From an uncultured Chloroflexia bacterium (GTDB lineage Bacteria > Chloroflexota > Limnocylindria > Limnocylindrales > CSP1-4): a DNA stretch of 64,000 nt. Shown here piece after piece: positions 1 through 64,000 of the stretch. Within the stretch, counting starts at the first letter, position 1. Each line of letters opens with the position of its first letter. The notes under the pieces were generated by a model. It saw only the letters and a program-made list of their open reading frames with translations. It was not told the origin of the DNA and made no database searches. The position numbers were made by a program, and so were the translations under genes. Location: positions 1,894 to 65,893 of the forward strand of contig CAVYGJ010000001.1 of the NCBI GenBank assembly GCA_963768035.1, read 5' to 3'.

Positions 1-1151
1 CGATCGACTTCGTGTCGTACCCGTACGAGTGGACGTTCGGCGAGCTGCAGGACGCCGCGCTGCTCACGCTCGACGTCCAGCTCGCGGCGCTGGATGCCGG
101 GTGGACGCTCCGCGACGCGACGGCCTACAACGTCCAGTTCCGCGACGGCCGTCCGATCCTCATCGACTCCCTGTCGTTCGCCCCGCTCGAGGACGGCGCG
201 CCCTGGATCGCCTACCGCCAGTTCTGCGAGCACTTCCTCGCGCCGCTGGCCCTCATGGCCCGGCGCGACGTCCGTCTCGCCCGCCTCCTGCGCGCGGATC
301 CCGACGGGGTGCCGCTCGACCTCGCGGCGGCCCTCCTGCCGTGGCGCACGCGGCTCAACCTCGGGCTGCTGTCCCACGTCCACCTCCACGCCCGCGCCCA
401 GCGGCGCCATGCAGACGATGAGGCGGCCGAGGAGAGCGTCCGAAAGGTCAGGATCGACCGTGGGCGGCTCGTCGGGCTGGTCGGCAACCTGCGGTCCACC
501 GTCGCCGGGCTGCGCTGGAACCCGGCCGGCACGGAGTGGTCGGACTACGCGGACCACACGAGCTACGGCGACGCGGCGACCGCCGCGAAGGTGCGGCTGG
601 TGGGCGAGCTGCTCGACGAGACGGGCGCGACGACCACGTGGGACCTCGGGGCCAACACGGGCCGCTACAGCCGGGTGGCCGCGGACGGCGGACGCCGCGT
701 CCTCGCCTTCGACATCGACCCGGCCGCCGCCGAGCGCAACTACCGCCAGCTCCGCGATGAGAAGCGGCGCGACATCCTGCCGCTCGTGATGGATCTCGCC
801 AACCCGAGCCCGGGCATCGGCTGGGCGGGACGTGAGCGGCGGTCGCTGCTGGAGCGCGCCGGTCCCGACGCGATCCTCGCCCTTGCGCTGGTCCACCACA
901 TCGCGATCTCGCGGAACGTGCCGCTGCCGATGCTGCTCGACCTGTTCGCGTCGCTCGCGCCGTGGGCGGTCGTGGAGTTCGTGCCGAAGGAGGACTCGAT
1001 GGTCCGGCACCTGCTCGCGACGCGCGAGGACGTCTTCCCGGACTACACGCTCGACGGGTTCCGCGCAGCAGCCGCCGCCAGGTTCGAGATCGTGGCGGAG
1101 CGCCCGATCGAGGAGAGCCTCCGCGTGCTGTTCCTGCTCCGACGCCGCTGA
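1..1151 (+). CDS. class I SAM-dependent methyltransferase (5' end lies outside the window)
   Basis: ORF 12..1151 stays open back to base 3 (IDFVSYPYEW...), so the true start is upstream. The C-terminal half carries a Rossmann MTase motif I-like 'WDLGANTGRYS' followed by 'LAFDID'. Codons are GC3-rich. Confidence 0.7.
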   Translation, partial: IDFVSYPYEWTFGELQDAALLTLDVQLAALDAGWTLRDATAYNVQFRDGRPILIDSLSFAPLEDGAPWIAYRQFCEHFLAPLALMARRDVRLARLLRADPDGVPLDLAAALLPWRTRLNLGLLSHVHLHARAQRRHADDEAAEESVRKVRIDRGRLVGLVGNLRSTVAGLRWNPAGTEWSDYADHTSYGDAATAAKVRLVGELLDETGATTTWDLGANTGRYSRVAADGGRRVLAFDIDPAAAERNYRQLRDEKRRDILPLVMDLANPSPGIGWAGRERRSLLERAGPDAILALALVHHIAISRNVPLPMLLDLFASLAPWAVVEFVPKEDSMVRHLLATREDVFPDYTLDGFRAAAAARFEIVAERPIEESLRVLFLLRRR

Positions 1152-1154
1152 GGA

Positions 1155-2721
1155 CTACGGGGCGAGGGCAGGCAGGCGGTCGGTGATCTCGATCTGGTCG
1201 TACGGCAGGTTGTACTTGCGAGAGGCGAACACCCGGTCGGGCAGCAGGTCGTAGTCGAGCCCGAAGTAGTCGCGGAACAGCAGCGGGAACGTGTTGATGC
1301 TCGTCTGGCCGTCGTAGAGCCCGACGGGCCGGTCGCCGGGCACGTACCAGGCGTTCATGATCCCGAACTTGATCTCGAGCTCTTCCGTGGTCGCCTCGTT
1401 CCAGTCCCACGTCGTGGTCGAGGTGCTGGTGTACTGCGGCATCTCCGGGCCCTCGTCCGCCTGGAGGATGATGATCGGCCGCTCGGGCTCGGGCAGGGCG
1501 AGGAGGCCGTCGACGATCTCGCGGATGCGGCTGTTCCCGTAGGCCAGCTGGTCGGCGAACAGGGTTTCGCGCGAAACGCCCTTCGACGCCGCGCGGGTCC
1601 GGAAGCTGCCGTCGACCTCGTGGACGTAGGGCGGGTGGGGCAGGAGGATGTGGGCGAACACGAACTTCGGGCCAGGCTCGTCACGCACGCCGACCGCGGC
1701 GTCGAGCCCGAACTGGTTGTTCTCCCAGTGGCGCTCGCGTGCGTCGACGACGACGCCGGCTCGCCGCAGCAGCGCGGGGAGGGCGCTCGCCTCGATGAGC
1801 GAGCTCGCGAACTCGGACGGCCCGGGCGTGTGCAGGTTGACGTCCGCGAGCGGGCTGCTGCGCGTTGGTGTCCACCACGATCCGATGTTGATGTACCGGT
1901 AGCCGAGCGCCTTGAACTGCTTCGCTACCGTCGACTGCCTGATCTTCGAGTAGACGAAGGCATGGCTCTTCTGCATCGGGCCCGGGGACGCCCGGCATGT
2001 CCGCGAGGTGGGTCATCTGCATCGTCGTGGACAGCGACAGGCTGGTCTTCACGTAGTTGGCGTACGAGCCCAGCACGGTGAAGTCGCGCTCGCGGAGCCA
2101 CGGCGACAGGTCGTTGTGGAGGCCGTACTGGAGCTCGAGCGACCGGTCCGAGCCGTAGCGGTCGAAGATGAACCAGTAGACGTCACGCCTCGGTGCCGAC
2201 GTGGTCGTGGCCAGGGCGGCCCCGTCGACCGACGCGTCCGTGCTCCCGCCACCGAGCTGGGCCGGCACGATGAGGACGAGCGTGATCAGGACGAGGATCG
2301 CGGCGATCCGCGTGAGGGCCGTCCCGAGGCGCTGGATGTGCGGCCGCGGACAGGCGCACCGCCAGGACGATGCCGACGGCGATCAGGGTGAGCCACGCGA
2401 CCTGCTGGAGCAGCACGGGCAGCGTGCAGTGACTGGCCCGACGCGGGCGGCGTGGCCGTACACGAGCAGGCCGACCACGATCGGCGTGAGCAGCACGGCC
2501 GCCCGACGCACGTCGCGGAAGACGAGACCCAGCAGGACGGTCAGGATCGCGGCGACGCCGGTGGTGGCGAGGAGCGGGACGACGACATCCGCCGGATCCG
2601 CCTCGGCCACGTTCTGCGACCACAGGAACAGGACCGGGTAGGCGGCGAACAGGACGGGATGGAGCGCGCTGGCCCACCGGCCGCGCGACGCGGGGCCGTG
2701 CGCCCTCGTCGGGCACGGCAC
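1155..2721 (-). pseudogene. LTA-synthase/sulfatase-family (alkaline phosphatase superfamily) membrane protein, frame broken about 3 times
   Basis: Four minus-strand ORF pieces read as one protein. These are a TM N-terminus (2383..2721, 'HPVLFAAYPVLFLWSQN'), a TM piece in the 2183..2752 frame ('LPVLLQQVAWLTLIAVGIVLAV'), the catalytic start in 1681..2268 ('DVYWFIFDRYGSDRSLELQYG'), and the C-terminal part in 1155..1976 ('FVFAHILLPHPPYVHEVDGSF'). Junctions fall near 2436, 2340 and 1978. Confidence 0.6.
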
Positions 2722-2748
2722 GGTCGTCGGGCGGCGTCATCCGCGCGA

Positions 2749-4264
2749 TCATACGTCGCGGGTTGCCCGGCGAAGGACGACCTCGCGGGCGATCAGGCGG
2801 GCGTCACCGCCGACGCTTCGGGGGCATCGACGCCGTGCGGACGGGGGCCAGTCGCCGCGGAGCCAGGCGTCGATCGCCGTGGCGGACCGCTTGCCGTCGC
2901 CCATCGCGAGGATCACGGTCGCCGCGCCGCGGACGATGTCGCCGCCGGCGAACACGCCGGGGAGGCTCGTCATGCCGTGCTCGTCGGCCAGCAGGTAGCC
3001 GTGCTCGTTGACGGTCAGCTCGGGCGCCGATCCCGTCAGCAGCGGGTTGGCCCGCGTGCCGATCGCGACGACGACGAGGTCGCAGTCGATCGTGAGCTCG
3101 GATCCCTCGATCTGCGCGGGTCGGCGGCGGCCGGAGGCGTCGGGCTCGCCGAGCTCCATCTCGACGCAGCGAAGGCCGGTGACCCACCGGTTCTCGTCGG
3201 CGAGGACCTCCGTCGGCGCGGTGAGGTACTTGAACACCACGCCCTCGTCGATCGCGTGGTGGACCTCCTCCTTGCGCGCGGGGAGCTCGTCCGCGGACCG
3301 CCGGTAGACGATCGTCGCCTCGGCGGCGCCGAGGCGGCGCGCGGTCCGGACCGCGTCCATCGCGACGTTGCCGCCGCCGACGACCACGACCCGCTGGCCG
3401 TGGAGGACGGGCGTCGCCGAGTCGGCGTTCCAGGCGCCCATGAGGTTGACCCGGGTCAGGTACTCGTTGGCCGAGTAGACGCCCTTGAAGTTCTCGCCCG
3501 GGACGTCCATGAACACCGGCAGGCCCGCGCCCACCGCGAGGAACAGCGCGTCGTAGGTCTCACGCAGCTCGGGGATCGTGTAGGTGCGGCCGACGATCGC
3601 GTCGACCTCGATCTTCACGCCCTCGTCGACGAGCCGGTCCACCTCGGCCTGGACGATGTCCTTCGGCAGGCGGAACTCGGGGATCCCGTAGATCAGGACG
3701 CCACCCGGGGCGTGGAACGCCTCGAACACCGTGACGTCGTGGCCGAGCTTGTTGAGCTCGCCCGCGGCGGTGAGCCCGGCCGGGCCGGAGCCGACGATGC
3801 CGACCTTCCTGCCGGTCCGGGCGCCAACCTGGTTCGGGAGCTGGTCGAGGTTGGCCTGTGCCCAGTCGGCCACGTAGCGCTCGAGGTAGCCGATGGCGAC
3901 CGAGTCGCCCTTCTTCTTCCGGATGCAGACGCCCTCGCACTGGCTCTCCTGCGGGCACACCCGGCCGGTCACGCACGGGAGCGCGTTGTCGGACAGGAGG
4001 CTCTCGGCGGCGGCGGGCATGTCGCCCTCGCGCAGCGCCTTGATGAACCGCGGGATGTTGACGCGGACGGGGCAGCCCTCGACGCAGAACGGCTTGGGGC
4101 ACTGGATGCACCGCTCCGCCTCGAGCATCGCGAGCTGGTACGTCAGGCCGAGGTTGACCTCGCCGAAGTTGTGGGCGCGGACCGCTGCCCGCCTGCTCGG
4201 GCATCGAGACCCGGTCGATGGCCATCCGCTCCTTGTTGCTCAGCGGGGACGCGGCGTCGGTCAT
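2749..4264 (-). pseudogene. glutamate-synthase-small-subunit-like FAD/NAD(P) oxidoreductase with 2x[4Fe-4S] (SudA/NfnB type); single frame break near the 5' end
   Basis: ORF 2749..4128 has 'CIQCPKPFCVEGCPVRVNIP' and 'CVTGRVCPQESQCEGVC' Cys clusters and the dinucleotide fold 'VGIVGSGPAGLTAAGEL'. The expected N-terminus 'MTDAASPLSNKERMAIDRVSMPEQ' sits in another frame starting at ATG 4264, which overlaps the upstream gene's stop as ATGA. Removing one base near 4197 gives '...PEQRAAVRAHNFGEVNLGLTYQLAMLEAERC'. Length is 1516 nt (3n+1). Confidence 0.8.
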
Positions 4265-5118
4265 GCCATCACCTCGGTCGATGCGCAGGCGCCCTGCGCC
4301 TCGAGATCCCTCTGCCGCTCGGTGGCGGCCTGCTCGAACGAGCGGTAGGTGGTGAGCCGGTCTGCCAGCTCCTGGAAGTTCACGGCGTGGCCGTCGAACT
4401 CCGGGCCGTCGACACAGGCGTACTTCGTCTCGCCGCCGATCGTGACCCGGCAGCCGCCGCACATCCCGGTCCCGTCGACCATGATCGCGTTGAGCGAGAC
4501 CGTGGTCGGGACCCCGTACGGGCGGGTCATCTCGGACACGGCCTTCATCATCGGCACGGGGCCGATGGCGTAGACGGCGTCGACGCCGCCCCTGTCGAGC
4601 TCGTCCTGGAGGGCCTGGGTCACGAACCCGTGGCGCCCGTACGAGCCGTCGTCGGTGCAGGCGACGACGTCGCCCGCCTCGCGCAGCTCGCGCTCGAGGA
4701 TCACCCACTCGCGGGACCGGCCGCCGATGACGCTGGTCACGCGGACGCCCGCCTCGGCGAGCGCGCGGACGATGGGCAGGAGGACCGCGGTCCCGACGCC
4801 ACCGCCGACGCACACCGCGTGGCCGGCCTGGAGGAGGTGGGTCTCCGCGCCGAGCGGTCCGGCGACGTCCTGGATCGCGTCGCCGACCTGGAGCGCCGTG
4901 AGCTCGGTCGTGCTGGCGCCGATCGCCTGGATCATGAGGGTGATCGTGCCGGCCTCGGGGTCGTTGTCGGCGATCGTGAGCGGGATCCGCTCCGCGCCCG
5001 GCCCCTTGCGGACGATGACGAACTGGCCGGGCCGCCGGACGCGCGCGATCCGGGGGGCCTCGACCACGAGGCGGACGACGTTCGGTGAGAGCTGCTCACG
5101 CTCGACGACGGGATGCAT
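4261..5118 (-). CDS. PyrK/SudB/NfnA-type FAD/NAD-binding electron-transfer subunit with C-terminal [2Fe-2S]
   Basis: Intact 285-aa ORF with 'GGGVGTAVLLPIVRAL' and the cluster motif 'GTGMCGGCRV...YACVDGPEF'. It is translationally coupled (ATGA) to the downstream SudA-like gene. Confidence 0.8.
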   Translation of the reverse strand: MHPVVEREQLSPNVVRLVVEAPRIARVRRPGQFVIVRKGPGAERIPLTIADNDPEAGTITLMIQAIGASTTELTALQVGDAIQDVAGPLGAETHLLQAGHAVCVGGGVGTAVLLPIVRALAEAGVRVTSVIGGRSREWVILERELREAGDVVACTDDGSYGRHGFVTQALQDELDRGGVDAVYAIGPVPMMKAVSEMTRPYGVPTTVSLNAIMVDGTGMCGGCRVTIGGETKYACVDGPEFDGHAVNFQELADRLTTYRSFEQAATERQRDLEAQGACASTEVMA

Positions 5119-5300
5119 GCGACCTCGCTGGTGGTGACTGTGCGTCCATCCTCGCCCGCGTGGTGCCGCCCGCGTACCTGCCCTTGGCCCCGTGCCGCGG
5201 TCCGAAGGTCACGAGTGCGGGGGGCCGTCCGGCGCCGGTCCCCGGGCTCGCGCCACGCGTCCGCGTTGCGCGGCACTGGACCGCCGGATACTGTGCGTCG

Positions 5301-7048
5301 ATGGAGGAGACGAACGGATGGGCGGTGCTCGACGAGATCCTGTCCCGTCCGGTCCGCACCTGGCTGGAGGAGCGGTTCTGGCGGCCGATCGAGGCCCAGG
5401 CCACGCTCGAGGCGCTGCGCGACGACCCTGACTTCCTCGCCGACCCCGGGCACCCACCCGGCGATGTTCGCCGACCACGGCGTCGTCCACGCCCGCGACG
5501 TGGCCGTCGGGCTGGTCCGACTGCTCGACACGATCGACGGGGTGCTGCTCCCGGCGCCGGCCGCCCGCGCGACGCGAGTTCGTCGCGGCACTCGGCGTCG
5601 CGACCGCGTACCTCCACGACATCGGCATGGTCGACATGACGACGACCGGGCGACGCGTCCACCCGCAGTACGCGGCCCACGCGGCGTTCGGGCCGGAGAT
5701 CGGCCCGCTCGTCGACCACCTGCTCGCGCCGGGACCGGTCCGGGCGCGCCTCGACGACGTCGCCGCAGCGGGCGCCGTTCGCGGTGCCGCTCGACGTCGT
5801 CGTTCGAGAGATGCTCAGCCTGTCGGTCACCCACAGCAAGTCGGCGGTCCCGGCGGCCGTGCTCGACGATCGGGCCGCGCTCCGACGCCTCCTCCAGCGC
5901 GTGGTGTTCACCACGCTCGACGCCCATCGCGCATCGCCGTGGCAGCCGTCCGTCGCGGACACGTCGCCGATGCCCGCCGAGGCGAACGCGGACCGCTACG
6001 ACGGATCCCTCGGCGTCGTTCGCCTGGCTGACGGCGCGCGAGCGGCCCGCAGGCCGAGCTCGCCGACGACGTCGTGGACGCGATGCGGGCCCTGCGCGCC
6101 GCGGACGTGCTCCGGCAGCGCGGGACCGTCCTCCGGACGTCCGGCGGCTTCGAGGTGTGCATGGACGCCGAGACGGCGCGCGCCGTGTGCACGCTGCGGC
6201 CCGCGACGGGCGACGCGGCCTACGTGATCGTCTACGACGACGAGCGGGGCGCCGGCGAGGCCAACATCCGGGTCGCGTTCGTGACGCCCCGGGGGCACCT
6301 CCGGATCGCGTTCAATCGCGGGTCGCTTCGGCAGCGCCGAGGCCACCCGCCGCGCCGCGTCGAGCGTCGCCGACGTCGTGGTGGACATCCAGGCCGACGT
6401 CATCCCGTCCTTCAGCGGCAGCTCGTACGGCGGCGGCCTGCCCGCCCCTTCGCGTGCGATCGAGGACGTGCAGATCCAGCTGGAGTGCCCCGACGACCAC
6501 CACGCGTTCGCGCGAGGAGGTCGCCGCGATCGTCGCCCGGCTCGAGCCGTCGCTCGCACGGCGGCTCGTGACCGTCGCCAACGTCGAGGGTGCGGCGCCC
6601 GACGAGCGCCGCCGCTTCTACGAGTCCGAGCCCGTCGATCCGTTCGGCGCCGATGCCGACGAGCTCGTCCGGCGGCTCGCCGAGCACGGGGTGGAGACGT
6701 CGGGGATCGACCGCGTCGACGGCCTTCTCCGAGGTGGGGCGCGCGACCCTCCGGCCGGGCGAGGTGCTCGTCGCCCAGGGCTCGCCGCCGTCGTTCGTGT
6801 ACGTCCCGACCGGCCGCGGCCTGACCGTGCTGCCACACGGCGGCTACGCGCCGTCGCCGCTGCCGCCGTGGGTGCCCGTGGGCACGACGGGCGTGATCCG
6901 GCGGGCCGAGCGCAACAGCGAGATCGTCGCCGAGCGCGAGGTCGGCGTGATCGCGATCCCGGGCGACCTCTACGCCCGCGCCTGGCTGCGCCCGCTGCGG
7001 GTGGACGAGCTCGCGACGCGCCTCCGGCCGCCGGTCGCATCCGCGTGA
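5301..7048 (+). pseudogene. HD-domain phosphohydrolase-like protein with C-terminal cyclic-nucleotide-binding-like domain; at least 8 frame breaks
   Basis: Nine consecutive fragments in rotating frames read as one protein. Examples are 'MEETNGWAVLDEILSRP', 'HPAMFADHGVVHARDVAVGLV', 'EFVAALGVATAYLHDIGMVDMT' (the H...HD motif), 'PLDVVVREMLSLSVTHSKS', 'ELADDVVDAMRALRAADVLRQRG', 'VVDIQADVIPSF', 'EEVAAIVARLEPSL' and 'FSEVGRATLRPGEVLVAQGSPPSFVYV'. Frames run 0,1,2,0,1,2,0,1,2. Length is 1748 nt, i.e. 3n+2, consistent with 8 inserted bases. Confidence 0.6.
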
Positions 7049-7050
7049 CG

Positions 7051-10045
7051 ATGTCGACGATCGAGCGCGTGGTCGCGCTCCAGCGGGTGGACCTGTTCGC
7101 CGACGTGCCGGGCCGGACGCTCGCCGCCGTCGCCCGCCGCGCCAGCCGAGGTCGAGGTTCGCCGCCGGCACGCTCGTCATCGCCGAGGGCGCCGTCGAGG
7201 ACCACCTGTTCGCGGTCGTGGCGGGCCGCCTCCGGGTCCATCACGACGACGTGACCGTGGTCGACCTCGGGCCGGGCTCGACCGTCGGGGAGCTGGCGGC
7301 CCTCGTGCCCGAGCCGCGGGCCGCGTCGGTGACGGCGCTCGAGCCGACGATGCTCCTGCGCATCGACAAGCCCGTGCTCGACGAGCTGCTCGCGGATCGG
7401 CCCGCTGCTCGCGAGCCGGATCATCGCCGCGCTCGTCGCGATGGTGCGCGAGCGGCCACGGCCCGGGACGCCGACCCCGCCCTCGTGACGGCACCCGACC
7501 GCTCCGGCGCGGCGGTCCGCTGGCTGATCGCCCAGACGCTCGTCTTCGGCGCGATGGCGGCGCTGCTCGGGATCGTCGCCAACGCGATGTTCCTCGACGC
7601 CTACGGCTCCGCGTGGCTGCCGGCGACCTACATCGCGATCGGGGCGGCGGGGTTCCTGCTCTCGGGCGCGATCGCGCGCGCCGCGCGTCGGTTCGACCTC
7701 CTCGGCATCGCGGTCGTCGTCCTCGGGGCCGCCGCCGTCGCGATCGGCGCCTCCTGGCTGATCGCGGCCGGTGGCGACGGCGCGTGGGTCTCGGCGCCCC
7801 TCCTGGTGCTGTTCCCGATCCTCATCCAGCTCGGGTTCGTGTTCGTCGGCGCGCAGGCCGGCCGGCTGCTGGACATCGCCGGGATCAAGGCGAGCTTCCC
7901 GAGGATCGCCGCCGGGTTCTCGGTCGGCGCGGTGCTCGGCGGGCTGCTCGGTGGCCAGCTGGTGAGCGTGCTCGGCCGGACGGAGGACCTGCTGCTGGCG
8001 ACCGCCATCGCCCAGGCCGCGTTCGCGGGCCTCGTGTGGGCGACGGGTCGCCGGTACCCGGCCCAGCTCCGCCTCGCCGGCCGGTCCACGAGCCGCGCAG
8101 CGTCGCGCGACCCGACGACGCCCGTCCTCCCGCGCGCTCGCTCCGGCGGCTGTTCGGGAGCCGGTTCGTCGTCCTGATCGTCGTCTACCAGGTCCTGTCC
8201 GCGGTGGGCAGCCAGCTCGCCGACTACCTCGTCTTCGACCGCGCGACGGCGCAGTACCCCGACGCGGCGGACCTCGCCGGGCTATCTCGCGGGCTACACC
8301 GCCGTCATGAACGTCGTGAGCATCGCGTTCCTGTTCCTCGTCGCGGGACCGCTGCTCCGGCGGTATCGGGCTGCGCATGGGGATCGCCGCCAACCCGCTC
8401 GTGCTGACGGTCTTCGCCGTCGCCATGATCGCGGTCCTGGGCGTGGGTGGCGGCGCGTCGTTCGCCCTCCTCGCGACCGTGTCGGCCGCCCGCATCGCCG
8501 ACATCGCCCTGACCGACGGCACGACGCGGACCTCGATCAACGCGCTGTACCAGGTCCTCCCGGAGCGCACCCGGCTGTCGGTCCAGACGGCGGTCGAGGG
8601 CATGGGCGTCCCGGTCGCCATCGGGATCTCGGGCGTGCTGATCCTCGTCCTCAACGCCCTCCCGTTCGCGCTCGCCGCGACGATCGCCGTGACGACGATC
8701 GTGTGCGCGGTCTGGACGTGGTCGGGGTTCCGTCTCTACCGCGAGTACGGCCCGGCGCTCGCCCGCGTGCTGCGACGCGAGCCGCTCCTCGACACGAACG
8801 CCGTCCTCGAGGCAGGCCCGGGCGACGCCGCCATCGCCCGGGGGTTGCTGGCGAGCGGCTCGGCGCGCACGGCCCGCCTGGGCATGGACCTGCTGGCATC
8901 GATGACGTCACCCGCGATGGCCGCCGAGCTCGCGCATGCTCGCGCGTGACCCGCTCCCGGACGTGCGGATGGCGGCGCTCGGCGGGCTCGTCGGGGCGGG
9001 CGACGAGGGCGCGCGACGTCGACTGGCCTACGAGGTGCGGGTCGGGGCCGCGGATGCCGACCCCGCGGCACGCATGCGGGCGGCGCGGTTCATGGGGTTG
9101 CTCTCGCCCGTCGAGCGGGCAGCCGCAGAGCGCCTGCTCGTCGATGCCGACCCGGACGTCAGGTCTGCGGCCCTGGACGCCGTCCGTCATGGCGACGTCG
9201 CGGCCGTTGCGCCCGCGATCGCGGCGCTCGACGACCCGTCAACGCTGGGCGCCGCCTCGGGCGCGATCGAGCGGCTCGGGGACGCGGTTCTCGGGCCGCT
9301 GGCGGACGCGCTCGGCTCGGCGGGCACGCCGGCGCACCCGCGGGTGCTGCGCCTCGTCCGCTCGGCGGCGACTGCGTCGGCGGGTCGTGACGAGCTCCTG
9401 CGCCGGTACGTCGGGCATCGCGACCGCGAGCTCGGCCTCGCGGTGATCGAGCGGCTCGTCGCGGCCGACCCTGCGCCGGAGGCGACGGCCGTGGCGCTCG
9501 ATGCCGTGCTGGCCGCCGACATCCGTCATGCCGCGGGCGTCCTGGCTGCGATGGCCGCGTTCGACGGGGACACGGATCGGGGAGCCGGCGATGGACCCGT
9601 CGAGCGGGCCCTGGCGGACGAGCTGGACCTGCTCCGCGCGCGCGTCCGCGCGGGCTTGCTGGTCTTGGACGGCTCGGCTCGGCTCGGGTCGGCGCTCGTC
9701 GAGGTCGGCGCGGGCGGGCCGAACGCCTCGCTTGCGCGCGAGGCGCTCGAGGTCGTGCTGGGGGCCGCTCAGGCGCGGCTCGTCCTGGCGCTGCTCGAGC
9801 CCGGCCTTGCGGCGGCCGACCGGCTGGCGCGATTCCGGACACCCGCGAGCGAGCCCGCGGGCGTGGAGGCCGTGCTGCGCGATCTTGTCGAGGACGCGGA
9901 CGACCGCTGGCGGTCGCCCTGGCTCCGGGCTTGCGCGATCCACGCGGCACGCGCGAGGGGCGCGCTCCACCGGATCGACCTGTTCACGACGCGGGCGCTC
10001 GGCGATCCGATCGTGGACGAGGAGCTGTCGATCTCCGGGGCGTGA
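7051..10045 (+). pseudogene. cNMP-binding domain / MFS- or TLC-like polytopic membrane domain / HEAT-repeat fusion protein; about 7-10 frame breaks
   Basis: ATG 7051 lies 2 nt after the previous stop. Fragments include 'MSTIERVVALQRVDLFADVPGRTLAAVA', 'AAGTLVIAEGAVEDHLFAVVAGRLRVHHDD...GELAAL' (cNMP fold), long hydrophobic runs in 7218..8177, the 7613 frame, the 8307 frame and 8377..8949, and then 8936..10045 with repeated 'DPDVRSAALDAV'-type HEAT motifs. Confidence 0.6.
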
Positions 10046-10066
10046 TGCCCCGGCTTGGCCCGATGG

Positions 10067-10231
10067 TCAGGCTGCCTCACGGCGCGTCGCTTCCAGGGCG
10101 GCGATTGCGGGCTCGCGCCGCGCGAGCGCCGGCCGGATGGCGGGGATCTTCTTGAGCAGCCGGGTGTCGGCGTCGTGCTCGATCGGGGTTGCGGGGACGA
10201 TGGTCGGGGCGGGGGTTCGATGCTCGGTCAT
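10067..10231 (-). CDS. small hypothetical protein (54 aa)
   Basis: ATG 10231 is preceded by AGGAGG at 9-nt spacing. Codons are GC3-rich. Translation is 'MTEHRTPAPTIVPATPIEHDADTRLLKKIPAIRPALARREPAIAALEATRREAA'. I recognise no family. Confidence 0.35.
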   Translation of the reverse strand: MTEHRTPAPTIVPATPIEHDADTRLLKKIPAIRPALARREPAIAALEATRREAA

Positions 10232-10350
10232 GTGGTGCTTCCTCCTGGTGTGCTCCAAGCATCGCGGCCGCGGCCGTCAGGGACGAGGGGAGAACCCGGC
10301 ACACCGGAGCGCCATCGATTGCCGCAAGCGAGCAACCGCGCCTGCGGCTC

Positions 10351-11844
10351 CTACTCCGATGCGTCGCGGAGCCGCTGCACCATGAGCGCAATCGAGAGCC
10401 GCCGCCGCGACTCGGGGCCGATCGGCTCACCCAGGAGCGACTCGATCTTCTCGAGCCGGTACGCGACGGTCCGGGTCGCGAGATTGAGTCGACGCGCCGC
10501 CTCGCGCATGTTCTCGCCAGCGTCGAAGTACGCCTGGAGCGTCTCGACGAGCTCGCCGCCCATGCGCTCGTCGGCGAGGAGCGGGCCGAGCTCCTGCTGG
10601 ATCGCGGCGTCGGCGAGCGCCCGGTCGGCCAGCAGCAGTCGCTCGACGGCGAGCCGCTGCGGGTCCGGAATCCAGCCACGCAGGCCGAGCCGCCGTGCGG
10701 TGCGGGTCGCGTCGACGATGTCGGCGTACGTCGTCGCGAGCGCCGCGACGCCGTCGACAACCTCCGAGCCGACCGCGACCCAGGCCTGCGGGGCGACGGA
10801 CGGCTCGACCTTGCGCCGGCGCGACGTCGATGCCGCGGCGGCCGCAAGGCCCCCGAGGATGCTGTCGAGGACGGTCGGCACGCGCGCGAGGCCCGCCCAG
10901 TCGGCACGGGCGAGGACCGCGATCCGGCCGTGGAGCGGCAGCACCGCCGGCAGGCGGATCCCGGCGCCGACACCCTCGGCACCCGGTGCGGTCGAGCCCA
11001 GCAGGTGGCCGATCCGGCCCGCCAGCACCTCGAGCTCCTCGTCGCCGATGCCCGGCCGCTCGGGGATCGGGTCGGCCTCCGGACGCGGCGCGATCGCGAT
11101 GAGGCGGTAGCCCCCGTCGGGGTCCAGGCCGTGGCGGGTGGCGACGCGACGCAATCGGGCGGTCGTCGCGGTGTCGCTCGGGACGACCCCGAGCAGCTCC
11201 TGGAGCGCGCCCCGCCGCGCCTCGGCATCGCGGGCCACGATGTCGCGCTCGGCGGCCCGGTAGCCATCGGTGACGGCGAGGGACGTCAGCTCGTTCCACA
11301 GCATGATGTAGCGCGCGAAGTCTGCGACCGCGTCCTGCGTCAGCCGCCCAGCGCGCATCTCCGCCACGCATCGCTCCCACCAGATCCGGCGCATCACGCC
11401 ATACCGCGCGAGGAACAGGACGAGGCGCTGGCTGCCGCGCGCCGCGATCGCGCCCGAGGTCCGCTGGATCGCCACAATGTCCTCAAGGCCGAGGGAACCA
11501 GCCGCCTCGAGACGCTCGGCGGCGGCCAGCAGGTCCTCCTGCGTGGTCGCATCGAGGAGGCGCGCGGCGGGGATGGGGCCGTCGGTCGTCCGGACCCGGG
11601 CCCGCTCGGCCTCGATGGCCGCGGCGACCTCCACATCGGTCCCCGGGCGCGGCCGTCGGAGGACCGTGCCGATCAGGACGGTCGGCAGGACGGCGTCCAG
11701 CGGCTCGCCGAGCTCCTCGGCGACGGCACCGGCCAGCTCCTCGGCGGTCGGCAGCGCATCGCGGATCGCGGCCCACGTGGGGTCGGTGTCGTCCATGTGC
11801 GCATCTTGCACGCTCTGAGCAACATCGTTCGGCCGATCGCGCAC
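10351..11844 (-). CDS. PucR-family transcriptional regulator
   Basis: Intact 497-aa ORF with the C-terminal PucR HTH 'LQAYFDAGENMREAARRLNLATRTVAYRLEKIESLLG'. An alternative start at ATG 11796 is possible. Confidence 0.8.
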   Translation of the reverse strand: MRDRPNDVAQSVQDAHMDDTDPTWAAIRDALPTAEELAGAVAEELGEPLDAVLPTVLIGTVLRRPRPGTDVEVAAAIEAERARVRTTDGPIPAARLLDATTQEDLLAAAERLEAAGSLGLEDIVAIQRTSGAIAARGSQRLVLFLARYGVMRRIWWERCVAEMRAGRLTQDAVADFARYIMLWNELTSLAVTDGYRAAERDIVARDAEARRGALQELLGVVPSDTATTARLRRVATRHGLDPDGGYRLIAIAPRPEADPIPERPGIGDEELEVLAGRIGHLLGSTAPGAEGVGAGIRLPAVLPLHGRIAVLARADWAGLARVPTVLDSILGGLAAAAASTSRRRKVEPSVAPQAWVAVGSEVVDGVAALATTYADIVDATRTARRLGLRGWIPDPQRLAVERLLLADRALADAAIQQELGPLLADERMGGELVETLQAYFDAGENMREAARRLNLATRTVAYRLEKIESLLGEPIGPESRRRLSIALMVQRLRDASE

Positions 11845-12864
11845 GTGACGTGCACGATCGACGCTGCGATCTTGCCGCGAGATCGGCGTCGGCCCGCGAC
11901 TGCAGGAGGCGCCGGGACGGCGCCGTCGTCGGCGCGATCAGTGCGAGCCAACGTGGGTCGGCTGACCCTTGCGGCGATGTCCGTCCCATCCGGAGCCTTC
12001 CCGAAGAAGATCTCGACGGTGAGGCACTCGCCGCGTCAGCGCGATCCTGGCGAGCGCGTCGTTGGAGGCGCTCGCGTCAACGTCAGCGCCCGATCTGGGA
12101 GCTGGCCGTCGCGATCGCACGGGGCGCCGCCGGATACCAGGCCAGTTGCGCCGCGGAGCGCGCGGCATCCTCGGCGTCGGCCGCAACCGCGACCAGCCGT
12201 GAGCGGTCAGCCCAACTGCCAGCCGACGGCTGCTCCGTCGCGGACGCCTCCCACCGTTCCTCTGCCGAAGCTCACTGGCGAGGTGAAGGGCCGACCAAGG
12301 CAGGCTTCGGCACCGGAGACTCGCCCGTCGCTCGTCCTGGACAGCCGCGTCCAGAGGTCGAGCGGCATGCAAGTCGGACGACGCGATCGCGGTCTCAGCT
12401 GCGCCGAACGGCCATCAGACGACTTGACCGTTTGGCGACGGGCGCGTGCCGATCGGTCGCGGCAGCTGTCTCGGGTCGAACGGTGACCTTGCGCGCCGGG
12501 ATACGCAGCGCGTGTAGAACCGTCCCATACGTCGCGCGTGGAGACGATGGCCACAGGCTTGGCTCGAGCGGCCAGCGCATCAGCATCGCGGAACGCTTCG
12601 TGAGTCCGGCTGCGCGAGGCTTGTCGGACGGGGCTCGGCGGCTCAGATCATCGCGAAGGGGTTCAGGGCTGAGCGCGCGGCATCGTCTTCGTGTTCGACC
12701 CAAAGGCCGCGTGTGGGCGCATCCCGAACCACGCCGCTCGGCATCGACTCCGAACGAGTCGTGCCGGCTCATCAGTCGCTCATCGCGCCAGCGCGAGGCA
12801 AGGAGGGGGCTTGCCGCGGCGGGTCCGCGCATGCGGGCCGTTAGCCGACGATGCGGCCGGCGGC

Positions 12865-13665
12865 CTAGAGCGTGCTCGGCTTGCCCTTCGGCCAGTAGAG
12901 CTCCTTCTTCACGTGGAACTCCGGGAACTCGCGGTCCATCAGGATGGCCTCGACGTTGAGGATCATCTCGGGGTTGCCGCAGATGTAGACGACCGTCGTG
13001 TCGGGGTCCAGGCCCTGCTCGTCGCAGACCTCGGCGACGATCTGCTCCGCTCGCCCGACCTTGCCCGTCCAGCCGGCGTTGCGCGGGTCGTTGGGCCGCG
13101 AGATCGTCGGGATGTAGGTCACCTTGTAGGCCGGGTCGGCCTCCCACGCCGCGAGCTCCTCGCCGTAGCCCAGCTCGGGCGCGTATGAGCAGCCGTTGAG
13201 CAGGACGGTGCGTCGAGGCGCCCCGTGGGCCATCGTCTCGCGGATCATCGAGATGAACGGCGCGATCCCGGTTCCGGTGGACACGTAGAGGTGGGTGCGG
13301 TCGTCCTCGGGCTCGAGCATGAACTTGCCCTTGGGGCCGATCATCCGCATCCGGTGCCCGACCTCGAGCCGCCACAGCGCGGTCGTGAACCGCAGGATCG
13401 GGACGTGGCGCACGAAGAACTCGTAGCCCTCCGTGCCCGCGACGGACGGCGCCGACGCGACCGAGTAGGGGCGCTGGAGCATCTTCCCCTCGGTCATGAC
13501 CCCGGTCGTCATGTACTGCCCGCTCTCGAACGGCGTCGGCTCCCCGTCGAACTTGACCCAGAAGTAGGCCAGGTCGTCGGTCAGGTCCACGCGCTTGACG
13601 AGCGTGGAGTTGTAGACCTCCGCGTCGCTCTCGATGACGCGTGTGTCCGAGTCGTGGTGGGTCAC
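12865..13665 (-). CDS. ferredoxin-NADP+ reductase (plant-type FNR family)
   Basis: This is the C-terminal part of the 12865..16710 frame. GTG 13665 is preceded by AGGAGCGG. It has the FAD motif 'RPYSVASAP' and the NADP motif 'LYVSTGTGIAPFISM'. The rest of that 1281-aa ORF is antisense shadow of ppdK. Confidence 0.8.
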   Translation of the reverse strand: MTHHDSDTRVIESDAEVYNSTLVKRVDLTDDLAYFWVKFDGEPTPFESGQYMTTGVMTEGKMLQRPYSVASAPSVAGTEGYEFFVRHVPILRFTTALWRLEVGHRMRMIGPKGKFMLEPEDDRTHLYVSTGTGIAPFISMIRETMAHGAPRRTVLLNGCSYAPELGYGEELAAWEADPAYKVTYIPTISRPNDPRNAGWTGKVGRAEQIVAEVCDEQGLDPDTTVVYICGNPEMILNVEAILMDREFPEFHVKKELYWPKGKPSTL

Positions 13666-14043
13666 CGGTTGCCGCTCCTGCGTGCCGTGTCCGGGCCGCG
13701 GGGCATCGGCCGCGACCCGTGCTGGACCGGGCCAGTGTAGCCGCCGTGCCGGGGCGACCGGACCCCGCAGGTCACGAACCTGCCGGGCCGGTGGTGGGCG
13801 GCTGGCGGGCCGTTGTGGGGATCTGCCGGGTCCGGATGGCCCCCCGGCGGGAGCGCGAGGCCCCCACAGACGCCACGATCCGGCCGCCGCCGCTGCCGGG
13901 CCGCCCGGGCGAGCGCCGCCGCAACCTGCCCGCAACCGGGGCGTCGCCGATCGCCGTCGTACAATCTGCAGCAACCCACGCGACGCCCTGCGGGCTGCAA
14001 TTCCATGTGCGCCCGCCCTGCCAAGCCAAGGAGCCCTGCAACG

Positions 14044-16821
<2,778 letters not shown>

Positions 16822-16850
16822 CGCGTCCGGCTCTCGCCTGGGCGGGCTCG

Positions 16851-16884
16851 GGGTGATTCCAGTCCTGCGGGACTGAGATCACCC
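16851..16884 (+). terminator. stem-loop after ppdK
   Basis: GGGTGAT-TCC-AGTCC-TGCG-GGACT-GAG-ATCACCC, 30 nt after the stop codon. There is no T-tract. Confidence 0.45.
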
Positions 16885-16971
16885 TCTCCCGCCCCGGCTA
16901 CGCCGGCCGCTGCGTGACACGCCGCCGAGCCCTTCGCCGCCGGCCGTCACCCACGTCTCTAGAATTGGGGG

Positions 16972-18315
16972 GTGGTTGCGTCCCAGGCTGGCGCGAGTCC
17001 GCATCGCGTCGTGGTGATCGGCGGGGGGTTTGCGGGGCTGTATGCCGTTCGGGAGCTCGGGCGGGGGCGGGAGCTCGTCGACGTCACGCTCGTGGATCGG
17101 CGGAACCATCACCTGTTCCAGCCGTTGCTGTACCAGGTGGCGACGGGGGCGCTGTCGCCGGGTGAGATCGCGCAGCCGCTGCGGTCGATCTTTCGCAAGC
17201 AGCGCAACACGCGGGTCCTGCTCGGCGAGGCGGTGCGCATCGACCCCGAGGAGCGCGTCGTCGTGCTCTCCGACGGCGGCCCGATCCCGTACGACACCCT
17301 GGTCGTCGCGACGGGCGCCCACCACTCCTACTTCGGGCACGACGAGTGGGCGCCGTTCGCGCCCGGGCTCAAGACCATCGACGACGCCACGGAGATCCGG
17401 CGCCGGATCCTGATCGCGTTCGAGGCCGCCGAGCGCGAGGCCGATCCCGACCTCCGGCGGGCGTGGATGACGTTCGTCCTCGTGGGCGGCGGGCCGACCG
17501 GGGTGGAGCTCGCGGGCGCGCTGGGCGAGATCGCCAACGACACGCTGCGCGCGGACTTCCGCTCGATCCGGCCGCAGGACGCCCGGATCCTCCTCGTGGA
17601 GGCGCTCGACCGCATCCTCCCGACGTACCCGGCCGGCGCGTCGGCGTCCGCCCGCCGCCAGCTCGAGCGGCTCGGCGTGGACGTGCGGACGGGCACCAGG
17701 GTCGTCCACATCGACGACCGATCGGTCCGCGTGGAGACTCCCGACGGGACGGAGGAGATCCGGGCCCGGACCGTGCTGTGGGCCGCGGGCGTGCTCGCGT
17801 CGACGTTCGGCCGGACGGTGGCCGAGGCGACCGGCGCGGAGACCGACAAGAACGGGCGGATCCGGGTGGGGGACGACCTGACGATCCCGGGCCACCCCGA
17901 GATCTTCGTGCTCGGCGACGCGGCCGTGCAGCCGTGGAAGGCAGACCGACCCGTCCCCGGCGTCGCCCAGGGCGGCATCCAGCCGGGCACCTGGGCGGGC
18001 AAGACGATCCTCCGGCGCCTTCGCGGTGAGCCGATCAAGCCGTTCCGGTTCTCGAACCGCGGGGACGTCGCGGTGATCGGGCGGCTGTCGGGCGTGACCG
18101 ACATCCCGTGGCTCGGACCGTTCGGCCGCCAGAGCGGGTTCCTCGCGTGGATGCTGTGGCTCGGCATCCACATCGTCTACCTCATCGGGTTCGCGAACCG
18201 GATCGTGGTGTCGGTGCGCTGGGCCTGGTCGTTCCTGACCCGCGGCCGTTCGACGCGGCTGATCACGGGCTCGCCGCTGCTGCCGCCCATCGAGGATCCC
18301 GAGCCGCCCGCCTGA
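16972..18315 (+). CDS. ndh: type II NADH dehydrogenase (NDH-2)
   Basis: Two dinucleotide folds, 'VVVIGGGFAGL' and 'FVLVGGGPTGVELAG', plus 'HHLFQPLLYQVATG'. 447 aa, intact. Confidence 0.85.
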   Translation: MVASQAGASPHRVVVIGGGFAGLYAVRELGRGRELVDVTLVDRRNHHLFQPLLYQVATGALSPGEIAQPLRSIFRKQRNTRVLLGEAVRIDPEERVVVLSDGGPIPYDTLVVATGAHHSYFGHDEWAPFAPGLKTIDDATEIRRRILIAFEAAEREADPDLRRAWMTFVLVGGGPTGVELAGALGEIANDTLRADFRSIRPQDARILLVEALDRILPTYPAGASASARRQLERLGVDVRTGTRVVHIDDRSVRVETPDGTEEIRARTVLWAAGVLASTFGRTVAEATGAETDKNGRIRVGDDLTIPGHPEIFVLGDAAVQPWKADRPVPGVAQGGIQPGTWAGKTILRRLRGEPIKPFRFSNRGDVAVIGRLSGVTDIPWLGPFGRQSGFLAWMLWLGIHIVYLIGFANRIVVSVRWAWSFLTRGRSTRLITGSPLLPPIEDPEPPA

Positions 18316-18330
18316 GCAGCGGGGACGCGT

Positions 18331-19728
18331 TCAGCGCGCCGCGCGCACGATCGCCGCGAGACGCGCGATGCCCGGCTCGATCCGCGGCTCCGCGATCGTC
18401 CCGTACCCGAACACGAGGCCCGGGCCCGGCGCCCCGATCCAGCGCTGGCGCAGGCCGGGCACGGCGATCCCGGCGTCGCTCGCGCCCGCCACGACCGCCG
18501 TCTCGTCGGTGTCCGGCGGCAGCCACGCGAGCACGTGGAGGCCCGCCGACGCGCCGACCGGCCGGACGTCGGGGAGGTGGCGCGCCAGTGCCGCGAGCAG
18601 CTCGTCGCGCCGGGCCCGGTAGATCGGCCGCATCCGGCGCAGGAACCGGTCGAGCTCGCCGCGCTCGATGAAGTCGGCGAGGGCGAGCTGGTCGAGCGCC
18701 GCGGACCCCATGTCGGCGGCCTGCTTCGCCTCGGTGATCGGCCCGACGAGCGACGCCGGCGCGGCCAGCCAGCCGAGCCGAAGCCCGGGCGCGAGCGTCT
18801 TGGACGCGGACCCGGTGTAGATCACGTGGTCCGGCCGGAGGCCCTGGAGCGCGCCGATCGGCTCCCGGTCGTAGCGGAACTCCGCGTCGTAGTCGTCCTC
18901 GACGATGAACGCGTTGCGGCGCGCGGCCCACTCGACGAGCGCGGTCCGTCGCTCGGCGGGGAGCACGCCGCCGGTCGGGAACTGGTGGGCCGCCGTCACG
19001 ACGACGGCATCCGGGTCGCGTCGCACGAGGTCCTCGACCACGAGGCCGTGCTCGTCGACGAGGATCCCGACGGGCTCGAGCCCCGCGGCCGTGATCGACG
19101 CGCGGTACTCGGGGTCGGACGGGTCCTCGACGGCCATCGTCCGCGCGCCGCGCGCCGCGAGCGCCTCCGCGATCAGCCCGACGCCCTGCGCGAAGCCGCT
19201 GCAGATGACGACGGCCCCGGGCTGGATCGCCGTGCCGCGGACGCGGTTGAGGTACGACGCGAGCGCGATCCGCAGCTCCGGGATGCCCCGCCCGCCGAGG
19301 TAGCTGAGGCGATCCGCGGGCGCCTCGGCCATGACGTGGCGCATCGAGCGCAGCCAGGCCGCCCGCGGGAACTCCGTGACGTCGGGCCGGCCGGGACGGA
19401 AGTCGTACTCCCACGATCGGGGGTGGAGCGACTCGGGGAGGGGAGGGGCCGCCTGCACCGTGCGCGCCACCTGGGTCGTGCCGCCCGGTCGTGCCTCGAG
19501 GTATCCCTCGGCCACCAGCTGCTCGTATGCCTCCACGACGATCCCGCGCGAGACGCCAAGCTGGCCGGCGAGCGCGCGGGTCGAGGGCAGGATCGTGCCC
19601 GACGCGTAGCGGCCCTCGCGGACGCCCGACCGCAGGTTCGCCTCGAGCTGGCGGTGGAGCGGCTCCGGTGCCCGCCTGTCGAGCGCGACGAGGAGCTCGA
19701 CGTCGGAACTGGTCCTCGATCTGGTCAT
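18331..19728 (-). CDS. PdxR/MocR-type regulator (GntR wHTH fused to PLP aminotransferase-like domain)
   Basis: N-terminal 'LPSTRALAGQLGVSRGIVVEAYEQLVAEGYL' and a PLP-lysine context 'GSASKTLAPGLRLGW'. The ORF extends to 19794, but the ATG at 19728 is the likelier start. Confidence 0.8.
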   Translation of the reverse strand: MTRSRTSSDVELLVALDRRAPEPLHRQLEANLRSGVREGRYASGTILPSTRALAGQLGVSRGIVVEAYEQLVAEGYLEARPGGTTQVARTVQAAPPLPESLHPRSWEYDFRPGRPDVTEFPRAAWLRSMRHVMAEAPADRLSYLGGRGIPELRIALASYLNRVRGTAIQPGAVVICSGFAQGVGLIAEALAARGARTMAVEDPSDPEYRASITAAGLEPVGILVDEHGLVVEDLVRRDPDAVVVTAAHQFPTGGVLPAERRTALVEWAARRNAFIVEDDYDAEFRYDREPIGALQGLRPDHVIYTGSASKTLAPGLRLGWLAAPASLVGPITEAKQAADMGSAALDQLALADFIERGELDRFLRRMRPIYRARRDELLAALARHLPDVRPVGASAGLHVLAWLPPDTDETAVVAGASDAGIAVPGLRQRWIGAPGPGLVFGYGTIAEPRIEPGIARLAAIVRAAR

Positions 19729-19813
19729 CGGACCGGACCTTAGCAGAGGACCGGTCGTCCCGTCATCATGCGGATACGCACTCGCGCCCCGCACCTGCCA
19801 TGGAGGTCCTCAC

Positions 19814-19936
19814 ATGGACGGCCTGCTGCTCCTCATCCTCGCCGTCGTCCTGACGGCGATCTTCGCCAACGTCGCGTTCCTCCTGGGCGAGGACAGCCGC
19901 GACTACGGACTCCGCGACGTGAGCCTCCTCTCGTGA
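19814..19936 (+). CDS. 40-aa hydrophobic mini-ORF (hypothetical)
   Basis: GGAGG lies 6-7 nt before ATG 19814. Translation is 'MDGLLLLILAVVLTAIFANVAFLLGEDSRDYGLRDVSLLS'. Its TGA overlaps the GTG of the next gene (GTGA). It is below the ORF-track cutoff. Confidence 0.3.
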   Translation: MDGLLLLILAVVLTAIFANVAFLLGEDSRDYGLRDVSLLS

Positions 19937-20425
19937 CCGGGGTGTCCAGTCCCGCCGAGGCCGCGCAGGCCCTCGAGTCGTGGGGCGCGTTCGCGGCCGC
20001 CGAGCCAGACCTCGCCGCCACGGCGCGCCGCCTCTTCCGGCGGGGCGCGCTGGACGAGGGCCTCCTCGCGACCGTCCGCGGCGACGCGCTCCCGCGGATC
20101 AACCCCGTGATCGTCGGGTTCGTCGGGCGATCGCCTCGTCACCGTCGTGCTGGACAAGTCCGCGAAGCTCCGCGAGCTGCGCGACGACGGCCGGTTCGCG
20201 CTCCACGCGCACCAGGACCCCGCCGTCCCCAACGAGGTCGTGATCCGCGGCCGCGCGGTCGAGCTCACCGGCGACGAGCGCGCCCAGGCCATCGCCGGGT
20301 GGGCGTTCGACGTGGCCGAGGCGGACGGCGTGTTCGACCTCCGCCCCGCCCAGGTGACGCTCGGCGAGCGCGCGGACGCCGACGCCTGGCCGCCCGTCTA
20401 TCGATCCTGGCGCGCTGGGTCCTAA
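19933..20425 (+). pseudogene. pyridoxamine 5'-phosphate oxidase (PPOX)-family protein; one frame break
   Basis: '...LLATVRGDALPRINPVIVGFVG' (19768 frame) continues as 'DRLVTVVLDKSAKLRELRDDGRFALHAHQD...' (20147..20425 frame). One extra base near 20127. Length is 493 nt (3n+1). It is divergent from the PdxR-like gene. Confidence 0.6.
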
Positions 20426-21543
20426 GCGTCCCCGAACACGACGACCTGGCGCGCCGCCTGTCCGGCCCGGAGCCGGTCGAACGCGTCGTCGAGGTCCTCG
20501 AGCGGGAGCCGGCGGTCGATGAGCCGGTCGATCGGCAGGCGGCCCTGGAGGAACCACTCCGCGTAGCGCGGGAAGTCGAGCGCCGCGACCGCGGACCCGT
20601 AGTTGGAGCCGATGATCCGGCGCGCGCCGTCGACGAACGGGAAGCCCTCGAACCGGACGGTCTGCCCGAAGGGCGTCATCCCGACGAGGACCGCGGTCCC
20701 GCCCGGCGGCAGCGCGGCGATCGCCTGCTCGATCGTGACCGGCAGCCCGATCGCCTCGAACACGAAGTCCGGCCCACCGTCGCCCGCCGCCTCGCGGATG
20801 CCGTCGACCGTCTGCGCCGGGTTCGCGGGATCGGCGAGGACCCAGTGGGTGGCGCCCAGCGTGCCGGCGAGGTCGATCTTGTCGCGGTTGGTGTCCACGA
20901 CGACGATCCGCCGCGCCCCCGCGATCACGGCGCCCATGACGCACGAGAGGCCGACGCCGCCGAGGCCGATGATCGCCACGGTCGATCCCGCCGGCACGTC
21001 CGCGGTCTTGAGCACCGCGCCGACGCCCGTCGACGCGCCGCACCCGATGAGCGCCGCGACCTCGGGCGGGACCCCGTCGGGCATGGGCACGACCGCCGTC
21101 GCCGGGACGACCTGGGCCGAGGCCATCGTCCCGATCGAGCAGTAGGCGAGGACCGGCGAGCCGTCCGGGCGGGCGAGGCGGGTCGTGCCGTCCGCCTGGG
21201 CATGGTGCATCGACGGGGAGGCGGTGCAGACCCACTGGCGACCGCGCTGGCACTCGCGGCATCGCAGGCAGGGTGCGTACCAGCTGAGCGCGACCGACCG
21301 CCCGATGACGCCCGGGTCGATCCCGTCGCCCACGGCCTCGACGATGCCAGCGCCCTCGTGCCCCATGACGATGGGTCCGGGCCGCTCCCACTCGCCGTCG
21401 CGGACGTGGAGGTCGCTGTGGCACACGCCCGACGCCGTCATCCGCACGAGGACCTCGCCCGGGTGGGGGTCGTCCAGCAGCAGCGTCTCGATCGTCGGGG
21501 GCAGCCCTGCCCGCTCGATCACCGCCGCCTCGATCTCCTGCAC
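20422..21543 (-). CDS. zinc-dependent alcohol dehydrogenase family
   Basis: 'GVCHSDLHVRDGEW', 'GHEGAGIVEAVG', the structural-Zn Cys run 'CLRCRECQRGRQWVC', and 'IIGLGGVGLS'. GTG 21543 follows GAGGAGG. Confidence 0.85.
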   Translation of the reverse strand: MQEIEAAVIERAGLPPTIETLLLDDPHPGEVLVRMTASGVCHSDLHVRDGEWERPGPIVMGHEGAGIVEAVGDGIDPGVIGRSVALSWYAPCLRCRECQRGRQWVCTASPSMHHAQADGTTRLARPDGSPVLAYCSIGTMASAQVVPATAVVPMPDGVPPEVAALIGCGASTGVGAVLKTADVPAGSTVAIIGLGGVGLSCVMGAVIAGARRIVVVDTNRDKIDLAGTLGATHWVLADPANPAQTVDGIREAAGDGGPDFVFEAIGLPVTIEQAIAALPPGGTAVLVGMTPFGQTVRFEGFPFVDGARRIIGSNYGSAVAALDFPRYAEWFLQGRLPIDRLIDRRLPLEDLDDAFDRLRAGQAARQVVVFGDA

Positions 21544-21598
21544 GCCCGGCCTCCTCGTCCGCTGGTTGGTCAGGAGCATGCCCGATCCGGACGCGTCG

Positions 21599-24571
21599 CT
21601 AGCCCGTGTTCTGCAGTCCCGCGGCGATCCCGTTGATCGTGGCCCCGACGACGTTCCGGATCCGGGCGGCCTCGTCGGGCGGCAGGTCGTCCCTGCGGAG
21701 TCGTCCGAGGAGCTCGACCTGGACGGCCGACAGCGCGTCGATGTACGGGTTGCGGAGCTCGATCGAGCGGGCGAGGGTCGGCTGGCCGGCGACCAGCCGG
21801 TCGCGCCCGGTCACGAGCACGAGGAGACGGACCGAGCGCGCGTACTCGGCCTCGATCATGCCCCGGATCGCGGTCGCCTCGTCGCCGGTCGCGAGGTCCG
21901 CGTAGCGACGGAACGTGCCGAGGTCCGCCTTCGCGAGCGAGAGCTCCGCGTTGTCGATGACCGAGGCGAAGAACGGCCAGCGCGCGTAGAGGCGGCCGAG
22001 GTGGGACACGATCTCCTGCCCGCCGCGCGCGGTCACGGCCTCGAGCGCGGTCCCGAGCCCGTACCAGCCGGGGAGGTTCGCGCGCGACTGCGACCAGGCG
22101 AACACCCACGGGATCGCCCGCAGCGAGTCGATGTCCTGCGCCTCGTGCGCCTGTCGTCCGCCCGGCCGCGAGGACGGCCGCGAGCCCAGCCCGAGTCCCG
22201 GGATGAGGTCGATCGGCGTCGCGCTGCCGAAGAACACGGCGAACCCGGGCTGCTCCACGAGGGCGCGGTAGGCGGTGCGCGAGATCGCGGTGAGCTCGGT
22301 CATCGTGTCCCGGCCGGCCGCGGCCGCCTCGAGCGCCCCGCCCTCGAGGTCCCGTGCGGACGCCAGGAGCGCCGCCGCCGTGACCTGCTCGAGGTGGCGC
22401 TGCGCGATCGTCGCGTCGGCGTAGTGGGCGGCGATGACCTCGCCCTGCTCGGTGAACTTGAGACGACCGTCGACGGAGCCCGGGGCCTGGGCGAGGATCG
22501 CGCGGTTCGCCGGCCCGCCGCCGCGGCCGATCGCGCCACCGCGGCCGTGGAACAGGGTGAGCTTGACGTCGTGCCGGCGAGCGGCCGCGACCAGCGCCTC
22601 CTGCGCCTGGTAGAGGAGCCAGTTCGCCGCGAGGAAGCCGCTCTCCTTGGACGAGTCGGAGTAGCCGAGCATGACCTCCTGCGCGTCGCCACGACCCCGG
22701 AGGTGGGCCCGGTACGCGGGATCCGCGAGCAGCCCGTCGACGAGCTCCGCGGCCCCCGCGAGCGCCTCCGCGGACTCGAGGAGCGGGACGACGTCGAGGA
22801 CGGGCATCGCCGCCGGGAGGTCGGCGAACACGTCGACCGGCTGGCCGAACGGCTCCGGCTCGGCGGCGCGCCGGGCGAGCTCGAGCACGTTGGCCACGTC
22901 GGCCGGGGTCGTCGTGAACGAGATCACGTAGCGCTGGCAGGCGGCGACCCCCAAGCGCCTCTGGAGGCGCGCGATCGCACGGAACGTCGCGAGCACCTCG
23001 CCCAGCTTCACGCCGCCCGCGACCTCGACCTCCGGCCCGGCCCCGGCATCGAGCGCCGCGATCGCCGCCCGGTGGACGGCCGCGTGCTGGCGGACCTCGA
23101 GCGACGCGAGGTGGAACCCGAACGTCCCGACCTGCCAGCGCAGGTCCGCGAGCTCGCCGTGCGCCACGCGACCGAGCCCGTCGGCGACGAGCGCCTCGTG
23201 GACGACGCCCAGCTCCAGGTCGAGCGCGGCCGGGTCCGCGTAGCCGCCCGAGCGCGGCGCGGTCTCGCCCGTGAGCGCCGCCCGCGTCCGGCGGATGCGC
23301 TCCGCGATCGCGCCGAGGCGCTGGCGGTACGGCTCCTCGGGGAAGCGCCGCCGGAGCTGGCGCATCGTCTCCGGGAGCTCCTCCGAGTCGCGGGCGAGCG
23401 CGCTGCCGAGCGCGCGGTCCATGTGGTCGTGGGCGACGCGCGCGGCGACCGTCTGCATGAGCCGGCCCGCGACCGCCTCGTAGCCGCGCAGCAGGTGGTC
23501 GGCCTGGAGCCGGGCCGCGTGGAGCGTGATGTCGCTCGTGACGCCGGGATGGCCGTCGCGGTCCGCGCCGATCCACGACCCGAACCGGAGCACGGCCGGC
23601 GCGGCCACCGGGTGGGTGCCGGTCCGACCGGCGTCGCTGGCGAGCGCGGCGTCCGGCGTCGTCCCGGGGTCGAGCGCGCGGTCGATGGCGCGCTGGAACC
23701 GGGGGACGACGGTGAACAGCGTCTCGTCGAAGATCGCGAGCTCGGAGCGCACCTCGTCGAGCGGCGTCGGCATGACCGAGCGGATGTCGCCGGTGTGCCA
23801 CAGCAGGCTGATCTCCTCGCGCAGGCGGCGGCGGAGGTCGGCGTCCTCGTCCGGGGTCACGAGCGGGTCGTCGAGCAGGTCGAGCAGGCGCCGGATCCGG
23901 CGGAGCGCCACGAGCAGCGTCCGGCGGCGGGCCTCGGTGGGGTGCGCGGTGAGCACCGGGTGGACGACGAGCCCGCCGACGAGCGCAGCGACGGCCTCGC
24001 GACCGTGGACCCGCACGAGGCGTGCGATGGCGTCGCCGACCGAGTCGTCGATCGGCCCGCCGCGCGCCTTGCGGGCCCGGGTCCGCAGGACGCGGATCCG
24101 CTGCCGCTCCTCGGCGAGGTTGACGAGCTGGAAGTAGAGCGTGAAGGCCTTCGCGACCGCGGCCGCGCGGTCGAGGTCGAGCGACGCGATCTCCGCGCCG
24201 AGCCGCTCGCGCTCGGCGTCCGGCTCGAGCATCAGCTCCGGGTCGCCGCGCCGGAGGGCGATCGTGCGTCGCCGGATGCGCTCGACGAGCTCGAACAGGT
24301 CGGGCCCGGCCTGCTCCGCGATGACCTGGCCGAGGAGTGCGCCGAGCAACCGGACCTCGCGGGCCAGCTCGTCGCGTGCGCGCCCGAACCCGGGCCCGGG
24401 CGGCTCTGCGGCGACCGCAGGAAAGCGCGCGGCGCGGGTGGATTTCGGGGCCCGGCGGGACCGGGCGGGAGGCTGGGCCACGGCGTAAGGATGCGGGAGC
24501 GGGCGCGCGCCCGCCAGCAGGCGACGGTTACGGTTCGACTCCAAGGGCACCGCGCCGGTACCCCGCTGCAA
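21599..24571 (-). CDS. ppc: phosphoenolpyruvate carboxylase
   Basis: 'VLTAHPTEARRRT', 'GYSDSSKESGFLAANW' and the universal C-terminus '...GLQNTG'. Intact. The true start is uncertain and may be downstream of 24571. Confidence 0.9.
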   Translation of the reverse strand: MQRGTGAVPLESNRNRRLLAGARPLPHPYAVAQPPARSRRAPKSTRAARFPAVAAEPPGPGFGRARDELAREVRLLGALLGQVIAEQAGPDLFELVERIRRRTIALRRGDPELMLEPDAERERLGAEIASLDLDRAAAVAKAFTLYFQLVNLAEERQRIRVLRTRARKARGGPIDDSVGDAIARLVRVHGREAVAALVGGLVVHPVLTAHPTEARRRTLLVALRRIRRLLDLLDDPLVTPDEDADLRRRLREEISLLWHTGDIRSVMPTPLDEVRSELAIFDETLFTVVPRFQRAIDRALDPGTTPDAALASDAGRTGTHPVAAPAVLRFGSWIGADRDGHPGVTSDITLHAARLQADHLLRGYEAVAGRLMQTVAARVAHDHMDRALGSALARDSEELPETMRQLRRRFPEEPYRQRLGAIAERIRRTRAALTGETAPRSGGYADPAALDLELGVVHEALVADGLGRVAHGELADLRWQVGTFGFHLASLEVRQHAAVHRAAIAALDAGAGPEVEVAGGVKLGEVLATFRAIARLQRRLGVAACQRYVISFTTTPADVANVLELARRAAEPEPFGQPVDVFADLPAAMPVLDVVPLLESAEALAGAAELVDGLLADPAYRAHLRGRGDAQEVMLGYSDSSKESGFLAANWLLYQAQEALVAAARRHDVKLTLFHGRGGAIGRGGGPANRAILAQAPGSVDGRLKFTEQGEVIAAHYADATIAQRHLEQVTAAALLASARDLEGGALEAAAAGRDTMTELTAISRTAYRALVEQPGFAVFFGSATPIDLIPGLGLGSRPSSRPGGRQAHEAQDIDSLRAIPWVFAWSQSRANLPGWYGLGTALEAVTARGGQEIVSHLGRLYARWPFFASVIDNAELSLAKADLGTFRRYADLATGDEATAIRGMIEAEYARSVRLLVLVTGRDRLVAGQPTLARSIELRNPYIDALSAVQVELLGRLRRDDLPPDEAARIRNVVGATINGIAAGLQNTG

Positions 24572-24606
24572 CCGTCGAAGGTAGCGGCGACCCCTAGGCT
24601 TGTATC

Positions 24607-25929
24607 GTGCTCGCCATGCCGACGCTCGACGACGGGTCCCGCGCCGAACCCTCCGGCCGCATTGGGCCGGACGAGGTCGCGTCCGGGCACGAGCGCGACG
24701 CCGCCGGCGAGCTCCGCCTCCTCCACGAGTTCCTCCGCCTCGCGACGACCGCGCGGACGTGGGAGGAGCTCCTCGAGACCGTCGTCGACGGCACCCGCGA
24801 CGCGCTCCGGGCGGACGTCACGTCGCTCTACCTCCTCGACCGCGACGGGCTCAACCTCCGGCTCGCCGCGACGAACGGCCTCGACAGCTACCAGATCGGC
24901 CGCGCGATCGTGCCGTTCGGGGAGGGGATCACGGGCCGGGTGGCCGCGATGCGCCAGCCGATCTCGACGCCCGACGTCCGCGAGGACGACCGCTTCCTGT
25001 GGGTGCGGGGCATCGACCAGCGCCGGTTCGTGCACTCGATGCTCTCCGTGCCGCTGACCTGGCGCGACCAGGTCGTCGGCGTGCTCAACGTCCAGACGGA
25101 GACCCATCGCGAGTTTGGCGACGCGGACGTCGCGCAGCTGTCCGCGATCGCGGACTTGCTCGCGGGCATCCTTGAGAAGGGCCGCCTCCAGGCCGAGGCC
25201 GAGACGCAGGTCGAGCAGCTCGTCGCGCTCGATCGGGCCCGGGCGGAGCTCATCGCGCTCGTGACCCACGAGCTGCGCACCCCGCTCGCGGTCGTGCGCG
25301 CCTACACGGACCTGCTCGCGGACGAGCCGCCGCTCGCGGACCGCGCGTCGCGCGACCCGAAGCGGCGCGCCACCCGCGCAGGGTGGCACGCGGGCACGCT
25401 CGAGCAGATCGAGCGGCTCGACCGCCTCGTCGACTCCATCCTCACGTCCGTCCGGGTGGTCCCGGACCAGCCGCCGCTGCTCGAGACCGTGGACCTCGCG
25501 AGGGTCGTCGGCGACATCACCGACGAGCTGACACCGCTCCTCGGCCGGCACCGGACGAGGCTGCTGCGCTCGCGGCGCCTGCACGTCCTGGCGGATCCCG
25601 CACGCCTTCGACAGGTGCTGGAGCACCTGCTCGAGAACGCGGTGAAGTACGCGCCCCCTGGCACGCGGGTCGAGATCGGCTGGCGGCTTGTCGAGGGGGT
25701 TGTGCAGATCGGGATCGAGGACGAGGGACCCGGGATCCCGCCGGAGTGGCGGGAACGGATCTTCGAGCCCTACGCCCGACGCGAGACGTCAACGGCACGG
25801 GGGTCCGGCATCGGGCTCTACGCGGCGCGGCGCCTGGCGGAATCCATGAAGGGACGATTGTGGTGCGAGCCCGGCGGCTCGGGAGGCGCGCGCTTCGTGC
25901 TCGCGCTCCCCGCGGCGGTCGCGGTCTGA
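24607..25929 (+). CDS. GAF-domain sensor histidine kinase
   Basis: GAF-like N-terminal half ('FGEGITGRVAAMRQP'), the H-box 'THELRTPLAVV', and HATPase motifs 'LENAVKYAP', 'DEGPGIP' and 'GSGIGLYAAR'. Confidence 0.8.
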   Translation: MLAMPTLDDGSRAEPSGRIGPDEVASGHERDAAGELRLLHEFLRLATTARTWEELLETVVDGTRDALRADVTSLYLLDRDGLNLRLAATNGLDSYQIGRAIVPFGEGITGRVAAMRQPISTPDVREDDRFLWVRGIDQRRFVHSMLSVPLTWRDQVVGVLNVQTETHREFGDADVAQLSAIADLLAGILEKGRLQAEAETQVEQLVALDRARAELIALVTHELRTPLAVVRAYTDLLADEPPLADRASRDPKRRATRAGWHAGTLEQIERLDRLVDSILTSVRVVPDQPPLLETVDLARVVGDITDELTPLLGRHRTRLLRSRRLHVLADPARLRQVLEHLLENAVKYAPPGTRVEIGWRLVEGVVQIGIEDEGPGIPPEWRERIFEPYARRETSTARGSGIGLYAARRLAESMKGRLWCEPGGSGGARFVLALPAAVAV

Positions 25930-25952
25930 GTGGAAAGGCAGGGACAGGCGAG

Positions 25953-26675
25953 GTGATCGGCACACGACCCCTCCGCATCCTGGTGGTGGACGACGACCCG
26001 GCGATGGTCGGGGCGATCACGGCCCTCGTGGGGACCGAGGGCCACCAGGTGATCACGGCATACGACGGCCTCACCGCCGTCAAGCGCTACCGCGAGGAGC
26101 GGCCCGACCTCGTGCTGCTCGACCTGGCGATGCCGGGCCCCGACGGGTTCACGGTCATCGGCCAGCTCCGCGCGTCCGGCAACGTGCCGGTGCTGGTGGT
26201 CTCGGGCGAGAGCGCCGAGGCCGCCAAGGTCAAGGCGCTGGGCATCGGCGCCGACGACTACCTCGTGAAGCCGTTCGGCAAGCAGGAGCTCCTGGCCCGG
26301 ATCTCGGCGGTCATGCGCCGGGTCGACCTCGCCGGCACCGGCCGCAGCGGCGGTCCCGACGGCGCGTCGGGCGTGCTCACCGCCGGGTCGCTCACCCTCG
26401 AGCCGGCGCGGCACGAGGCGCGGGTCGGCGCGATCTCGCTCGGGCTGACGCCCACGGAGTTCCGGCTGCTCGAGGCGCTCGTGCGCGCGGGCGGGGACCT
26501 CGTGGCGCATCACCGGCTCGCACGCGCGGGCTGGCCCGCCGAGCCCGACCCCGACCTCCTGTGGCTCAAGCCCCACCTCGCCCGGCTGCGCTCGAAGCTC
26601 GAGGCCGTCGGCGGCCCGCGGATCGTCGCGGTGCGCTCGGTCGGCTATCGCATCGAGGCCGACGAGCCGGCCTGA
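25953..26675 (+). CDS. OmpR-family response regulator
   Basis: Receiver 'ILVVDDDPAM...DLVLLDLAMPGPDG' plus a winged-helix C-terminus 'LTPTEFRLLEAL...VGYRI'. Starts at GTG 25953. Confidence 0.85.
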   Translation: MIGTRPLRILVVDDDPAMVGAITALVGTEGHQVITAYDGLTAVKRYREERPDLVLLDLAMPGPDGFTVIGQLRASGNVPVLVVSGESAEAAKVKALGIGADDYLVKPFGKQELLARISAVMRRVDLAGTGRSGGPDGASGVLTAGSLTLEPARHEARVGAISLGLTPTEFRLLEALVRAGGDLVAHHRLARAGWPAEPDPDLLWLKPHLARLRSKLEAVGGPRIVAVRSVGYRIEADEPA

Positions 26676-26690
26676 GGACACGCTGATCGG

Positions 26691-26718
26691 CCCCGTCGCT
26701 CCTCGCGGAGCGGCGGGG
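26691..26718 (+). terminator. stem-loop after the response regulator gene
   Basis: CCCCGTCGCTCC-TCGC-GGAGCGGCGGGG (12 bp with one G-U), followed by CTTCTTCGTG. Confidence 0.5.
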
Positions 26719-27025
26719 CTTCTTCGTGTCGTGCGCCGGGTTCATCCGCCGCCCTCGGCGCCTCACAGTCAACGAACTCGCCGCGAGCGGCTCGCCATGG
26801 CGCTATGGGTGCCTGAGAGTCATCGAACAGCCGAAGTACCCCGGGATTTGGCTGTTTCATTGCCCGACAGGCATCGATACCAGGCTGCTGCGGTCGGTGA
26901 ACCCGGTTTCATTGACTGTGGCGCCGATGCCAACGTCCGTGGCCTCTTACATGCACACGGCGGGTGGTAGACGACGGACTGAGACACGTCCACTCACGGC
27001 CCGCGCCCATCCGCCGATTGTCATT

Positions 27026-27124
27026 CAGTCACGGGGCGGGTCGTATCCGGGCGGCCGGGCCAGAGCAGTCACCGGGTGACTGGTTGACGATCATCCGGCC
27101 GGAATCCGGCGTTACCAGTCACCC
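27026..27124 (+). promoter_or_regulatory. three CAGTCAC boxes plus one GTGACTG complement, giving mutually exclusive hairpins or a 17-bp palindrome
   Basis: CAGTCAC occurs at 27026, 27066 and 27116. CAGTCACC-G-GGTGACTG spans 27066..27082. GGGTGACTGGT (27074..27084) pairs perfectly with ACCAGTCACCC (27114..27124). Confidence 0.3.
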
Positions 27125-27328
27125 CGTGCCTGGAATGACATCGGCGACCTGTCGAGTACCCGCCCGGCGACTGCGAGACGGAGGCAGGCCCGGCGGTCCA
27201 CGCGCCGCGGCGACGGCGTCGTGCACGGGCGATACATCTGCAAGGCCAATGTGGCGCGGACTTGCAACGCTTGGAATGGCCGCTTGACCCGGAGCGACTG
27301 GTTCCCCTCCTACCGTGGGGGTAACTGA

Positions 27329-27375
27329 CGGGGCGGCGTCCCGGCCCGAAGGGTCGTGATCCGGACGGCGCCCCG
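27329..27375 (+). promoter_or_regulatory. long leader hairpin just upstream of the SBP gene's RBS
   Basis: CGGGGCGGCGTCC (27329..27341) pairs with GGACGGCGCCCCG (27363..27375) with one G-G mismatch, enclosing an inner GGCCC-GAA-GGGTC helix. The RBS GGAGGA follows at about 27390. Confidence 0.3.
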
Positions 27376-27402
27376 CGACTGCGAACTGCGGAGGAGCACG
27401 GC

Positions 27403-28713
27403 ATGCGCCGAACCCTGATCACCCTGAGCCTCGCGGCATTGTTTGCCGCGGCCGGCTGTAGCACCGGTAGTGGTACCGGATCCGCGTCCCCGGGCGCGAG
27501 CACCGCACCCCAAGCGAGCGGATCGCCGGCCGAGAGCGCGCCCGCGAGCAGCGGCACCGCCTTCGACCCGATGAGCGTCACGGGCGACCTGACCCTCCAG
27601 GGCTGGAGCGCGGGCGCCGTCGAGGCGCCGATCCTCGACAAGGTGCTCGAGGACTTCCAGGCCAAGTACCCGAACATCAAGGTCAAGTTCGAGCCGATCG
27701 CCGGCGACTACGCCGCCGCGATGGCGGCGAAGTTCAGCTCGCAGGACGTGCCGGACGTGTTCTACGTCGACAGCGGCCCGGCCGCGACGTGGATCGACGA
27801 CGGCAGCCTCGCGCCGCTCGACGACTACATCGCCAAGTCCGGCTTCGACACCTCGGCCTTCTACCCGGCCTACCTCGACGCGTTCAAGGGCCCCGACGGC
27901 AAGCAGTACGGCCTGCCCAAGGACGGCAACACGATCGCGATGGCCTACAACTCGGACATCCTGACGGCCGCCGGCGTCACCGCGCCGCCCACCACGTGGG
28001 AGGAGCTGACCGCCGCCGTCGACAAGCTCAAGGGCCAGTCCGGGCTCGACGCCCCGCTGTGCCTGTCGCCCAGCCTCGACCGCGCGCTCGCGTTCATCTA
28101 CCAGGCGGGCGGCGGCCTGTTCAACGAGGACAAGACCGCGGCCGTGATCGACTCGCCCGAGTCCATCACCGGCATCGACACCTACCTCAACTTCTTCAAG
28201 TCGGGTGCCGCCAAGCGCCCCGGCGACATGGGCGACGACTGGTGCGGCAAGGCGCTCGGTGAGGGCCACTCGGCCATCATCTTCGAGGGCGGCTGGCTCG
28301 ACCCGTACATGAAGGACACCTACCCGGACGTCAAGTACGCCTGGGCCGAGATGCCCGCCGGCCCCGCCGGCAAGGCCACCCTCGCGTTCACCGTCTCGTA
28401 CTCGATGGGCGTCGACGCCAAGAACAAGGACGCCTCGTGGGTCCTGATCAGCTACCTGACGGGCCCCGAGGGCATGCAGACCTGGACCGAGGGCGGCATC
28501 GCGAACCCGTCCCGGAGCGACCTCCAGGGTGCGCCGGGCAAGGAGATCCTCATCCAGGGCTCCGAGTACGCCCACCCGTGGAGCTTCATCCCGGGCTTCA
28601 GCGAGATCAACGACGCGTTCAACAACTCGCTGACCGCGGCCATCGAGGGCACCGGGACGGCGCAGGACGTCGCGACCGCGACGAAGACCGCGATCGACTC
28701 GAAGCTCAAGTAG
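27403..28713 (+). CDS. ABC transporter sugar-binding lipoprotein (family 1 SBP)
   Basis: Lipobox 'LAALFAAAGCSTG'. The rest is a typical carbohydrate SBP sequence. 436 aa, intact. Confidence 0.85.
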   Translation: MRRTLITLSLAALFAAAGCSTGSGTGSASPGASTAPQASGSPAESAPASSGTAFDPMSVTGDLTLQGWSAGAVEAPILDKVLEDFQAKYPNIKVKFEPIAGDYAAAMAAKFSSQDVPDVFYVDSGPAATWIDDGSLAPLDDYIAKSGFDTSAFYPAYLDAFKGPDGKQYGLPKDGNTIAMAYNSDILTAAGVTAPPTTWEELTAAVDKLKGQSGLDAPLCLSPSLDRALAFIYQAGGGLFNEDKTAAVIDSPESITGIDTYLNFFKSGAAKRPGDMGDDWCGKALGEGHSAIIFEGGWLDPYMKDTYPDVKYAWAEMPAGPAGKATLAFTVSYSMGVDAKNKDASWVLISYLTGPEGMQTWTEGGIANPSRSDLQGAPGKEILIQGSEYAHPWSFIPGFSEINDAFNNSLTAAIEGTGTAQDVATATKTAIDSKLK

Positions 28714-28726
28714 CGACACGCAGCGA

Positions 28727-28748
28727 CGGGGCCGGCAACCGCCGGCCC
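28727..28748 (+). terminator. intra-operon stem-loop after the SBP gene
   Basis: GGGGCCGGC-AACC-GCCGGCCCC, a perfect 9-bp stem. This position is typical of partial terminators that raise the SBP:permease ratio. Confidence 0.4.
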
Positions 28749-28848
28749 CGCCCCTGACCCAGACAGGGAGGAGGCCGCATGTCCGCCGTGGCGACCCCCA
28801 AGCCGGGCCGCGTCCAGCAGCGGCCTGCGTGCGGAGCGGCGATCGGAG

Positions 28849-29733
28849 ATGATCGCGGGCTACGTGCTGATCTCCATCCCGATCGTCCTGTTCCTCGTCC
28901 TCAACATCGGGCAGATCTTCTACGCCCTGTACATCAGCTTCTGGGACTGGGGGACACGCGGCCCGCGCGAGTTCCTCGGCATCGGCAACTACCAGTCGCT
29001 GCTGTCCGACCCGATCTTCTGGAAGGCGATCCAGAACACCCTCTACTACGCGATCCTGGTCGTGCCGCTCCAGATGGTGCTCGGCCTGTTCCTCGCGGTG
29101 ATCGTCAACCAGAAGATCCGCGGCCAGACGTTCTTCCGGGCCGCGTTCTACTTCCCGGCGATCGCGAGCTCGGCCGCGATCACCGTCCTGTTCCTGTTCA
29201 TCTTCGCCCCCGACGGGCTGTTCAACGGCGTGCGCGAGGCGCTGGGCATCAACCCGTTCTTCGAGTTCTTCGGGTTCGGGCCCAACCAGAACTGGTTCGG
29301 GGACAGCCGGACGGCCCTCAACATGGTCATCCTGCTCAACGCCTGGACCACGTCCGGGACGATGATGCTGTTCTACCTCTCGTTCCTGCAGTCGATCCCG
29401 AACGAGATCTACGAGGCAGCGGCGATCGACGGCGCCGGCTGGTGGCAGACGTTCCGGCGGATCACGTTCCCGCTGCTCGCCCCGGCCCACTTCTTCGTGG
29501 CGACGGTCTCGGTCATCGGGGCGCTCCAGCTGTTCGACCAGGCGATCATCGCGGGCGGCCCCGGCGGCCAGCCGAACAACGCCCTCACGACGATCGTGCT
29601 GTTCCTCTACCGGTCGGCCATCGCCGAGTTCGACTTCGGGTTCGCCGCGGCGGTGGGGATCGTCCTGTTCGTCATCATCTTCTCGGTGACGCTCGTCCAG
29701 CGCCGGCTGTTCGGCCAGGCACCCTCGTGGTAG
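28849..29733 (+). CDS. sugar ABC transporter permease (MalF/BPD_transp_1 type)
   Basis: 294 aa, multi-TM, with the EAA-like loop 'IYEAAAIDGAGWWQTFRRITFPLL'. A better initiation site (GGGAGGAGG + ATG 28779) lies 70 nt upstream but out of frame (see findings). Confidence 0.85.
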   Translation: MIAGYVLISIPIVLFLVLNIGQIFYALYISFWDWGTRGPREFLGIGNYQSLLSDPIFWKAIQNTLYYAILVVPLQMVLGLFLAVIVNQKIRGQTFFRAAFYFPAIASSAAITVLFLFIFAPDGLFNGVREALGINPFFEFFGFGPNQNWFGDSRTALNMVILLNAWTTSGTMMLFYLSFLQSIPNEIYEAAAIDGAGWWQTFRRITFPLLAPAHFFVATVSVIGALQLFDQAIIAGGPGGQPNNALTTIVLFLYRSAIAEFDFGFAAAVGIVLFVIIFSVTLVQRRLFGQAPSW

Positions 29734-29746
29734 CGGGAGGCAACCG

Positions 29747-30667
29747 ATGACCCTGCCGACGCCCATGCAGGGCGGCACCGCGCGGCCGGTCGTGGCGACG
29801 ACCCCGGTCGCCGATGTCGCACGGGTGGGCGACCGCGGCGTGCGGACCCGGCGCCTCATCGCCTATGCCCTGCTCATCGCCTACGCGCTGCTGATGATCG
29901 TCCCGTTCGCGTGGTCGGTCTCGACGTCGTTCAAGACGAACTCGGACGCCGTGCGCCAGCTGACGTTCATGCCCAACCCGGTGAGCCTCGAGGGCTGGCA
30001 GACGGCCTTCAACGAGCTCGACCCGGCGCTGCCGCGGCTGTTCTTCAACAGCACGCTGATCGCGGGCGCGGTGACGCTCACGAACGTCGTCCTCGGCTCG
30101 ATGGCGGGCTACGCCTTCGCGCGATTGCGCTTCCCCGGCCGCGAGCTCCTGTTCATCATGGTCCTCGGCACGATGATGATCCCCGACCAGCTGCGCCTCG
30201 TCCCGATCTACCAGATCCTCAGGACGCTCGGCCTGCTCCAGGACCAGAAGCAGTTCCTCGGGATGATCCTCGTGCTGGCCATCAGCGCGGGGTCGATCTT
30301 CCTGCTCCGGCAGTACTTCATGTCGATCCCGCGGGCGCTCGAGGAGGCGGCGAAGATCGACGGCGCGGGCTTCTACACGACGTTCGTGCGGGTCGTCCTG
30401 CCGCTCGGCGCGCCGGCGATCGCGGCCGTCGCGATCCTCCAGTTCCAGGGCACCTGGAACGGGTTCTTCTGGCCGACGATCATCCTCCAGGAGCGTGCGA
30501 ACTGGACGCTGCCGCTGGGCATCGCGCAGTTCCAGGACCTGTACAGCACGCAGTGGCCGCCGCTCATGGCCGTGGTGGTGATGGCGACGATCCCGATCCT
30601 CGCCCTGTACGTCTTCTTCCAGCGCTTCTTCGTCGAGGGCATCGCGGCTGCCGGAGTGAAGGGCTGA
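29747..30667 (+). CDS. sugar ABC transporter permease (MalG type)
   Basis: 306 aa, with 'LEEAAKIDGAGFYTTFVRVVLPL'. Confidence 0.85.
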   Translation: MTLPTPMQGGTARPVVATTPVADVARVGDRGVRTRRLIAYALLIAYALLMIVPFAWSVSTSFKTNSDAVRQLTFMPNPVSLEGWQTAFNELDPALPRLFFNSTLIAGAVTLTNVVLGSMAGYAFARLRFPGRELLFIMVLGTMMIPDQLRLVPIYQILRTLGLLQDQKQFLGMILVLAISAGSIFLLRQYFMSIPRALEEAAKIDGAGFYTTFVRVVLPLGAPAIAAVAILQFQGTWNGFFWPTIILQERANWTLPLGIAQFQDLYSTQWPPLMAVVVMATIPILALYVFFQRFFVEGIAAAGVKG

Positions 30668-30672
30668 CCGTC

Positions 30673-31434
30673 GTGCCTGCCCCCGCCGCCCCCGTCACGC
30701 CCGCGTCGCCGCCGCTCCCGCGCGCCCCGACGATCGGCGGCGCCTTCGGGGCCGGCGGGAGCGACCTGTTCTACAACTCGTGGCGGGTCGTCCCGGCCAA
30801 CCTCATCGTCGGCGTGGGGCTCGTGGTCGTGCTCTGGGTCTGGGCGATCGCGGGCGCGCTCGCCGCGGCGGTCGTCTCGGTGCCGCTCGCACTCCCGCTG
30901 GCGGGCCTGTTCCGCCTCGGCGCCATGGCGACCCGTGGCCGGGACGTCAACCTGTCGGACGTCCTCGACCCGGCGCGGGCCGAGCCGCTGCCGATCCTGC
31001 TCACGGGCGCCGGGTTCGCGGCCGCGTTGCTCGTGCTGGGCACCAACCTCATCGGCGGCATCCTCGTCGGCGGGGTCTTCGCATGGGCCATCGCGACCGC
31101 GGCGTTCTGGGGTCTGGGGATCCTGATCGCGCTAGGCTTCGCGCTGTGGCCGATCGCGGTCGATCCGGAACGGGCGGGCATGGCGTGGCGGGCGCGGGTG
31201 CGCCTCGCCGGGCTGCTCGTGCTCGCCCATCCGGGCCGCATGGGCGCGTTGTCGATCCTCCTCGTGATCCTGCTCGCCATCAGCACGGTCATCGTGGCGG
31301 CGGTCCTCACGGTGAGCATCGGGTTCTCGGCGCTCGTCGCCTGCCGCTACGTCCTGCCGGCGGCCGACCGGCTGGAGGCGCGGCTCGGCGAGCGACCCGG
31401 GCCGGGCTCGACGCCTGACATGGCAGCGCGGTGA
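30673..31434 (+). CDS. polytopic membrane protein, DUF624/YesL-like (tentative)
   Basis: Tail of the 29911..31434 frame starting at GTG 30673. It has hydrophobic segments around a 'RGRDVNLSDVL' loop, and sits after the sugar permeases as YesL-like genes do. Confidence 0.5.
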   Translation: MPAPAAPVTPASPPLPRAPTIGGAFGAGGSDLFYNSWRVVPANLIVGVGLVVVLWVWAIAGALAAAVVSVPLALPLAGLFRLGAMATRGRDVNLSDVLDPARAEPLPILLTGAGFAAALLVLGTNLIGGILVGGVFAWAIATAAFWGLGILIALGFALWPIAVDPERAGMAWRARVRLAGLLVLAHPGRMGALSILLVILLAISTVIVAAVLTVSIGFSALVACRYVLPAADRLEARLGERPGPGSTPDMAAR

Positions 31435-33590
31435 GCGTCCCGATCCCCGTCGGCCCCGCGACGATCACGATCAACCGCGACGACCGGGTCGTCGTGTGCC
31501 AGCCCGACGGCTCGATCCACGGCACCTCCGAGGACGGGTTCTTCGCCCGCGACACCCGGTTCCTGAGCGGCTACACGCTGCTGGTCAACGGCGCGCAGCC
31601 CGCGCTCCTCAACTCCGCGCCCGTCCGGTTCTTCTCGGCGCGCTACGAGATGACCAACGAGAGCCTGCTCGACCGCGACGGGGCGATCCCGCGGCACAGC
31701 CTCGCGATCCGCCTCGACCGGACGATCAGCGGCGGCGTCCACGAGGACCTCGACGTCGTGAACTACGCACGGCGCCCGGTCCACCTGGCGATCGAGATCC
31801 AGCTGACCTCGGACTTCGCGGACATCTTCGACGTCAAGGGCGGCGGCATCGTCCGCCGCGGCACGATCGACACCGGCTGGTCGCCCTCGCGCCAGGAGCT
31901 GCGCACGGTCTACGTCAACGGCGACTTCCGGCGCGAGCTGATCGTCACCGTGGACCGCTCGGACGCGCGGGCCCAGTACGCGAACGGCCGGCTCCTGTTC
32001 GTCGCGGAGATCGCCCCCAAGGGCGTGTGGCACGCCTGCACGTCGTGGCTCCCGATCACGCGCTTCGGCGTCAAGCGGCCCGAGGTCCTGCCCTGCAACG
32101 CGGTCGAGGTGCCGCTGCCGATGGCCGGCGTGGACCGGCTTCCCGCGGTCGCCATCCGGACGAGCAACGAGACCGTGCGGCGCGCCTGGTCGCAGGCCGT
32201 CGGCGACCTCGAGGCGCTCCACCTCGAGGACCCGACCTTCGAGCGTGGCGTCTACGTCCCGGCCGCGGGCGTCCCGTGGTTCCTGACGCTGTTCGGCCGG
32301 GACACGCTCATCGTCTCGATGCAGACGATCAGCGGCTACCCCGAGTTCGCCGACGGTGCGCTCCGGCGGCTCGCGGCCCTCCAGGCGACGGCCGACGACC
32401 CGATCCGGGACATGGAGCCGGGCAAGATCCCGCACGAGATCCGGCACGGCGAGCTCGCCCAGACCGGCATCCTGCCGTTCACGCCCTACTACGGCACCCA
32501 CGACGCCACGACCCTGTACGTCAGCGTCCTCTCGTACCTCCACCACTGGGTCGGCCACGAGGGCCCGGTGCGGCGGCACCTCGCCACGGCCGAGGCCGCG
32601 CTGCGCTGGGCCCGCGACTCGGGCGACCGCGACGGCGACGGGTTCCAGGAGTACGGGACCCGTTCGCCGCACGGCTACTACAACCAGGGCTGGAAGGATG
32701 CCGGCGACGCGGTCCCGCACGAGGACGGGACGCTCGCCCCGCTCCCGATCGCGCTGTGCGAGCACCAGGGCTACCTGTACGACGCGACGCTGCGCATGGC
32801 CGACATCTACGAGCTCCTCGGACGGGACGCGGACGCCGCCCGGCTGCGCGAGGAGGCGGCCGCCCTGTACGACCGCTTCAACGACGCGTTCTGGTGGGAG
32901 GAGGAGGGGACGTACTACCTCGGCCTCGACGGCGCCAAGCGCCCGATCCGCACGGTGGCATCGAACGCGGGCCACCTGCTCCAGTCGGGGATCGTCCCGC
33001 CCGAGCGCGCGGGCCGGGTCGTGGAGCGGCTGATGCGCGAGGACCTGTGGTCGGGCTGGGGGATCCGGACCCTGTCGTCGGACCACGTCGCGTACAACCC
33101 GTTCTCGTACCACACGGGCTCGGTCTGGCCGCACGACAACGCGGTGATCGCGGGCGGCTTCCGGCGCTACGGGTACGCCGCCGAGGCGGCGAAGGTCGCG
33201 AAGGGCATGTTCGACGCCGCCGAGCGGCTCGCGCAGTACCGGCTCCCCGAGCTGTTCGCGGGCCTGCCCCGTCACGAGGCGTCGTTCCCGGTCCAGTACC
33301 CGGGCGCCAACGTGCCCCAGGCGTGGGCCGCGAGCGCGATCCTGCGGCTCGTCGCCGTGCTCGCGGGGATCCACGCCCGGACGGACGCGGAGGGCTCGAC
33401 GATCTTCATCGACCCGGCGCTGCCGGACTGGCTGCCCGAGCTCGCGATCACGAACCTGCGCGCCGGTCACGGGGCGGTGTCGATCTCGCTCGTGGACGGC
33501 CAGCTCGAGGTCCTGTCCAACACCACCGGCTTCGAGGTTCGCCACGGGGCGCCACCCCGCGTCCTCGGCCGGCCGTCGGGCGCCGGCTAG
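31431..33590 (+). CDS. amylo-alpha-1,6-glucosidase / glycogen-debranching-enzyme-like (alpha/alpha)6 glycosidase
   Basis: The N-terminus 'ITINRDDRVVVCQPDGSI...GFFARDTRFLS' matches the bacterial GDE N-terminal domain pattern. The C-terminal half has 'GVPWFLTLFGRDTLI', 'YYNQGWKDAGD' and 'YHTGSVWPHDN'. GTGA overlap with the previous gene. Confidence 0.75.
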   Translation: MSVPIPVGPATITINRDDRVVVCQPDGSIHGTSEDGFFARDTRFLSGYTLLVNGAQPALLNSAPVRFFSARYEMTNESLLDRDGAIPRHSLAIRLDRTISGGVHEDLDVVNYARRPVHLAIEIQLTSDFADIFDVKGGGIVRRGTIDTGWSPSRQELRTVYVNGDFRRELIVTVDRSDARAQYANGRLLFVAEIAPKGVWHACTSWLPITRFGVKRPEVLPCNAVEVPLPMAGVDRLPAVAIRTSNETVRRAWSQAVGDLEALHLEDPTFERGVYVPAAGVPWFLTLFGRDTLIVSMQTISGYPEFADGALRRLAALQATADDPIRDMEPGKIPHEIRHGELAQTGILPFTPYYGTHDATTLYVSVLSYLHHWVGHEGPVRRHLATAEAALRWARDSGDRDGDGFQEYGTRSPHGYYNQGWKDAGDAVPHEDGTLAPLPIALCEHQGYLYDATLRMADIYELLGRDADAARLREEAAALYDRFNDAFWWEEEGTYYLGLDGAKRPIRTVASNAGHLLQSGIVPPERAGRVVERLMREDLWSGWGIRTLSSDHVAYNPFSYHTGSVWPHDNAVIAGGFRRYGYAAEAAKVAKGMFDAAERLAQYRLPELFAGLPRHEASFPVQYPGANVPQAWAASAILRLVAVLAGIHARTDAEGSTIFIDPALPDWLPELAITNLRAGHGAVSISLVDGQLEVLSNTTGFEVRHGAPPRVLGRPSGAG

Positions 33591-33603
33591 CCCGGGAATC
33601 GCA

Positions 33604-33632
33604 ACGGCCCCGGGGGCGTGACCCGGGGCCGT
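33604..33632. terminator. bidirectional stem-loop between convergent genes
   Basis: ACGGCCCCGGG-GGCGTGA-CCCGGGGCCGT, a perfect 11-bp stem. Confidence 0.55.
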
Positions 33633-33668
33633 GACGGTGTGGTGGCGGCGCGAACGCCGCGGCGGGAC

Positions 33669-33875
33669 CTAGAGCGCGCGGCCCTGGCGGTCGTGGTCGG
33701 CGTCGGCGCAGGCGACCTTGTCGCCGCGCGCGTCGCGGCCGGCCATCGGCGCGAAGTGGCGGTACGTGTCCGCGGTCGAGCGCTGCAGGCGACAGCCGCA
33801 GGCCTCGCAGGTCACGACGCCGCTGCGGATCTCGGCGCCGGCGATGCCGGTGGTGTCATAGGCGGGGTATGTCAA
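33669..33875 (-). CDS. 68-aa Cys-rich hypothetical protein
   Basis: GGGAGGA lies 7 nt before TTG 33875. Translation is '(M)TYPAYDTTGIAGAEIRSGVVTCEACGCRLQRSTADTYRHFAPMAGRDARGDKVACADADHDRQGRAL'. It has CxxCxC plus a distal C/H, and GC3-rich codons. Confidence 0.4.
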   Translation of the reverse strand: MTYPAYDTTGIAGAEIRSGVVTCEACGCRLQRSTADTYRHFAPMAGRDARGDKVACADADHDRQGRAL

Positions 33876-34088
33876 TTCGGTGTCCTCCCTGAACGCGGGT
33901 GGGGGACGGACCGGGACCGGATCCGTGGTGGCTGCCGAGGGCACGAACAGCCGGAGGGGTAGCGTGCGCCAGCGCGCGCGGCGGGACGACCGTCCATCGG
34001 GGTCCGCGACGGTTGCGGTTCGGTAACGACAAGACGGAACCCCAGGCCCGCCGCTGGTGGCAGACCCGGGGTTCGAAGAGCTCCCGGT

Positions 34089-34108
34089 CGCCGGCCCGAA
34101 GGCCGGCG
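34089..34108 (-). terminator. stem-loop after amt
   Basis: On the minus strand this is CGCCGGCC-TTCG-GGCCGGCG, a perfect 8-bp stem with a TTCG tetraloop, 16 nt after the amt stop. Confidence 0.55.
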
Positions 34109-34123
34109 GGTGTGGCCGAAGGA

Positions 34124-35452
34124 TCAGCTCTGGTAGGCGACCTCGCCATGGACGGACTGGTCGAGGCCCATCTCCTCGTCGGCGGCCTTGACGCGGATCC
34201 CGAGGATCGCATCGACAACCTTGACGATGATGAACGTGGCGACGACTGCGTAGGCGATCGTTGCCCCGACGGCAAGGATCTGGGTGACGACCTGCTGGGG
34301 GTTGCCGTCGATCAGGCCGGGGTAGGCGTTGATGGCCGTCGTCGCGAAGATGCCGGTCGCGATGGCGCCGAACGTGCCGCCGACGCCGTGGACCGCGAAG
34401 ACGTCGAGCGCGTCGTCGACGCGGAGCCGCTCGCGCAGGAGGGTGGCGCCGTAGCAGATGCCGCCGACCGCGAGACCGATCGCGAGCGCGCCGCCCGCGG
34501 TCACGAAGCCCGACGCCGGGGTGATGGCCACGAGGCCGGCCACCGCGCCGCACGCGGCGCCGACGACCGAGACCTTGCGCTTGTGGATGTAGCTCGCGAG
34601 GACCCAGGTGATCGTCGCGGCGGCGGCCGCCGTGTTCGTCACCAGCAGGGCGTTGGCCGCGAGGCCGTTGGCCGCCAGGGCGGACCCTGCGTTGAAGCCG
34701 AACCAGCCGAACCACAGGAGGCCCGCGCCGAGGACGGTCATCGGGATGTCGTGGGGCTCCATCCGGTCACCGCCGCTGATGACGCGCCGGCCGATGAGCA
34801 GGGCGACGATCAGGGCCGAGACGCCGGACGACGCATGGACGACCGTGCCACCGGCGAAGTCGAGGGCGCCGGCCTTGAACAGCCAGCCGTCTGCCGCCCA
34901 GACCCAGTGCGCGATCGGCGAGTAGACGAGGACGGACCACAGGATCGTGAACAGGACGAAGGCGCCGAACCGCTTGCGCTCGGCGAACGCGCCCGAGATC
35001 AGCGCGGGCGTGATCGCCGCGAACATCAGCTGGAACGCCGCGAACAGCACGAACGGGATCGTCGTGCCGTAGGTGGCGGACGGCTCGAGCCCGACGCCCA
35101 TGAACCCGACGAAGTCGAGACCGCCGATCCAGCCGCTGCCGAGGATCGGGAGCGAGACGTCGGGGCCGAACGCCAGCGAGAAGCCGACGAGCACCCAGAC
35201 GACGCTGACCAGGGCCAGGCCGAAGAAGCTGTGCATGATCGTCGAGAGCACGTTCTTGCGGCGCACGAGGCCGCCGTAGAAGAGCGCCAGACCCGGCAGC
35301 ATGACCATGACCAGCGCCGTGGCGATGAGCATCCAGGCGGTGTCGCCTGAGTCGATCGGGGCGCCGTCGGCAGCGGCGGCGAGGCCGGGCAGGGCACCCA
35401 GCAAGGCCGCGGCACCCAGGCCGGCAGAGAGCAGTCTTCCAGCAGCTCGCAT
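34124..35452 (-). CDS. amt: ammonium transporter
   Basis: Signal peptide 'MRAAGRLLSAGLGAAALLGALPGLAAA', 'DTAWMLIATALVMVMLPGLALFYGG' and 'LDFAGGTVVHASSGVSAL'. The ORF extends to 35527, but ATG 35452 fits the signal peptide. Confidence 0.9.
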   Translation of the reverse strand: MRAAGRLLSAGLGAAALLGALPGLAAAADGAPIDSGDTAWMLIATALVMVMLPGLALFYGGLVRRKNVLSTIMHSFFGLALVSVVWVLVGFSLAFGPDVSLPILGSGWIGGLDFVGFMGVGLEPSATYGTTIPFVLFAAFQLMFAAITPALISGAFAERKRFGAFVLFTILWSVLVYSPIAHWVWAADGWLFKAGALDFAGGTVVHASSGVSALIVALLIGRRVISGGDRMEPHDIPMTVLGAGLLWFGWFGFNAGSALAANGLAANALLVTNTAAAAATITWVLASYIHKRKVSVVGAACGAVAGLVAITPASGFVTAGGALAIGLAVGGICYGATLLRERLRVDDALDVFAVHGVGGTFGAIATGIFATTAINAYPGLIDGNPQQVVTQILAVGATIAYAVVATFIIVKVVDAILGIRVKAADEEMGLDQSVHGEVAYQS

Positions 35453-35656
35453 TGCTCGATGAGCCTCCCAACTCCTCCAACCCCGGGCGGGGATACCCGG
35501 ACGTTGATGGACGGAGGGTGGGCGCATGGCCGTCCCCGGTCACGCACGTGAGCGATGCAGCCGGGATTCGGTTGAGTCCGGTGCGGTTGCGGAAACATTG
35601 CGGTCGTTCACGCGCGTAGATCGCACGCGTGCACGCGCACGAGGGACCCGCGCTCC

Positions 35657-36871
35657 TCAGGCCCCGTCGACCTCGTCGAGCACCCCGGAGCGGCGGACGA
35701 CCAGCCCGGCGGTCGTCCCCTGGACGAGGAGCGTCACGAGGACGATCCCGAACACGGCCCCGGTCAGGAGGTCACGGTCGGGGATCGTCGGCGGCAGCGC
35801 GAGGGCGAGCGCGACCGCGATCGCGCCCCGGAGGCCGGCCCAGAACATCACGTGCAGGTAGCCCGTCGAGAGCCGCCGCGGACCGGGCAGGAGCCGGGAT
35901 CCGAGCCCCACGACCCCGTAGACGACGAGCGCCCGCGCCACGGTGATCGCGACGAAGCCGGCGACGACGACCGGCAGCGCCTGCAGCAGCAGGTCCGGGC
36001 TGATCGCGAACCCGACGAGCAGGAACACGAGCGCGGTCAGGAGGAACGCCGTGAACTCCCACACCGTGTCGAGCGCCTGGCGCGACCGCTCGCTGAGCTC
36101 GCGCGTCCCGTGGTTGTTGCCCAGCACGAGCCCGACGACGACGGTCGCGATGATCCCCGATTCGTGGAAGGCGTCGGCGACGAGGTAGGTCCCGTACGCG
36201 GCGACGACCGAGATCGCGACCTCCAGCTGGGGGTCGTCCGTCGCGTGCATGGCGCGGAAGGCGACGACCCCGGCGACGAGCCCGATCGCCGCGCTGACGG
36301 CGACGGTCACCACGAACGAGACCACGCCGTCCGCGAGCGAGACGGGCGCCGAGAGGGCCGCGATCGCGATCGTGAACAGCACGACGCCCGTGCCGTCGTT
36401 GAGCAGGCTCTCGGCGTCCACGAGCGTCGCGAGCCGGTTCGGGGCGCCCACCCGCTTGAACAGCGAGACGACCGCGACCGGGTCCGTGGCCGAGATGATC
36501 GCGCCGAGCACGAACGCCTCGGGGGTGTCGAGGTCGGTGAAGAGCGGCACGACGAGCGCGACGACGACCGCGGTGATCAGGACGCCCGGCGCGGCGAGCA
36601 CCGCGACGACGCCGAACGTCTGGCGCAGCTCCGTGACGTCGATCTTGTAGGCGGCCTGGAACACGAGGCCCGGGATCAGGACCGCGAGGATCAGCTCCGG
36701 CGTGACCTCGATCCGCGGGCCCTGGACGACGAACGCGATCGCGAGGCCGGCGAGGACGAGGGCGACCGAGTAGGGGAGCGCGACCCGGCGGGCGACGAGG
36801 GCGACGATCGTCGCCAGGAGGACGAACACGATGAACAGCTCGACCGCGAGCAGCGCCGGGACCTCCTCCAT
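35657..36871 (-). CDS. Na+/H+ (cation:proton) antiporter, CPA1/NhaP type
   Basis: 404 aa, about 11-12 TM, with 'GAIISATDPVAVVSLF' and 'ESLLNDGTGVVLF'. Confidence 0.85.
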   Translation of the reverse strand: MEEVPALLAVELFIVFVLLATIVALVARRVALPYSVALVLAGLAIAFVVQGPRIEVTPELILAVLIPGLVFQAAYKIDVTELRQTFGVVAVLAAPGVLITAVVVALVVPLFTDLDTPEAFVLGAIISATDPVAVVSLFKRVGAPNRLATLVDAESLLNDGTGVVLFTIAIAALSAPVSLADGVVSFVVTVAVSAAIGLVAGVVAFRAMHATDDPQLEVAISVVAAYGTYLVADAFHESGIIATVVVGLVLGNNHGTRELSERSRQALDTVWEFTAFLLTALVFLLVGFAISPDLLLQALPVVVAGFVAITVARALVVYGVVGLGSRLLPGPRRLSTGYLHVMFWAGLRGAIAVALALALPPTIPDRDLLTGAVFGIVLVTLLVQGTTAGLVVRRSGVLDEVDGA

Positions 36872-36933
36872 CGACGGAGCGTAGCGCCCGCCTCGCGTGC
36901 CGGTACCCTGATCGCGACACCACGGAGGATGGG

Positions 36934-37701
36934 ATGGACCTGGGACTTGTTGGCCGGCGCGCCCTTGTCGGCGGCGGCGGATCGGGGATCGGCGGGGGCA
37001 TCGCCACCGTGCTCGCGGCGGAGGGTGCGCGCGTGGCGCTCATCGGCCGGACCGAGGACCGCGTGCGCGACGCGGCGGCGCGGCTCGGCGGCGTCGCGGT
37101 GGTCGCCGACCTCGCGACACCCGACGGGTCTGCGACCGCGGTCGACCAGGCGGTCGCGGCCCTCGGCGGCCTCGACCTGCTGGTGGTGAACACCGGGGGA
37201 CCGCCGGGCGGCACGTTCGACGTCCTCGACGAGGCGGCCTGGCAGGTGGCGATCGACGGGACGCTCCAGGCCGTGCTGCGCCTCATCCGGGCCGCGCTGC
37301 CGCACCTCCGGGCGGGATCGGATCCGTCGATCCTCATCGTGCTCTCGTCCTCGGTCCGGGAGCCGATCCCGGGCCTCACGACCTCGAACGTCCTCCGGCC
37401 GGGCCTCGCGGGGCTGATCAAGACGCTCCAGGTCGAGCTCGCGCCGGTCCGCATCAACGGCCTCGCGCCGGGCCGGATCGCGACGGACCGGATCGCATGG
37501 CTCGACGCCCGGCGGGCGGAGTCGGACGGGATCACGCTCGAGGAGGTCGAGGCGCGGTCGAAGGCGACGATCCCGCTCGGGCGGTACGGCGAGCCGGCGG
37601 AGATCGGCCGGGTGGGTGCGTTCCTGCTGTCGCCCGCGGCGTCGTTCGTGACCGGGGCGATCGTCCCGGTGGACGGGGGGATGATCCGGGCCCTGCCGTA
37701 G
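36934..37701 (+). CDS. short-chain dehydrogenase/reductase family protein
   Basis: 'ALVGGGGSGIGGGIA' and 'LVVNTGGP'. 255 aa. Confidence 0.75.
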   Translation: MDLGLVGRRALVGGGGSGIGGGIATVLAAEGARVALIGRTEDRVRDAAARLGGVAVVADLATPDGSATAVDQAVAALGGLDLLVVNTGGPPGGTFDVLDEAAWQVAIDGTLQAVLRLIRAALPHLRAGSDPSILIVLSSSVREPIPGLTTSNVLRPGLAGLIKTLQVELAPVRINGLAPGRIATDRIAWLDARRAESDGITLEEVEARSKATIPLGRYGEPAEIGRVGAFLLSPAASFVTGAIVPVDGGMIRALP

Positions 37702-37709
37702 GACGCTGT

Positions 37710-39482
37710 TCACCCGCCGTTGGGCACGATCTCGTCGGGGAGTGAGCTCGCTGCCGGTGGATCGACCGCGGCGACGGTCACGCGCACGATTGCGGGCGCA
37801 TTGCCGAGCGCCGAGAGCGGCCCGTACACCGGTGATACGACGTCGATCACGAGCAGGTACTCGCCGGGCACGAACAGGCGTGTCCAGCGCGAGCCGCACG
37901 ACCTCGCCGTCGGGCGTCCGCACCTCTTCGGGTGACAGCAGCGCCGACGCGGGTGGTGGAATGGGGACATCGCTCGTCGCAGTCCACATCGCGACAACAT
38001 GCGCGGGCCACCTGTTCACGAGTCCAACGACCTCCTCCTCCCAGGGTTGCGTACCCACATCGAGGACGCGCACCGTCACCTCGGCCGGCATCCCGGCGAC
38101 GATGAAGAGGCTCGCAGGGGCGCCGTACGCGACTGCGATGGATCCCGCGACCTTGACGAACACGGGAGCGAGGAGCGCCTGGGTCGCGGCGTCGTATGCC
38201 TCACCGGTGGGGGTGTGGAGCGTCGGCACGAGGCGGTACAGGCCGGCCGCGACCGGGAAGGCGGTTTCGACCGAGAGACCCTTCGCGTGACGCTTCATGG
38301 GCGCGAGGTCGACAACGGCTCCGATCCGTTCGGGAACAACGAGGTCGACCGTCGGAGCCTCCGTAGACACGAAGGAATCGCCCGGCCCCGCGCCCGCGGC
38401 TGGCACCGTCTGGAGGGGAGGGTCGAGCAGCACGGGATCCCAGCGCAGGCCGATCTGCGCGCCCTTGGGCACGGCTGAAACGCTGCCGCCCGCGAGCGGC
38501 AGGCTGAGCGTCGTCGTCGTGGCCGCGATCGGGAGCGTGCCGAGGCTGAGCTCGCCGAACCGGAGCGAGGCGTTCGCGAGCGAGGGCTCCGCCGGTACGG
38601 CGACCGACGGGCCGCCGATCCAGCCCGTCGCACTCCCTCGGAGATCGCCCGCAGTGACGCCGCGCGAGACGAGCGAGCGGTAGAAGCCCGACGTCGCGTT
38701 GTCCGGGTCGAGCCGCGACGTGTACCCCGGCGAGCGGACGCTCTTGAAGCTCATCGTGTGGCCGTTCGCGCTCGGGCGAGCGGTTCCAGATCGGACGTGA
38801 TCGAGCGCGTTCGTCGTGAGCAGCTGGCGGACGTACCAGGCGGGTCCCATGTGCGCCTCGGCGACGACGGCCTTCGCGCCGGCGCGGATGAACCCGGCGG
38901 CGTAGTTGTCCACGCGCTGGGTCGCGATGTCGAGGCCGCCCTCGGGGAGACCGGCTCGGTGTTGCCGCTGGCGTAGCAGAGGTGGTTGAGGAGCACGACC
39001 GCGTTGTCCGCGAGCCGGACGTTGTCGACCGACGCCTCGCCGAAGTACTGGTGGGAGCTGTCGTCAGCGCCCGCGACGGGGTTCAGCCCGAAGCCGTTCT
39101 GGGAGGGCGGGTAGAGCGCGTCGCGGTAGCGGGACGGCCACCCGTTGCCGTGGCCCAGGTAGACGACGATCGAGGCGTCGGTGATGGCCGCCTTGACCGC
39201 CGGCCACGTCGCGTTGGGCGAGTAGACCTTGACGACCTGGGCGCCGGCGGCGCGCGCCACGCGGGCGGCCTCGTTGGCGAGCGCCTTGTAGTTCGCGGTG
39301 ATGCCGCCGACGGGGCCGACGATCAGGACGACCTTGGGGATCCGTGTCCCGGCTGCGACCGGCGGGATGCCGCCCAGCGCAACGAGGACCCCGACCACCA
39401 GCGCGACGAGCGTCGTGCGCAGGTGCGTACTCGTGGTTCGCCCCAGGCGATGCCCTGCGGCGAACGGGTCGTGGAGTGTCAC
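37710..39482 (-). pseudogene. secreted protein with a caspase-fold-like (clan CD-like) His/Cys dyad; two compensating frame breaks
   Basis: AAAGGAG lies 5 nt before GTG 39482, followed by a TM/signal 'LVALVVGVLVALGGIPPVAAG'. 'VVYLGHGNGW' and 'VVLLNHLCYASGN' resemble the H-G / C dyad of clan CD peptidases. The protein continues in the 36691..38913 frame ('GLPEGGLDIATQRVDNYAAGFIRAGAKAVVAEAHMG...') and returns to the first frame at about 37878 ('VPGEYLLVIDVVSPVYG...'). One base is missing near 38953 and one is extra near 37878. Confidence 0.5.
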
Positions 39483-39592
39483 GGTGGCTCCTTTGAGCCC
39501 GGACACCGGGATCGGGGTGGCCCCGGTGTCCGGGCACGGAGAACTGCGAGTGACCGGGCCGGCGCGCGATGCGGCCGGCCCGGTCTTCATGG

Positions 39593-42500
39593 TCAGGGGA
39601 GGGTGAGGATCGGGAACGGGGTGGCGTTCAGCCAGGCCGACGAGACGATCGTCCCGTCACTGGCCCGGAGGCGGAAGTAGTACGAGGTGTTCCGGCTGAG
39701 GCCGGTGACGCTGAGCGTGGTTGCCGTGGCCGCCACGTTGGTCGTCGTGATGCCGTTGGCGAAGGTCGAGCTCGCCGACCGCTGGATCGTGAACCCGGTC
39801 ACGTTGGCCGTGTTCGCCGTCCAGGTGAGGTTGACGGTGCGCTGACCACCCGCGATCGGCACGTTGACTCGCCGTGAGGGTGGTCGGGACGGCGGGCAGG
39901 ATCGGCACGGTCGCCGAGGCGACGTTGCTGTACGCCGACTGGACGATCGCGTTGATCGCGGTCACCCGGTAGGAGTACGTCGTGACGGTGGCGCCAGCAG
40001 CGATGGTCGAGTCCGTGAGGGTCACGGTCGCGCTGCCGCTCGTGCGGGGCGGGAGGTTCGCTCCGAGCTGGGCGAAGGTCACGCCGTCGGTGGACCGCTC
40101 CACGATGAACCCCGTCTCGTTGTTCGCATTGTCACGGAAGGAGAGGTTCATCACCGGCCCGGTCGCGCCGGCGGCCAGGGTCGCGGTCATGAGCGTCGGG
40201 GCCGCCGGCGGTGCCGGGACGACGACGCTGACGATGTTGGACGGGAGCGAGTTGCCGATCGCGTTGGTCGCGATGACCTGGTACCTGAAGGTCGCTGCGG
40301 ACGTGAGCCCGTTGGCGACCGTGTCGACGAAGGTCTTGATGGTTGGGTCGGCGATCGTGCTGACCGTGGCAAAGGCGGCGTTGCCCAGCGCACGCTGGAC
40401 CACGTAGCCCGTCGCGTTCGTCCCTGCCTGGGCCCAGGTCAGGGTGACCTTCGGGCCGAAGGAGAGGACGGCGGCGAGCGCGGTCGGAGCCTTGGGCGGG
40501 TTGAGGACCGTGATGGGATCCGACAGCGAGAACACGGTTGCGGTCGAATACCCGGTGATCGCCGAGTCGGTCGAGCCGACCGTGTTGCGGGCCATGACGC
40601 GGTACTGGTAGTCGGTGAACGGGTCGTAGGTCGGGTCGACCAGCGACCGGTCCTGGTGGATGTTCGGATCAGCCAGCGGCGAGTCGATGGTCCCGACGTC
40701 GGTCCACGTCGTCGTGCCGTTGATCGCCCGCTGGACCACGAAGGACGTCTCGGTGATCGACTGGTCCTTGAAGGTCAGCGTGTGGGTCGCCTTGTCGAAC
40801 ACGAGCGTGTCGGCCTTGAGCGGCGGCAGTGCATAGAGCACCGGCCGCATCATGTCCATCTCCTCATGGCTGAGGATGTGGCAGTGATAGACGTACTCCC
40901 AACCGAAGTTGACGAGCGCGTTGCTCACGGTCGAGACGTTGCCCTTCGGGTCGACGATGAGCCCGTTGGGGTCAAGGTCGGCGCCGAGCGGCATCATCGG
41001 GCTCAGCGGCCGGATGCTGTTCGGAACCTCGAACGGAAGTGTCGGGGTGATCGGCCGCAGGGCGACGATCGTGTCCTCGAGCGGGCTGACGCGGACGGTC
41101 TCCTTCCAGCCGAGCTCGGAGGGCTCGGTGGGAATGATGATGTTGTCCCAGGTGACCCGGTTCAGGATCTGAACGTTGAACAGGTGGAAGTGGATCGGGT
41201 GGGTGTCCACGCCGTTGTGGGTGATCTTCCAGATCTGGGTCCCGTCACTGGCCGAGCTGATGGCCTGGACATTGACGTCGCCACTTCGGAAGGTTGGTCC
41301 CGTCGATGACCTCCGTCGGAGGCGCGATGTACGGGTAGAGCAGGATGTTCTGCCCCGCCGGCGTCGCGGGAACCGCCTCGAGGCCGAGGTTGGCCGTCAT
41401 CCGGCCGAACTCGTCGAAGGCGGCCGAGTTCATCTCGTCGTGGAGCGCCTTCGGTTCGATCTTGACTGACAGCTGCGGACTCGAGCCCTTGAGGTTGTCG
41501 AACCGGAACTGCTGTCCGCCCTGCTGGTTGATCCGCGCCATGCCCGTCGCACTTGTTGGTGCCGGTCGGCTTGGTGCAGTCGCCACTCGAGACGAAGGAC
41601 TTGCCGTACGCGGAGTTGTAGGCGGCCTGCCCGACGATGATCGGGTCCTGGCTGGACTCGAAGACGCCGGAGCCGTCCGCGTGATGCTTGAAGGCATTGT
41701 TGAGGGTCGTCAGGTTGAACGCCGTCGGCGGCGTGGTTGCCGCGACCTTGACCTGCATGATGGTCCGCGTGTTCGGGCCGTAGCCTGGCAGGACCACGCC
41801 GGCACCCGTGTCCGGGCCGCCGGTGAAGTAGTCGTAGCGTCGCGACGCGGGCAGGGAACGCGGCGGGCGCGTCGTTGTAGAGGATCAGGGTCTTGCCCGC
41901 GTACTTTGAGAAGTCGACGACCACGTCGCCGCGCTCGGCCGGGGCCAGGAGCAGCGAGTGCTTGTCGACGTTCCCGACGTCGAAGCGGGTCGGGTCGGTG
42001 ATCCACGTCGTCGGCTGGGGCGGAACGACCGTCGGGGCCGGCAGGAAGCCGCCCTCGGAGCCGATCTGGATCCAGCTCGGACCCTTGGGGCTCAGGGTCT
42101 CGTCCGGCGTCGGGGCGACGTTGATGTCGGTCTGGGCTGCGGCGACCTCGGACGCCTTGAGGGCGACCTCGGTACCGGTGCTGATTATGCCGACGTCGAG
42201 TCAGCGACGTACCAGGACAGGTTCCAGAAGCGGTCGTTGGCCGCGTTCAGGATCCGGAAGCGGTACGTCTTCGGGTCGACCGTGGTGGTCGGGATAGGCC
42301 GTGCCGTTGACGATCGGGGTGTCGTTGAACTGCTCCATGCCGACGGAGATGTTCGGCGTGCCGGGGATGACTCGCGGCTCGCAGAACGGATCGACCTGGT
42401 ACTGCCAGGTGGCAGGCACGTCGAGGTTGCAGGCTGTCGCCAGCGGCGTCGTGAAGTCGTCGGCGGCCTCAGGGCTGCCGATGACGCCGATGACGCCATC

Positions 42501-45215
42501 GGGGCCCTTCGGGTCCATGTTGTAGTACGGGTTGGCGATCGGGCCATTGACCGGCTTGGCCGGCGGCCAGAACCACGGGCCGTACATCCAGCGGCCGTAG
42601 GCGCTCATGCCCAGACGGGTCGCTGGGGTTCTGGGCGGGCATGTAGACGTGGTGGTACCAGAGGTCGCCGAAGCCGCCCCACTTGGAGCCGTCCCACGTT
42701 GGGTCCTGCCCGCGCGAGCTGAGTCAGCTGACGGGACGAAGGTGCGGTCCTGGATGACGAGCGGTGTCCCGACGCCGAGGCCGGCAAGCGCGCCACCGGT
42801 ACCGATGAGCTTCTGTTCGGTCGCGTCGGTGAGGACGATAGCCGGCTGCCTCGCCCGCGTACACGTTGAGGCGCGTGATGCCCCAGGCGTGGTCGTGGTA
42901 GAACATCAGCCGCGCTGACTGCTGGTTGGTGTAGTAGAACGTCTGGCAGCCGTCCGTCGGCGGCGGTGCAATCGGGCACGCCGGGGCGATGCGCGGAGCC
43001 ATGTCGGGAACGTTCTCGACGCTCACGCCCTGCGGGCCACGGAGTGGTCTCGTTGGCGGGGGTGATCCACTGGTGCGGGGTGCCGTCGCTGATCCACGGG
43101 GTGACACCGCCGTGGAGGTGCAACGTCGCGCGGTTCTGCGGTGAAGCACATGTCGCGCATCGACGCGTCGTAGGACTTCTCCGTGCACATCGGGTTGCGG
43201 GTCAGGTCGGTGACCGTGCCCTGGTTCGCGTTCGGGTCGGGCATGGCGGCCGGGGTGTCAGCCCGAGCCCATGATCGACGTGTCGGTCGGGAGGAACAGG
43301 TCGCCGGCGGCGCCGTTCGGAAGCAGGTTGTAGAAGACGATCCGGACCGCCGAGTCCTTGGTCGCGACGATGGTCGGGCCGAGGTAGTGCGGGTTGTCGA
43401 CGCCGACGGCCTGGGTGACGCCGTCGGGCATCAGGACCGGGCGTCGTCGTGCCGTCGAGGTTGTCCTGGACGAGCGGGACCTGCGTCGCCGGGGACGACG
43501 CTGGTCGACAGCTGGACGTACTCGCGGAGCAGCGTGCCGGCAGCGGGCAGGCTCGAGCTCATGCGCTCGCGATGCTGCACGACCGCGATGACGTAGTAGT
43601 CGGCGCTCGGGAACGTGGTCGTGTCGGGTACGGCGAGCGGGATGTACTGGCCGAGGTTGTTCGCCCCGGCCGCGGTGAGGCCGGGCAGGGTGTCGACGAA
43701 CTTCGTGATGCCGCCCGGCGTGATGTAGCCGGAGCCCGCGGTCAGGAAGATGAGGGCGACGATCGCGACGATCGGACGAGGGCGAGGAGGACGCGCCAGT
43801 GCCCGGCCGGTGTCGGCGAACGCGACGGTCCGGAGCGGACGTGTAGCCGGCGCCGAACGTGTCGACGACGACGGACAGGATCTTGAGGGTCGAATCGGCC
43901 CGCTGCCTCGACGAAGCCGGCGGGCGGGTTGATCGGGTCGAACTGGGTGCCGTCGCGAACGACGACGCCGGGGCGCGGCCGCAGTAGCCGGAGCCGGGGT
44001 TGTCGATGACGATGCCCGGTGACGGCCAGCAGGCCCATGTCAGGAGCGCTCTGTGCAATCGGGGTACGGGGCCGCGCACGTGGCATGGCCCTGTGCCTGG
44101 ATGCCCGCGGGGTCATCCGGCAGGTCGAAGTCCACGGTCGGGAAGCTGTAGGCGGCTCCTTCGACCGAGAGCGTGACGCCGTCGACGCCGCCGAGCGCGT
44201 GCGCGGTCGCGTCGGTCGTCGCCCCGCCACCGGTGATGGTGACGGACGGCGCGGTGTAGCCGCTGCCGGCCTGGTCGACCGCGATGCCGGTGACCGCGCC
44301 GGACGTCTGGACGTCGGCGCTCGCTGTAGCGCCGCTGCCGGCGCCCGTGATCGCGACGGTCGCTGACGCGTAGTCGTGGCCGGGGTTGGTGATGGTCAGG
44401 CCGGTGACGGCGCCGTTGGCGCCGACGGTCGCCTCGGCGGTCGCGCCCGCGCCCGCGGCCGGGACCGCTCGGCGGCTGGATCGTCGCGCCGAACGAATAG
44501 GTCCTGCCCGGCGATCGTGCGGGAGCGCGTGTCGTGTCGATCGGGCTGGTCGGCGCAGCGGCGACGGGATAGCGCCACCAGGTCCGTGCCGGTCAGGTCG
44601 ACCGGGATGCCCTGCCCGTAGAAGGCGATCTGGTCGCCGAGCTGGACGGGCGCCGAGACGGGCCACGTATGCACGCCATCGGCCTCGACCGGGACCGTCA
44701 GCGGCCCGCTGTCGAACACGATGTCGAACTGGCCGATGGTCCCCGTCGGGCGCAGCACGTACGCGTTGAAGGTGTTGCCCGGCGACGGCAGCCCGGCTGC
44801 CGGCAGGTTCTCGGTGAAGGTCTGGAAGCCCGTGATGCGTCCCGGCAGGCAGGGCGTTCGGGAGCACCACGAGGACGGTGCCCTGGCCCGGCGTGTTGCT
44901 GCCGGTGTTGATCGTGTCGTCACTCGCGAACTCGCGCGCCGTGACGGCGTTCCCGACGGCGATCGGCGTGACCGGCAGCGATCCCGCGGTGATCGTCACC
45001 GTGGCGTCGGGCTGGGTCAGCGGGCTGTTCGCCCAGTTGGGATACGGGCCGAAGTAGTGCGGGACCTTGGTCTGGTCGACCGGGCTGAGCGGCGCAGCGA
45101 CCGGCGCGCGATCCGCACCCCCGGATGGTGCCGGTGCCGACCGGGCAATCCCCGGCGCGGCCCCCGTCAAGACCAGGACGAACGCGGCGAGCGTCGCCAT
45201 GAGCTTTCTTCTCAT
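39593..45215 (-). pseudogene. giant secreted multicopper oxidase (signal peptide, GSGY repeats, 3 cupredoxin domains, 4 FN3); at least 15 frame breaks
   Basis: GGAGGAAGGA precedes ATG 45215, followed by the signal 'MRRKLMATLAAFVLVLTGAAPGIARS'. All four Cu motifs are present: 'HLHGG' (about 43110), 'FYHDHAWG' (about 42880-42903), 'HPIHFH' (about 41184-41201) and 'HCHILSHEEMDMM' (40848-40886). There are 4-5 copies of a '..GSGYT.P.V.I.GGG'-type repeat in 43.6-44.4 kb and four FN3-like modules in 39.6-40.8 kb. The pieces are spread over all three minus frames. Length is 5623 nt (3n+1). Confidence 0.7.
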
Positions 45216-45460
45216 CGTCGATCCTTCCTCCGTCCGGATCTTCCGGCTCGGTCTTCCCCCGCGCGCAAGTGACGCCACCGGCTCACCGCGCGGTCGATCG
45301 GGGCATGGGCGACGTGCCCGCTACCCCAGCAGGCATCGACCGTAGTCGCCTCGATGGCGACCGCCATCGGTGGACGCCCGGAGGGCACTACGGGATCGCG
45401 AGGTCGGTACCGTCTCCGTACCCCGGGCGCAATGCGTACTCGCCTCTGCACGGGCACGGA

Positions 45461-45941
45461 TGCACGCGGCCCGTCTGTGCGCGATGCTTCGGTGATGGAG
45501 AGGAGTCACCCGCTGCCAGGGTCCGCACCCCGCGCCTGGACGACGAGGCTGCGGCCGATGTTGCGCGGGACCAGCTGCGCGCGACAGGCGTCATCGCGAT
45601 CGAGCCCGGCCCGGCCATTGCGGTCATGCTCGCGCCGGGCGAGCACCTGCTCACGGTCCGACACATGGCACGCGTCGAGCTGCTCGTTGGGAGCGACGAG
45701 CCGCCGACTCGCGACGCGGCGCCTCTACCTCACGGATCGGCGGCTCGTGCTCATGGAGCCGCCCCTCGATCTCTCGCTGGGCGACATCCGGGATGTCGAG
45801 GTCGTCGATGGTGAGCTGATGCTGCTCGCTGAGGGGAGCGGCGGCGATCCGGATCCACATCGACGACCCGAGGGTCTTCCGCGTCGAGATCGCGGCCGCC
45901 CGCTCGGCGCACAGGGTGGCGTGCGGTGCGCGACCGCGTGA
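45461..45941 (+). pseudogene. small bacterial PH-domain-like protein; 2 frame breaks
   Basis: 'MHAARLCARCFG...DQLRATGVIAIEPGPAIAVMLAPGEHLLTVRHMARVELLVGS', then 'RRLYLTDRRLVLMEPPLDLSLGDIRDVEVVDGELMLL', then 'AAIRIHIDDPRVFRVEIAAARSA'. The 'LYLTDRRLVL ... I..V' pattern is typical of bPH domains. Confidence 0.35.
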
Positions 45942-45942
45942 G

Positions 45943-46581
45943 TCAGTCGGACTCGCGATAGCGGCGAGCCGCCTCGGCCCGGTTCCGCACGCCCAGCTTG
46001 TGGAGCACGCTGCTCACATGCGTCTCGACAGTCCGCGTGGAGATGGTCAGCGCCGTGGCGATGTCGCGGTCGCTGAGGCCGTCCGCGAGGAGGCGGAGCA
46101 CGTCCCGCTCCCGGGCGGTCAGTCGCTCCACGCCCTCCGCCTCGGAGGCGGGGTCTGGTCCGCTGCGGCGGGCGAGGCGGAGCACGAGGCGCGCCGCCAG
46201 ACGGCGCGGCATGACGAGCTCCCCTGCGTATGCCGCGCGTACGGCACGCGCCAGGGACTCCGGCGTGACGTCCTTCGTGAGGTAGCCTGCCGCCCCGTTA
46301 CGGATCGCGTCGAGGACGTCCCGGTCCGAGGCCGAGACCGTGAGCATGATGATCCTCGTCTCCGGCAGGCGGGGTGCGAGCTCGCGGAGCACCTGCGATG
46401 CCCGACATCCCGGGCAGCTCGATGTCGAGCAGGAGGATGTCGGGCTTGATGTCGGGGGCCCGCGCGAGGGCGTCCTCGGCGGTGGCGTCCTCGGCCACGA
46501 CCTCGACGCCAGGCCCGTGACCGCGTCGTGGACGGCGCGCCGAACGAGAGGGTGGTCGTCCACGATGATGACCGATGACAT
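45943..46581 (-). pseudogene. NarL/LuxR-family response regulator with a hidden compensated double frameshift across the phospho-acceptor region
   Basis: The 212-aa ORF is open, but residues 24-62 ('LASRSWPRTPPPRTPSRG...') are nonsense. The receiver sequence 'PGVEVVAEDATAEDALARAPDIKPDILLLDIELPGMSGI' is in the 46298..46588 frame. One C is missing near 46510 and one extra G sits near 46399. The C-terminal LuxR HTH 'LTARERDVLRLLADGLSDRDIATALTISTRTVETHV' is intact. Confidence 0.7.
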
Positions 46582-46584
46582 GGG

Positions 46585-48191
46585 TCATGCGGCGACCTCA
46601 GCTGGCGCGCGGGCGCGACGCACACCGTTCAACGGCGCCGAAACGGAGATCGTGGTCCCCTCGCCCGGCGCGGACTGGATGTCGAGGCGTGCGCCGATCA
46701 GCGCGGCACGCTCGCGCATGGAGAGCAGACCGAACGAGCCAGCCCGGACGGCGCGGGTGTCGAAGCCGCATCCGTTGTCGGCAACGCGGAGGGTCATTCG
46801 GCCGTTGCGGATCACGACTCGCAGCCCGATGACCGTCGCAGCGGCGTGGTGGCGGGCGTTGGTGAGGGCCTCCTGGGCGATCCGGAGAACCTCAGCCTGG
46901 GTGCGCGGAGCGACGACGCTGGGGTCGCCCTCGCAGGCGTACTCGACGCGCATCCCGAACCGGTCCTCGAACTCGTTGGCGTACTGGCGCATCAGCTCGC
47001 TGAACCCCTCCTCGCCGTCCGCCGCCATGCGCAGGGCGAGCACCGCCTGGCGGGCCTCGGTGAGGCCGTTGTCGATCGCGGCCTCGGTCTCGGCAAGCAG
47101 CGGCCTGGCGGCGCTGGGGAGTGCCGGCGACCGCGGCGACCTGGCGCGCCTTGAGCTTCGCGAGCCACAGGTCCTGCGCCAGGCCGTCATGGAGCTCGCG
47201 CGCCAGCCGACTCCGCTCATCCATGGCCGCCCGATCGACATCTGCGTCGCGAAGCGCGGCGAGCTCGATGTTTGCCGCGCGCAGGCGGGCCAGCGTGGCG
47301 CGCGCCTCGGCCTCGATACCGAGGAGGAGCGCGACGAAGGAGGCGAGCCGGAGCAGGTCCGCGCTGGCCGACCTGCCCGGGATGCCCGCTCGGGTACAGG
47401 ATCCAGTGGACCTCCGCGAACGCCGCGAACACGAGCGCGACGGCGATCCACGCGTCGACGATCATCCGATCGCGATGCCACGTCCTGCGCATGACGACGG
47501 CGGCCCCGGACGTACAGCGTCGCGATGACGACCTGGACGATGCACGCCGAGTGGCGTGATGTCCGGGAGCCCGTCGGAGCCCAGTGAGGAGCTGCGGGAA
47601 CCGCACGGTCGCGTCGTTCTGCGTGACGGAGGCGACGAGCGCGAGCGCGAAGACCGCCATCCCGGGCGCGACCAGCACGATGCCCGGGTGGCGCAGCTCG
47701 CCGCGTCGCTGCATGGTCGTGCCGCCGACGATGAGCAGGCTCGCCGCGAGCATCGCGTGCGACCAGGCGAACACCCATACCTGCGGCATGCGCTCTGGGA
47801 CGGCGAGGGTCTCCGGGACCTGCGTCCCGTCCCGAGGCTCAATGCGAGGGCGACGCCGTAGGCGACCGCGAGCGCCCGGAACGCGGGCCGGAAAGCGCGA
47901 TCGGCTCGCGGCGATCACCGTACGCACCCAGGCGAGCGCCGTGAGCGAGATCGAGACGACGACGGCGGTCGTGTCCATCGCGAGGTCGACGGCCGGCGCG
48001 ACCATGTGCGCGTGAACGCCGGGTACCAGCGCCACCAAGATCGTCAGCGCGACGAGGATGAACAGCGAGATCACGCAGCACGACGTCGGGTCGCTCACCG
48101 GATCGTGGACCGGAGAAACGGCTCGAGCGTCGGTGTCGCTGACGGGGCCGGGATCTCGGCCACCTGTCCCCCAACGCCCGAGCTGGGGCAT
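46585..48191 (-). pseudogene. NarX/LiaS-type (HisKA_3) sensor histidine kinase; at least 4 frame breaks
   Basis: The H-box 'ERSRLARELHDGLAQDLW' is in 46892..47224. The HATPase motifs 'ALTNARHHA', 'VADNGCGF' and 'GLLSMRERAALIGARL' are in 46585..47778. The multi-TM N-terminus ('VISLFILVALTILVALVPG', 'VWVFAWSHAMLAASLLIVGG', 'IVDAWIAVALVFAAFAEVHWILYP') is in the 47217..49139 frame. Confidence 0.6.
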
Positions 48192-48334
48192 GACTTCCCG
48201 GAGCGATGCTTGCTCCGGCAGAAGAACAGCGTGACCTGTCGGACCCGCGAGCGTGCACATGCCAATCGGACCGTCGCATCGGCAAGCCGCTCGGCCCATC
48301 GGCGCCGTCCACGACGCGATGTGGCGGGACCGCG

Positions 48335-49675
48335 CTACTCGGGCCAGCGGAACCCGATCGCCGTCCCGGTGTCGTCCGGGCCGCGTCCGACGTCGAGCGC
48401 GCCGCCGCACGCCCGAGCCTCGGCCCGCATGTCCGCGAGCCCGCGGCGCCCGCCGCGCGCGGCAGCCGCCTCGTCGATCGCCGGTCCCGCGCCGTCGTCC
48501 ACGATCCGCAGCCGGACGTGGCTCGCGTCGGCGGCGAGGCGCACGGACACCGAGGCGCCCGGCGCGTGGCGGACGACGTTGTCGAGCGCGAGCTGCGTGA
48601 CCCGGAACGCCGCGCGCTCCACGTCCCGCGGCGGCCGCGCCGGCGGCGCGGCGCCGGGGGAGGGGAACGCGGGACCCCCGTCGACGAGGATCTCGACCCG
48701 GACGTCCGACCGGTCCTCGGTGCGCTCCGCGAGCCACTCGAGCCCGGCGAGGAGGCCCATCTCCTCGAGCACGATCGAGCGCCGGGCGAGGAGGAGCGCC
48801 TCGACCTCGTCCACGGCAGAGCGGAGGTCCGCGGCGAGCCGCTCGACGGTGCCGCCGCCCTCGGCCTCGGCGAGCGCCCGGCGGAGGGAGGGGAGGACCT
48901 CGGCGTGGAGGTCGGCGGCGAGCCGGCCGCGCTCCGACTCGACCGCCTCGGCGCGGCCGGCCTCGCGGCCCGGGACGAGCTCGTCGACGAACACGCGGAG
49001 CACCGAGAACGCCGCGGCGGGCCGGGTCCCGGCCGCCTCGCCGGCGCGCAGCCGGTCGCGCGTCCTGCCGAACGCGGGGCCGAGGTCGCGGACGAGGCCG
49101 ATCGCCGTGAGCCCGGCGATCACGCCCATCCACGCCCACGCGGGGATGCCACCGCGCTCGCCCTCGAGCGCCCGCCGCACGAGACCGACGATCAGCAGGG
49201 CGCTCACGAGCGTGGCGGCGCCCCAGGCGATCGCGACGACCGTTCGCGGGCGTTGACCGTCAGAGGTGGCGTACGCGGCCGCGATGATCGGCGGCACGGC
49301 GAGCGCCGCCGCGAGCAGCGCGGAGAGGACGAGCTCGGCGTCACCGCCCGCGAGCGCCCGGTACTCCCTGACGATCCCCTCGACCGCGAGCGCGGACGCC
49401 GTCGACCCGACGATGAGCGCGCACCACGAGAGGGTCGGCGCCCAGGTGTGGGTGAGCGCGACGACCGTCAGCGCGGCGAGGGCCCACAGGTGGGGGACCC
49501 AGTCCGTCGCGTCGGGCGGCGGCACGCCGAACGGGTTCAGGACGCGCAGCGCGAGCGAGCTCGCGACGAGGACCGCGGTCGTGAGGGTCGCGAGCTTCAA
49601 CGCCGTCGTGACGCGGACCCGCGCGTGCGCGGGCGCCGGCGCGGTCACGCTGCCGGTGACGCCGGCATCGCTCAT
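48335..49675 (-). CDS. HisKA_3 sensor histidine kinase (intact paralogue)
   Basis: ATG 49675 overlaps the upstream RR stop (ATGA). It has a multi-TM N-terminus, the H-box 'ERGRLAADLHAEVLPSL', 'ALDNVVRHA', 'IVDDGAGP' and 'GLADMRAEA'. Confidence 0.8.
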   Translation of the reverse strand: MSDAGVTGSVTAPAPAHARVRVTTALKLATLTTAVLVASSLALRVLNPFGVPPPDATDWVPHLWALAALTVVALTHTWAPTLSWCALIVGSTASALAVEGIVREYRALAGGDAELVLSALLAAALAVPPIIAAAYATSDGQRPRTVVAIAWGAATLVSALLIVGLVRRALEGERGGIPAWAWMGVIAGLTAIGLVRDLGPAFGRTRDRLRAGEAAGTRPAAAFSVLRVFVDELVPGREAGRAEAVESERGRLAADLHAEVLPSLRRALAEAEGGGTVERLAADLRSAVDEVEALLLARRSIVLEEMGLLAGLEWLAERTEDRSDVRVEILVDGGPAFPSPGAAPPARPPRDVERAAFRVTQLALDNVVRHAPGASVSVRLAADASHVRLRIVDDGAGPAIDEAAAARGGRRGLADMRAEARACGGALDVGRGPDDTGTAIGFRWPE

Positions 49676-50310
49676 GCCCTGGCCTTCTCCGTCACCCATC
49701 CCTCGCGCAGGGCGAGGACCGCGAGCTCCGTCCGCGACAGCACGCCGTAGCGGTCGAACAGGCGCCGCAGGTGGCTCTCGACCGTCTTCTCGGTCACGCC
49801 CAGCTGGACGCCGACCTCGTCGTTGGACGCCCCGCCGCAGACGAGCGTGAGCACCTCGATCTCGCGGTCGGACGGGCGCCGCGGGGCGGACCGGATCGCG
49901 CGCAGCATCGAGGCGGAGAACGCCGTGCCGCCTGCCGCCACGGTCCGGATCGCGTCGAGGATCTCGGTGACCTCGCTCGTCTTGAGCAGGTAGCCCGCCG
50001 CCCCGCGCTCGAACGCCGTGCGGATGAGCGGCGGCTGGTCGAACGACGAGAGGAGGAGCACGGCCGGCCCATTGGACCCGGCCGCCTCGAGGATCCGCAG
50101 CCCCTCGGCCTCGCCCGCGAGCTGGACGTCCGACACGATCACGTCGCACGCGGTGGCGCCCGGGCCGTCGAGCAGCGCCCGCGCGCCGTCGAGCGAGCGC
50201 GCCGTGCCCGCGAGCACGAGATCGGGCGCGCCACGGACCGCCGCGCTGACGGCCTCGAGGATCGCCGGGTGATCGTCCACCAGGACGACGCGGACCTGCT
50301 GTGCAGCCAT
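49672..50310 (-). CDS. NarL/LuxR-family response regulator (intact paralogue)
   Basis: 'VVLVDDHPAILEAV...DVIVSDVQLAGE' plus the HTH 'SDREIEVLTLVCGGASNDEVGVQLGVTEKTVESHL'. Confidence 0.85.
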   Translation of the reverse strand: MAAQQVRVVLVDDHPAILEAVSAAVRGAPDLVLAGTARSLDGARALLDGPGATACDVIVSDVQLAGEAEGLRILEAAGSNGPAVLLLSSFDQPPLIRTAFERGAAGYLLKTSEVTEILDAIRTVAAGGTAFSASMLRAIRSAPRRPSDREIEVLTLVCGGASNDEVGVQLGVTEKTVESHLRRLFDRYGVLSRTELAVLALREGWVTEKARA

Positions 50311-50465
50311 GCGGGCAGCCTACTCCGCGACGGAGGCCATGCGAAGGTCGCGCGGCCGGGGCTCACGCGAAGGCGGGATGCGGGGAATCCCGCAACGCGG
50401 GGTCGCGACGCCGCTCGGCCGGCCCGCCACGACGGCATACTCAGCCGCAGGAGGGTCGGGCACGG

Positions 50466-51563
50466 ATGGACGAGGACCAGACACAGCGCGTCGAGCTGCC
50501 GGGCGAGGCCACGCCCCCGGCCACCGACGCGCCTGTCCCGCCGCCCGGACCGCCCGTCGCGTCGTCCGAGCCGCGCTCGCATCGCTCGAACCGCCCCCGC
50601 CGCCACCGGCTGGCGTGCCGGCGTGGCCACCGGCCGCGGTCGCACCGCCGGGGCTCGACGTCGGCGGGCTCGTCGGGCGCACCTTCGACACCTTCGGGCG
50701 CGAGTGGTCGCTGTACCTCGCGCTCGCGCTGCCCGCGGGTCTCGGTGCCTTCGCGTCCACGGCGCTGTCTCCCTCGATCCAGGCCGTGGTCCGGGACCCT
50801 GGGTCGCCCACCGGCCTCGAGCAGATCCCGGGCCTGCTGGCGCAGCTGCTCCTGGCCTTCATCGGCGTCGTCGCCAGCCTCGCGATGATCGTCGTGACCG
50901 ACGGCTACTGGCGGGGGACGACGGTCGGGCTGGGAGAGGCGGTCGGTCGGGCCGCCGGCATGCTGCCGCGCGCCATCGGGCTGTTCCTCGTCGCCCTGGC
51001 GCTCGGGCTGGTCGTCGGGCTGTGCGTCGCCGTCGTCGCGATCGTCGCGTTCGCGGCCGGCCCCGCCGGGATCCTCCTGTGCGGCGCTCGCGTTCCTCGT
51101 GGCGTTCCCGTTCGCCATCTACCTGAGCGCCCGGCTCTCGCTCCTGCTGCCCGTCCTCGTCCTCGAGCCGACGCCGGTGCTCGCGGTCATCGGTCGGACG
51201 TGGCGGCTCACGCGGTCGCACGCGCTGGCGCTGTTCCTCACGGCCTTCGTCATCGGCCTCAGCGGCCTGGTGCCCGCGTGGGGGAGCGCGCTGTTCAGCC
51301 TGTTCGTCGACAACCGCGTGATGGCCGGGGTCGCGGTCGCGCTCGCGACGATGGTCGTCGCCCCGCTCGGCGCCATCTGGACGGTCCTCGCCTGGGGCCG
51401 CCTCACCGGCGCGCCGCACCGCGACTCGGAGGTCATGGCCGCCGGCAAGGGACGCCTCGTCGGGTTCGGGCTCGTGGCGGGCGTCGGGATGGTGCTCGTC
51501 GTGATCGGCGGCGGGCTCGCGGCCACGGGCTCGGAGGAGTTCCTCCGGCTCACGGGGAGCTAA
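50466..51563 (+). pseudogene. Pro-rich N-terminus followed by a polytopic membrane protein (resembles the membrane domain found on some glycerophosphodiester phosphodiesterases); 2 frame breaks
   Basis: AGGAGG precedes ATG 50466 ('MDEDQTQRVELPGEATPP'). Then the 50309 frame gives 'LVGRTFDTFGREWSLYLALALPAGLGAFA...'. Then 51099..51563 gives 'FPFAIYLSARLSLLLPVLVLE...'. Junctions are near 50580 and 51085. Confidence 0.45.
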
Positions 51564-51728
51564 CGACCGGGGCTTGTCACGGTGCGCCTGCCCCGAGGCG
51601 AGGGTTCTGTAACGCGCCGCCGCCTACCGTCTCGGGCATACCACGTCACCGCACCGGGCTCGACCGTGCCCGCCACGTCCCCGCGACCACGCGACTCGGC
51701 CGGGACCCTCCAGCTCGGAGGTCACCTG

Positions 51729-52358
51729 ATGACCCACTCCAGCCTCGCCCGCCTCGGCGCCACGGTCGCGCTCGCGGGTCTCACGCTCGCCGCCTGCAAC
51801 GGCACCGGCACCGCGTCACCGGCGGCCTCGGCCGTCCCGTCGACGGGCATCGAGAGCCCGTCCGCCTCCGCCTCCGCGGCGGCGTCGCCGGTCGAGAGCC
51901 CGTCAGCGTCGGCCTCCGCGGCTGCCGCGTCGCCGGCGGCCCGCACCGTCGAGGTGTACGCGATCGACGGCGGCTTCCAGAACCCGCCCATCGACCCGAC
52001 CCCGGGCACGGTCCTGACGTTCCGCAACCTGGGCACCGAGGCCCACGAGATGGTCGTCATCCGCCGCAACGACGACGCCACCGACAAGCAGACGTTCGAT
52101 GACCTCACCAAGGTGCAGCCCGCCGACCTCATGAAGTTCGTGACGGTCGTCGGCACGCTGGCGGCCGACCCGGGGCAGGTCGCCGAGGGCCAGGTCGAGA
52201 TCACGCAGGCAGGCGACTACGCGATCGTCGACCTGCTCGCGAAGGGCACGACTACCGCACCCGCCAGCCCGGATCCGATGGCGATCCCGACGGGTGTGCC
52301 GAACGTGGTGAACGGCATGTGGACCACGTTCACGGCCATCGAGCCCGAGGCCTCGTAA
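51729..52358 (+). CDS. lipoprotein with a cupredoxin-like fold pattern (tentative)
   Basis: GGAGGT precedes ATG 51729. Lipobox 'LAGLTLAACNG', an Ala/Ser-rich linker, then 'VEVYAIDGGFQNPPIDPTPGTVLTFRNLGTEAHEMVVI', which resembles the cupredoxin_1 pattern. Confidence 0.5.
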   Translation: MTHSSLARLGATVALAGLTLAACNGTGTASPAASAVPSTGIESPSASASAAASPVESPSASASAAAASPAARTVEVYAIDGGFQNPPIDPTPGTVLTFRNLGTEAHEMVVIRRNDDATDKQTFDDLTKVQPADLMKFVTVVGTLAADPGQVAEGQVEITQAGDYAIVDLLAKGTTTAPASPDPMAIPTGVPNVVNGMWTTFTAIEPEAS

Positions 52359-52427
52359 GGCTCGATTCCGTAGCCGTCGACGCCCGGTCCGGGTTCGCCC
52401 GGGCCGGGCGTTTCCGTGCGCCGCGGG

Positions 52428-54083
52428 TCAGGGCCGCCGGATGCGGATGTCGTCGATGGCGGCCTCGACGAGGCTGTCGTTCGCGCCGTCGGTCGCCTCC
52501 ACGACGAGGTGGATCGTCTGGCCCGCCCACGCCGCGAGTGAGCGGCTGGCGGACGACCAGGCGGCGTCGTCGTCGTTGGCAGCGCCGAGCTCCTCGAGCA
52601 CGACCGTCGGCGTGCCGTCCTCGGCCTCGACGATCACGCGCAGCGCGTCGTCCGCGGACGAGTTCGCCCCGTGGGCGAGGTAGTAGCGGAACGTGAGCGC
52701 GCCGAAGGCCGTGTCGCTCGCGGGCAGCACGATCGGCCGGCTGCGGATGGTCGTCGTCCCGCCGTCGACATCGTTCGCGCTGGCGCCCGACCCGGCGAGC
52801 GCCCCCGTCACGAGCGCCTTCGAGCCGGACGTCGTCGTGCCCAGCTGCTTGGGCCCGCTGGACGAGGTGGCCGCCGGATTCGAGATCGCCCACAAGCCGC
52901 TCGTCGCGGTGTCCGTGCCCGCGGCGTTCCGCTTCCAGCCCCGGTTGATCTCGAGGTCGTCGAACAGGGGACCGCAGTCGTTGCGCACGATCGTGGCGCC
53001 GAGCGCGGCGTACGGGCAGCCGGCCCTGCCGATGAGGTGCAGGATCGCGCCCTTGTTGCGCGCGGTCTGGGTCGGGATCTTGGAGTCGTCCGGGTAGTGG
53101 TCCTTCCAGACGGTCGACTGCTCGGACGGGTACAGCTCGTAGGTGAAGCTGAAGATCCGGTAGGTCGCGTACAGCCAGTCGATCTGGTCGCCGTCGGTGA
53201 TGTAGAGGTCCGACGACTGCTCGGCCGTGTAGCCGTTCTTCGCGGCCTGTGCCCGACCGAGGGCGACGAACGTGTCGTGGTCGAGGGTCGTCATGTCCGG
53301 CGGGACGTTGGTCTTCGTGTAGCCGTACGGCCACAGGATCAGCTCGCCGTTCGTATGGAGCGTGATGTGCGCCCGGATCTGCTGGACGCCATCGATGACG
53401 CGGCTCTTCACGAAGTCGCGGAAGACCTGGGTCTCGGGCGCCGAGAACGGCCCTGCGCCGCGGTAGGTGGACGCCGACTTGCTGCCCGACGAACCGCCGC
53501 AGCAGCCCCATCGATAGCCGTAGTTGCGGTTGAGGTCGGTGCCGATGGCGGTCGTCCCGGCGTTCGGCTGGCGGTTCTTGCGCCAGGCCCGGAACGGGCT
53601 GCCGGTGAGGTCGTAGCGCATGCCGTCGGGGTTGAGCGCGAAGATGATGAACACCTCGCGGGCGTTGACGAGGTTCGTGACCGTCGAGTCCGAGCCGTAG
53701 CCCGTCGTCAGCCAGCGCAGGATCGCGAGCGCCTGCTCGGTGGTGAGGTGCTCGCGCGCATGGTGGAGTGCGTCGATGAGGACCTCGGGTTCGCGCTCGT
53801 CCGTGGCGACGTGGTCGCTGACCTTGGCCGCCCAGATGTCCCGGCCGCCGTAGCTCTTGCCGATCGAGAACACCTGGACGATGTCCGGGTACTTCGTCGC
53901 GGCGGCCTTGATCTCGGTGACCATCTCGGGGAAGTTGTGGTAGCCGCTCATGCTCGACGGGAAGTTCGGCTCGGCGGCCGCGACGGCAGGAGGCGCGGCG
54001 AGCGGCGCCGCGACGGCGGCGGCCAGCGCGAGGCTGGTGGCAAGGAGGGGGAACCGGGAGGGGCGGCGCAGGGTCGGTCGCAT
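52428..54083 (-). CDS. secreted M14-family zinc carboxypeptidase with a C-terminal extra domain
   Basis: Signal 'MRPTLRRPSRFPLLATSLALAAAVAAPLAAPPAVAA'. Zn/catalytic motifs 'ALHHAREHLTTE', 'NPDG', 'WRKNR', 'DLNRNYGYRWG' and 'ITLHTNGE'. Intact from ATG 54083. Confidence 0.85.
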   Translation of the reverse strand: MRPTLRRPSRFPLLATSLALAAAVAAPLAAPPAVAAAEPNFPSSMSGYHNFPEMVTEIKAAATKYPDIVQVFSIGKSYGGRDIWAAKVSDHVATDEREPEVLIDALHHAREHLTTEQALAILRWLTTGYGSDSTVTNLVNAREVFIIFALNPDGMRYDLTGSPFRAWRKNRQPNAGTTAIGTDLNRNYGYRWGCCGGSSGSKSASTYRGAGPFSAPETQVFRDFVKSRVIDGVQQIRAHITLHTNGELILWPYGYTKTNVPPDMTTLDHDTFVALGRAQAAKNGYTAEQSSDLYITDGDQIDWLYATYRIFSFTYELYPSEQSTVWKDHYPDDSKIPTQTARNKGAILHLIGRAGCPYAALGATIVRNDCGPLFDDLEINRGWKRNAAGTDTATSGLWAISNPAATSSSGPKQLGTTTSGSKALVTGALAGSGASANDVDGGTTTIRSRPIVLPASDTAFGALTFRYYLAHGANSSADDALRVIVEAEDGTPTVVLEELGAANDDDAAWSSASRSLAAWAGQTIHLVVEATDGANDSLVEAAIDDIRIRRP

Positions 54084-54436
54084 GTGTGGAGGGTGCCAGA
54101 ACGCACCACCCCCGGGTAGGCCGCAATGGGACCAGCCACCGCTAGGACCAGGTTCGTTCGCGCGTTGCCCGGCCCCTCGGCCCGGCCCGACCCGCCGCGG
54201 TCTCACACACCATGACTTCGCCCGGCCGGCGCCGTCAGTTGGGCCGATCCCGCGGTCGCTATGGGCCTGACGGTCCGCACCCACTGGCGAGCTGAGTCCA
54301 GATTTGGTGACTCAGGGACCGCGATGTCGCCGATAAGCCGCCGGTAAGCGGGCGATCTGATGGTCTGTGACACACCACACGACCGCCGGTGGCCGCACTG
54401 TCGAAGGACCGCCACGACCGTCCGGAGGCAACTCGA

Positions 54437-55183
54437 ATGGGCGAGACGATCCTCGAATCGCTCGATCCGCGAGCGCGCGCGAGTCGCGCAGATCGATCGG
54501 CGAGGAGCTGCAAGCGCGTTCGCCTCGAGGCGGGCCTGTCGATCCGGGAGCTCGGCGCAGGCGATCGCGTCGATCCCGGCCACCTTCGCGGGCGAGCCTG
54601 GCACTCCGGCGACTCAGCAGGACGCACTCGTCGCCGTGGCTGCAGCGTCGGCCACGACGCGTCGGTCCGCTGCTTTCCGTCGAGCGGGCCGCGGGTCCGG
54701 GACCACCACCAGGTGCGGATGATCGAGGCTCTCCTCGGGATGCCCATCCGCGCTGGGAGCGCACGCCTCGAGGTGCCGGTCTATCGACCGGTGCACGGGG
54801 TCATCGACGTCGTGCTGGACGACGCGCGACGCCCGGCTGTGATCGTCCGGCGAGGCCCACAGCGCGCTGCTCGGCGGTCGATGCGCAGATCCGCTGGGCG
54901 CGCCAGAAGGCGGACGCGCTCCCGTCGGCCGACGGCTGGCCGTGGAGCGATCGGCCGCGATCCGGAGCGAAGCCGGCTCCTGCTGCTCCGTGACACGGCC
55001 GCCAATGCGCGACACTCGTGCGGATCCGCGGCAGACGTTCGCGTCGGCGTATCCGGCCTCGTACCGCCGAGGCCATCCAGGCGCTCGTCCGGGACGCGCT
55101 CCATGGCCGGGCGATCGGCGATCGTGTGGGTGCACATCGACGGCTCGCGCACAGCAGGCTCCTCCACAGCGCGCCGACGCTGA
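54437..55183 (+). pseudogene. XRE-family HTH regulator with a C-terminal nuclease-like/uncharacterised domain; at least 5 frame breaks
   Basis: Fragments in all three frames: 'MGETILESL', 'VRLEAGLSIRELG', 'SSGPRVRDHHQVRMIEALLG...LEVPVYRPVHGVIDVVLDD', 'DAQIRWARQKADALPSADGWPW', 'SRLLLLRDTAAN', 'QTFASAYPAS' and 'WPGRSAIVWVHIDG'. Confidence 0.4.
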
Positions 55184-55187
55184 GGTC

Positions 55188-55218
55188 TTGACAGCGGCAC
55201 GTTGTACTGTCATGATCT
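55188..55218 (+). promoter_or_regulatory. MerR-type promoter/operator
   Basis: A perfect -35 TTGACA (55188..55193). The dyad TGACAG-N12-CTGTCA (55189..55212) fills the spacer. The -10 candidates are CATGAT/TGATCT, which puts the transcription start at or next to ATG 55223 (a leaderless mRNA is possible). Confidence 0.45.
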
Positions 55219-55222
55219 GCGT

Positions 55223-55911
55223 ATGCCGGACGACCCGTACAGCCTGAACGACCTCGCACGCCTCGCCGACGTCACGCCGCGGACGATCCGCTACTACGTC
55301 GCGCAGGGACTGCTGCCCTCCCCGGAGGCGGCAGGGCCCGCGACGCGATATGGCGAGGGACACCTGGCGCGCCTTCGCCTCATCAAGCGGATGCAGCGCG
55401 AGCACCTGCCGCTCTCCGAGATCCGCGGCCGGATCGAGCGCCTGGGCGATGAGGACGTGCGCCTGCTGCTCGATGCCCAGGGCGAGCAAGGCGCGCCGCC
55501 GGCGCCCGCCGAGACCCTCGCGTTCGTGCGCGACCTGATGGTCCAGACGGGCGTCCAGCCCCGCGTCGCCGAGTCGATGGCCCTCTACAGCAGCGCGGAG
55601 ATGCGGTACGAGCCGCTGACCCCGGATGCGTTCCCGGCGCCGTCGATGCCCGCGCCGCCCGCGTCGGCGCCGTCGCCCGCGCCGTCGATCGCGATCCCCA
55701 TCCCGCCGGTGCCGCTCTCGTCGCCGGTCGCGTCGCCTCGAGCCCGGCCGCGGAGCCGCGTTCCTCCGTCGGCGACCGCTCCACCTGGGAGCGTCACGTG
55801 CTCGTCCCGGACGTCGAGCTCCACGTGCGACGCCCGCTCGATCGCCAGCTCAACAAGCGGCTGGAGCAGCTGATCCGCATCGCGAGGGAGCTGCTCGCCG
55901 ACGAGTCCTGA
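55223..55911 (+). pseudogene. MerR-family transcriptional regulator; one frame break in the Pro/Ala-rich linker
   Basis: N-terminal HTH 'YSLNDLARLADVTPRTIRYYVAQGLLPSP...YGEGHLARLRLIKRMQ'. The protein-like C-terminus 'DRSTWERHVLVPDVELHVRRPLDRQLNKRLEQLIRIARELLADES*' is in a different frame and ends at 55911. The junction is somewhere in 55700-55770. Confidence 0.65.
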
Positions 55912-56009
55912 ACCGCGCCGGTCGACCGGCGCACAACGACCCTGAGTCCAACCCACACCAGCCAGAGACCGCCCCATCCGGCCTCGAAACCCGCCACAGG
56001 AGGCCCAGC

Positions 56010-57328
56010 ATGACCACGCGACACCGAACCCTGACCGCCTCGTCGACCCCGCCCTGCGGGTCCGGCCGGACCGTCACCTCATCCGCGCCAACGGCCGCAG
56101 CGAGCGCTTCCTGCTCGTCGACGTCGTCGCACCCACCGTCGCCCCGGACCCGAACCGGCGCCGGCCGCCGGTCAACCTCGGCTTCGTCCTCGACCGCTCG
56201 GGGTCGATGGGCGGCCAGAACAAGCTCGGGCTCGCCAAGCAGGCGGTCGTCGAGGCGATCCATCGCCTGGAGGCCGAGGACCGCTTCAGCGTCGTGACCT
56301 ACGACGACGAGATCGACGTCGCGATCGGCACCGTCACCGCCTCGCCCGCCGAGCGAGCCCGTGCCGCCGACCGCCTCCGTCGCGTCGAGGCACGCAACTC
56401 CACGAACCTCCACGGCGGGTGGCTCACCGGCTGCGAGCAGGTGGCCGCGGGCCTCCAGGCCGACGGCGTCAACCGGGTCCTCCTGCTCACGGACGGCCTC
56501 GCCAACGTGGGCATCACGGACCACGACGAGCTCCAGCGGCTCGCCGGCGAGCTGCGCGACCGGGGGATCGCCACGAGCACCTTCGGCGTCGGGACCGACT
56601 TCGACGAGTCGCTCCTGCAGGGGATGGCCGACGCTGGCGGCGGGCACTTCTACTTCATCGGCGACGTGGCGCAGATGCGCGACCACATCACGAGCGAGGT
56701 GGGGGAGACCCTCGAGGTCGTCGCCCGGGAGGTCGTGCTGGAGCTGCGCGTCCCGGAGTCGATCCGGGTCGAGCCGCTCACCCCGTTCCGCGTGGAGCAG
56801 CGCGGCGGGTCGGCGAGGATCTTCCTGGGCGACATGGTCTCGGGCCAGGCGGTCTCGATCGTCCTGCGGGTCACGTTCGACTACGGGGAGGTCGGCCGCG
56901 AGGTCGGCGTCGACGTCCGGATCAGCGACCGTGACGGCGCGTTCGCCGCGGCCGTGCCCGCACTCGAGCCGGTGATCATCGGCTGGCGCTACGGCGACAC
57001 CACGGAGAACGACGCGCAGCCGCGCGATCGGGACGTGGACCGCGTCGTGGCCAGGCTGTTCGCCGAGCGGGCGAAGCAGGCCGCCGTGAAGCTCAACCGC
57101 GAGGGCCGCTACGACGAGGCGGAGCGGGCGATCGAGGGCGTGCGCCACCGCATCACCGCGTATGCCGGCAGCGATCCGGAGCTGCGGCAGCTCGCCGAGG
57201 AGCTTCGCATCGAACGGCCGCAGTACGCGGCAGCCATGCCCGAGATGATGCGCAAGCAGGTCCACTACGCGTCGAGCGTCAGCCTCCGGTCACGCTCGAG
57301 CGACGGCCGGGCCCAGAAGCGCCAGTAG
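56010..57328 (+). pseudogene. von Willebrand factor A (vWA) domain protein; frame break within the first about 5 codons
   Basis: AGGAGG lies 6 nt before ATG 56010 ('MTTRH'). The body, 'PNPDRLVDPALRVRPDRHLIRANGRSERFLLVDV...LGFVLDRSGSMGG' (MIDAS DxSxS), is in the 56207..57328 frame, which has no start codon of its own upstream. Confidence 0.75.
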
Positions 57329-57342
57329 GAACCCGGAACGAC

Positions 57343-57375
57343 ACGGCCCGCCGTCCACCTCGGACGGCGGGCCGT
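57343..57375 (+). terminator. strong stem-loop after the vWA gene
   Basis: ACGGCCCGCCGTCC-ACCTC-GGACGGCGGGCCGT, a perfect 14-bp stem. Confidence 0.65.
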
Positions 57376-57457
57376 CGCTTGATCTGCGACCGAGAGCCGC
57401 GCGGTATCATCGGTAATCGATTGTTTGGCAGGTGACCGACGACCAGGAGATCCCGCG

Positions 57458-58552
57458 ATGCGCATGACCGCCGTGGACAGCCCGCTGCTCCGGATGGTCG
57501 AGACCACGCCGACCGACTACTGGAACGACTCGTGCGCCACTGCGGAGCTCGAGTACGCGGTCGAGCGGGGCGCCACGGGCGCGACCTCGAACCCGGTCAT
57601 CGTCGGCGAGGTGATGAAGAAGGAGCGGGATCACTGGGCGCCGCGCGTCCGCGAGCTCGCCGACGAGCACCCCACGTGGTCCGAGATCGAGCTCACGTGG
57701 GCCCTGATCGAGGAGATGGGCGTGCGCGGCGCGGGCATCCTCGCTCCGGTCTTCGAGGCGCACGACGGGCGCAAGGGCCGCCTCTCGCTCCAGACGAACC
57801 CGGCCAACTACCGCGATCCGGAGCGGATGGTGGCGCAGGCGGTCCACTTCGCGACGCTCGCCCCGAACGTCCAGGTCAAGTTCCCGACGACCGCGGCCGG
57901 CCTCGTGGCGATCGAGGAGGCGACCGCCCAGGGTGTCGTGATCAACGCGACGGTCGCGTTCACGGTGAGCCAGGCGCTCGCGGTCGGGGAGGCCGTTGAC
58001 CGGGGGATCCGCCGGTTCGAGGCCGCGGGCGGCGACGCGAGCCGGTTCAGCCCGGTCTGCTCGCTGATGGTCGGACGGCTCGACGACTGGGTGAAGGTCC
58101 TCGTGGAGCGCGATGACATCGCCCTCGACCCCGGCGCCGCGAGCTGGGCAGGCATCGCGATGTTCAAGCGCGCCTACGGCCTGTACCAGGAGCGCGGCTA
58201 CCGGACGCGGCTGCTCGCCGCCGCGTACCGCCACCGGCTGCACTGGACGGAGCTCGTCGGCGGCGACGTCGTGATGACGATCCCGCACGCGTGGCAGGCG
58301 CGGTTCAACGCGAGCGGCATCGAACCCACGTCACGCATCGACATCCCGGTCGAGCAGGCGTACCTGGACGACCTCCTCGCGCGGGTCCCGGACTTCCGGC
58401 GCGCGTACGAGCCCGACGGCCTCGCGCCCCAGGAGTTCGACACGTTCGGCCCGACCGCGAGGACGCTCCGCTCGTTCATCGAGGGCTATCACTCACTGAT
58501 TGGTGACGTCCGCGACATCGTCCTGCCGAACCCGGACAAGAAACCCGCCTGA
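57458..58552 (+). CDS. tal: transaldolase-family protein
   Basis: 'DYWNDSCATAELEYAVERGATGATSNP', 'RLSLQTNP', the Schiff-base lysine context 'NVQVKFPTT', and 'INATVAFTVSQA'. ATG 57458 follows GGAGA. Confidence 0.8.
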   Translation: MRMTAVDSPLLRMVETTPTDYWNDSCATAELEYAVERGATGATSNPVIVGEVMKKERDHWAPRVRELADEHPTWSEIELTWALIEEMGVRGAGILAPVFEAHDGRKGRLSLQTNPANYRDPERMVAQAVHFATLAPNVQVKFPTTAAGLVAIEEATAQGVVINATVAFTVSQALAVGEAVDRGIRRFEAAGGDASRFSPVCSLMVGRLDDWVKVLVERDDIALDPGAASWAGIAMFKRAYGLYQERGYRTRLLAAAYRHRLHWTELVGGDVVMTIPHAWQARFNASGIEPTSRIDIPVEQAYLDDLLARVPDFRRAYEPDGLAPQEFDTFGPTARTLRSFIEGYHSLIGDVRDIVLPNPDKKPA

Positions 58553-58579
58553 CCAGAGCGAACGGGACCAGAAGGCGCC

Positions 58580-59569
58580 TCAGGCGAGGACGCGGTCGAG
58601 GAACTCCGTCCCCAGGCGACCGTCGTCGAACGCCGCGCGGTACGCCTCGATCGTCCGGCGCACGCCTTCCGCGACCGGGGTGAACGGCTGCGGTCCGAGC
58701 GCCGCCTCGATGGGCGCGCCGTCGAACGCGGCCGGGAACGGGAGGATCCGATCACCGTGGGTGATCCGCCCGCGCGACGCCGGCACGAGCTCCTCGATGA
58801 GCCGCACGATCTCGTCCACCGCGATCCGCGGGCCGCCGACGCTGAACACCTCGGCGCCCGGCCGATCGGACCGGGCCGCCGCGACGAACCCCGCCGCGAC
58901 GTCCTCGACGAACTGGAACTGGTAGCTGCCGCCGAAGTCCACGTGGTACGGGCGCCCGCCGGCCGCGGCGATCATCGCGAGCGTGGGCTTGGAGGTCACG
59001 CCCCGGTCACGCCCCGGGCCGTACGCGGAGTGCGGCCGCAGGCCGATGCTCGCGATGCCCCAGGCGTCGGCGTAGACCCGCGCCGCCTGCTCGTTGGCCA
59101 TCTTGAACACGCCGTAGTGGGACGTCGGCGCGAGCGGCGCGTCCGGGCCGACGACGTCGGTGGCATAGGTCGAAGCCGGCCCGTAGACCGCGGCGCTGCT
59201 CGCGTACACGAGCCGCCCGAGCTCCAGCCGTCGCACGAGCTCGAACATCGCGGCGGTCCCCTGGACGTTGACCCGGGCGCCGTTGATCGGGTCCGCCGCG
59301 CACAGCGGGAGCTGGAGCGCCGCGAGGTGGATCACCGACGTGACCCGCGCGCCCCGGGCGATGGTCTCGAGCGCGTCGACGTCCGTGACATCGCCCTTGA
59401 CGGTCTGGACGGCGGCCAGCTCGGCGGGGGAGAGGATGAGCTCGAGGCGGTCGATCCGGCCGCTCGAGGCGAGCACGGTGACGGGGACGCCCTCGCGCAC
59501 GAGCGCTCGCACCACCCACGAGCCGATGCAGCCGGTCCCGCCGGTGACCAGGAACCGCTCGTCCGCCAT
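58580..59569 (-). CDS. NAD-dependent epimerase/dehydratase (extended SDR)
   Basis: 'LVTGGTGCIGSWVV' and the catalytic 'YGVFKMANE'. 329 aa. Confidence 0.8.
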   Translation of the reverse strand: MADERFLVTGGTGCIGSWVVRALVREGVPVTVLASSGRIDRLELILSPAELAAVQTVKGDVTDVDALETIARGARVTSVIHLAALQLPLCAADPINGARVNVQGTAAMFELVRRLELGRLVYASSAAVYGPASTYATDVVGPDAPLAPTSHYGVFKMANEQAARVYADAWGIASIGLRPHSAYGPGRDRGVTSKPTLAMIAAAGGRPYHVDFGGSYQFQFVEDVAAGFVAAARSDRPGAEVFSVGGPRIAVDEIVRLIEELVPASRGRITHGDRILPFPAAFDGAPIEAALGPQPFTPVAEGVRRTIEAYRAAFDDGRLGTEFLDRVLA

Positions 59570-59605
59570 CGTCGGAGCCTCCTCGATGCTGGTGCGTGCG
59601 GCCGC

Positions 59606-59893
59606 TCAGGCGACCTTGGCGTACGCGACGATGACCATGCCGGCGTGGAGGGCGTTGAGCCCGGGCTGGAGCCCCTGGTGGACCTCGCTCACGCGCCACG
59701 CGACCGCGTTGTCGGGCTCCTCCCAGCGGAAGACCATCTGGTAGCGGGTGGGGCTGTCCGCCTCGCGCAGGAGCGAGCACTCGATGAGCCCGGGCATCTC
59801 CAGCACGGGCGGGCGGTACTGCTCGGTGAAGAAGCGCTCGAAGGCACCGGTCTGGTCCGGGAGGACGTCGAAGGTGATGTGCCGCTCGATCAT
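59606..59893 (-). CDS. ABM/Dabb-fold (antibiotic biosynthesis monooxygenase-like) small protein
   Basis: 95 aa, 'MIERHITFDVLPDQTGAFERFFTEQY...YQMVFRWEEPDNAVAW', matching the typical ferredoxin-like ABM pattern. Confidence 0.55.
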   Translation of the reverse strand: MIERHITFDVLPDQTGAFERFFTEQYRPPVLEMPGLIECSLLREADSPTRYQMVFRWEEPDNAVAWRVSEVHQGLQPGLNALHAGMVIVAYAKVA

Positions 59894-59916
59894 CGTGGGG
59901 AGGCCTCCGGGGCGAT

Positions 59917-59962
59917 CAATTGGTCTGACCAGTTGACGACTTTATACGTCCGGACCTAGCAT
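59917..59962 (+). promoter_or_regulatory. GntR/FadR-type operator overlapping a sigma70-like promoter
   Basis: A perfect palindrome TGGTC-T-GACCA (59921..59931) lies inside the imperfect 19-bp dyad CAATTGGTCTGACCAGTTG. TTGACG (59933..59938), an 18-nt spacer, then TAGCAT (59957..59962). Confidence 0.4.
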
Positions 59963-60004
59963 CTCGTCAACGGCCCAGGTGGCCGCGCAGGAGGCCAGAC
60001 GCGA

Positions 60005-60802
60005 GTGGTGGTCGGCGACGCACGGGAGGCTCTGACGACGGGCGCGACGGGCGCGACGCCGTGGCCCCAGTTCGCCGTGGTCAACCGGAGCACGCTGCCC
60101 GAGGAGATCGCGGCCCGCGTGCTCGACCTCATCCGCGAGGAGCAGCTGCACCCGGGGGACAAGCTCCCCGCGGAGCGCGACCTCGCGGCCGCGATGCACG
60201 TCAGCCGCCCGGTCCTGCGCGAGGCGCTCCGAGCGCTCGCGATCATGAACGTCGTCGACATCCGCCAGGGCGCGGGCACCTACATCACCTCGCTCGAGCC
60301 GCAGGCGCTCGTCTCGCACCTCGACTTCGTGTTCTCGAAGGACGCGGTCGCGCTCGGCCAGGTCATCGAGACCCGGCGGATCGTGGAGGTCGGCAACGTC
60401 CGTCTCGCCGCGAAGCGGATCACCGACGACGAGCTCGCGACGCTCGACGGCCTCGTCGCGGACCTGCGCAGGGCGCTCGGCGACGCGGACGGGTTCGCGA
60501 GCCTCGACATCGCGGTCCACGACACCGTGGCTGCCGCGGCCGGCAACTTCCTGCTCGCGCAGTTCATGCGGATCATCAACACGCTGGCCAAGGTGAGCCG
60601 CGAGCGGACGGGGGCCACCCGGGCGACCCGCGAGCATGCCCTCGCCGACATCGTCGCCATCGTGGACGCGCTCCGAGCGCACGACGCCGACGCCGCGGCG
60701 CTCGCCATGCAGGCACACCTCGACCACGTCGAGGCCGCCCTCGCCCTCGCGACGACGAGCCCGGCCGCGAAACCGAAGAAGACACCGGAGGGTCCCGAGT
60801 GA
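60005..60802 (+). CDS. GntR-family (FadR subfamily) transcriptional regulator
   Basis: wHTH 'LPAERDLAAAMHVSRPVLREALRALAIMNVVDIRQGAGTYI' plus an all-helical FCD-like C-terminal half. Confidence 0.8.
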   Translation: MVVGDAREALTTGATGATPWPQFAVVNRSTLPEEIAARVLDLIREEQLHPGDKLPAERDLAAAMHVSRPVLREALRALAIMNVVDIRQGAGTYITSLEPQALVSHLDFVFSKDAVALGQVIETRRIVEVGNVRLAAKRITDDELATLDGLVADLRRALGDADGFASLDIAVHDTVAAAAGNFLLAQFMRIINTLAKVSRERTGATRATREHALADIVAIVDALRAHDADAAALAMQAHLDHVEAALALATTSPAAKPKKTPEGPE

Positions 60803-61648
60803 CGGTCTCGACCTACTTCCAGCCGACCTCGGTCCCCGAGGCGCTGGCGCTGCTCGGCGAGCACGGGCCGGACCTGCTGGTGATCGCCGGCGGGACGATC
60901 GCGATGCAAGGGATCAACGACGGCACCTCGCTGCCACGTCTCGTGATGGGCCTCCGGCGGGCGGGCATCGACGGCATCGAGCGCACGGGCGACACCCTCC
61001 GCATCGGCGCGATGACGACGCTCACCACCCTGGCCGACCAGGCGCACGCGCCGCTGCTCGCCACGGCCGCGCGCAGGACCGGCAGCTGGGCGATCCGCAA
61101 CATGGCCACGGTCGGCGGCAACCTGTTCACGCCGTCGCCGGGCGGCGACGTGGGGACGGCCCTCCTGGCGCTCGACGCGACGGTCGAGGTCACCGGCGCG
61201 CACGGCACCCGTTCGATCCCGCTCCAGGCGTTCTGGACGGGCTTCATGGCCACGGACATCCGAGCGGACGAGCTCGTCACCGCGATCACCGTCAACCTGA
61301 CCGCCGGGCAGCGACACCTTCCTCAAGCTCGGCCGCCGGGAGGCCAACACCCCGGCCGTCGCGATGGTCGCGGCGCATCTCGAGGAGGCCGATGGGGTCG
61401 TCACTCGTGCCCGGGTCGCCATCGGCGCGGTCGGGCCGCACCCGCTCCGCGCTCCGTCGGTCGAGGCCGCGCTCGTGGGCGCGCCGCTGACGAAGGAATC
61501 GATCACCAGGGCCGCGTCGTTGGCCGTCGACGACGTCGTGCCGTTCACCGACGCCATCGCGACCGACTGGTACCGCCGGCGGATGGTCGGCGTCGTCGTG
61601 GAGCGGGCGCTCAGCGGGCTGGCCGCGCAGGCAGGGAGGAACGCGTAG
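60799..61648 (+). pseudogene. molybdenum hydroxylase FAD-binding subunit (CoxM/XdhB-like); one frame break
   Basis: GTG 60799 overlaps the GntR stop (GTGA). 'YFQPTSVPEALALLGEHGPDLLVIAGGT' and 'IRNMATVGGNL', then '...AITVNLTAG' jumps to 'SDTFLKLGRREANTPAVAMVAAHLEE...'. One extra base near 61305. Confidence 0.75.
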
Positions 61649-62131
61649 ATGGGCGCCACGATCGTGCGCTTCGAGGTCTCGGGACGAGAGGTCGAGGTCC
61701 TCGCAAGCCCGCTCGCCACGCTCCAGGGCGTGCTCCGGAACCAGCTCGGCCACACGTCCGTGAAGGACGGCTGCCGGCAGGGCGGCTGCGGCTCGTGCAC
61801 GGTCCTCGTCGACGGCGAGCCGATGCTCTCGTGCCTCCTCCCGGTGGAGGACGTCGCGGGCCGCCGGGTCACGACCCTCGAGGGCCTCACCCCCGCGGAG
61901 GGCCTCCACCCCGTCGAGCAGGCGTTCCTCGACCACAACGGCTTCCAGTGCGGCTACTGCACCCCCGGGATGGAGCTGCTGGCGTCGGCGCTCCTCGAGC
62001 ACAACCCGTCGCCCACCCGCGACGAGATCGGCGAGGCGCTCTCGGGCAACATCTGCCGCTGCACGGGCTACACCCCGATCATCGACGCGATCGAGGCGGC
62101 GGCCGCCCCGGTGGCGGAGGCCGTCCGATGA
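61649..62131 (+). CDS. molybdenum hydroxylase [2Fe-2S] subunit (CoxS-like)
   Basis: 'CRQGGCGSCTVLVDGEPMLSC', 'CGYCTPG' and 'CRCTGY'. Confidence 0.9.
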   Translation: MGATIVRFEVSGREVEVLASPLATLQGVLRNQLGHTSVKDGCRQGGCGSCTVLVDGEPMLSCLLPVEDVAGRRVTTLEGLTPAEGLHPVEQAFLDHNGFQCGYCTPGMELLASALLEHNPSPTRDEIGEALSGNICRCTGYTPIIDAIEAAAAPVAEAVR

Positions 62132-63474
62132 CGAACGACCTGCACGTCGTCGGCAAGTCCGTCCAGCGCTCGGACGGCGTGGGCTTCGTGACCGGCCGCG
62201 CCGAGTACTCGGCGGACCTCACGTTCCCGCGGATGCTCCACCTCAAGATGGTCCGCAGCCCGCTCCACCACGCGCGGATCCGGGGCGTCGACCTGTCCGC
62301 GGCCGAGCGCGTGCCGGGCTTCGTGCGGGCGCTCACCCACGAGGACGTCCCGCACAACGTCTACACGATCCTGGGCCTCATCGGCGTCGAGCCCGAGGAG
62401 GAGTTCGTCCTCGCCGTCGACCGCGTCCGCTACATGGGCGAGCCGATCGTCGCCATCCTCGCCGAGACCGAGCAGGCCGCCCTCGATGCGGTCGCGGCCG
62501 TGCGCCTCGACCTCGAGGAGCTGCCCGCGGTGTTCGACATGGAGGAGGCGCTCGCGCCCGGCGCGCCGGTCGTCACCCACTGGGGCAACAACACCTTCAT
62601 CTACGAGGGCGACACGAAGCGCAAGGTGCGCCTCGGCGACGTCGAGGCCGGGTTCGCCCAGGCCGATCACGTCATCGAGCACGCCTACCGCACGAGCCCG
62701 ATCGAGCACGCGCCCATCGAGACCACCGGCTGCATCGCCGTGCCCGAGGCCAACGGCCGGTTCACCGTCTACACCAACACCCAGGCGATCTACTTCAGCC
62801 TCGACAACACCTCGATCATCCTCGAGCTCCAGGCGAACCGGCTGCGGTTCGTCGGCGGGATGGTCGGCGGCGGGTTCGGCGGCAAGGTGGACGTCATCGT
62901 CGAGCCGCTCGCGACGCTGGGCGCGATGAAGACCGGACGCCCCGTGCGCTACGTCTACTCGCGGACCGAGGAGATGCAGGTCAGCTCCACCCGCAGCGCC
63001 GAGATCATCACGATCAAGGACGGGATCATGGCCGACGGGACGATCGTCGCCCGCAAGGTCACGGCCCTCGTCGACTGCGGCGCGTACAGCCGCCAGACGC
63101 CGTACGCGATCACGAAGCTCGCCGCCAACGCGGCCGGCCCGTACCGCATCCCGAACGTCTGGATCGACGCGTACTGCGTGTACACGAACCGCACGCCGAC
63201 GTCCGCGATGCGCGGGTTCGGGGTCACCTGGGTCACGTTCGCGCACGAGGTCCAGATGGACCGGATCGCCGAGCTCGTCGGGCTCGACCCGTGGACCGTC
63301 CGGTTCCTGAACGCGCACCGCAACGGCGACACGAAGCCGCACCGCAAGATCGTCGCCGACGCGACGCTGATCGAGACGATGCAGGCGGCCGCCGAGCTGG
63401 TGGGCCATGAGCTCCCCGCGGACCTGCGGGCGATGACGTCCGCGCCACGCGCGACGGCCGAGAAGGGACGCTGA
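62128..63474 (+). CDS. molybdopterin-binding large subunit, N-terminal polypeptide of a split pair
   Basis: ATGA overlap with the 2Fe-2S gene. 'VGKSVQRSDGVGFVTGRAEYSADL', 'GGGFGGK' and 'AMRGFG'. It ends at TGA 63472..63474. Confidence 0.85.
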   Translation: MTNDLHVVGKSVQRSDGVGFVTGRAEYSADLTFPRMLHLKMVRSPLHHARIRGVDLSAAERVPGFVRALTHEDVPHNVYTILGLIGVEPEEEFVLAVDRVRYMGEPIVAILAETEQAALDAVAAVRLDLEELPAVFDMEEALAPGAPVVTHWGNNTFIYEGDTKRKVRLGDVEAGFAQADHVIEHAYRTSPIEHAPIETTGCIAVPEANGRFTVYTNTQAIYFSLDNTSIILELQANRLRFVGGMVGGGFGGKVDVIVEPLATLGAMKTGRPVRYVYSRTEEMQVSSTRSAEIITIKDGIMADGTIVARKVTALVDCGAYSRQTPYAITKLAANAAGPYRIPNVWIDAYCVYTNRTPTSAMRGFGVTWVTFAHEVQMDRIAELVGLDPWTVRFLNAHRNGDTKPHRKIVADATLIETMQAAAELVGHELPADLRAMTSAPRATAEKGR

Positions 63475-63476
63475 CG

Positions 63477-64000
63477 ATGGCGAAGCTGCGCGGCACCGGC
63501 ATGGCCGCGGTCAACTACCCGACCGGGATGAACCTCGGCGGCGACCCCTCGCAGGCGCTCGTCCACGCGACGACGAGCGGCTCGTTCAACGTCGTGCTCG
63601 CCGCCACCGACCTCGGCCAGGGGCTCAAGACCGTCGTGGCCCAGATCGCCGCGGAGACGCTCGGCGTGCCGTACGAGGAGATCGTCGTCCAGACGGCCGA
63701 CACCGACACCGGACCGCACGACATGGGCACGTTCGCGAGCCGCGGCACCCACCGGGTGGGCAACGCGGTCAAGGTCGCGGCGGCCGAGGCGCTCGAGGCG
63801 GTCCTCCAGCTCGCGTCCGAGGAGCTGGAGGTGTCCGTGCGGGACCTCGAGCTCGACGGCGCGGGCAGCGTGCGCGTCGTCGGCTCGCCCGACAAGTCGC
63901 TGGGCATCGCGGACCTCGCGTCGCGGGCCCAGTTCCAGTACGGACGCACGATCGCCGGCCGCGGGATGTGGATGAAGCCCAAGAGCGGGGTCGACCCGGA
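63477..64000 (+). CDS. molybdopterin-binding large subunit, C-terminal polypeptide (3' end outside the window)
   Basis: ATG 63477 lies 2 nt after the previous stop, with AAGGGA upstream. 'GTGMAAVNYPTGMNLGGDPSQA...DLGQGLKTVVAQIAAETLGV...TADTDTGPHDMGTFASRGT'. Confidence 0.8.
   Translation, partial: MAKLRGTGMAAVNYPTGMNLGGDPSQALVHATTSGSFNVVLAATDLGQGLKTVVAQIAAETLGVPYEEIVVQTADTDTGPHDMGTFASRGTHRVGNAVKVAAAEALEAVLQLASEELEVSVRDLELDGAGSVRVVGSPDKSLGIADLASRAQFQYGRTIAGRGMWMKPKSGVDP

What the first reader, a model, noticed from the sequence alone, without database searches (positions are those of the whole stretch)
39593..45215. A roughly 1,870-aa secreted multicopper oxidase with GSGY tandem repeats and four C-terminal FN3 modules, the most heavily broken gene in the window
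A single minus-strand locus starts with a strong RBS and signal peptide at 45215. It contains all four copper-ligand motifs of a three-domain laccase-like oxidase (HLHGG, YHDHAWG, HPIHFH, HCHILSHEEMDMM).

It also carries two large additions:
- An N-terminal region with 4-5 copies of a roughly 35-aa repeat centred on G-S-G-Y-(T/I)-x-P, for example 'DQAGSGYTAPSVTITGGG', 'DNPGSGY', 'DTFGAGYTSAP' and 'TAGSGYITPG'.
- Four FN3-like modules at the C-terminus.

An oxidase of this size and architecture suggests a cell-surface-tethered enzyme acting on a polymeric or extracellular substrate. It carries at least 15 frame switches yet keeps its motifs.

The next gene downstream on the same strand (110-bp gap) is another broken secreted protein with a His/Cys dyad.
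Basis: partly seen in the sequence, partly recalled or inferred. Interest (0 to 1): 0.6.

Follow-up and report, generated by a model that had tools for sequence, protein, structure and literature searches.

The report
Giant secreted copper oxidase, falsely broken
This is one gene for a very large secreted copper-containing oxidase of a widespread, already recognised family, and its 27 apparent breaks are almost certainly errors in the genome assembly rather than real gene decay.

Summary
Window 45215-39593 (minus strand) is a single locus of about 1,870 codons. It has an RBS, a signal peptide, a conserved VPHYFGPYPNWANSP motif, a roughly 180-aa beta-sandwich insert, six GxGY repeats, a CotA-like multicopper oxidase core with all four copper motifs in order, and four FN3 modules.

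It aligns end to end with intact proteins of 1,858-1,872 aa (best 82% identity). Same-genus genomes carry intact orthologues.

It is interrupted by 27 frame shifts, but these look like consensus errors:
- 22 are clean single-base insertions, and they are not enriched in homopolymers.
- There is no genuine in-frame stop.
- 464 of 475 family-invariant residues are kept.
- The whole 15-contig, 77%-"complete" MAG carries about 1,090 such shifts, including in a pyruvate dehydrogenase E1-like gene. A relative has none in 124 kb of coding sequence.

The family has more than 5,000 members across phyla. It includes cultured actinobacteria and Geobacteraceae, and I read it as the OmpB/MofA type of extracellular oxidase.

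The GxGY repeat is real and has no Pfam, NCBIfam or PDB match. It is very common (15,178 clusters) and is shared with phage virion proteins.

Overall this is an ordinary gene with low interest.

The parts
45223..45231 (-). Ribosome-binding site GGAGGAAGG, 8 nt upstream of the ATG
   Evidence: Read directly from the sequence
45138..45215 (-). Start codon and Sec-type signal peptide MRRKLMATLAAFVLVLTGAAPGIARS
   Evidence: Aligned with the N-termini of intact homologues
45021..45065 (-). Family-conserved N-terminal motif VPHYFGPYPNWANSP
   Evidence: Invariant V-P-H-Y-x-G-P in 51 orthologous N-modules. Coordinates
44467..44972 (-). Roughly 180-aa all-beta insert domain (VTPIAVGN...RTYSFGATIQPPS). 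It is present only in the roughly 450-aa class of N-modules and carries 2 frame shifts (44836, 44571)
   Evidence: In the AF2 model of the orthologous domain it is a beta-sandwich, with only weak jelly-roll/TNF-like PDB matches
43677..44453 (-). Six GxGY repeats of about 35-45 aa (motifs GHDY, GSGY, GAAY, GSGY, GAGY, GSGY), running into GGITKFVDTLPGL. The first three (44453-44052) are read in one unbroken frame
   Evidence: PHROGs hits of the window's own fragment, E 4e-13. No Pfam, NCBIfam or PDB sequence match
40797..43676 (-). Expanded CotA/PhsA-like three-domain multicopper oxidase core of about 960 aa
   Evidence: Pfam Cu-oxidase_2, 43.4 bits against a cut-off of 20.4. The orthologue matches CotA 1gsk in six collinear blocks and NCBIfam PhsA/CueO weakly. 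464 of 475 family-invariant residues are kept
43106..43120 (-). Copper motif 1, HLHGG (HxH)
   Evidence: Aligned to CotA HLHGG
42880..42900 (-). Copper motif 2, YHDHAWG (HxH)
41184..41201 (-). Copper motif 3, HPIHFH (HxxHxH)
40848..40886 (-). Copper motif 4, HCHILSHEEMDMM (HCHxxxHxxxxM, with an axial Met as in CotA)
39596..40796 (-). Four FN3-like modules. One frame shift at 39868 precedes the last module
   Evidence: Pfam fn3, E 3.4e-6 and 4.1e-8. Alignments
39593..39595 (-). Stop codon TGA
39485..39592 (-). 110-nt spacer with two strong GC-rich hairpins and no T-run, followed by AAGGAG and the GTG (39482) of the next gene
   Evidence: RNA fold -73.7 kcal/mol, z = -6.8 against 200 shuffles
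39868..44836 (-). 27 apparent frame shifts at about 44836, 44571, 44468, 44050, 44016, 43975, 43902, 43829, 43806, 43772, 43486, 43440, 43259, 43138, 43035, 42997, 42954, 42836, 42721, 42711, 42611, 42292, 42182, 41839, 41544, 41282 and 39868
   Evidence: Frameshift-aware alignment to the intact protein P0277. 22 are clean one-base insertions.

Best explanation
The locus is one gene for a secreted multicopper oxidase of about 1,870 aa, belonging to the widespread large-oxidase family I identify with OmpB/MofA.

How it most likely works (inferred from the family, not shown here):
- The Sec signal peptide exports the protein.
- The CotA-like core takes single electrons from an extracellular substrate at a type-1 copper, which has an axial Met in HCHILSHEEMDMM.
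- The trinuclear copper cluster reduces O2 to water.
- The N-terminal beta-sandwich insert, the six GxGY repeats and the four C-terminal FN3 modules are non-catalytic. They probably hold the enzyme on the cell envelope or on an insoluble substrate such as a mineral, a metal oxide or polymeric phenolics.

In the organism the gene is most likely intact. The 27 frame shifts are single-base consensus errors of a long-read metagenome assembly, which carries such errors genome-wide and in local hot spots.
For: One gene, known family:
- It aligns end to end (45215-39596) with the intact 1,858-aa protein P0277 at 82% identity.
- Same-genus genomes G010, G024, G007 and G018 have uninterrupted orthologues in synteny.
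- More than 5,000 homologues exist with 72-84% core identity across phyla.
- More than 588 loci occur in species genomes, including Cellulomonas, Terrabacter, Streptomyces, Arthrobacter, Geomonas and Citrifermentans.
- The closest solved structure is CotA, matched in six collinear blocks.
- OmpB/MofA are described as extracellular MCOs with FN3 (PMC5566968). MofA homologues are reported in Actinobacteria and deltaproteobacteria (10.1101/2022.11.10.515945).

Frame shifts are artefacts:
- 22 of 27 shifts are a clean extra base with no residue lost.
- Only 8 of those 22 adjoin an identical base, against a 43% background.
- There is no genuine in-frame stop. The single '*' abuts a junction.
- 464 of 475 residues invariant across six distant relatives are kept, and most of the 11 changes are conservative or lie next to a junction.
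- A codon-usage Viterbi scan finds about 1,090 same-strand frame switches without a stop on all 15 contigs. It finds 0 in 124 kb of G010 coding sequence and 0 in the G018 locus.
- The excess of different-frame junctions is 56 per 100 kb, against 3 per 100 kb for same-frame (nonsense-like) junctions.
- Guide-based alignment of 25 neighbouring genes gives 22 shifts and no clean stop.
- Hot spots include a pyruvate dehydrogenase E1-like gene with 8 breaks.
- Within the gene itself, 1.4 kb (41282-39868) has no shift, so the damage does not follow the gene as a unit.
- The MAG has 15 contigs but only 77% marker completeness.
- A same-genus genome is a long-read 'MFD' MAG (L088 = G018:C5).
Against: - The artefact reading therefore rests on indirect statistics.
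- The shift density here (about 4.8 per kb) is about 6 times that of neighbouring genes (0.73 per kb), and I cannot say why this stretch is a hot spot. Low coverage or strain heterogeneity are guesses.
- Background genes show balanced +1 and -1 classes (11:11), whereas this gene is strongly insertion-biased. This is unexplained.
- The substrate and physiological role are not known for any actinobacterial or Chloroflexota member.
- Direct comparison with GSU1394 (OmpB) or MofA was not possible.
- The mofB/mofC/SCO1 neighbours described for OmpB/MofA clusters are absent.
Confidence: 0.85

Rival explanations
1. The gene is a genuine, heavily decayed pseudogene. The organism has lost this oxidase, and frame shifts then accumulated under relaxed selection.
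For: - Shift density is about 6 times that of neighbouring genes.
- Frame shifts are over-dispersed in the genome (index of dispersion 1.44). Earlier notes of this scan also describe them as clustered by gene.
Against: - There are 27 shifts and no true nonsense codon.
- 97.7% of family-invariant residues are kept.
- The protein is 82% identical to an intact homologue along its whole length.
- The spectrum is dominated by non-homopolymer single-base insertions. By general knowledge this is the opposite of the deletion-biased, repeat-associated natural indel spectrum of bacteria.
- A 1.4-kb stretch of the same gene is clean.
- The same kind of damage hits a central-metabolism gene and about 1,090 sites genome-wide.
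Confidence: 0.08
2. The breaks are still artefacts, but they arise from a collapsed consensus of several co-existing strain variants of a fast-evolving surface-protein gene, not from plain low-coverage basecalling error.
For: - The error hot spot is local.
- The family's accessory modules vary strongly between close relatives: FN3 x3 or x4, Big_3_5 or MBG_2 tails, and presence or absence of the insert domain.
Against: - Most shifts lie in the extremely conserved core (43500-41280), not in the variable modules.
- No data on coverage or variants were available.
Confidence: 0.05
3. The frame changes are decoded biologically, by programmed frameshifting, transcript editing or an unusual genetic code.
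For: None beyond the preserved protein sequence across frames.
Against: - The 27 sites share no motif, slippery sequence or structure.
- Orthologues in the same genus are plain open frames.
- The same shifts occur in unrelated genes across the genome.
Confidence: 0.01

Closest known systems
OmpB (GSU1394) / OmpC of Geobacter sulfurreducens and MofA of Leptothrix discophora: large extracellular multicopper proteins
   Same: - All are large secreted multicopper oxidases with C-terminal FN3 modules, as described in PMC5566968.
- Geobacteraceae proteins from Geomonas and Citrifermentans, and one Geobacter hydrogenophilus protein, share 61-75% identity with the core of this family.
- The four copper motifs are the same.
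   Different: - The Geobacteraceae members examined have only about 31 aa between the VPHYFG motif and the core, so they lack the GxGY repeats and the insert domain.
- The mofB/mofC/SCO1-type neighbours of the OmpB/MofA clusters are not found here. Two-component systems are the recurrent neighbours instead.
- The host belongs to a genus whose relative is recorded as an 'uncultured Chloroflexia bacterium', not a proteobacterium.
- A direct alignment to GSU1394 or MofA was not possible with the tools.
CotA laccase of Bacillus subtilis (PDB 1gsk), bilirubin oxidase and phenoxazinone synthase PhsA
   Same: - Same three-cupredoxin-domain core and the same order of copper ligands, including HCHIL(E/S)HE(D/E).DMMRP.
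- Best PDB sequence match, E 1.5e-29, in six collinear blocks.
- Weak NCBIfam PhsA/CueO hits.
   Different: - The core is about 350 aa longer through large insertions between the conserved blocks.
- It also carries about 640 aa of N-terminal and about 400 aa of C-terminal non-catalytic modules.
- NCBIfam scores are far below the equivalog cut-offs (116 against 950).
GxGY-type repeats of phage virion proteins (PHROGs 701, 19630, 708, 438, 460, 5342: virion structural protein, baseplate wedge, head closure, tail fibre)
   Same: - The window's own three-repeat fragment matches these families at E 4e-13 to 1e-4.
- The AF2 model of the N-module matches predicted cyanophage structural proteins at E 6.5e-9.
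   Different: - Here the repeats are fused to an oxidase rather than to a virion protein.
- No function is known for the repeat in either setting.
- No Pfam, NCBIfam or PDB entry covers it.

Membership tests
Three-domain multicopper oxidase (CotA / bilirubin oxidase / PhsA clade) | Four copper-ligand motifs HxH, HxH, HxxHxH and HCHxxxHxxxxM in this order in one polypeptide | tested here: met
   HLHGG at 43120-43106, YHDHAWG at 42900-42880, HPIHFH at 41201-41184 and HCHILSHEEMDMM at 40886-40848. All are collinear in the read-through
Three-domain multicopper oxidase (CotA / bilirubin oxidase / PhsA clade) | Profile match above the curated threshold | tested here: met
   Pfam PF07731 Cu-oxidase_2 scores 43.4 bits against a cut-off of 20.4 on the window's own unbroken 579-aa frame. 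PF00394 is only marginal on the orthologue
Three-domain multicopper oxidase (CotA / bilirubin oxidase / PhsA clade) | Collinear similarity to a solved member over all three domains | tested here: met
   Orthologue P0001 against CotA 1gsk: six ordered blocks covering CotA residues 101-511, E 1.5e-29. The window is 64% identical to P0001
Three-domain multicopper oxidase (CotA / bilirubin oxidase / PhsA clade) | Copper binding and oxidase activity | not testable with these tools
   Needs the purified protein
OmpB/MofA-type large extracellular multicopper oxidase | Large secreted MCO (over 1,200 aa) with FN3 module(s) | tested here: met
   About 1,870 aa, with a signal peptide and four FN3-like modules. 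The family description comes from PMC5566968
OmpB/MofA-type large extracellular multicopper oxidase | Sequence homology to OmpB (GSU1394) or MofA themselves | not tested
   Neither sequence was available. The link is indirect: Geobacteraceae (Geomonas, Citrifermentans, Geobacter sp.) proteins of about 1,320 aa with an MCO core and FN3 modules are 61-75% identical in the core
OmpB/MofA-type large extracellular multicopper oxidase | Clustered mofB (PPIase), mofC (cytochrome c) or SCO1/SenC chaperone genes | tested here: not met
   Clustering the flanking ORFs of 84 loci gives only two-component-system genes as recurrent neighbours. In the window the neighbours are NarL-type two-component systems and a clan-CD-like secreted protein
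Fibronectin type III domain | Pfam fn3 match | tested here: met
   E 3.4e-6 (27.6 bits, cut-off 25) and E 4.1e-8 (33.8 bits) on window frames. Two of the four modules are recognised only by alignment and motif periodicity
Genuine pseudogene | Nonsense codons, loss of conserved residues and a natural (deletion-biased, repeat-associated) indel spectrum | tested here: not met
   0 true stops, 464 of 475 invariant residues kept, and 22 of 27 shifts are one-base insertions outside homopolymers
Genuine pseudogene | Breaks supported by the sequencing reads | not testable with these tools

The most novel reading that the evidence does not exclude
The GxGY repeat array is an as yet undescribed, very widespread beta-hairpin repeat domain, sometimes accompanied by the 180-aa beta-sandwich insert. 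It has no Pfam, NCBIfam or PDB entry, yet 15,178 protein clusters match it. Bacteria and phages share it as a surface-binding module, and in this oxidase family it targets the enzyme to a cell-surface or mineral ligand. A weaker alternative is that the local error hot spot marks real population heterogeneity at this surface-enzyme gene.
Probability: 0.4. Interest if true: 0.4.

Novelty: new member of a known kind. Interest (0 to 1): 0.15.

Why it matters
There are three points of practical value.

1. It is a warning. This MAG carries about 1,000 single-base indel errors, so 'broken genes' in it, this one included, should not be read as pseudogenes. Gene calls for it need frameshift-aware annotation or polishing.

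2. It places the gene in a huge, strongly conserved but functionally almost unstudied family of giant extracellular copper oxidases. These occur in soil Actinomycetota, Chloroflexota and Desulfobacterota. The only studied relatives, OmpB and MofA, are linked to Fe and Mn redox chemistry.

3. It points out that the N-terminal GxGY repeat, common in bacterial giant proteins and phage virion proteins, still lacks any domain description or solved structure.

None of this is specific to, or surprising for, this window.

Tried and rejected
- Plain tblastn of the orthologue against the region gave over-extended HSPs in wrong frames. I replaced it with my own frameshift-aware dynamic programming.
- A linear-gap version mis-aligned the N-terminal repeats. 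An affine version with closer guides fixed this.
- I tried to use rpoB and rpoC as essential-gene yardsticks for frame shifts. rpoB is absent from the MAG and only the C-terminal end of rpoC is present.
- The DNA of the closest intact homologue, P0277, was not retrievable. The exact inserted bases could therefore not be pinned down by nucleotide alignment.
- Homopolymer explanation of the shifts: rejected.
- |GC skew| as a predictor of shift density: no correlation. GC content correlates only weakly (rho 0.13).
- Pfam, NCBIfam and PDB sequence searches for the repeat and for the downstream 766-aa orthologue found nothing.
- Foldseek against PDB for both models found nothing below E 1e-3.
- The isolated three-repeat fragment folds with only moderate confidence (pLDDT 68.6), against over 90 within the whole N-module.
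- A literature search for 'GSGY' found nothing relevant.
- Programmed frameshifting or an alternative code: rejected, because there is no shared motif and the orthologues are plain ORFs.

Full report
**What is there**

On the minus strand, an ATG at 45215 lies 8 nt after GGAGGAAGG. It opens a frame that begins with a typical signal peptide. No single frame stays open: stop-to-stop pieces in all three minus-strand frames carry recognisable protein sequence.

A same-genus search of whole genomes found uninterrupted orthologues. I read these out as 1,733 aa from the MTRKL start (G010), 1,578 aa (G024), and stop-to-stop frames of about 2,224 and 2,627 codons (G007, G018).

A database search with the read-through found intact full-length proteins of 1,858-1,872 aa that cover 100% of it. 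The best, P0277, is 80-82% identical.

My frameshift-aware alignment of P0277 to the window runs from 45215 to 39596 without a break in collinearity. It has 1,524 identities over 1,852 aligned positions and needs 27 frame shifts.

**Anatomy**

| Element | Coordinates |
|---|---|
| Signal peptide | 45215-45138 |
| Family-invariant motif VPHYFGPYPNWANSP | 45065-45021 |
| All-beta insert domain, about 180 aa | about 44972-44467 |
| Six GxGY repeats | 44453-43677 |
| Oxidase core, about 960 aa | 43676-40797 |
| HLHGG | 43120-43106 |
| YHDHAWG | 42900-42880 |
| HPIHFH | 41201-41184 |
| HCHILSHEEMDMM | 40886-40848 |
| Four FN3-like modules | 40796-39596 |
| TGA stop | 39595-39593 |

- Pfam recognises Cu-oxidase_2 and fn3 on the window's own unbroken frames.
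- The closest solved structure for the orthologue is CotA, matched in six collinear blocks that include all copper sites.
- NCBIfam gives only weak PhsA/CueO matches.
- The 110-nt spacer after the stop holds two strong hairpins (z = -6.8). The next gene starts at GTG 39482.

**Are the frame shifts real?**

The answer therefore rests on six indirect lines of evidence, which all agree.

1. Spectrum. 22 of the 27 shifts are a clean extra base with no residue lost, 2 are clean one-base losses, and 3 are ambiguous. The extra bases do not sit preferentially in homopolymers: 8 of 22 adjoin an identical base, against a 43% background. By general knowledge, natural bacterial indels are deletion-biased and concentrated in runs and repeats.
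2. No nonsense codons. The only '*' on the aligned path abuts a junction and is a wrong-frame reading.
3. Conservation. Of 475 positions invariant among six relatives from different phyla, 464 are retained. Most of the 11 changes are conservative or lie next to junctions. A gene dead long enough to collect 27 independent frame shifts should have lost many more.
4. The damage is genome-wide.
   - Guide-based alignment of 25 neighbouring genes gave 22 shifts in about 30 kb and no clean stop.
   - A codon-usage Viterbi scan found about 1,090 same-strand frame switches without a stop, on all 15 contigs. It found none in 124 kb of coding sequence of relative G010 and none at the G018 locus.
   - Two other highly contiguous relatives, G020 and G024, show the same kind of damage.
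   - The excess of different-frame junctions over the reference is 56 per 100 kb. The excess of same-frame, nonsense-like junctions is only 3 per 100 kb.
5. Hot spots occur elsewhere. One is a pyruvate dehydrogenase E1-like gene with 8 breaks, and another lies in this window at 5443-8130. Within the oxidase gene, a 1.4-kb stretch (41282-39868) has no shift at all. The clustering therefore follows regions, not genes.
6. Assembly profile. The MAG has 15 contigs but only 77% marker completeness. That is the usual profile of a long-read assembly with indel errors. A same-genus genome is identifiable as a long-read 'MFD' MAG, because L088 has the contig length and position of G018:C5.

I therefore put about 0.85-0.9 on the gene being intact in the organism. 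Two things remain unexplained. This stretch is about 6 times richer in shifts than its neighbours, and it is insertion-biased whereas the background is balanced (11:11).

**What the protein is**

The core is part of a very large and very conserved family.
- There are 5,979 hits in the first search, and the best 120 share 72-84% identity over 850 aa. They come from Chloroflexota, Actinomycetota, Desulfobacterota and others, and most are annotated only as 'multicopper oxidase domain-containing protein' or 'FtsP/CotA-like'.
- At least 588 loci were confirmed in species-representative genomes. They include cultured Cellulomonas, Terrabacter, Streptomyces, Kitasatospora, Arthrobacter, Georgenia, Tessaracoccus, Geomonas and Citrifermentans.
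- The literature describes OmpB and OmpC of Geobacter sulfurreducens and MofA of Leptothrix as large extracellular multicopper proteins with FN3. They are implicated in Fe(III)/Mn oxide reduction and Mn(II) oxidation respectively (PMC5566968). MofA homologues are reported as frequent in Actinobacteria and deltaproteobacteria (10.1101/2022.11.10.515945).

I infer that this is that family. I could not align to GSU1394 or MofA directly, and the mofB/mofC/SCO1 neighbours are absent. The recurrent neighbours are NarL-type response regulator plus HisKA_3 kinase (21 of 84 loci, including this genus) and OmpR-type regulators (26 of 84).

Mechanistically the safest statement is this. The enzyme is exported and oxidises a substrate by one electron at the type-1 copper, coupled to O2 reduction. 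Non-catalytic modules provide attachment. The substrate is unknown.

**The 'additions'**

The N-module comes in two classes across the family:
- about 270 aa, with 5-6 GxGY repeats;
- about 450 aa, with the extra insert domain.

The Geobacteraceae members examined have neither. C-terminal tails vary between FN3, Big_3_5 and MBG_2. These modules are therefore standard family variation.

An AlphaFold model of the closest N-module orthologue (L098) is confident: mean pLDDT 84.7, and over 90 across most of the repeat region. The repeats form long beta-hairpins.

What the repeat does and does not match:
- Foldseek finds nothing in the PDB below E 1e-3. There are only weak jelly-roll or TNF-like hits, which I attribute to the insert domain.
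- Foldseek does find predicted phage structural proteins at E 6.5e-9.
- The window's own unbroken three-repeat fragment (44453-44052) matches PHROG families of virion structural, baseplate-wedge, head-closure and tail-fibre proteins at E down to 4e-13.
- It matches nothing in Pfam, NCBIfam or PDB sequences.
- A profile of the fragment hits 15,178 protein clusters. The best are giant proteins with up to 27 repeat stretches, and six of the seven I scanned have no Pfam domain at all.

The GSGY repeat is thus real, frequent and undescribed. It is not a peculiarity of this gene.

**Verdict**

The gene is an ordinary new member of a known, though poorly characterised, oxidase family. Its striking 'brokenness' is best explained as assembly error. 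Interest is low.

Noticed in passing
whole genome G000 (contigs C1-C15); in the window for example 5443-8130 (+): About 1,090 same-strand frame switches without a stop occur genome-wide (0.2-0.5 per kb of coding sequence). They are over-dispersed and their density rises with GC content. Hot spots include C2:888032-890882, C11:58490-60812, C2:904799-907577 (a pyruvate dehydrogenase E1-like gene with 8 breaks) and window 5443-8130. Any 'pseudogene' in this MAG should be treated as suspect.
   Followed up: partly
window 39485-39592 (-): Two strong GC-rich hairpins with stems of about 12-15 bp and no T-run fill the 110-nt spacer between the oxidase stop and the next gene (-73.7 kcal/mol, z = -6.8). 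They may be terminators or processing sites.
   Followed up: partly
window 37710-39482 (-): The downstream secreted protein has a caspase-like His/Cys arrangement (YLGHGNGW ... LNHLCYASGN) and is also frame-shifted here. Its intact G010 orthologue (766 aa, L011:4857-7157) has no Pfam hit. Paralogues lie on C2 (about 740-742 kb), C14 and C5. It was not a recurrent neighbour of the oxidase among the 84 loci clustered.
   Followed up: partly
window 44052-44453 (-) and proteins P0127-P0276: The GxGY repeat profile hits 15,178 clusters in the 1.84-billion-protein library. The top hits are 1,000-7,000-aa proteins with 10-27 repeat stretches, and six of the seven I scanned have no Pfam domain. The repeat also builds phage virion proteins (PHROGs 701, 19630, 708, 460, 5342). 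It appears to be an undescribed domain family.
   Followed up: partly
loci L029-L108 and L011-L014 (flanks of the oxidase gene): Two-component-system genes are the only recurrent neighbours of this oxidase family. A NarL-type regulator plus HisKA_3 kinase occurs in 21 of 84 loci, including the window's genus. An OmpR-type regulator occurs in 26 of 84.
   Followed up: partly
L015 (G020:C4:80000-98000) and L012 (G024:C3:805000-823000): Two other highly contiguous same-genus assemblies also show frame switches (12 and 7 candidates in 18 kb). G020's oxidase orthologue is broken too. G010 and G018 show none. The problem looks tied to the assembly, not to the lineage.
   Followed up: no
genome G000: rpoB is not found at all, and only the last roughly 190 codons of rpoC are present, at the start of contig C15. 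The MAG is therefore genuinely incomplete as well as error-laden.
   Followed up: no
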